Source: a virus
Lineage: Duplodnaviria; Caudoviricetes
Strand: one strand, 5' to 3'
Virus record (IMG/VR): IMGVR_UViG_3300020045_018756
Span: 1-25,788 of that record
DNA length: 25,788 bases
Shown: positions 1 through 25,788 of the stretch, one piece after another
How positions within the stretch are numbered: position 1 is the first letter of the stretch
How the letters are laid out: every line of letters starts with the position of its first letter
The notes under the pieces: model-generated
Database searches by the model: none
Told to the model about the DNA's origin: nothing
Seen by the model: only the letters and a program-made list of their open reading frames with translations
Made by a program: the position numbers and the translations under genes

Positions 1-1
1 C

Positions 2-277
2 CTTTTGGAAAAGGGAAACCTTGGAAAACCTAAGCGGCACACCGAATGGCGGGAAAATGCCCCATGGGTTTCCGGCGGATATTTGGCTCGGGTTGCCCAG
101 TACCAATGCCGCTGCGGGGAAGTCAATGAATACCTCATCGGCATCTTCCACGTTGAAACTCGTGGCACCGAGCGCAAGGAAACGGCCCTGGACCTGCGTA
201 ATTTTCAAAGGCACGATTCAATCCATCTGACCTACACTTTTCTCCCCAATCAGGCCATCTGTCCCGCCTGCCTTTAA
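2..277 (+). CDS. Small zinc-ribbon protein, probably 5'-truncated by the window edge
   Basis: Frame is open from the window start; contains CRCG and a C-terminal CPAC motif. Confidence 0.6.
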   Translation, partial: LLEKGNLGKPKRHTEWRENAPWVSGGYLARVAQYQCRCGEVNEYLIGIFHVETRGTERKETALDLRNFQRHDSIHLTYTFLPNQAICPACL

Positions 278-301
278 GCGGACAATTTTTGAAAGCAAAT
301 C

Positions 302-619
302 ATGGAATTCTCTGAATCCCGCATCGCTGAAATGCTCGACGCACATGCTCCGGCTGATGGCACCCCGGGGGAATGCCCTCATGCCCTTCTTGTCATCATG
401 GCAAGCTGCCTCTGCGGCCTGCGCCTCGCCCTGGCAAATTCCATCGGACGTGAACTCCTGACCGAGCGCTTTGAACAGGTCCGTCGCATGACCGATCAAA
501 TCACCGAAATGGGCATGGCTGCCGTCTGCAAAACCCCCGATGACGTGAAACTCTTTGAACAAACCTTCCTCGCCCTGGAGCGGGATTACAAGGACCTTTT
601 GAATGATTGCAAGTCTTAA
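302..619 (+). CDS. Hypothetical phage protein (helical)
   Basis: 105-aa ATG ORF that overlaps the next gene and fits the tiling of the operon. Confidence 0.7.
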   Translation: MEFSESRIAEMLDAHAPADGTPGECPHALLVIMASCLCGLRLALANSIGRELLTERFEQVRRMTDQITEMGMAAVCKTPDDVKLFEQTFLALERDYKDLLNDCKS

Positions 620-788
620 GGCGCTAAGGGAAAAGGCGGCGCAGGGGATAATCCTTTCCCTCGACGAAGTAAAAGCTTTCGTCGCCGCCTCTCGCAAGTC
701 CTACACCGCCGCCGAGGCCAAGGTCAAAGACCCGAAAAAACTCTCCCGCGACAAAGCCCCGGTGCAACAGGACATTGATTTTTTTTGA
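603..788 (+). CDS. Small protein with C-terminal DIDFF tail; paralog of 1624-1818
   Basis: 61 aa with AAGGA upstream; shares an A.G...[KR]AF[VI].A core and the D[IV]DFF end with 1624-1818. Confidence 0.75.
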   Translation: MIASLKALREKAAQGIILSLDEVKAFVAASRKSYTAAEAKVKDPKKLSRDKAPVQQDIDFF

Positions 789-802
789 AAGGGAAATCCA
801 TC

Positions 803-1012
803 ATGCCCATCCCCAAAAACTTCGCCGCAATCCTTGACAAACCCGGGAAATATTGTGTCCGGCAGAGTTACTACACATGGTATTGCGAAGTGACCTCAGA
901 AAAAGAAATCTATCAGCTTCGCCCCTCCGACCTGACCCGTGACGGCATCCTTTCCGAAGATGGATGGAACCTTGAACAAGCGGAAAAAGCCACACTTATT
1001 CCTTTGGAGTAA
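803..1012 (+). CDS. Hypothetical phage protein
   Basis: ATG at 803 preceded by AAGGGA; 69 aa. Confidence 0.65.
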   Translation: MPIPKNFAAILDKPGKYCVRQSYYTWYCEVTSEKEIYQLRPSDLTRDGILSEDGWNLEQAEKATLIPLE

Positions 1013-1015
1013 ATC

Positions 1016-1342
1016 ATGCCCCTCTTCCTCCCCTCCGACCCGGACCTTTTCCCCACTGGTGAACTGAAAAAAGTGGAAAAAGCCCCCGAGCCAAAGCTCG
1101 AACCCAAGGACGACTGGAAAGAAGTCAAGCCCGGCATTTTCCAGAATGGATTAGGGCAAAAGCGAACCGGGGACATGCGGACGAAAATCGAGGAATCCCC
1201 ATCAAATTTCACCAAAATAACAATTAATATCGAGGGCGACACAACTACCCGGGACATGACTCCTTATTCCAAAGCACATTGGGACGCTTGGTTAACCGGT
1301 TGGTTAAATACCTATCCCGGTATAACTTGGCAATTCTCCTGA
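1016..1342 (+). CDS. Hypothetical phage protein
   Basis: GGAG RBS, ATG at 1016, 108 aa. Confidence 0.7.
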   Translation: MPLFLPSDPDLFPTGELKKVEKAPEPKLEPKDDWKEVKPGIFQNGLGQKRTGDMRTKIEESPSNFTKITINIEGDTTTRDMTPYSKAHWDAWLTGWLNTYPGITWQFS

Positions 1343-1350
1343 CCCCTCGC

Positions 1351-1418
1351 TTTGGGGCCTTCCCAGCCCCAAACCAATGGGCCATCCCCCATTCCGTTGC
1401 AGACGGTTTTCTGCGGAA
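1351..1418 (+). promoter_or_regulatory. Intergenic run of three tandem hairpins (possible structured RNA or regulatory element)
   Basis: TTTGGGGC/GCCCCAAA (1351-1373), AATGGG/CCCATT (1376-1393) and GCAGA/TCTGC (1399-1414) lie in one of the few intergenic gaps. Confidence 0.4.
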
Positions 1419-1430
1419 AGAAAAACCAGC

Positions 1431-1637
1431 ATGGAACTCACTAGACGCTATCAAGCCTTTCGCATTGTCCGTGAACCCATCGGCAAGGCCCCATTGGGCG
1501 AAATTCGCATATCTATGCAACCCATCGGAAAGCCCTTTCTCTCTCCCGAACCGGAAAAGGCCCTGCAAACCGCCTATCAGCAATTCCCCCTTCTCGGTCG
1601 GGGGGTTTGTGTGGGGTCAGCCCATGACTACTCCTGA
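1431..1637 (+). CDS. Hypothetical phage protein
   Basis: ATG at 1431 (MELTRRY...) after a purine-rich GGAAAGAAAA; overlaps the next gene. Confidence 0.6.
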   Translation: MELTRRYQAFRIVREPIGKAPLGEIRISMQPIGKPFLSPEPEKALQTAYQQFPLLGRGVCVGSAHDYS

Positions 1638-1818
1638 CCCCAATCTCTCCCTCCAAGCGGACGAAATAATCCGCGCAGTGAACGCCGGGGAGAAAATCCC
1701 AGCCGAAGCCCTGCGCGCTTTTATCCTCGCCGCCAATGCAAACCTTGAAAACAATCGAAAAACCCGCATCAAGGAAGAAGCGAAACTTCTCAAACCCACA
1801 GACGTGGACTTTTTCTGA
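1624..1818 (+). CDS. Small protein with C-terminal DVDFF tail; paralog of 603-788
   Basis: ATG at 1624 (MTTPDPN...), 64 aa. The longer 1279 start would overlap two other genes. Confidence 0.75.
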   Translation: MTTPDPNLSLQADEIIRAVNAGEKIPAEALRAFILAANANLENNRKTRIKEEAKLLKPTDVDFF

Positions 1819-1827
1819 AGAGGCAAA

Positions 1828-2118
1828 ATGAACACTGAATACCAAATCTCCCCCACGGCAAAACTGGTGATAGATTTTGACTATCAGCCCGGAAGCCCTG
1901 GGGTTCACACATTGCCCAACGGCGATCCGGGCTACCCTGAAACCCCGGAAACCTTGGAAATTACCTCAATTGAACTCCACACAAAGCTCGGAAATAAGTG
2001 GTTCCCCTCCACCATTTTCCTCGACATGGAAATCCTGAACGAAGAATTCCTTTTGTCCCTGGCCGAAAAGGAAATCGAACGCCAACGGAAAATCCGTGAA
2101 GCCTCACAGGAAGACTAA
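1828..2118 (+). CDS. Hypothetical phage protein (PNGDPGYP motif)
   Basis: GAGG RBS, 96 aa, acidic. Confidence 0.75.
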   Translation: MNTEYQISPTAKLVIDFDYQPGSPGVHTLPNGDPGYPETPETLEITSIELHTKLGNKWFPSTIFLDMEILNEEFLLSLAEKEIERQRKIREASQED

Positions 2119-2119
2119 C

Positions 2120-2278
2120 ATGATCCAATCTAACACCACCATCGCAATTCTCCTTGGCACCGGCTTTCTAGCCTTTCTTCTTTTCATCGGCAGCATGGCC
2201 CAGCTTTCCCTCGACTGCCGCAAGGCTGCAATGGCGCAGAAATATTCCGCCATTGAAATTCAGGGGATTTGCAAATGA
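2120..2278 (+). CDS. Small single-pass membrane protein
   Basis: AGGA RBS; hydrophobic IAILLGTGFLAFLLFIG followed by a short domain with two Cys. Confidence 0.7.
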   Translation: MIQSNTTIAILLGTGFLAFLLFIGSMAQLSLDCRKAAMAQKYSAIEIQGICK

Positions 2279-2682
2279 CCATTATATGCGACCCCGAAGA
2301 CGCTTGGCTTCTAACTAGATATTCCTGGCATCTAAACAATTCCGGTTATGTTTCAGGCGGGGGCACTCGCCTATTTCACCGGGTAGTAATGCAAGCCAAA
2401 CCGGGGCAAGAAGTTCACCATAAGAATCACAACAAACAAGACTGCCGCAAGGAAAATTTGGAATTTGTGACACATGCTGAAAATGCAGAAGCGCATTGGC
2501 AATTGAAGCATCCGGCAAAGCGCCTTCCAAAAACGTCAACCACAAAAATTGTCGGAGTTTCATGGGATAAAAAAGCAAATAAATGGCGTGCTTACACAAC
2601 GCATCCGATGCGGGTTATCGGACGTTCCATTGATTTCTTTGAAGCCTGCTGCCTTCGCAAAAGTTGGGAGCGTTATGTATAA
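2275..2682 (+). CDS. Free-standing HNH homing endonuclease with AP2-like C-terminal domain
   Basis: FHRVVM...VHHKNHNKQDCRKENL...ENA is an HNH motif; C-terminus is GVSWDK..KW...DFFEACC.RKSWE; ATGA overlap with the upstream gene. Confidence 0.9.
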   Translation: MTIICDPEDAWLLTRYSWHLNNSGYVSGGGTRLFHRVVMQAKPGQEVHHKNHNKQDCRKENLEFVTHAENAEAHWQLKHPAKRLPKTSTTKIVGVSWDKKANKWRAYTTHPMRVIGRSIDFFEACCLRKSWERYV

Positions 2683-3622
2683 TCAATTCACCCCAAACAC
2701 AAAGACCGAATTTCCTCTGGTCTTCGATAATTCCATGCGCAGCGCCTTTGTCTCCTGCCCCCAAGCTTTCCATTGGGAGTACATGCGGCACCTGAAAACC
2801 CTTCAGCCCAGCATCCACCTGCATGCCGGAAAGGCCTGGGCCAGCGCATTGGAAATGATGCGATTGGTCTTTTATCGGGACAAAGAGCCCATTGAAAATG
2901 CAATGGAAGCGGGCATTCAGGCGCTCATTGCGGAGTACGGGGATTTTCCCTGCCCTCCGCATGTGGCGAAATCCCTCCCCCGCATGCTGGAAGCGTTTAC
3001 TTACTACTGTCAGGCATTCCCTTTGGACGCCGATCCTGTGCAGCCCTATTGGGGCCACAACGGCCCGATGGTTGAATTTTCCTTCGCCCTCCCCCTGGAC
3101 ATTGAGGATGAAGGGCTCCGTCACCCCGACACCGGGGAGCCAATCCTCTATTCCGGCCGTGCCGACATGGTGGCAACCTATGCCGGCGCCCTGTCCATCT
3201 ACGATGACAAAACAACCTCCCAACTCGGCGCTCAATGGTCCGGTCAATGGGACCGCAGAAGCCAATTTTCCGGCTATGCTTGGGCCGCACAGCAGATGGG
3301 GCTGAATGTTTCACAGATAATCGTCCGTGGCATCGCAATCAAAAAAACATCCATCGACCACGCCCAAGCCATCACTGTTCGCACAAAAGAACACATAGCC
3401 GAATGGCACAAGCAGGTTAAACGCGACATCAAACGCGCCATCACCTGCTACACCGAAGGCTACTGGGACAAAGACCTCGCCGAATCCTGCTCCGGCTATG
3501 GCGGCTGCATCTTCAAACAGCCCTGCGGCGCAAAAGACCCCGAACCCTGGCTAACCAGCAACTTCCAAATCCGGGAATGGAACCCCGTAACTCGTGAGGA
3601 GATTACCCATGAATCAACTTGA
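2675..3622 (+). CDS. PD-(D/E)XK nuclease, Cas4/AddB-like exonuclease with probable Fe-S cluster
   Basis: N-terminal SCP, core EFSF...GRADMV...IYDDKTT...Q..GY, and C-terminal C-x5-C-x5-C giving a 1+3 Cys arrangement; ATG at 2675 after GGGAG. Confidence 0.88.
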   Translation: MYNQFTPNTKTEFPLVFDNSMRSAFVSCPQAFHWEYMRHLKTLQPSIHLHAGKAWASALEMMRLVFYRDKEPIENAMEAGIQALIAEYGDFPCPPHVAKSLPRMLEAFTYYCQAFPLDADPVQPYWGHNGPMVEFSFALPLDIEDEGLRHPDTGEPILYSGRADMVATYAGALSIYDDKTTSQLGAQWSGQWDRRSQFSGYAWAAQQMGLNVSQIIVRGIAIKKTSIDHAQAITVRTKEHIAEWHKQVKRDIKRAITCYTEGYWDKDLAESCSGYGGCIFKQPCGAKDPEPWLTSNFQIREWNPVTREEITHEST

Positions 3623-3842
3623 ATATGCCAAAACCCTCCGTGAAGGCGCGGAGAAGCTTTTAACTTCGCCAACTAGTCAGTGGTGGTATGCTAGCATTTC
3701 TAGTAGCGATCAAGTTTTTAATTGGCTTTGCAAACTTAGTGAATCGGAAAAACCTTCTCATCCTCTCGACTTCATGACCAACAACCAAGCCGCCCTCTGC
3801 TTCCTCCTCCTCGCCACTGCCCTCGAATCCGGGGACCTGTAA
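3609..3842 (+). CDS. Hypothetical phage protein
   Basis: GAGGAG RBS, ATG at 3609, 77 aa. Confidence 0.7.
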   Translation: MNQLEYAKTLREGAEKLLTSPTSQWWYASISSSDQVFNWLCKLSESEKPSHPLDFMTNNQAALCFLLLATALESGDL

Positions 3843-4048
3843 TGGGCCAAAAAACCATCTTCATTTCCGCAGTGTCCATAAAAAACCTCCTCACCGACCC
3901 CCCATCCAAGATTTTTCTTCTCCGTGCCGCAGCTTTGGAAAAACAGGCCACCCATTGCGATGTCTTTTTTCCCTGGCCGGCTTTGGCAGAGAGCTTTCGA
4001 AACGACGCGGAGAAACTGAGACAGGCTTATAGAAAGGGTTTGAAATGA
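3842..4048 (+). CDS. Hypothetical phage protein
   Basis: TAATG overlap with the upstream gene; 68 aa. Confidence 0.65.
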   Translation: MGQKTIFISAVSIKNLLTDPPSKIFLLRAAALEKQATHCDVFFPWPALAESFRNDAEKLRQAYRKGLK

Positions 4049-4494
4049 CTAACACCGCCGAACTACAGGCGCGGCTGCGGATAGCCGATGCGCGAGGACT
4101 GGCCCCGCCACAAAACTGGACAACCGTTTGCGCCGACGCCCTCGCCGCACAGGATGCGGAGCTTGCCGCGCTACGGGCAGAGCGTGACGCTGCTGTGGCG
4201 GATGCGGAGCGGTGGCGCTGGTTGCGCGAGCTTCGGTGCAACTCGTTGAGCCTGACGCGCAACGATGACCACGCATGCAACTACATGACCGCGAAGCAGT
4301 GGATTGAAGAAACCGGGCGAGCCGAAGACTGGGAAGACGTACCCGCCGAAGAGTTGCAGCGCATGAAGGACACGAACACCATCTGGCGCCTGCAGGTGTA
4401 CCCGGACACCCCCATCGGCTTCAATGTATGGCATGGCGCAACGCCAGAAGCAGCCGTTGACGCAGCCCGCACACAGCCGGAGAAAAAGCCATGA
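4045..4494 (+). CDS. Accessory phage protein (Ead/Ea22-like ALRAERDA..DAERWRWLR module)
   Basis: Recognisable lambdoid-type accessory motif; higher GC than its neighbours; ATGA overlaps at both ends. Confidence 0.75.
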   Translation: MTNTAELQARLRIADARGLAPPQNWTTVCADALAAQDAELAALRAERDAAVADAERWRWLRELRCNSLSLTRNDDHACNYMTAKQWIEETGRAEDWEDVPAEELQRMKDTNTIWRLQVYPDTPIGFNVWHGATPEAAVDAARTQPEKKP

Positions 4495-4784
4495 CCCGCC
4501 TCCCCTGGCCCGGTGAAATCTGGGTTCTAACTTTCTCCCGCGGAATCCCGGGCGTTAAACCCCTGGAAGTCCAAATCACCGATGTCGATTCCTCCCTCGT
4601 TTGGTTCGTCTACACCGATAAAAACGATACCTCAAATCTCCTCGCCACTCCCACGGAAATCTTCCCCTCCCTCTACACTTTTGTCCGAGGCTCGCAATGC
4701 AAGATCCAAGCGAAAAAGAGCTTTTCCTTCAAAACCGCTTGGCAATGGCTTCGGTCCTTCTTCACCAATGTACCCAATTCCTAG
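4491..4784 (+). CDS. Hypothetical phage protein (small beta/SH3-like N-terminus, amphipathic C-terminus)
   Basis: GGAG RBS and ATGA overlap; PWPGEIW...V.ITDV pattern. Confidence 0.65.
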   Translation: MTRLPWPGEIWVLTFSRGIPGVKPLEVQITDVDSSLVWFVYTDKNDTSNLLATPTEIFPSLYTFVRGSQCKIQAKKSFSFKTAWQWLRSFFTNVPNS

Positions 4785-4824
4785 CCCGGCATCCCCATCC
4801 TAACTCAACCCTTTTCATCGTCCA

Positions 4825-5157
4825 ATGCGAAGATTTTTTCTTGGAAACACGGAACTTGCTTCTTGCGGAAGTGGAGAAGGAAAATTCGGCTGGAAACTCT
4901 TTTGCCGCACCTGCGGAGAAACCTGGGGAGAAATTCACGGGGTGGAAAAGCATGAATGGGCAAGCGTATCAACACCATGTGGAAAACACGGAACAGCCCA
5001 TTGGACCGGGGGCTCATTCCTCCGTCCACTTATCTGGTGGGACGAAAGAAACGGACGGACAATGGAGGCTCAGCTTAATAGCCTCGATGAGACAATGCTT
5101 CGATACGAGGCAAAAGTGAAAGCTTTACAGATAAAGGAACACTCATGTGCATCCTAG
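4825..5157 (+). CDS. Zinc-finger protein (CxxC...CxxH)
   Basis: FCRTCGETW...PCGKH; overlaps the next gene; preferred over the overlapping 4697 frame. Confidence 0.65.
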   Translation: MRRFFLGNTELASCGSGEGKFGWKLFCRTCGETWGEIHGVEKHEWASVSTPCGKHGTAHWTGGSFLRPLIWWDERNGRTMEAQLNSLDETMLRYEAKVKALQIKEHSCAS

Positions 5158-5369
5158 CCAAAACCATTTTCAACGAATGCGAAAAGCATTTTGAAAAATC
5201 CGACGCGAAATACTATTCTCATCTATATCGCATCCACAACGGTGCTGGGTATCTTATCATAAATCGAACAGATTGGGAAAAACAATCAACCGATCAGGAG
5301 AAATTTGCGGTAATCCAAACCCGCCTGAACACCCTTTTCAACCTTATTAGCACAAAGGCATCAGCATGA
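5145..5369 (+). CDS. Hypothetical phage protein
   Basis: AAGGA RBS, 74 aa, ATGA overlap with the ATPase gene. Confidence 0.65.
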   Translation: MCILAKTIFNECEKHFEKSDAKYYSHLYRIHNGAGYLIINRTDWEKQSTDQEKFAVIQTRLNTLFNLISTKASA

Positions 5370-6247
5370 CCGAACTTCAAACCGCACTTGCCAAGGTTCC
5401 AAAAGACTACACCGGATTTAAGACGCTCCTAATGGGCCCCACCGGCGTAGGCAAGACTCGTTCAATAGGCACATTAATCGATCTTGGGTTGGAAGTATTT
5501 TACATTAGTCTGGAGCCGGGTCTGGAGACTCTGATCGGCTATTTTACAGACCCTAAACCTGAAGGGCAGGGTCTGGATAAGCTTCCTGCAAATTTCCATT
5601 GGCACACAATCAAAGCGAATACCCAAAAATTCTCCCAGATGAAGGAAATTGCTTCCAACATCGGGAAATTTGATTTGTCCGCAATCGCCAAAATGAGAGA
5701 TTCGAACAGAGCTCAGAACAATCAAATGCTACCTTTGTATGAATGCCTTAACGACTTCACGGATCAAAAAGATGGAAAAAAATATGGACCTGTCGATGCA
5801 ATGGGCCAAAATTGTGTTGTTGTTATTGACGGTCTATCTGCCCTTTGCCGTATTGCTATGGAAATGGTTACCGGGGCAAAGCCTGTCCGCGACAAGCCAG
5901 ATTATGGCATTTATGCAGGTAATGTTAGCAATCTGCTACTCAAGCTAACCAGCGGCTGCATTTGCCACTTCGTCATCCTAGCCCACGTCGACCGCGAAGT
6001 AGATGAAGTAATGGGTGGGGTTAAACTCTTCCCCTCAGTCTTAGGGAACTCACTCCGTGCCAATCTCACTCAACCGTTCTCGGACGTTATTCTTGCAACG
6101 CGAGAAACGTCGAAATTCTTCTGGGACACGGCGAACAGTCAAGCCGACCTTAAAACCAGAAATTTGCCAATTAGCTCTCGAATCGAACCGAACTTTGACC
6201 AAATTTTCCTTAGATGGTTGGGACGGGCAAGTGTCTCGGGGGCCTAA
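5366..6247 (+). CDS. P-loop ATPase, AAA_24 / Sak4-like single-strand annealing recombinase
   Basis: Walker A GPTGVGKT, Walker B VVVIDG, DYG and ILAH motifs; sits near the exonuclease and SSB-like genes. Confidence 0.85.
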   Translation: MTELQTALAKVPKDYTGFKTLLMGPTGVGKTRSIGTLIDLGLEVFYISLEPGLETLIGYFTDPKPEGQGLDKLPANFHWHTIKANTQKFSQMKEIASNIGKFDLSAIAKMRDSNRAQNNQMLPLYECLNDFTDQKDGKKYGPVDAMGQNCVVVIDGLSALCRIAMEMVTGAKPVRDKPDYGIYAGNVSNLLLKLTSGCICHFVILAHVDREVDEVMGGVKLFPSVLGNSLRANLTQPFSDVILATRETSKFFWDTANSQADLKTRNLPISSRIEPNFDQIFLRWLGRASVSGA

Positions 6248-6611
6248 TCCATTTTATCCCCTAACCTACGAAGAGGCGAAAGCTTTGATGCTGGATTTTC
6301 AGGGGGACTATCGAAATTTAACCTATCGAGGCGATCCTGTTGAATTAACAGGCATCACCGACTACATGCGTGGAAAGCAGGAACCCCGCACCTTCACAAT
6401 CCACCACACCAAATCCGAGCGGGTGGAGATTGTGGAGTTGACCGAAGCAATGGAATATTGGTTGCAGCAGGTTGGCAGTTTCACACACTATACTGTTCCA
6501 CCCCTTGAAGTTAGCTGGATAGCAAATAAACAAGACTACATTGTTAGCCACCTCCTTCGCATAACCCGCGAAGACATTTTAACCGAACGCATCATCGAAA
6601 GCCCGACATGA
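6231..6611 (+). CDS. Hypothetical phage protein
   Basis: Fills the gap after the ATPase; start uncertain (GTG at 6231 chosen). Confidence 0.6.
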   Translation: MSRGPNPFYPLTYEEAKALMLDFQGDYRNLTYRGDPVELTGITDYMRGKQEPRTFTIHHTKSERVEIVELTEAMEYWLQQVGSFTHYTVPPLEVSWIANKQDYIVSHLLRITREDILTERIIESPT

Positions 6612-6802
6612 ACATCAAACTCACAAAACCCTGGGTCATCCAACCCTGCGCGAATGGCATTGCCCTTTTTCCCCTTGGTGGCTCCGCCCTCGACCTGAAA
6701 GATGCCTATTTCTTCGCAGACACTTTGGACCTAAAAACGGCTATCGTTTCCCTCATCGAAAATGATTCTCCAAAAGAACCAGAAAAAACCCTTGACACCT
6801 GA
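6608..6802 (+). CDS. Hypothetical phage protein
   Basis: ATGA overlap; 64 aa. Confidence 0.65.
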   Translation: MNIKLTKPWVIQPCANGIALFPLGGSALDLKDAYFFADTLDLKTAIVSLIENDSPKEPEKTLDT

Positions 6803-6820
6803 ACCAAATCCCCCTATCAT
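6792..6820 (+). promoter_or_regulatory. Sigma70-type promoter for the SSB-like gene
   Basis: TTGACA (6792-6797), 17-nt spacer, TATCAT (6815-6820), with an A-tract upstream. Confidence 0.85.
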
Positions 6821-6823
6821 CCC

Positions 6824-6872
6824 ATCCTGCCCTAGCCCGGGGGACTATCGCAGGATTTACCCTCCCTCCCCC
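6824..6872 (+). promoter_or_regulatory. Structured 5' leader, candidate pseudoknot
   Basis: Stem ATCCTGC (6824-6830)/GCAGGAT (6850-6856); loop GGGGGA (6839-6844) is complementary to TCCCCC (6867-6872). Confidence 0.5.
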
Positions 6873-6898
6873 AAATGCAAAAAGGAAACTTAAACATC

Positions 6899-7348
6899 AT
6901 GGCTAATAACCGCCTGTTTGACCCCGTGGCTTTTATGAACGAGCAATTGGAAGAAAATGCCACGGCATCTATTCCTCTCCCCGAAGGCGAACCCTTGGCG
7001 CAAATCGTGAAAGTCGATTTTGCCAACGGCGAGAAAAACGGTAAGCCCTGGACCCGCTTGGACGCCCGGCTGGAAATCACGGACTTTGCCTATCTCGGCG
7101 ATTACCCCGCCGTGGACGGCAAGGTTTCCCGCACCTTCGGCATCATGCTGGATTTGGAAAACGGCCAAATCGCCACTGGCCCCAATCGCAATGTTCGCCT
7201 GGGCAAGTTCCGTGAAGCCGCCGGCGTCAATGGCAAGCCCCTGGCTGCATTGGTCGGCCAAATGATCCGAGTTGCAATCAAGCAAAAGCCTGGTTACAAC
7301 GACCCCAGCCAAACTGTCGATGAAATCGTGGGTTTCTCGGCGGCGTGA
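6899..7348 (+). CDS. Putative ssDNA-binding protein (OB-fold, DUF669-like)
   Basis: AAGGA RBS; P.PEGE..AQI..V...G...GKPW...L.ALVGQ.IRV.IKQ pattern; own promoter and terminator; lies in the Sak4 recombination module. Confidence 0.65.
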   Translation: MANNRLFDPVAFMNEQLEENATASIPLPEGEPLAQIVKVDFANGEKNGKPWTRLDARLEITDFAYLGDYPAVDGKVSRTFGIMLDLENGQIATGPNRNVRLGKFREAAGVNGKPLAALVGQMIRVAIKQKPGYNDPSQTVDEIVGFSAA

Positions 7349-7354
7349 TTGACC

Positions 7355-7385
7355 GGGGCCGGGGAAACTCGGCCCCTTTTTCTTT
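7355..7385 (+). terminator. Intrinsic terminator after the SSB-like gene
   Basis: GGGGCCGGG-GAAA-CTCGGCCCC hairpin followed by TTTTTCTTT. Confidence 0.9.
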
Positions 7386-7393
7386 GGAAAATC

Positions 7394-7549
7394 ATGATCC
7401 CCCTCTGCCACACTTGCCGACATTATCGAAATTCTCCCGCCGGGGAGAAATGTGCCAACCCCAAAATCCCCGCTGGGCCAAACCCCTTATTCTGGGCCGT
7501 TTTAAAATGCGGGGAGAAAAGGGACTTCTGGGAGAAAAAACGTGATTGA
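7394..7549 (+). CDS. Small Cys-rich protein
   Basis: ATG at 7394; CHTCRH...C...C; 51 aa. Confidence 0.55.
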   Translation: MIPLCHTCRHYRNSPAGEKCANPKIPAGPNPLFWAVLKCGEKRDFWEKKRD

Positions 7550-7913
7550 TTTTACCGGTTTGTCGAAGGTCGTCACTGCGATTGCGTTTCGAGGAAAAAC
7601 CTATTCAATTGAACGGTTAACCCCGAATGGGCTTTTAGAACTGCAAGAGGCATTGCGGGAAATTGATAGGCCCGCAGCAGCGCAGCCGCTGACCGCAATT
7701 GCAAATGACATTCTCTCGGCTACAGAAGTGCTCAATCAGGTGCGCGCCCTAGACGCCGCCACCCCACCAGCAGCGCCTGAGCCGCTGAGCGAGTGGGCCA
7801 TCGTCGAAATGGTGTCGACGTGGGGCGCTACCAAAGGCGCGAGCCTTGCCGATCTGATCCGCACGGTTGAGCGCGCCCACGGCATTGGGGCCGGCGCACA
7901 GGAGCGGGCATGA
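7542..7913 (+). CDS. Hypothetical, apparently chimeric accessory protein
   Basis: GTG start after GGAG; the 3' half is GC-rich and ends in a R.VE.AHGIG motif typical of temperate-phage accessory proteins. Confidence 0.65.
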   Translation: MIDFTGLSKVVTAIAFRGKTYSIERLTPNGLLELQEALREIDRPAAAQPLTAIANDILSATEVLNQVRALDAATPPAAPEPLSEWAIVEMVSTWGATKGASLADLIRTVERAHGIGAGAQERA

Positions 7914-8155
7914 CCGAATACGAAGCCCAAGTCATTTTCCATGCCTGGCACAAAGAACAGTGCCAGTGGCATTTAATGGCGGGGCTTTCAAGAAAATACA
8001 AATGGCACCGGGAACAAGCTAAGTGGCATAATGCTCGCTTGAACACCCTTCCTCTCAGTTTTTTTGTGGCGTACGCTTTTAAGAAAAATGCGCACCTAAT
8101 CACCGCAAATGTTACAAAGAACAACTCCCTTTTCAACCGTCTAAAAGCAAAATGA
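7910..8155 (+). CDS. Hypothetical basic protein
   Basis: AGGAG RBS; ATGA overlaps at both ends. Confidence 0.65.
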   Translation: MTEYEAQVIFHAWHKEQCQWHLMAGLSRKYKWHREQAKWHNARLNTLPLSFFVAYAFKKNAHLITANVTKNNSLFNRLKAK

Positions 8156-9282
8156 CCCTCTCCTCAGGACAACTTCCCTCGGAGATAATGATTATCGCCG
8201 ACGCCCCAGACTGGCACGAGCTCTCCCGGAACGACGCCTTCTCCGATTGGGCAGTCACACAAACCCTAATCCCCGCCTGCAAGGTCCTGGGGACAATCAA
8301 ACATGCCTGTTTCCTCACCTACCTTTTCCCCCGCGCATTGCAAGAAAAAGAAGAACCCAAAACCTTCCTCGCCGAACGCAAAACTTCCCCCGGCGCCGGC
8401 TGGGTTTGGGAAAATGGTTTCTGGCTCAACCCGGAAATTCTTAATCACAAGCGCGAGTTACTTCGGGTCATTGGGGAGGTAAAACCCCGCATTATCATTG
8501 CCACGGGACCTTTGACCCTTTGGGCTTTGGCCGGGGTGAAAGAGTTATCCAAGTGGCGGGGGAGCAGGCTCCAGCCCCCGGGCCTGCCTTGTCCATTGGT
8601 CCCAACTCTCCCCCTCGACAGCCCCAAAACCCAACCCGAAAACCTGGGGATTATCCTCATGGACTTCAATCGGGCGAAGAACATTTACGAGGGCACTCAA
8701 GTCCCCAAGGACTACAAATTCACCATCAAACCCACTTTCAAAGAAGCGGAAACCGCTTTATGTGCTCTATATCAAAAAGCCGAGGAAGGCCCTTTACTCC
8801 TAGCCGGGGACCTAGAAACCCGTTTAGGGCACATTGCTTGTTTTGGAATTGCTTGGAGTGAAACTGAAGCGATCTGTCTGCCAATCCTCCATGTTGGGCA
8901 AGCGGAACCTTTTTATTGGACTGACACCCAAGAAGCTTGGCTTATTGCTATTCTGCAAACTTTGTTTCGCCACCCAAACATAACCTGGACCGGGCAAAAC
9001 TATCTCTACGATTGCCAATACTTTTTCCGCCATTGGGGCTTTCTCCCCATCAAGGTCTTCGACACAATGATCGGGCATCATTCCCTCTACTCCAACATGC
9101 GCAAGGGCCTGGACTTTCTTTCCAGCAAATACGCCCACGACCATGTTTATTGGAAGGATGAAATTAAAGAATGGGACCCGGTCTTCGGGGAACAGCAATA
9201 TTGGACGTATAATTGCAAAGACGCCTGCATTACCTGGGAAATCACCGGGGCCATTAAACAAACTTTGGAGGAAATGTTATGA
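8152..9282 (+). CDS. DNA polymerase A N-terminal part: degenerate family-4 UDG-like domain plus 3'-5' exonuclease
   Basis: UDG-like IMIIADAP...CFLT...VKPRIIIATG..LWAL...KWRGS; ExoI DLET, ExoII QNYLYD, DTM, ExoIII YNCKD. Confidence 0.88.
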   Translation: MTLSSGQLPSEIMIIADAPDWHELSRNDAFSDWAVTQTLIPACKVLGTIKHACFLTYLFPRALQEKEEPKTFLAERKTSPGAGWVWENGFWLNPEILNHKRELLRVIGEVKPRIIIATGPLTLWALAGVKELSKWRGSRLQPPGLPCPLVPTLPLDSPKTQPENLGIILMDFNRAKNIYEGTQVPKDYKFTIKPTFKEAETALCALYQKAEEGPLLLAGDLETRLGHIACFGIAWSETEAICLPILHVGQAEPFYWTDTQEAWLIAILQTLFRHPNITWTGQNYLYDCQYFFRHWGFLPIKVFDTMIGHHSLYSNMRKGLDFLSSKYAHDHVYWKDEIKEWDPVFGEQQYWTYNCKDACITWEITGAIKQTLEEML

Positions 9283-9632
9283 CTGATCGGGAACTTTTGG
9301 AACTCGCGGCGAAAGCTGCGGAGATTGCTCTTGTTTGGTGCGACAAGATTGATTCCGGCATTTGCTATGAGCACATAAGCGATCATCCAAGGCCGCATTG
9401 GGGGCATGCAGAGTACCCGCACCAAGAGTGGAACCCCCTAACCGATGATGGCGACGCTTTTCGTCTAGCTATAAAGCTTGACATGCGAGTCTCCGTAAAT
9501 CAAGTCGATTGGGCTGGAAATGCGTATGTGGGGGCTCTTGTCTTCGATGAGAAAAATGGCCCGGACGCCTACACGGCTACTCGGCGGGCAATCGTTATGG
9601 CAGCGGCGCATATTGGAGGGCAGTTGAAATGA
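9279..9632 (+). CDS. Conserved phage hypothetical protein (MTDRELLELAAKAA...WNPL.DDGDA.RLA family) inserted in polA
   Basis: GGAGG RBS, ATGA overlap and recognisable family motifs. Confidence 0.85.
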   Translation: MTDRELLELAAKAAEIALVWCDKIDSGICYEHISDHPRPHWGHAEYPHQEWNPLTDDGDAFRLAIKLDMRVSVNQVDWAGNAYVGALVFDEKNGPDAYTATRRAIVMAAAHIGGQLK

Positions 9633-9931
9633 GCACAGCACCAGAACTGCCGGCGCTGCCCAGCGTTGGGCCTGTCTGCTACGCCATGAGGGCGGATATC
9701 GAGCTTTACCGCGTACCACGCGTCGGAGCGCATCTCGTGGGCGTGTATGACATCGCCCTATACACCGCAGACCAGATGCTCGCCTACGGCGCCGCCTGTG
9801 CTGCTGCGGAGCGTGAGGCGTGCGCGAAGCTCTGTGAAGAGGGTGAAGAATATTCCGGCACGGACAGTTGGCTAGTAGGGCATGCCACAGCCTGCAAATC
9901 CAAGGCTGCTGCCATCCGCGCAAAAAAATGA
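9629..9931 (+). CDS. Accessory phage protein (LYTADQM.AY / EREACAK modules) inserted in polA
   Basis: GGAGG RBS, ATGA overlaps at both ends, GC-rich. Confidence 0.8.
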   Translation: MSTAPELPALPSVGPVCYAMRADIELYRVPRVGAHLVGVYDIALYTADQMLAYGAACAAAEREACAKLCEEGEEYSGTDSWLVGHATACKSKAAAIRAKK

Positions 9932-11238
9932 CATTTTCCCTCCGCGATCATTTCGAGTTTCAGCAGGCCCTCTTTTTCCCCGTTCTCCGCATGATGAATC
10001 GGGGGATTCGGATTGATGAAAAGCTGAAGGCAGAACTTCGGACGGAAATTGTGAAACTGGCTTTTGAACGACAGGAGCAATTGGATTACATTTGCGGCCA
10101 CAGCCTAAATGTCCGCAGCCCAAAACAACTAATTTCCTTCTTCTACACCGACCTGGGCATTCCGGGGATAAAGAATCTAGCCACGGATTCCCTCACCACA
10201 AACTCCCCGACGATGGCCTTAATCGCCCAGCGGGAGCCCGCCCTAAAGCCCCTGTGCCAGCTAATCGTAGAACTGCGCTCTTTGGGCGTTTTCAAAAGCA
10301 CCTTCATCGACGCCGAGCTAGACACCGACTCCCGCATGCGCTGTTCCTTCGGCATCGCAGCAACCGAGACCAATCGCTTCAATTCCCGTGAAAATGCCTT
10401 CGGAACAGGCATGAACATGATGAACATTCCCTCGGGAGAAAAGGAGAAAATTAAAAGTGAGACCTATGTTAAGCTGCCAAATATTCGTAAGCTTTTCATT
10501 CCGGACCCCGGCTATACCTTCTTCGACATGGATTTGGACCGGGCTGACTTACAGGTTGTTGTTTGGGAAGCAGACGACAAACCATTAAAGCTCGCCCTCC
10601 GCTCCGGCATCGACACACATTGTCTCAACGCCTGCGACATCTTCGACATAAAAGGAATCCCGCCCGATGAGCTTACCGAAACCCATCCGAACTACAAGGA
10701 TAGACGGGGACAAATTGGTGAAAGTCGCCGAGGCAAGGCGAAGGCCGGTGTTCACGCAACTAATTACGGAGTCGGCGATCGCACATTGGCGATGGCTCTC
10801 GGAATCACAGTACAAGAAGCCGCGCAATTCCGGCGGAAATGGTTTGCAGCGCATCCCGGCATCCAGAAGTGGCATACACGCACAACTGAGCAGGTTACCA
10901 AAAGAGGCTATATTGAAAACCGTTTCGGTGCGCGTTTTTATAGGCTCGGTCGTTTTGACCTACCCGAATTTCTGGGCTGGCTCCCGCAGAGCACTGTTGC
11001 CGGTGTTATTAACCGAGCCCTACTCAACATCGACACCGAAGCGCAAGCTGGCCTCACTTCTATCCAGCTTCTTCTCCAAGTCCACGACTCCCTTGCTGGC
11101 CAGTTTCTTTCGAGTAAAAGGGATGAGGAAATTGCCAAGCTCAAAGCCCTTTCTCAAATTGTGGTGCCCTATGAGGACCCATTGATTATTCCTGTAAGTG
11201 TTAAATGTTCCATTCAATCATGGGGGGATTGTTCGTGA
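9928..11238 (+). CDS. polA: DNA polymerase family A, polymerase (thumb/palm/fingers) domain
   Basis: RGIRID, LNVRSPKQL, ETNRFNS, motif A DLDRADLQV, motif B R..AKAGVHATNYG, PQST, motif C QVHDS; ATG at 9928. Confidence 0.95.
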   Translation: MTFSLRDHFEFQQALFFPVLRMMNRGIRIDEKLKAELRTEIVKLAFERQEQLDYICGHSLNVRSPKQLISFFYTDLGIPGIKNLATDSLTTNSPTMALIAQREPALKPLCQLIVELRSLGVFKSTFIDAELDTDSRMRCSFGIAATETNRFNSRENAFGTGMNMMNIPSGEKEKIKSETYVKLPNIRKLFIPDPGYTFFDMDLDRADLQVVVWEADDKPLKLALRSGIDTHCLNACDIFDIKGIPPDELTETHPNYKDRRGQIGESRRGKAKAGVHATNYGVGDRTLAMALGITVQEAAQFRRKWFAAHPGIQKWHTRTTEQVTKRGYIENRFGARFYRLGRFDLPEFLGWLPQSTVAGVINRALLNIDTEAQAGLTSIQLLLQVHDSLAGQFLSSKRDEEIAKLKALSQIVVPYEDPLIIPVSVKCSIQSWGDCS

Positions 11239-11663
11239 GTTCAGCTTATCAATCATGGCACAGTATGAAACGCCGTTGCCTTTGGCCTTGGCATAAGGAT
11301 TATGCCCGTTACGGAGCAAAGGGGATTACAATAGCTGTAGCATGGCATATGTACAGTGTTTTTCTAAAAGACATGGGAGAGCGTCCTCCTGGGACTACTC
11401 TAGGGCGAAGAGACAATGATAAAGGCTACAATAAAGACAACTGTTTTTGGGCTACCTATAGTCAACAGGCGCAAAATAAGAAAAAATTAGATAGAAATAC
11501 CAGCGGATGCACTGGGGTGTCTTGGCAAGCAAAACAAGGAAAATGGCTTGTCTCTCGTAGCAAGGATTATGCTCGAATAACTCTCTATTGGGGTTTGGAT
11601 TTCTTTGAAGCATGCTGTGCCGCTAAAAGTTGGGAAGTTAATGTTATAGGGGACTGCAAATGA
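11235..11663 (+). CDS. HNH-type homing endonuclease with AP2-like C-terminal domain
   Basis: Y.SW.SMK.RC...YGAKGI...W...FLKDMGERP...R.DND.GY...NC.WAT...Q..N, then NTSG.TGVSW...DFFEACC; GTG start overlaps the pol stop; AT-rich. Confidence 0.85.
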   Translation: MSSAYQSWHSMKRRCLWPWHKDYARYGAKGITIAVAWHMYSVFLKDMGERPPGTTLGRRDNDKGYNKDNCFWATYSQQAQNKKKLDRNTSGCTGVSWQAKQGKWLVSRSKDYARITLYWGLDFFEACCAAKSWEVNVIGDCK

Positions 11664-11896
11664 CAACCTACACCCATCTCTGTAATTTCCCTGGCTGCAC
11701 AATTTCCATTGGAAAAAATGCCTGGGCCTGTTCCGCCCACTGGCAACAGTTGGACCCAGTTCTTCGGATTGAGCTATGGAACAATTATCCGAGTCCGATT
11801 GAATATGCCAGAAGCTCAACTAGGATCAAGGAGATTCTGGCCTTAGCCCTGCGGGCGAAGCTAGACTCCGGCCCCAATCAGGAGAATGCGAAATGA
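11660..11896 (+). CDS. Small zinc-finger protein (C-x4-C...C-x2-H)
   Basis: HLCNFPGC...ACSAHWQQL; ATGA overlaps. Confidence 0.7.
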   Translation: MTTYTHLCNFPGCTISIGKNAWACSAHWQQLDPVLRIELWNNYPSPIEYARSSTRIKEILALALRAKLDSGPNQENAK

Positions 11897-12126
11897 ACCT
11901 ATTTTCCGGTTTGAAGGGGGAAGGGCTAGGCAACCAAGCCGAACTCTATTGCCCTTTCTGTAAAACCTGGACCGACATTGGGCCTGAATATAACGACAAA
12001 TCCGAACAACGCTGGAATTGCGGGTTTTGTGGAAAGGGCCCAGAACAATGGGCCCCATTTGAGCATTATCCTGTCGCTTTAGAGGCGTGGAACACTTGGG
12101 TTTTGGAGGAGCGCGGTGTCAAATGA
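11893..12126 (+). CDS. Zinc-ribbon protein, Lar (restriction alleviation)-like
   Basis: CPFC...CGFCGKGP...A.EAWN pattern. Confidence 0.6.
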   Translation: MNLFSGLKGEGLGNQAELYCPFCKTWTDIGPEYNDKSEQRWNCGFCGKGPEQWAPFEHYPVALEAWNTWVLEERGVK

Positions 12127-13324
12127 ACGAGAAATCCCCGATTGGCTATCAGAATTCACCCGAAACTCCGCCTGGGGAGAAGCCCCACAGCACATGTATT
12201 TCTGGGTCGGAGTGGCGACTATTGCTGCAACCCTGCGAAGGCGTGTATGGCTGGACATGGGCACATTCGACTGGTATCCGAATCTTTATACCCTGCTCGT
12301 TGCTCCACCGGGAGTCATTGCCAAAAGCACAACCGCCGATCTTGGATTCACAAGAATCCTTAAAAAGGTTCCTGGAATTAACTTTGGCCCCGCAACCCTC
12401 ACTTGGCAAGCCATCTACGACGCCTTCGTCGAAGTCGGAGTAGAATTTGAAGTCCAGGGCGAACCGGAAATGCACACGGAATTTGCCTTGGCAATCCTGT
12501 CCTCCGAGTTTGGCATCACCCTAAATCCAAAAGACACCGAAATGATCGACCAACTCGTCCACATTTGGGACGGGCGGGAGATGAGAAAAAGAACCAGAAA
12601 AGACGGGGATTTAACGATTGCCACCCCTTGCCTCAACTTAATAGCCTGCACCACCCCTTCATGGATATCTGAAAATGTACCAAAATACCTCATTGGTGGG
12701 GGTCTTACGAGTCGCATGCTTTTCGTTTATGCAGACTCGAAGGTCCAATATATTGCGTATCCAGGGGACGCTATCCCTAAAGACTACAAAGAGCGAAACG
12801 CAAGGCTCATCCGTGACTTGGAGCGAATCTCTAATCTTACCGGAAAGTTCACTCTTACCCCTGATGCAAAAGCTTGGGGAACAGAATGGTACGAGCATTT
12901 CCATAAAGTGGAATCAAAACAAATCGACGCCACAATCCTTGGAGGATATATCGCGAGAAAACAGACCCTGGTACATAAAGTGGCAATGTGCCTGTCCGTC
13001 AGCCTTTCTGACAACCTCGTTATATCCAGAGAAATCCTAGAAAGAGCCGTCAAGCTCATCACCCACCTTGAAGCGGAAATGCCGCTGGTCTATTCCAAAA
13101 TCGGGCAAACTTCCGAAGCTGCTGCTGGGGAGACAATCATCGAATTTCTGAAAAGATACAATGGCACCGTCCCCTTCGCCCTGCTCTATCGTTACATGCA
13201 CAAAAGTTTCCCCAATGTAGAAGAATTTGAAACAATTCTCCGCGGCATGATTGAGGCCGGTTACATCACCATCAACAAAGCCAATCGCACGGTCATCCTT
13301 TTGGAGAAAAAAGATGGCCAATGA
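12116..13324 (+). CDS. DUF3987/YfjI-like P-loop replicative helicase with probable C-terminal winged helix
   Basis: GGAGGAG RBS and GTG start; YPNLY.LLVAPPGVIAKST, SSEFG, WDG, GG.TSR..F motifs. Confidence 0.75.
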   Translation: MSNEREIPDWLSEFTRNSAWGEAPQHMYFWVGVATIAATLRRRVWLDMGTFDWYPNLYTLLVAPPGVIAKSTTADLGFTRILKKVPGINFGPATLTWQAIYDAFVEVGVEFEVQGEPEMHTEFALAILSSEFGITLNPKDTEMIDQLVHIWDGREMRKRTRKDGDLTIATPCLNLIACTTPSWISENVPKYLIGGGLTSRMLFVYADSKVQYIAYPGDAIPKDYKERNARLIRDLERISNLTGKFTLTPDAKAWGTEWYEHFHKVESKQIDATILGGYIARKQTLVHKVAMCLSVSLSDNLVISREILERAVKLITHLEAEMPLVYSKIGQTSEAAAGETIIEFLKRYNGTVPFALLYRYMHKSFPNVEEFETILRGMIEAGYITINKANRTVILLEKKDGQ

Positions 13325-13556
13325 GAAGCTTCAAATGAAAATCTACAATGAGGGCTATTGCTGCCCTTATGGCTATCTTCGCCTTTGCCGGGCCAGAGGG
13401 CAAACCAATGGCAGCATTGCAAAATACCAAAACCTCAGCATTAAAATCATTCAATACAACTATCGAAAAATCCTTTCCGGGGGACATAAATGCCAAAATC
13501 TCCAAGACTGTCTTCTCCACGACATTGAAACAATAGAAAAAGAAAAGGGCCAATGA
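13314..13556 (+). CDS. Small Cys-rich protein with possible helix-turn-helix
   Basis: GGAG RBS, ATG at 13314; CCP...C, G.T...IA...NLS...I...Y, C...C. Confidence 0.6.
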   Translation: MANEKLQMKIYNEGYCCPYGYLRLCRARGQTNGSIAKYQNLSIKIIQYNYRKILSGGHKCQNLQDCLLHDIETIEKEKGQ

Positions 13557-13567
13557 GGCCCTTTTTT
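13543..13567. terminator. Bidirectional intrinsic terminator between the convergent arms
   Basis: AAAAGGGCC-AATGA-GGCCCTTTTTT, with A and T tracts on the two sides. Confidence 0.85.
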
Positions 13568-13590
13568 GTTGCTGGAAAAATCCCTCTTTC

Positions 13591-14070
13591 TCAGGACTTT
13601 CTTCCCTCGAATTGTACTTCAGCCATTCTTGACCGAATAACCCGGCCAAGACAAGCATGCTCGGTGTAAACCAAAACCGAAGTCGCGCCATCTGTCACAG
13701 GCTTCACAACCCAAATCCCGGTGTCAATAATTCCCGCATCGTGCACAATGCCCTGGCTTTGTGCCGCATCAGGCCGGGCTACAGAGGCCATCCCCCGCAC
13801 CCCGGAGGCATCCACGGCATACCCATACATTCGCAATAGCCTACATTCATCCCCTCGATGCTTCTCAATAACAATATGCACCCGCACGTTATCCTCGCCC
13901 CTATCCACAACAGTAGTGGACACTGGCGACACAACAGGATAAGCATCATCGTATAAATCCAAAATTGGCGCAGCCCAATGCGGGGCCATTAGCACAAGCA
14001 TTATGCCCAAACTAAGCCCAATCAACGTACTCCAGGGCATTCGCCAAACAGCCGAAACAACCTTCATCAT
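13591..14070 (-). CDS. Membrane-anchored protein with a soluble beta-rich domain (possibly lysis-related)
   Basis: ATG at 14070 overlaps the upstream stop; N-terminal TM LIGLSLGIMLVLMA; two Cys in the soluble part. Confidence 0.65.
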   Translation of the reverse strand: MMKVVSAVWRMPWSTLIGLSLGIMLVLMAPHWAAPILDLYDDAYPVVSPVSTTVVDRGEDNVRVHIVIEKHRGDECRLLRMYGYAVDASGVRGMASVARPDAAQSQGIVHDAGIIDTGIWVVKPVTDGATSVLVYTEHACLGRVIRSRMAEVQFEGRKS

Positions 14071-14378
14071 TTGAACCGCCCTGACATAACAAACCAAGCA
14101 AGCATCCCCGCAACAGCGGCAGTGATGACGATGTTTATAATTCTTCTCCCCAGCCACTGCGCAACATTTGTCCCGGCGTGCTGCTCCAATTCCTTGTAGC
14201 CTTGCGCCCAAAACTCCGCGCGCAGGTTCTCGTCTGACAAAACCCGACGAAAGGCCCTTTCCACTCCGCTTTCAATCATAGCGGAGAGGGTATTATCCTG
14301 CTGAAGTGCCCTAGCAACCCGCTCTTGCACCCGGCGTTCAATTTCCGCCTCTCGCTGTTCGTCAGACTGCACCAACAT
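14067..14378 (-). CDS. Single-TM protein, possible holin
   Basis: Helical N-terminus and C-terminal TM IINIVITAAVAGMLAWFVM; located at the end of the late operon. Confidence 0.55.
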   Translation of the reverse strand: MLVQSDEQREAEIERRVQERVARALQQDNTLSAMIESGVERAFRRVLSDENLRAEFWAQGYKELEQHAGTNVAQWLGRRIINIVITAAVAGMLAWFVMSGRFK

Positions 14379-14381
14379 ACA

Positions 14382-14828
14382 TCAGGCCGCCGCTCTAGCC
14401 GCTGTGAATAGTGCATCCGCCTGGGCTGTGGTTAGGGTTCCCGGTACCAAGGCACCAAGGTCCGCCCGGGTGAACGTCTGATCCATGCACTGCCAGCGAA
14501 CCTTAAATTCAGTCATCGGCAACGCCGCAATAGCTGCGTCCAAAGCCGTCAGCCTAGCCTGTGCCAAAGCCGCCAGCCGCATTTGCAGCACGGACACTGT
14601 GGGCGCACCGTTTTTCTGCCGCAGAGCAGCGCGCAGCTTTTCGGTGCGCTCAATCAAAGCTGCATCAGCCGCCGCATCCCGATCCCGATTGTCCAAAAAG
14701 GCCCGCAGTTCCCCGGTCGCATTGGGATAATCCATCGCAGCTTCCATGTGATAAATCGTCGTGCCAATGGTAATCAATTCACCATCAACCCCACGAATCG
14801 GGCCTTGCGCTGTCGTCGAAGTTCTCAT
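14382..14828 (-). CDS. Tail-associated or fibre-assembly-like protein
   Basis: AGGAG RBS; VS..Q.RLA...W...F.R...LT..Q.DALF.AA pattern, typical of genes downstream of tail fibres. Confidence 0.6.
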   Translation of the reverse strand: MRTSTTAQGPIRGVDGELITIGTTIYHMEAAMDYPNATGELRAFLDNRDRDAAADAALIERTEKLRAALRQKNGAPTVSVLQMRLAALAQARLTALDAAIAALPMTEFKVRWQCMDQTFTRADLGALVPGTLTTAQADALFTAARAAA

Positions 14829-14839
14829 CGCTTTTCTCC

Positions 14840-16789
14840 TTAACGATATCCACGCCCAGGGCGGGAGCTTGTTTGTACCGGGGTTTTCCGGGTTCCAACA
14901 TAAACCAGTTCATCATTAAAATCAAAACCAGAGGTCACGCCTACAAGCTCTTGGTTTCCGGCAATACGTGCGGAGGTGTAGTTAATCGCCGCATCTTCCC
15001 CAGACACAACTTCGTCATACTGATTAACCGGGCTGGTGGAAGCGGAGTCATTAACACTTTGTCCAGCCCCACTTTTGTGGATATTAACCATCCCCTCCAC
15101 TGTTCCAACAGTGTTGCTCATAAGGAAAAGGTTGTTCAGCATTCGTTGGTAGGTCGGCTGATCTACGCTTGTTGATCGCCCGTAAATTGGCGTCTTACGC
15201 CTGGTCCAACCAGAGCTGGCAGTGGAGACGGCTACACGAAACCTATCGTGCCCATCATCCCTGAACAAACTCCCCCTAATTGTCATGGCATTGGTAGAGT
15301 TGTTATTGTTCCAATAAACTGCAAATCCTGCTACACAATCATGCCGAGTTCCGCAAAGCCTGGTATTTTGTACAGCAGCGGAAAAACTATGCGCACCATC
15401 ATCCCCGCCATGCACAGAGGCAATTATAGTAATATGATGGTCAATGTTTTGATTGTTCAAAGAGGTATTCGTGTCATTCCATGCCACGCAGGTGTCATCG
15501 TAATAAATTCCGCGCAATTGCACAGTTCCGACAATCTGGCTCTGCACTGTCTGCTGACTGACACGAATTGGTCCAATAGTGGAAACGCCAGGAATGGCCC
15601 AATTTAACCCTCGCTGATAATTCGGTCCTCCGGTGAGAACCCCCTTCCCATCGCTGGCATCATCGAGGATAATGTGGCAATTTCTGGGATAAACGTCCCC
15701 ATCCGGGGCACCAATGACGTTGGCCCTTTGGCACTGAATTTGCGCATGGCTAAAACCCGTGATCTTGGGGTTATAAATCCAAAGCCCATCCATCGACCCT
15801 TGATGATTTAAGCCATTCTGCGCAGCCAATTCCGATGTGGCAGTCGTTTTAAACTGCGTAGTTGGATTCCCTGCATGCAGGTCGGGGTCACGGATCACCG
15901 TGTTAACGGCAAAGGACGTAACGTGATCTTGCGTCGGCCGAACTGTCCAGGCATTTCCTCCGCTAGCCATTCTCGTTCTGGGCCGAATTAGGGTCACATT
16001 TTCAATCTGCTGCCCGTCGGCCGAAGTTTCAAAATTCATTGCCCCGCCAATGCTTTGAAAGGTATCAAAAGTCACATTCAAAGCATTCTGCACTTGCAAA
16101 GAAGTCCCACCTTCTTCACTCCACCCGATGAAACTAAAATAACCATATTTCGTCGCTGGGCTCTGGCCGACCGTTCCGGTTTTAAAGTACAGATAAAAGT
16201 TCGCTGCACTACCGGTCATGCAGAAATCGCCTTCATCGGTGATGTCTGAAAGACCATCACAAAACAATCCGGCAATTAGGTATTCACCAGTGTTATCCCC
16301 AAGCTGATGCCCGCCCCAACAACGAATCCGTGTTGGGCTATTGCCGGAAATATTGATAACAGCAGTCGTGCGATAAACATCTCCAGACCCTGCACTCCAA
16401 ACTCCGCCAGAAATTGAGCCTTGGGTAAAGTCACCGTTTGTCAAATAGGTATGCCCGTCAATGGTCGGGTACCATTCAGCGTACAGAGGCTCGGACGTAA
16501 CAATGTCTTCCCACCGCTTTATGGTGATACTGGCATAGCCACCGCCAATTCTCCCGGGGCTGGTCCACGTGTCAAAAGTTGTAGAAGTATTGTGAAAAAC
16601 ACAGGCCGGGTGAAACAGGAGTTCCAAGGCATCCCCGGCACCAGCGGCCGATTCGACCAAGGCTTCGACGCCAGAAAAGTCGGGATATGGGCTCACAGAA
16701 GTCCCAGCCCCGCCCCCAGCCGACACCGAACCATAAGGCAAAGTGGCCGCCGTGTTTGCAGTTTGATAATACCTACGAACAATTGCCAT
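14840..16789 (-). CDS. Putative tailspike/depolymerase (parallel beta-helix-like)
   Basis: 649 aa rich in G/S/T/N with alternating beta patterns (LQVQNALNVTFD, IENVTLI); N-terminal GAGT..SPY; lies in the tail module. Confidence 0.6.
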   Translation of the reverse strand: MAIVRRYYQTANTAATLPYGSVSAGGGAGTSVSPYPDFSGVEALVESAAGAGDALELLFHPACVFHNTSTTFDTWTSPGRIGGGYASITIKRWEDIVTSEPLYAEWYPTIDGHTYLTNGDFTQGSISGGVWSAGSGDVYRTTAVINISGNSPTRIRCWGGHQLGDNTGEYLIAGLFCDGLSDITDEGDFCMTGSAANFYLYFKTGTVGQSPATKYGYFSFIGWSEEGGTSLQVQNALNVTFDTFQSIGGAMNFETSADGQQIENVTLIRPRTRMASGGNAWTVRPTQDHVTSFAVNTVIRDPDLHAGNPTTQFKTTATSELAAQNGLNHQGSMDGLWIYNPKITGFSHAQIQCQRANVIGAPDGDVYPRNCHIILDDASDGKGVLTGGPNYQRGLNWAIPGVSTIGPIRVSQQTVQSQIVGTVQLRGIYYDDTCVAWNDTNTSLNNQNIDHHITIIASVHGGDDGAHSFSAAVQNTRLCGTRHDCVAGFAVYWNNNNSTNAMTIRGSLFRDDGHDRFRVAVSTASSGWTRRKTPIYGRSTSVDQPTYQRMLNNLFLMSNTVGTVEGMVNIHKSGAGQSVNDSASTSPVNQYDEVVSGEDAAINYTSARIAGNQELVGVTSGFDFNDELVYVGTRKTPVQTSSRPGRGYR

Positions 16790-16794
16790 GATGT

Positions 16795-17718
16795 TTACGG
16801 ATTGTGAACTTCAACGTAGAAATTGTGGCCTGTGCTTTGCGACCCGCCAACTCCACCTGCATCGAATTGCATGGTGACAGTAAAGGTTAGATCGGTTCCA
16901 GTCGCAATTGCCGTAGCCGTTGCACTGGCGCTGCTTGCTGTGGTACTGTATCCAGTAAAAGTGGTGACAGTCCTAAGGGAGCCCTCAGTCGGAATGGCTA
17001 TGCCAAGCATCCGTTCCATCGCATTCTGCGTAGCCGTAACCGCACCCGAAGTAAGCGTAGTTCCATTTACCTTAATCCGAGTAGTCTTTGCGTCAGCTTC
17101 TCCGATGTAATCAGAAAAAACATACACATTGATTCTGGAGGCATCAGCCCGCAGCCATTCAGGAACAACCCCAGTATAAGCCGTGAGTTCAGTAGTACCA
17201 GGGTTAACAGCAGACGCGTACGCCCCAAGTTGGGCCGCTTTGAACGAAGTCCCGCCGATCCCACGGAAATTTCCGCCAACATCATTCCATTCAAGTTCGA
17301 GCCCATTATTCAGGTCGGCAACATAGAATGTAGCGGAGACCGGGGTCCCCAGGGTGATTAGCGCAGCCCGCAGCGCCGACATTTGCGCGCTGAAAGTTTG
17401 AATCGCCCCGCCGCGAAGGAAGATGTTTGTGGTATCATCCCCGTAGCCAAATCCTTCTGAGTCATAAAGAATGACCGCTTCCAGGCCACCGGCTACCCAA
17501 TCACGAGTTTCAATTCTCCCACTGACATCATAGCCAAGGGTCCACGGAATGCCATCGACAGTTTCGGTTAAAACGCGAAACCCTCCGTTAACAGGGTCAA
17601 CTTCGTAGGTAACGGCAGTGCGGTCTGAACCGCCTCCGCCAGCATCAGAAGTGCCCCCGCCCCCGCCCCCGCCACTCGTTCCAGGCGGGTTATGCGTAGA
17701 AACAGCAACGCATTGCAT
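16795..17718 (-). CDS. Tail/receptor-binding accessory protein with Gly linker
   Basis: GGAGG RBS; N-terminal poly-Gly followed by Thr/Ala-rich beta domains. Confidence 0.65.
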   Translation of the reverse strand: MQCVAVSTHNPPGTSGGGGGGGTSDAGGGGSDRTAVTYEVDPVNGGFRVLTETVDGIPWTLGYDVSGRIETRDWVAGGLEAVILYDSEGFGYGDDTTNIFLRGGAIQTFSAQMSALRAALITLGTPVSATFYVADLNNGLELEWNDVGGNFRGIGGTSFKAAQLGAYASAVNPGTTELTAYTGVVPEWLRADASRINVYVFSDYIGEADAKTTRIKVNGTTLTSGAVTATQNAMERMLGIAIPTEGSLRTVTTFTGYSTTASSASATATAIATGTDLTFTVTMQFDAGGVGGSQSTGHNFYVEVHNP

Positions 17719-17719
17719 T

Positions 17720-17992
17720 TCAATCCCCTCCGTAATAGGAAACGTTCAAAGCCGCAGAGGCGGTTTGCTCGATGAACTTAAGACGAGTTAGGCTGCTTGC
17801 GGCGTATTGCAATTCAGCGCCAGCGGCAAGGGGATAGCCAATGGAAGCCGTAGGATCAGTCCCGTCATCCCGCCACCTAACCGCCTGCGTTTGCGGTGTG
17901 ACAATGGCAAAAGCCGTCCCAACCGGGATCGTCAGGGCAACCGCCGCAGACAAGTCGGTAATTTGTTGATAACCAAGCGAACGGGCAGACAT
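17720..17992 (-). CDS. Small beta-rich virion protein
   Basis: AAGGAG RBS; LGYQQIT...VRWRDDGT.PTA..G motif seen in podovirus tail modules. Confidence 0.75.
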   Translation of the reverse strand: MSARSLGYQQITDLSAAVALTIPVGTAFAIVTPQTQAVRWRDDGTDPTASIGYPLAAGAELQYAASSLTRLKFIEQTASAALNVSYYGGD

Positions 17993-18010
17993 GTTTTCTC
18001 CTTCGATAAA

Positions 18011-19138
18011 TTAGGTAGCAGACACCAAATGCCCGCTGAACGATTCGACAAGAGTTGCAAGGCCCCCGCCGACAGTGGTATAGATGGAAACGATATCCGA
18101 GGCAGCAAGCAAAACAGTGGCCCCGGCACCTGTTCGGACATTCAAACTTGACCCCGAAATAGCCGTTGCCCAGACATCAATAGCGGCCCCATTTACCCGC
18201 AAAGCGCCATTGACATATCCGCCGCCATTATTCGATTGGACGACAAAATCAAAGTGGTAATACCCGGCAACCGGAGCCGTGTAACGGCCAGTTGCGGCGT
18301 TAAAAGCCCCGGCAGGATCAAAAACTTCAGTGTAGGTTGTGGCTTCATTTGTCCCAGCAGACGATGTAGCACTGGAGCTTGCCCGAAATGGGCGCACAGC
18401 CTGCACCAAGCCTTCCGGGGTGAATTTAGCAACTTCCGCCCCATTACAAGCCACACCTATTTCATCACTACCGGCATAGAACAAACCGGAATCCGTCGAT
18501 GAGGAAAAATTCAACGACGGAGCCGCAGCGGAGCCGGTTGCTAATTCAATCGGGGTAAGCGCAACAGATTTTGTGTTGGCAACGACAAAGGATCGTACCC
18601 CTAAAACTGCAAAATCCATCGCACCCGCCCCTGAGCGGTAGATCCCAGTAGTTGGCTCTGCGGAGAAACTGAAACTCGGATCCCCAAGAGAACCGGCAGA
18701 TATTTCAATACCGGCAGAGGCTTCGATGTAGGTTAGGGCAACAACCTTTGTGTCCTTCACCGAAAGCGAACGAACACCCCCAGCGGTGAAGTCTAGTGAA
18801 TCTGCGCCTTCGCTGTAAATTCCGGTATTCGTATCCCCCGTGATGAACAAACTCGGCGCTGCCGAGGTTCCCAGGGCCAAACCCAACGAAGCACTGCTCT
18901 GCCCGAAAAGCAAATACTCCCCCGATGTACTCGCTGCAACCGCCCCCGTATGCTTAAACCCACCCATTGGCAAATTCGCAGTGGCGGCATTCTGCCCATT
19001 TTTCGTCAGGGCCACATTCAGCCCCGTTGAAATGTCGTTTAATGTGCCATTATAGCGGACAGAATCCACCAAATTCCCCGGGGCTTCGGGGAAGTATAAG
19101 GCGGGGAGGGAATAAACCCCTGAGCCGTTCCAGGACAT
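18011..19138 (-). CDS. Tail fibre protein with three internal repeats and a C1q-like C-terminal domain
   Basis: N-terminal M.WNGSG.YSLP...ND...GL...LTK.GQ...TANLPMGGFK.TG anchor; C-terminal FD..G.FN..TG.YTAPVAGYYHF. Confidence 0.8.
   Translation of the reverse strand: MSWNGSGVYSLPALYFPEAPGNLVDSVRYNGTLNDISTGLNVALTKNGQNAATANLPMGGFKHTGAVAASTSGEYLLFGQSSASLGLALGTSAAPSLFITGDTNTGIYSEGADSLDFTAGGVRSLSVKDTKVVALTYIEASAGIEISAGSLGDPSFSFSAEPTTGIYRSGAGAMDFAVLGVRSFVVANTKSVALTPIELATGSAAAPSLNFSSSTDSGLFYAGSDEIGVACNGAEVAKFTPEGLVQAVRPFRASSSATSSAGTNEATTYTEVFDPAGAFNAATGRYTAPVAGYYHFDFVVQSNNGGGYVNGALRVNGAAIDVWATAISGSSLNVRTGAGATVLLAASDIVSIYTTVGGGLATLVESFSGHLVSAT
18422..18871 (-). repeat. Three protein-level repeats (G[ST]...PS..F....[TS]G[IL][YF]..G...) in the tail fibre
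   Basis: GTSAAPSLFITGDTNTGIY / GSLGDPSFSFSAEPTTGIY / GSAAAPSLNFSSSTDSGLF. Confidence 0.85.
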
Positions 19139-19140
19139 GG

Positions 19141-20916
19141 TTATTGACCTTCCAGATTAGGAATAACTTGCTGCTGCCCGCCAGCGAAAGATTTGAGGCT
19201 AAGCATTAGTGCAATTTTTTCTTGAGGGGTAGCATTTTCAAGAAGCTTCGCAATTTTCACAGGGTCCTTTAGGTCTTGGGTGAGACTTTGGAGGGTGGCT
19301 TCACTAGCCTTCCCTTGCACACGTTCCAAGATTGCGCGGGCAATCATAATGGGGCGGGAAAGCATACCTGGGGGCTCAATGGGTTCAAAAGCATTCCCCA
19401 ATTTTTCCCGGGCAGAGGTTGTTCCCTTGCGAGCAAGGCTTTCCGCAATGCCTTGGCCTTGGAGATTTTTGTAAACCGAACCAAGATTCAGCATCTGCTC
19501 TGCTTCTAGTAGTTGCTCCAATTCCTTTGCCTGTCCGCCCCCAGCCTGTCGAATAGTGCTTGGCGCATCCCGCATAGCCCCAGCGAAAACCCCCGCCCGT
19601 TGCGAAGTGTCCAATGGGGCCTGAAGCTTATCTTCCAAATACTGTCCAACCCTCATTTGTGTAATGGGACGAGAAGCCGTTTCAAAGTTTGTCCGAGCCG
19701 TTTCATAGGTAGGATTCTTTGTTCCAAGCCAGGACATGAGCGCCTTTTGAGCTTGAAGGACCTCCCGCTTTTCAGTACCGGCAAGAGGGGTGTTGGTTTC
19801 TTTGGAAAGAAGCTTATCCAGGCCGAGTTTGGTATAATGCAGAAACTGCGTCAGATCGTCCTTGGGGTTAATCTTGTTCGCCTTCGCCAGGTCCAGGGCA
19901 GCCGGCAAAGCCTTTTGCACGTAGGGATTTTGGAAAAGTTGGGCAAGCGTCGGATCGGCGCGAATTTGCTGTTGAAAAGCCCCGGCATAATCGGCGTCAG
20001 ACTGCGCACGACGAGCGGCCAGGGCTTGTGCCAAAGCGGTTTTATCTTTCCCCACACTCTGCACAAGGGCCAAACGGGCTGCTTCATTCTGCTTGCCAAT
20101 TTCCCCGAAACCCGTGGGATCGTGCGAGCCAAGGAGTTTTTCTAGGGCCGGAATTTCCGCATTCCCCGTTGTTGCCGCCCTTTGTCCAGTAGTTGGATAG
20201 CCCCCGGGCATATCGTCCGAAGTGTTACGAAGAGCCTGAATCAAAGCCTGCTTTTTCCCCCCGGCCAGATCGGAAAGGAGGCGAGCCTTAATCGCTTCCA
20301 TACCCCCTTCAAACCAGGGCTCAGCGAGATTGTGTATACCACGGCCAAACAGTTGCCCAGCACCAAGCGCCATTTGTGGAGCAATCCCTCCGGCAATGCC
20401 AGCCGCCATTTGCCCCCAAACAGGGGCATTTTCTTGCTTTGCGCTTTCGGCCGCAGCCGCTCCGCCAGTAGCGGACAGAGCTTGCGCGCCAGGGTTTTGG
20501 GCCAAGGCGGCCAAGCCGGCCGGAGCATTTTTTGCAACCCCAGCAAGTCCACCAGCACCAAAGCCCGCAGAAGTTCCGGCTTGAACTACCTGCTCAATTT
20601 TATCCTGCGGGCGTGGAAAGCCTAGGGAATCCAGGGCAGAGTCGAGCGCCCCCGAGGTTTCTTTGAATCGAAACCCATCTGCGCCAACCGCATTGGCTGC
20701 AGTGTTATACAAACCCGTTACAGCATCCGCCATAACACCGGGAACCGCAGCAACACCTTTAACAGCCGCCCGTGCGGTCAGACCCAATTGGCGTCCAACA
20801 CTATTCGGGGCCTGTTCCGTCTTCGCTGCTTGCTCAAGCCAGGCCGCATGCTCTGGATTGTCCAAATCCAGTTCATACCGCTTGCCATTTGGCAATTCGT
20901 AGACTTTAGCGGCCAC
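19141..20916 (-). CDS. Internal virion / DNA ejection protein
   Basis: GTG at 20916 after GAGAGG; Ala/Gly-rich hydrophobic segment followed by a helical body; last of three ejection-type genes. Confidence 0.7.
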   Translation of the reverse strand: MAAKVYELPNGKRYELDLDNPEHAAWLEQAAKTEQAPNSVGRQLGLTARAAVKGVAAVPGVMADAVTGLYNTAANAVGADGFRFKETSGALDSALDSLGFPRPQDKIEQVVQAGTSAGFGAGGLAGVAKNAPAGLAALAQNPGAQALSATGGAAAAESAKQENAPVWGQMAAGIAGGIAPQMALGAGQLFGRGIHNLAEPWFEGGMEAIKARLLSDLAGGKKQALIQALRNTSDDMPGGYPTTGQRAATTGNAEIPALEKLLGSHDPTGFGEIGKQNEAARLALVQSVGKDKTALAQALAARRAQSDADYAGAFQQQIRADPTLAQLFQNPYVQKALPAALDLAKANKINPKDDLTQFLHYTKLGLDKLLSKETNTPLAGTEKREVLQAQKALMSWLGTKNPTYETARTNFETASRPITQMRVGQYLEDKLQAPLDTSQRAGVFAGAMRDAPSTIRQAGGGQAKELEQLLEAEQMLNLGSVYKNLQGQGIAESLARKGTTSAREKLGNAFEPIEPPGMLSRPIMIARAILERVQGKASEATLQSLTQDLKDPVKIAKLLENATPQEKIALMLSLKSFAGGQQQVIPNLEGQ

Positions 20917-22183
20917 TCGGAACCTCTCGAACACCTGGGGGAAGCTTAATAGCGGTTCCGGGAGGTTGGCCCGCAGGGGCAATAACTGGCGCAGTTTGCA
21001 TCGGAGGCACTTGAACATCGCCAAAATCGTAGGCGGTCATGTCTTCAGTTTTCAATGCACGATTGAGGGCTTCACGGGAAGTTTGATACTGCGCTTGCCT
21101 ACGCTTGGCAATAGTAACAAGAACGGATGAAAGTACCTTTCTCGCTTGCGGGCTTTGCTGAATCTGGGGCAAACTTTGTGCAATTTGCGCGGCTTCTTCT
21201 TTGGTTACCCCACGGTTTCCGCCGTATTGGCCGATGAGTTGCTGAACCGACTCTTGGGCAAGGGAGTTAAAGACTTGCGTATTTGCAAGCTTCGCTTCGT
21301 CCACAGGGAGACCGGCTTGACGAGCAAGGCCTGCAACAAAAACAATGGGATTCGCTGCGGGGCCTGAGACAATCCCGGCGTCGTCCAATGCGCCCATTTG
21401 GGTCAGTGTGGTAACAAGGGCTCCCGCAGAACGAGCAGATGCCCCCATTTCCTGATTGTCTTTAACAGCCGCTTTCGCCCATTCCTCAAAGCCAACCTTT
21501 TGGCCTGGAAGAGTCGGAGCAAAAGTGGAACTCTGATTGACATTCGTTTCCTTCGGGGCCCACTTCAGGTCTACTTTTCCATTTGGGCCATAGAGCAAAG
21601 CATAGCGGTCCTTGCCCGATTGCACAATTTCCGGGGCCTTAACTCCAGGGGACGTATAGCCTTGCGGGATAATCCCGCTTTGAATAATCCCCAACCCACC
21701 CTGCGCATCGGTGTCTTTTAGCAAACCGCCAGCAGCTAGAATTCTCGCTTGCTCTCTCGCAGCAAGTTTTTCTGCAATTTCCTGCTCTCTTTTCTGCTGT
21801 TCCAGGCCAAACGCACGCACTCCGCCACGACGAGAAGCCATAGCTTTGGAGATAGCAGAAGTCTTATCGGGATTGGAGACAAAATCTTGGTACTCCTTTT
21901 GCCTTTCCGCATCGTTTTGCATACGGACGGATTCAATCTCGGAACCTGCATAGGCGTTTTGGGAGCCAGCAATTGTCCCCGAAAGTGCCTGCGCCAAGGC
22001 CCCTAGGCCACCAGTTTTCACAGCAATCGGGGTTCCAGTGCCCCCGGGGACAAATTGAGTCGGCTGTCCCTGCATGAATTGCTGCTGCATCGCCTGGGCA
22101 ATGGCCTGCCTTCTCCGCGCATCTTCAATCTGAGCGAGATATTCTGGGGGCATGTCCCCAACTTCAAAGGCGGGATTAGCCAT
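20906..22183 (-). CDS. Internal virion / DNA ejection protein
   Basis: RRQAIAQAMQQ...GLGALAQAL pattern; helical; position in the operon. Confidence 0.7.
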   Translation of the reverse strand: MANPAFEVGDMPPEYLAQIEDARRRQAIAQAMQQQFMQGQPTQFVPGGTGTPIAVKTGGLGALAQALSGTIAGSQNAYAGSEIESVRMQNDAERQKEYQDFVSNPDKTSAISKAMASRRGGVRAFGLEQQKREQEIAEKLAAREQARILAAGGLLKDTDAQGGLGIIQSGIIPQGYTSPGVKAPEIVQSGKDRYALLYGPNGKVDLKWAPKETNVNQSSTFAPTLPGQKVGFEEWAKAAVKDNQEMGASARSAGALVTTLTQMGALDDAGIVSGPAANPIVFVAGLARQAGLPVDEAKLANTQVFNSLAQESVQQLIGQYGGNRGVTKEEAAQIAQSLPQIQQSPQARKVLSSVLVTIAKRRQAQYQTSREALNRALKTEDMTAYDFGDVQVPPMQTAPVIAPAGQPPGTAIKLPPGVREVPSGR

Positions 22184-23817
22184 TATTTGCCCATCCCTGT
22201 GAAGAGGTTATATTTGCCATTGGACAGGGTGCCGGCAAGGCCAAACAGGCTATTCGTGGTTTGGTTGTTTTGTGCAACCCCGGCATTATACTGTCCGAGA
22301 TTTGCATTGTAGCTATTCTGCGCCGTCCCCATGACATCAGGGGCGGATTGGTTCGGCGTTTGATATTGGGCATTTCCTTGCGGGGCATTGACCTGGGAAC
22401 CAGAGCGAAAGGCGTTTAGCTCATTCAGAGGCTGATTACGAAGCATCAATGCCTCACTAATACTCTGCTGCCTTGCCTGATTGCCAAACTGTGCATTTTG
22501 CAGCCCCGTGGTAAAACCCTGCGTGGTCGCAAAATCCCGGACACTCCCATAGCTGCGATTCTTCGCATCCATGAAATTTTCCATAGCCTGATTGTAGGCA
22601 GGGGTTCCGGGGACAAAACCCTGGGCGCCGAGGCGAGACTCCAAAGCCCTTTGATCCTGAGTAATTTGCGGATCAAGGTAGCGGGTCCCTTGGGAGTAAT
22701 AGGCATCGGCGACCGTTTGGTTGTAGTTTGGCATCCCGTTGGCGTCGGTCGTGCCGTAGTTCATGCCGGGGATATTGGAGACATCAACGGGGCCTTGCAG
22801 GCCACTTTGCGCGTTGTTCAAAAGCGCCTGGCTCATTCCCTGCTGGGTGTCGTAGAGGCCCTGCTGGGAATTGTTCAGGGAATTCGTCAAGGTCCATTGG
22901 CCGTTGGCGTCTTTGCTCCAAGTCTGCGAACCATCGGGGCCAATTTGGTTAACCCGGGAATCCTTTAGGAGTTTGTCATACAGGGCATTTTGGGCGACAG
23001 TTTGCTTATCGAGCAAAGCCGAATAATTCGGAGTGGACGGCATATCCGGGCCACCAAGGGCACTATTGGCAACCCCCAACCCAGCAGAGATTAGCGGGGC
23101 ATAATCGGCCAGCCCAGCCAGCCCCGAAAGCAAAGACGACCCAGCCACAGCAGAACCCCCACCTAATGCGGGGGCGGCAGCGCCAGCGACCCCTAAACCT
23201 GAACCCGTCCCGCCCAGCCCGGTGCTGAGAAGGGGGCCAGAGCCCCCGGTAATTGTGCCGGCGCCCCCTAAACCGGTGCCCAGCCCCGTTTGCGAAGCCA
23301 GCCCCAATTCGGGCAGACCGGCCGCACCGGAAATTGCGCCAGCGCTAACCCCAGACCCACCAAGACTGCCCCCGCCTACAAAACCTTGCGCCGCAGAGCC
23401 AAGAAGCCCCGTTGCGACCAAACCTGCCCCACCAACCAGAGCGGGAACGGCAAACTTAAGCGCAGAGCCAATCCGACTAGTTATGGACTTTTTATTCTGT
23501 TCCGAAACATCAGCAGCTGCAACATTATAATCGGCTACCGCAGGCCCGATTGCAGCGAAAACGGCATCCTGCATTCTTTTCGCGACAGCCGGCGGCATGG
23601 GGGGCGCTTGGTCCTGATCTTGCGGACCATACATTCTAGCCGCAGCTTGCCACTCTTGAAATTCAGGATCATTTTTTTGCGCATTCTGCCCCGCTTCTTG
23701 CATGAGCTTGATATAAGCTTTATAGCGGGTCGTCGTGTTTCCGCCCATCAGGTCTTTTTGAACCTGCGGGGGCAAAGCCGCCAGCCATTGCTGCATTTCG
23801 GGGGTCATTGTTGCCAT
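22183..23817 (-). CDS. Internal virion / DNA ejection (pilot-like) protein with long Gly-rich N-terminal extension
   Basis: P..PNY...RVNQ.GP.GS.TW...Q/N-rich...RNQPLNELNA..SGSQV...GL.GT core, preceded by about 130 aa of Gly/Ala/Leu. Confidence 0.75.
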   Translation of the reverse strand: MATMTPEMQQWLAALPPQVQKDLMGGNTTTRYKAYIKLMQEAGQNAQKNDPEFQEWQAAARMYGPQDQDQAPPMPPAVAKRMQDAVFAAIGPAVADYNVAAADVSEQNKKSITSRIGSALKFAVPALVGGAGLVATGLLGSAAQGFVGGGSLGGSGVSAGAISGAAGLPELGLASQTGLGTGLGGAGTITGGSGPLLSTGLGGTGSGLGVAGAAAPALGGGSAVAGSSLLSGLAGLADYAPLISAGLGVANSALGGPDMPSTPNYSALLDKQTVAQNALYDKLLKDSRVNQIGPDGSQTWSKDANGQWTLTNSLNNSQQGLYDTQQGMSQALLNNAQSGLQGPVDVSNIPGMNYGTTDANGMPNYNQTVADAYYSQGTRYLDPQITQDQRALESRLGAQGFVPGTPAYNQAMENFMDAKNRSYGSVRDFATTQGFTTGLQNAQFGNQARQQSISEALMLRNQPLNELNAFRSGSQVNAPQGNAQYQTPNQSAPDVMGTAQNSYNANLGQYNAGVAQNNQTTNSLFGLAGTLSNGKYNLFTGMGK

Positions 23818-23823
23818 TTTTTG

Positions 23824-23897
23824 CTCAAGAAAAAAGCCACAGATCGGGAAAACCTGGGGCTATTGCTGAGCCCAAGTTTCCCGAAGTGTGACTTCGA
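23824..23897 (-). promoter_or_regulatory. Long imperfect stem-loop in the leader of the ejection-protein genes
   Basis: Minus strand reads AAGTCACA-ct-TCGGGAAACTTGGGCT-cagcaat-AGCCCCAGGTTTTCCCGA-tc-TGTGGCTT, followed by Ts. Confidence 0.65.
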
Positions 23898-23906
23898 GTA
23901 AGGGGA

Positions 23907-23935
23907 AGTGTAGGGAAAAGGGGGGTTAAAAGCAA
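23907..23935 (-). promoter_or_regulatory. Candidate sigma70-type promoter
   Basis: TTGCTT, 17-nt spacer, TACACT on the minus strand within the intergenic gap. Confidence 0.55.
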
Positions 23936-23950
23936 CCAAAAGCGGTCGAT

Positions 23951-25459
23951 TTAATACCCCATACCAGAACCAACAAGAAGACGGGACTCCGCGCCAAGAT
24001 AGCGGATGGTGGAGACTTGACTTGCCACCTGAACGTAAACGGCTTTCCAGGACTTGGATAGGTCCGCCGGCGCCCGCCAGTCTTGGAGGACGGAGGCGGA
24101 ACTGGCCCAATAGCTGGAACCCCAAATCGCCGTGCCCCAAACAGAATAGGGGACAGAACTTGACGGGGAAATGACAGCGCCGTCGGGATTTGTCTCGAAG
24201 TCGTTTGCCATTGCCAGAATGTAAGAAAAAGGGGCATTTGGCTGGAAGAACGGCCGCATAGCCACCACCCGCTTTGTCCGCTGATAACCCAATCGGGTGT
24301 AGGAGGAAAGCATTGTGGCGACAATATCCGCCCCAACATCGTCCGTGCCTTCGACTTTCTGGACACCGGTATCAGTGCAGAAATAAAGGTCGCTGTTTAG
24401 CAAGCAGAAATTATTTGCCTGCCAGCCGGAAAAACTGCACCAAGCCCGGCTGTTGATTTGAAGGCAATATTGAAGACGAATGGGGGAGGACGGGACGTTA
24501 AGAATAAGCAGTGGAATGGCCGGCTGAAGGGTAATTTGCCAGCCATCACTTGTTCCAAAGTCCGTGGCAAGAACAGAGAGAATTGGCTGAATGTTATTGC
24601 TGATGGATTGGGTATATTCCACAGCGACAGATTGCAACGCTTTGGAAAGGGGGAAAACACCAACTTCGGAGAGATAGATCAAATCCCCAGCGGCCTTGGT
24701 GAAGGGTTGCAGACCAAGCGGCTTGCCGATGTAGTAAACACCCTCATTAACCCAAGTGGCTGCCGCAGAGGGATCATCCCCTTGGAAAATCGCCACTTCC
24801 CCCTGAGAAGTAACCACGGCCAGCTTATCATTCGCCCCGACGCCACCGTCAATTGTCCATGTGCCAATGGCAACAATTTTCCCACCACGGCGAAAAATCG
24901 CCCCTAGCTCATAAGTGACAGTTGCCCCCGAAATGGAATTTACTGCAAGATATTCCAGGGTGAGGGTGTTTTTCCGGACAAGAAAAATTCTTTGCCGATA
25001 GGTTTCAATGTAGGAGTATTCACTCGTCGCTGTTGCGCCGAAGGTAGCAACCGAACTCCAAGCAGCCCCATTGTACTGCTTCAGAGTATCCACTCCATTA
25101 ACCATCATGAGATAGTTATTCGCCCCGGTGGCAATGTTTGTCGCGATTGTCCGGCCATCGGTTAGGGCAATGGATAATGCCGGCAAAGCCCCAGCAGCAG
25201 TGACGTTATAAACGCCAGTATTTGACGTAGCCCAAAGGCTCTCCACCCCGGCGTTGCTGGAATAGTTCCAAAGGCGGAGAAGGGGGGAAGCGGCACCTGT
25301 CACATGATTCGCATTCCCCGGCCGCATTTCCAGGGCATCAGGGTACGGAATCCAATTGTCCAAAACCAGCGCCTCATCCGGGGCCATCGCCATGAGGTTT
25401 GCCTGGGCGTTAATCCCCCTTGTCGGCGCTACGAGGATTTTGTCGCGATTTGTTGGCAT
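23951..25459 (-). CDS. Tail nozzle / packaged-DNA stabilisation protein (P22 gp10 / tail tubular B-like)
   Basis: APT.G.NA...M....A.VLDNW.P....R.G N-terminus; beta-propeller-like body; C-terminal W....WG...W motif. Confidence 0.8.
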   Translation of the reverse strand: MPTNRDKILVAPTRGINAQANLMAMAPDEALVLDNWIPYPDALEMRPGNANHVTGAASPLLRLWNYSSNAGVESLWATSNTGVYNVTAAGALPALSIALTDGRTIATNIATGANNYLMMVNGVDTLKQYNGAAWSSVATFGATATSEYSYIETYRQRIFLVRKNTLTLEYLAVNSISGATVTYELGAIFRRGGKIVAIGTWTIDGGVGANDKLAVVTSQGEVAIFQGDDPSAAATWVNEGVYYIGKPLGLQPFTKAAGDLIYLSEVGVFPLSKALQSVAVEYTQSISNNIQPILSVLATDFGTSDGWQITLQPAIPLLILNVPSSPIRLQYCLQINSRAWCSFSGWQANNFCLLNSDLYFCTDTGVQKVEGTDDVGADIVATMLSSYTRLGYQRTKRVVAMRPFFQPNAPFSYILAMANDFETNPDGAVISPSSSVPYSVWGTAIWGSSYWASSASVLQDWRAPADLSKSWKAVYVQVASQVSTIRYLGAESRLLVGSGMGY

Positions 25460-25473
25460 GGGATTTTTTCGGC

Positions 25474-25788
25474 TTAGACGGGCCAGCTTCCGGCCGGGAC
25501 AACAACTCCAGGGACAATGCCTGGGCGACCGGAATCGAGCCAGAGTTTCGCAAAGCCCTCGTTGTAGAGGTTTTTCCCAATAGCGTCAAGATATAAGGCA
25601 TGGTCATCGCTCCAGTCTTCGCCCTTTTTCTTCGCCCAGTTCCAGGTGAGCCCGCGAAGAATGGCGATGTCGGGGAAAACAAAGGAATCGTCGTCTACGG
25701 TGAAGGATTGCTTCAGGGTTCCCCCAGCAGAAACGACGATTAGTTTGGAGTACATTTGCACGGACATGGTATGTCCGGCCACCATGTT
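25474..25788 (-). CDS. Head-tail adaptor (tail tubular A-like), C-terminal part
   Basis: K..FT.DDD...F....L..GL.W...KKG...P.GSW pattern; directly upstream of the nozzle gene; truncated by the window edge. Confidence 0.7.
   Translation of the reverse strand, partial: NMVAGHTMSVQMYSKLIVVSAGGTLKQSFTVDDDSFVFPDIAILRGLTWNWAKKKGEDWSDDHALYLDAIGKNLYNEGFAKLWLDSGRPGIVPGVVVPAGSWPV

Follow-up and report, generated by a model that had tools for sequence, protein, structure and literature searches.

Fission of a family A DNA polymerase (PolA) has been described in S-SBP1-like T7-like cyanophages, in which the enzyme is encoded by separate exonuclease (exo) and polymerase (pol) genes and was modelled as a complex (PMC10201439, Czernecki et al. 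2023). As described there, a single conserved fission at the exo/pol boundary left two intact, overlapping genes with a new stop and a new start and no cargo, in a T7-like cluster (cluster 5) with Tyr at motif-B position B3, and a complex, not frameshifting, was predicted. OM43 phages MEP401 and MEP402 are reported to have a split DNA polymerase, a PolA encoded by two ORFs that flank a small one of no assigned function, throughout the phage group; the cut lies inside the pol domain, and the authors suggested an intron (PMC10580990). Essential replication genes in pieces, separated by a homing endonuclease or other DNA, are also known: Aeromonas phages 25 and 44RR encode a T4-like family B polymerase as gp43A/gp43B, and in Aeh1 the reductase gene nrdA is interrupted by mobE (PMC2988022, PMC3045599). 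In these accounts the pieces reassemble as proteins, gp43A and gp43B co-purifying with activity (PMC2988022), and it was left uncertain whether a nuclease had caused the split or arrived at an existing one; the available text of PMC2993671 contains nothing on split gp43. Fractured genes with split inteins form another comparison class (PMC2677866). UDG-PolAs of N4-like (cluster 17), SPO1-like, and SP15-like phages, which have the domain order UDG-exo-pol, are described as single chains (PMC10201439, PMC13697223), and the word "split" is absent from the main text of PMC13697223.

The DNA analysed here (the window) is a 25,788-nucleotide stretch of a Caudoviricetes virus (IMG/VR record IMGVR_UViG_3300020045_018756), in which an enzyme of this domain order is encoded in two pieces on the plus strand. 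The first half (8152..9282, 376 aa), as judged from the ORF, Pfam, and an AF2 model of a fused relative, contains a degenerate family-4-UDG-like domain and a 3'-5' exonuclease and stops where the ExoIII helix ends, its last residues being EEML. The second half (9928..11238, 436 aa from its ATG) comprises, according to its ORF and Pfam, the thumb, palm, and fingers of a family A DNA polymerase. Two plus-strand ORFs, p1 (9279..9632, 117 aa) and p2 (9629..9931, 100 aa), lie between them as cargo. All three junctions (first half/p1, p1/p2, and p2/pol half) are ATGA overlaps, with the p2 stop overlapping the pol start, and 645 nt separate the first-half stop from the pol-half start. Pfam DNA_pol_A_exo1 matches first-half residues 199 to 372 (E = 1.9e-11), and DNA_pol_A matches the second half (E = 3.5e-40). 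The exonuclease catalytic residues D220, E222, D287, Y353, and D357 are present and are invariant in 75 of 75 aligned sequences, and the polymerase catalytic residues D202, R268, K272, H386, and D387 are present as well. The ORFs, domains, and residues confirm the description in an earlier note, made from the letters of the window alone, of a family A polymerase in two intact halves, both in frame 1, around two ORFs.

The earlier note overlooked the UDG-like N-terminal domain, which occupies approximately residues 1 to 180 of the first half. The window's own domain has no Pfam UDG match at an E value of 0.01; the first half aligns along its length with homologues that score as Pfam UDG (P0022, E = 8e-25; P0002, E = 3e-4), and by its sequence the enzyme appears to belong to the UDG-PolA class. 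The majority UDG motif of the alignment, G-E-A-P-G, reads A-D-A-P-D in the window, which seems to lack the conserved catalytic motif of the active SPO1/SP15-like UDG-PolAs; a degenerate motif is likewise described for the N4-like enzymes. Position B3 (E. coli 762) is His in 70 of 70 aligned sequences of this family, whereas the cited accounts list Phe, Tyr, or Leu, and N4-like cluster 17, with Phe, does not match the family at this position. Literature searches, which excluded supplements and had most subscription journals outside their range, found no paper on His at 762 and none on splits of this UDG-PolA family. The window resembles the S-SBP1-like PolA in being divided at the exo/pol boundary, with two intact genes and a new stop and start as the result, and differs from it in the His at B3, the UDG domain, and the DNA between stop and start; its family differs further in having three cut sites, mixed states in near-identical enzymes, and exchangeable cargo. 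In contrast to Aeh1, where the pieces are described as needing added tails and mobE lies between them, the inner ends of the window's halves exceed fused homologues by only a few residues, and the cargo is not a nuclease.

In an AF2 model of the fused relative L001 (pLDDT 90, pTM 0.86), the region around the cut consists of a helix (348 to 375), a turn (376 and 377), and a second helix (378 to 386). The cut is predicted to fall in this two-residue turn, past the last exonuclease helix and ahead of the polymerase domain, which supports the earlier placement of the break at the exo-thumb boundary. The fused relative folds like Klenow (E = 7e-31) with 21 to 23% identity.

The same cut recurs among relatives. 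At the exo/pol linker, 152 of 163 callable loci are continuous. Eleven DNA-checked loci, including the window, are cut there; L340, which is not such a split, was excluded, and L053, which carries an intein, was included by hand. Five of the 11 bear cargo, namely the window, L019 (two other ORFs), and L111, L103, and L264 (an HNH gene), and in the remaining six (L004, L053, L171, L268, L271, and L272) the halves directly overlap. The cargo is thus interchangeable (none, an HNH gene, or small ORFs), and the check suggested in the earlier note returned both fused relatives and relatives split with different cargo. Stand-alone half proteins, selected by length and known from protein sequence only, give a similar picture: 46 of 105 length-filtered first-half homologues (window included) end 18 to 28 residues past the ExoIII tyrosine, and 42 of 120 second-half homologues among the matches listed start just before the FQQ helix. 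For 14 exo/pol half pairs, the longest source contigs are equal in size as matched by eye, 10 of them being 19 to 41 kb. No isolate with a cut at this linker was found among the best 25 of 69 phage records or among 10 further records.

The closest relative is a sister contig of 18,230 bp, known from its proteins only, that has the same exo C terminus and a 436-aa pol half (P0223) 94% identical to that of the window, with the same start position and length and 28 amino acid differences, none catalytic. A degenerate-pattern scan for its DNA returned 59 stretches, none encoding a relative. The next closest relatives, L001 (the nearest one fully seen), P0101, and P0043, are fused. Split forms do not constitute one clade (AU test, p < 1e-5); fused and split states both occur among polymerases that are 97 to 98% identical, and there are deep clades that are split throughout. 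The dN/dS values of L004 and L053, which share a junction, are 0.14/1.77 for the first half and 0.07/1.33 for the second, and those of L121 and L152, which share another cut, are 0.21/2.27 and 0.12/0.97. These values, with dN far below dS in pairs with a common junction, indicate that the split halves are under purifying selection. The split is a recurring family trait and not a one-off interruption caused by p1 and p2; the alternative raised earlier, a lineage trait rather than an interruption, holds in part, the split recurring at 10 other loci across the family. Because of these 10 loci, the intact and apparently selected halves, and the position of the cut in a modelled turn, the earlier suggestion of a two-subunit PolA is supported.

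The UDG-PolA family is also cut at two further sites, both in loops of the L001 model. In Caulobacter phage Kuura, which was plaque-purified (2.7e10 pfu/mL) and had its assembly checked by BamHI digest (PMC9959647), the break in the polymerase lies immediately ahead of ExoIII and two small ORFs separate the pieces, and in Vibrio phage vB_VspS_VS-ABTNL-3 it lies ahead of motif A and a 184-aa ORF separates the pieces. Both polymerases are distant (25 to 33% identity) and cut at sites other than the window's. The site-B splits used were the hand-checked L035, L048, L054, L081, and Kuura, the automatic tally of nine including errors (L107 is fused). Since these two cuts divide a single catalytic domain, in one case moving the ExoIII helix to the second gene and in the other parting the thumb from motif A, such enzymes could function only by reassembly.

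The UDG-exonuclease-PolA of the window is probably split into two genes with coupled translation, the products of which reassemble non-covalently as two subunits. The predicted cut lies at the turn that joins the final exonuclease helix to the polymerase domain, translational coupling through the series of ATGA overlaps would likely yield the two proteins, and the halves would likely reassemble as a putative working two-subunit polymerase. The split is presumably older than and independent of p1 and p2, which may have entered the existing gene boundary by short-homology recombination at the start/stop overlap, and other small genes in this early region may enter boundaries likewise. Split junctions may move between lineages and, less securely, might have been first made or spread by an HNH homing nuclease, the 3' end of whose gene might supply the new pol start codon. 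A Shine-Dalgarno (SD)-like GGAGG lies in the exo tail codons (9267..9271, plus strand), 7 nt 5' of the p1 start, with an anti-SD pairing energy of -9.3 kcal/mol (background 5% quantile, -8.0), and no SD was found 5' of the pol start. Coupling of the pol half must run through two foreign genes, a point counted against the proposal. Promoter and terminator counts from a scan of 7300 to 13600 were at shuffle level, with none inside the insert. SD-like exo-tail codons, considered as a predisposition to fission, occur in fused and split tails alike and are suggestive only.

If this explanation is correct, a replicative PolA switches between one and two chains repeatedly and, given the near-identical pairs in both states, quickly, at three permissive loops, which would be naturally occurring places to divide a polymerase when conditional or split enzymes are engineered. 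The surprise is limited because the basic split-PolA idea is already published. For phage annotation and PolA marker surveys, the family is a warning, its halves going under the labels "hypothetical," "UDG," or truncated polymerase.

It is possible, if less likely than not, that the split is a mobile allele: an HNH homing nuclease would insert at the exo/pol turn and provide, from its 3' end, the start codon of the polymerase half, and the junction would spread between phages by gene conversion and leave a cargo slot within the replicase. This reading derives from overlaps between HNH genes and pol starts, from the occurrence of both states at 97 to 98% identity, and from recurring start words. 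The pol start lies inside the last HNH codons in L264 and L103 and overlaps the HNH stop in L111, and start words are shared between pol halves that are only 59 to 78% alike and do not occur in any of 18 fused linkers. A free-standing HNH nuclease gene, recognised by sequence similarity, overlaps the pol end in the window (11205..11663, plus strand) and is 33 to 38% identical over about 75 aa to the split-site HNHs of the three loci. Pfam and phage-family searches found no endonuclease gene between the window's halves, in agreement with the earlier note, whose exclusion of homing endonucleases does not extend to the three of five cargo-bearing loci with HNH at this site. Such an allele would turn single-chain polymerases into two-subunit ones, with the slot later filled by unrelated genes, and the family lends itself to testing whether homing nucleases cause gene fissions or only settle in existing ones, a question left open in the account of gp43 (PMC2988022).

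Returning to the two-subunit explanation, it is unlikely that the halves are instead expressed separately without a stable complex, the polymerase acting alone or with host factors and UDG-exo in trans. The three cuts, a cargo of about 2 kb in L285 (the largest found), and a three-piece form in L276 suggest loose constraint; against this, both halves are retained with invariant catalytic residues, two of the cuts are workable only by reassembly, and PolAs are described as structurally needing the exo domain (PMC10201439). There is very little likelihood that the gene was recently inactivated, or its expression lowered, by an insertion that left a phage that is defective or reliant on the host polymerase. 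The foreign-looking codon usage of p1, the pol half without an SD, and the fused state of the nearest fully seen relative would fit; neither half shows decay, the sister has the same cut with its differences confined to noncatalytic sites, and deep clades consist entirely of split forms, with dN far below dS.

Rejoining of the halves into one chain by DNA excision at AAATG, RNA splicing, or ribosomal bypass, as the earlier note proposed, is scarcely credible. AAATG does occur at both junctions (9272-9276 and 9926-9930), as reported, and ATGAC is a second shared 5-mer (9279 and 9928); the repeat is not significant because a 5-mer is shared in 13% of comparisons between random 16-nt zones of the two halves and an ATG-containing one in 19% of comparisons between two ATG sites. 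The common frame, previously given a 1-in-3 chance, is forced by the three ATGA overlaps, which shift the frame by -3, and it is found at 3 of 11 split loci, the other 8 being out of frame. The window flanks are complementary (duplex of -16.1 kcal/mol, a value reached by 0.8% of shuffled sequences and by 4% of random gene windows), but the pairing has a probability of about 0.05 when the ensemble of the full insert is considered, and the four other cargo loci lack it. Excision would give a 27-residue linker, a length found in 1 of 90 fused proteins, whereas the modal length is 25 (74 of 90). No group I or II intron was detected: Rfam models gave no match at the gathering score in eight loci, with only sub-threshold snoRNA matches, the insert is no more stably folded than its shuffled versions (z = +0.8), and the gap is entirely coding. 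Pfam found no Hint or intein domain in p1, p2, or the inner half ends, and hence no split-intein fragments. Bypass of the T4 gene 60 type has matched take-off and landing codons flanking a short structured gap of about 50 nt; here the gap is about 650 nt and coding, and the TTA before the stop does not recur in frame among the 20 codons that precede the pol start. A junction hairpin seen on removal of the cargo (z = -2.3, p = 0.04) was dropped; none of four other cargo loci, none of six empty splits, and 3 of 11 fused loci fold so, and residues 2 and 3 differ in the sister. Least probable of all is an assembly chimera of the cargo. In its favour, p1 and p2 occur on this contig only and blastn of the insert against the phage collection gave no match; against it, both junctions are exact ATGA overlaps, 5-nt repeats are far below assembly word lengths, and the independent sister contig has the same split ends. 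A chimera could touch only p1 and p2 and not the split.

The p1 product belongs to phrog_5086 (E = 5e-26), a widespread phage small-protein family without assigned function, and falls in an Atlas cluster of 3194 without Pfam; 328 relatives were confirmed among 600 scanned stretches, and none of 80 fetched adjoins this polymerase. Its codon usage is atypical for this genome (codon score, -0.08 ± 0.04). The p2 gene (61% GC) is similar to unnamed viral small proteins and has no family match in Pfam and phage-family profile searches; its single weak match lies directly downstream of a p1 relative in L229. The sequence clusters of p1 and p2 each contain only the window's copy. A by-eye similarity of the second L019 cargo ORF to gene 7910 of the window was not confirmed by tblastn. 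A target-site duplication at ATGAC is not supported, because this word starts 78 of the 79 genes in the p1 family and 6 of the 9 window genes checked.

The window carries a recurrently split UDG-PolA, in which the new gene boundary accepts interchangeable cargo. The locus consists of a first half (8152 to 9282), two cargo ORFs, p1 (9279 to 9632) and p2 (9629 to 9931), and a PolA half (9928 to 11238). The sequence shows four ORFs with ATGA overlaps, halves that are in one frame, and an AAATG repeat, all as the earlier note had described, and every exonuclease and polymerase catalytic residue is present in the halves, which had been called intact. The first half is an exonuclease as proposed but is larger than that name implies: residues 1 to ~180 align with a UDG domain of family 4, which reaches a score in homologs and is degenerate in the window. 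p1 belongs to phrog_5086, a widespread phage small-protein family without an assigned function; 328 relatives were confirmed in 600 scanned stretches, and none of 80 fetched p1 loci had a polymerase of the window's family beside p1. Profile and viral protein comparisons found no family for p2. At motif-B position B3 (10753 to 10755; pol half residue 276, E. coli PolA 762), His occurs in 70 of 70 family members (alignment A5) and may change nucleotide selection. Excerpts of published work give just Phe, Tyr, or Leu at B3 (PMC10201439; PMC13697223), and no literature on His at PolA position 762 was found.

Pattern scans yielded 195 distinct loci, which are best hits and not a census. Of the 163 callable at the exo/pol linker, 152 were continuous and 11 were flagged; hand checking identified one flag (L340) as a mis-call and one uncalled locus (L053) as split, giving 11 split loci including the window. 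The idea that relatives may be split at the same site with different cargo was thus borne out by 10 other loci, whose cargo is HNH, small ORFs, or none. In L019 the cargo (301 nt) is a pair of small ORFs other than p1 and p2, whereas L111, L103, and L264 carry HNH genes of 139 to 143 aa; cargo is present in 5 of the 11 split loci, and the halves overlap directly in 6. In protein searches, whose length filter favors split forms and whose counts include the window, 46 of 105 first halves stop 18 to 28 residues past the tyrosine of ExoIII. Among 120 second halves listed (two re-sorted by hand), 42 begin just upstream of the FQQ helix. Exo and pol halves with identical longest-contig sizes form 14 pairs. 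Most informative is a sister contig, known here from proteins: it has an identical exo end and a 436-aa pol half with 94% identity to that of the window, and the window copy is the single member of both the p1 and p2 clusters. Therefore, the split is real and, as far as these sequences indicate, likely predates its cargo.

All 34 differences between the exo halves P0001 and P0222 (the latter from the sister contig) lie within residues 186 to 270, and the remainder is identical, a pattern that points to recent recombination across this block. The sister exo half also has an intein-like insert of 256 residues in its ExoIII motif (residues 354 to 609), ~23 residues before the split. L053, from a distant split lineage, has an insert at the same place (~3180 to 3945); Pfam intein/Hint/LAGLIDADG matches were found in L053 and were weak in P0222. 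In three empty splits (L004, 4728 to 4742; L053, 3986 to 3999; L171, 4860 to 4873) the junction is conserved and ends in CCT TAG C; it reads either as a GTG start led by an SD, the genes overlapping by 14 nt, or as a +1 frameshift on the proline codon that precedes the stop. L148 has one in-frame stop (~4481 to 4483) where homologs have Trp in an otherwise continuous polymerase gene, representing either an error or a pseudogene.

Rejoining of the halves by excision, splicing, or bypass had been suggested because the halves are in one frame and flanked by the AAATG repeat, and neither clue holds. The halves are in one frame because three ATGA overlaps each shift it by -1, bringing back the first frame, and a shared 5-mer is expected by chance 13 to 19% of the time. 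The halves are in frame in just 3 of 11 split loci, no Rfam family reached threshold in the window locus or seven other split loci, and the insert of the window folds no better than shuffles. Flank pairing around the insert occurs in the window (p about 0.01 to 0.04) but is absent in the four other cargo loci. Most likely, a single transcript would be read in the order exo, p1, p2, pol. SD matches are strong at p1 (-9.3 kcal/mol) and p2 (-9.8 kcal/mol), and none was detected before the pol half in the window; the pol half would re-initiate at the p2 stop, and the first half likewise at the overlap preceding it. Both proteins would then pack together via the interface retained from the fused enzyme. 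Ahead of the pol start, a seven-A run (9922 to 9928) might allow a -1 slip that would fuse p2 to the pol frame, and an in-frame TTG at 9868 is a possible alternative pol start.

A tree of 26 DNA-checked first halves, with the tail removed, requires at least eight changes of state. Single clades of 8 close split forms (AU p 7e-84) and of 5 cargo-bearing split forms (AU p 9e-6) were rejected, for groups set by trait after an earlier tree was viewed, and recombination can imitate repeated origin. Fused L001, P0101, and P0043 cluster with the window and its sister. Because fused/split near-twins (L013/P0111, 97%; L266/P0126, 98%; L017/P0018, 20 differences in 370 residues), whose split members are known from proteins alone, occur together with repeated start words and HNH/pol start overlaps, the data suggest that junction alleles travel between phages, perhaps by homing. 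Three start-word types repeat across pol halves with a median body identity of 65 to 78% and in 0 of 18 fused linkers, and the window's type is common to the L272 group and a distant split clade. In L264 and L103 the final codons of the HNH gene contain the pol start codon, and in L111 the pol start overlaps the HNH stop. In split pairs, dN/dS is about 0.05 to 0.12 for both halves.

Two other cut sites were found, one directly before the ExoIII helix (L035, L048, L054, and L081; about 38 proteins) and one at the thumb/motif A boundary (23 of 152 callable loci), with cargo including dUTPase, a methyltransferase-like gene, and an HTH protein. An AF2 model of L001, which is fused (pLDDT 90.2), places the window's cut in a 2-residue turn between helices 348 to 375 and 378 to 386 and the other two sites in loops. 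dUTPase genes lie within the thumb/motif A split of UDG-bearing polymerases in L339 (3995 to 4447), L340, and L346, a functionally suggestive cargo. The L276 polymerase (1498 to 4809) is in three pieces (UDG, exo plus thumb, and palm/fingers), the first gap holding ~770 nt of cargo. Two distant isolates (25 to 33% identity) are also split: Caulobacter phage Kuura has a second-site cut holding two small ORFs, and Vibrio phage vB_VspS_VS-ABTNL-3, according to its GenBank entry, has a third-site cut holding one ORF. Kuura, a plaque-purified podovirus reported at up to 2.7e10 pfu/mL (PMC9959647), shows that a split layout is compatible with phage growth.

PolA exo/pol fission is described in S-SBP1-like T7-like cyanophages (PMC10201439), as are the fragmented gp43A/B and Aeh1 nrdA genes, which have endonuclease cargo and whose products reassemble as proteins (PMC2988022; PMC3045599) and a PolA interrupted by a small ORF in OM43 phages (PMC10580990). 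The window would operate like these splits, but its His at B3 and UDG domain place it outside the S-SBP1 and N4-like groups. The split of PolA as such is thus already published; searches of an incomplete literature collection found no publication on recurrent splits in the UDG-PolA family, and the recurrent split with swappable cargo is the new part.

The window record is linear, 25,788 bp, and ~60% complete, and annotated phages related to it are 40 to 44 kb. The + strand bears an early/replication region with a PD-(D/E)XK exonuclease, a Sak4-like annealing protein, the polymerase genes, HNH, and a DUF3987 primase/helicase-like gene, and structural genes are on the - strand. Neighboring genes in this region normally meet in ATGA overlaps; 13 of the 19 listed pairs share four bases. 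Two further small GC-rich ORFs (4045 to 4494, 63%; 7542 to 7913, 59%), joined via four-base overlaps, look like newly acquired genes of the same sort as p1 and p2. A tail-fibre-like protein (18011 to 19138, - strand) ends in a C1q domain (Pfam E 1.4e-5).
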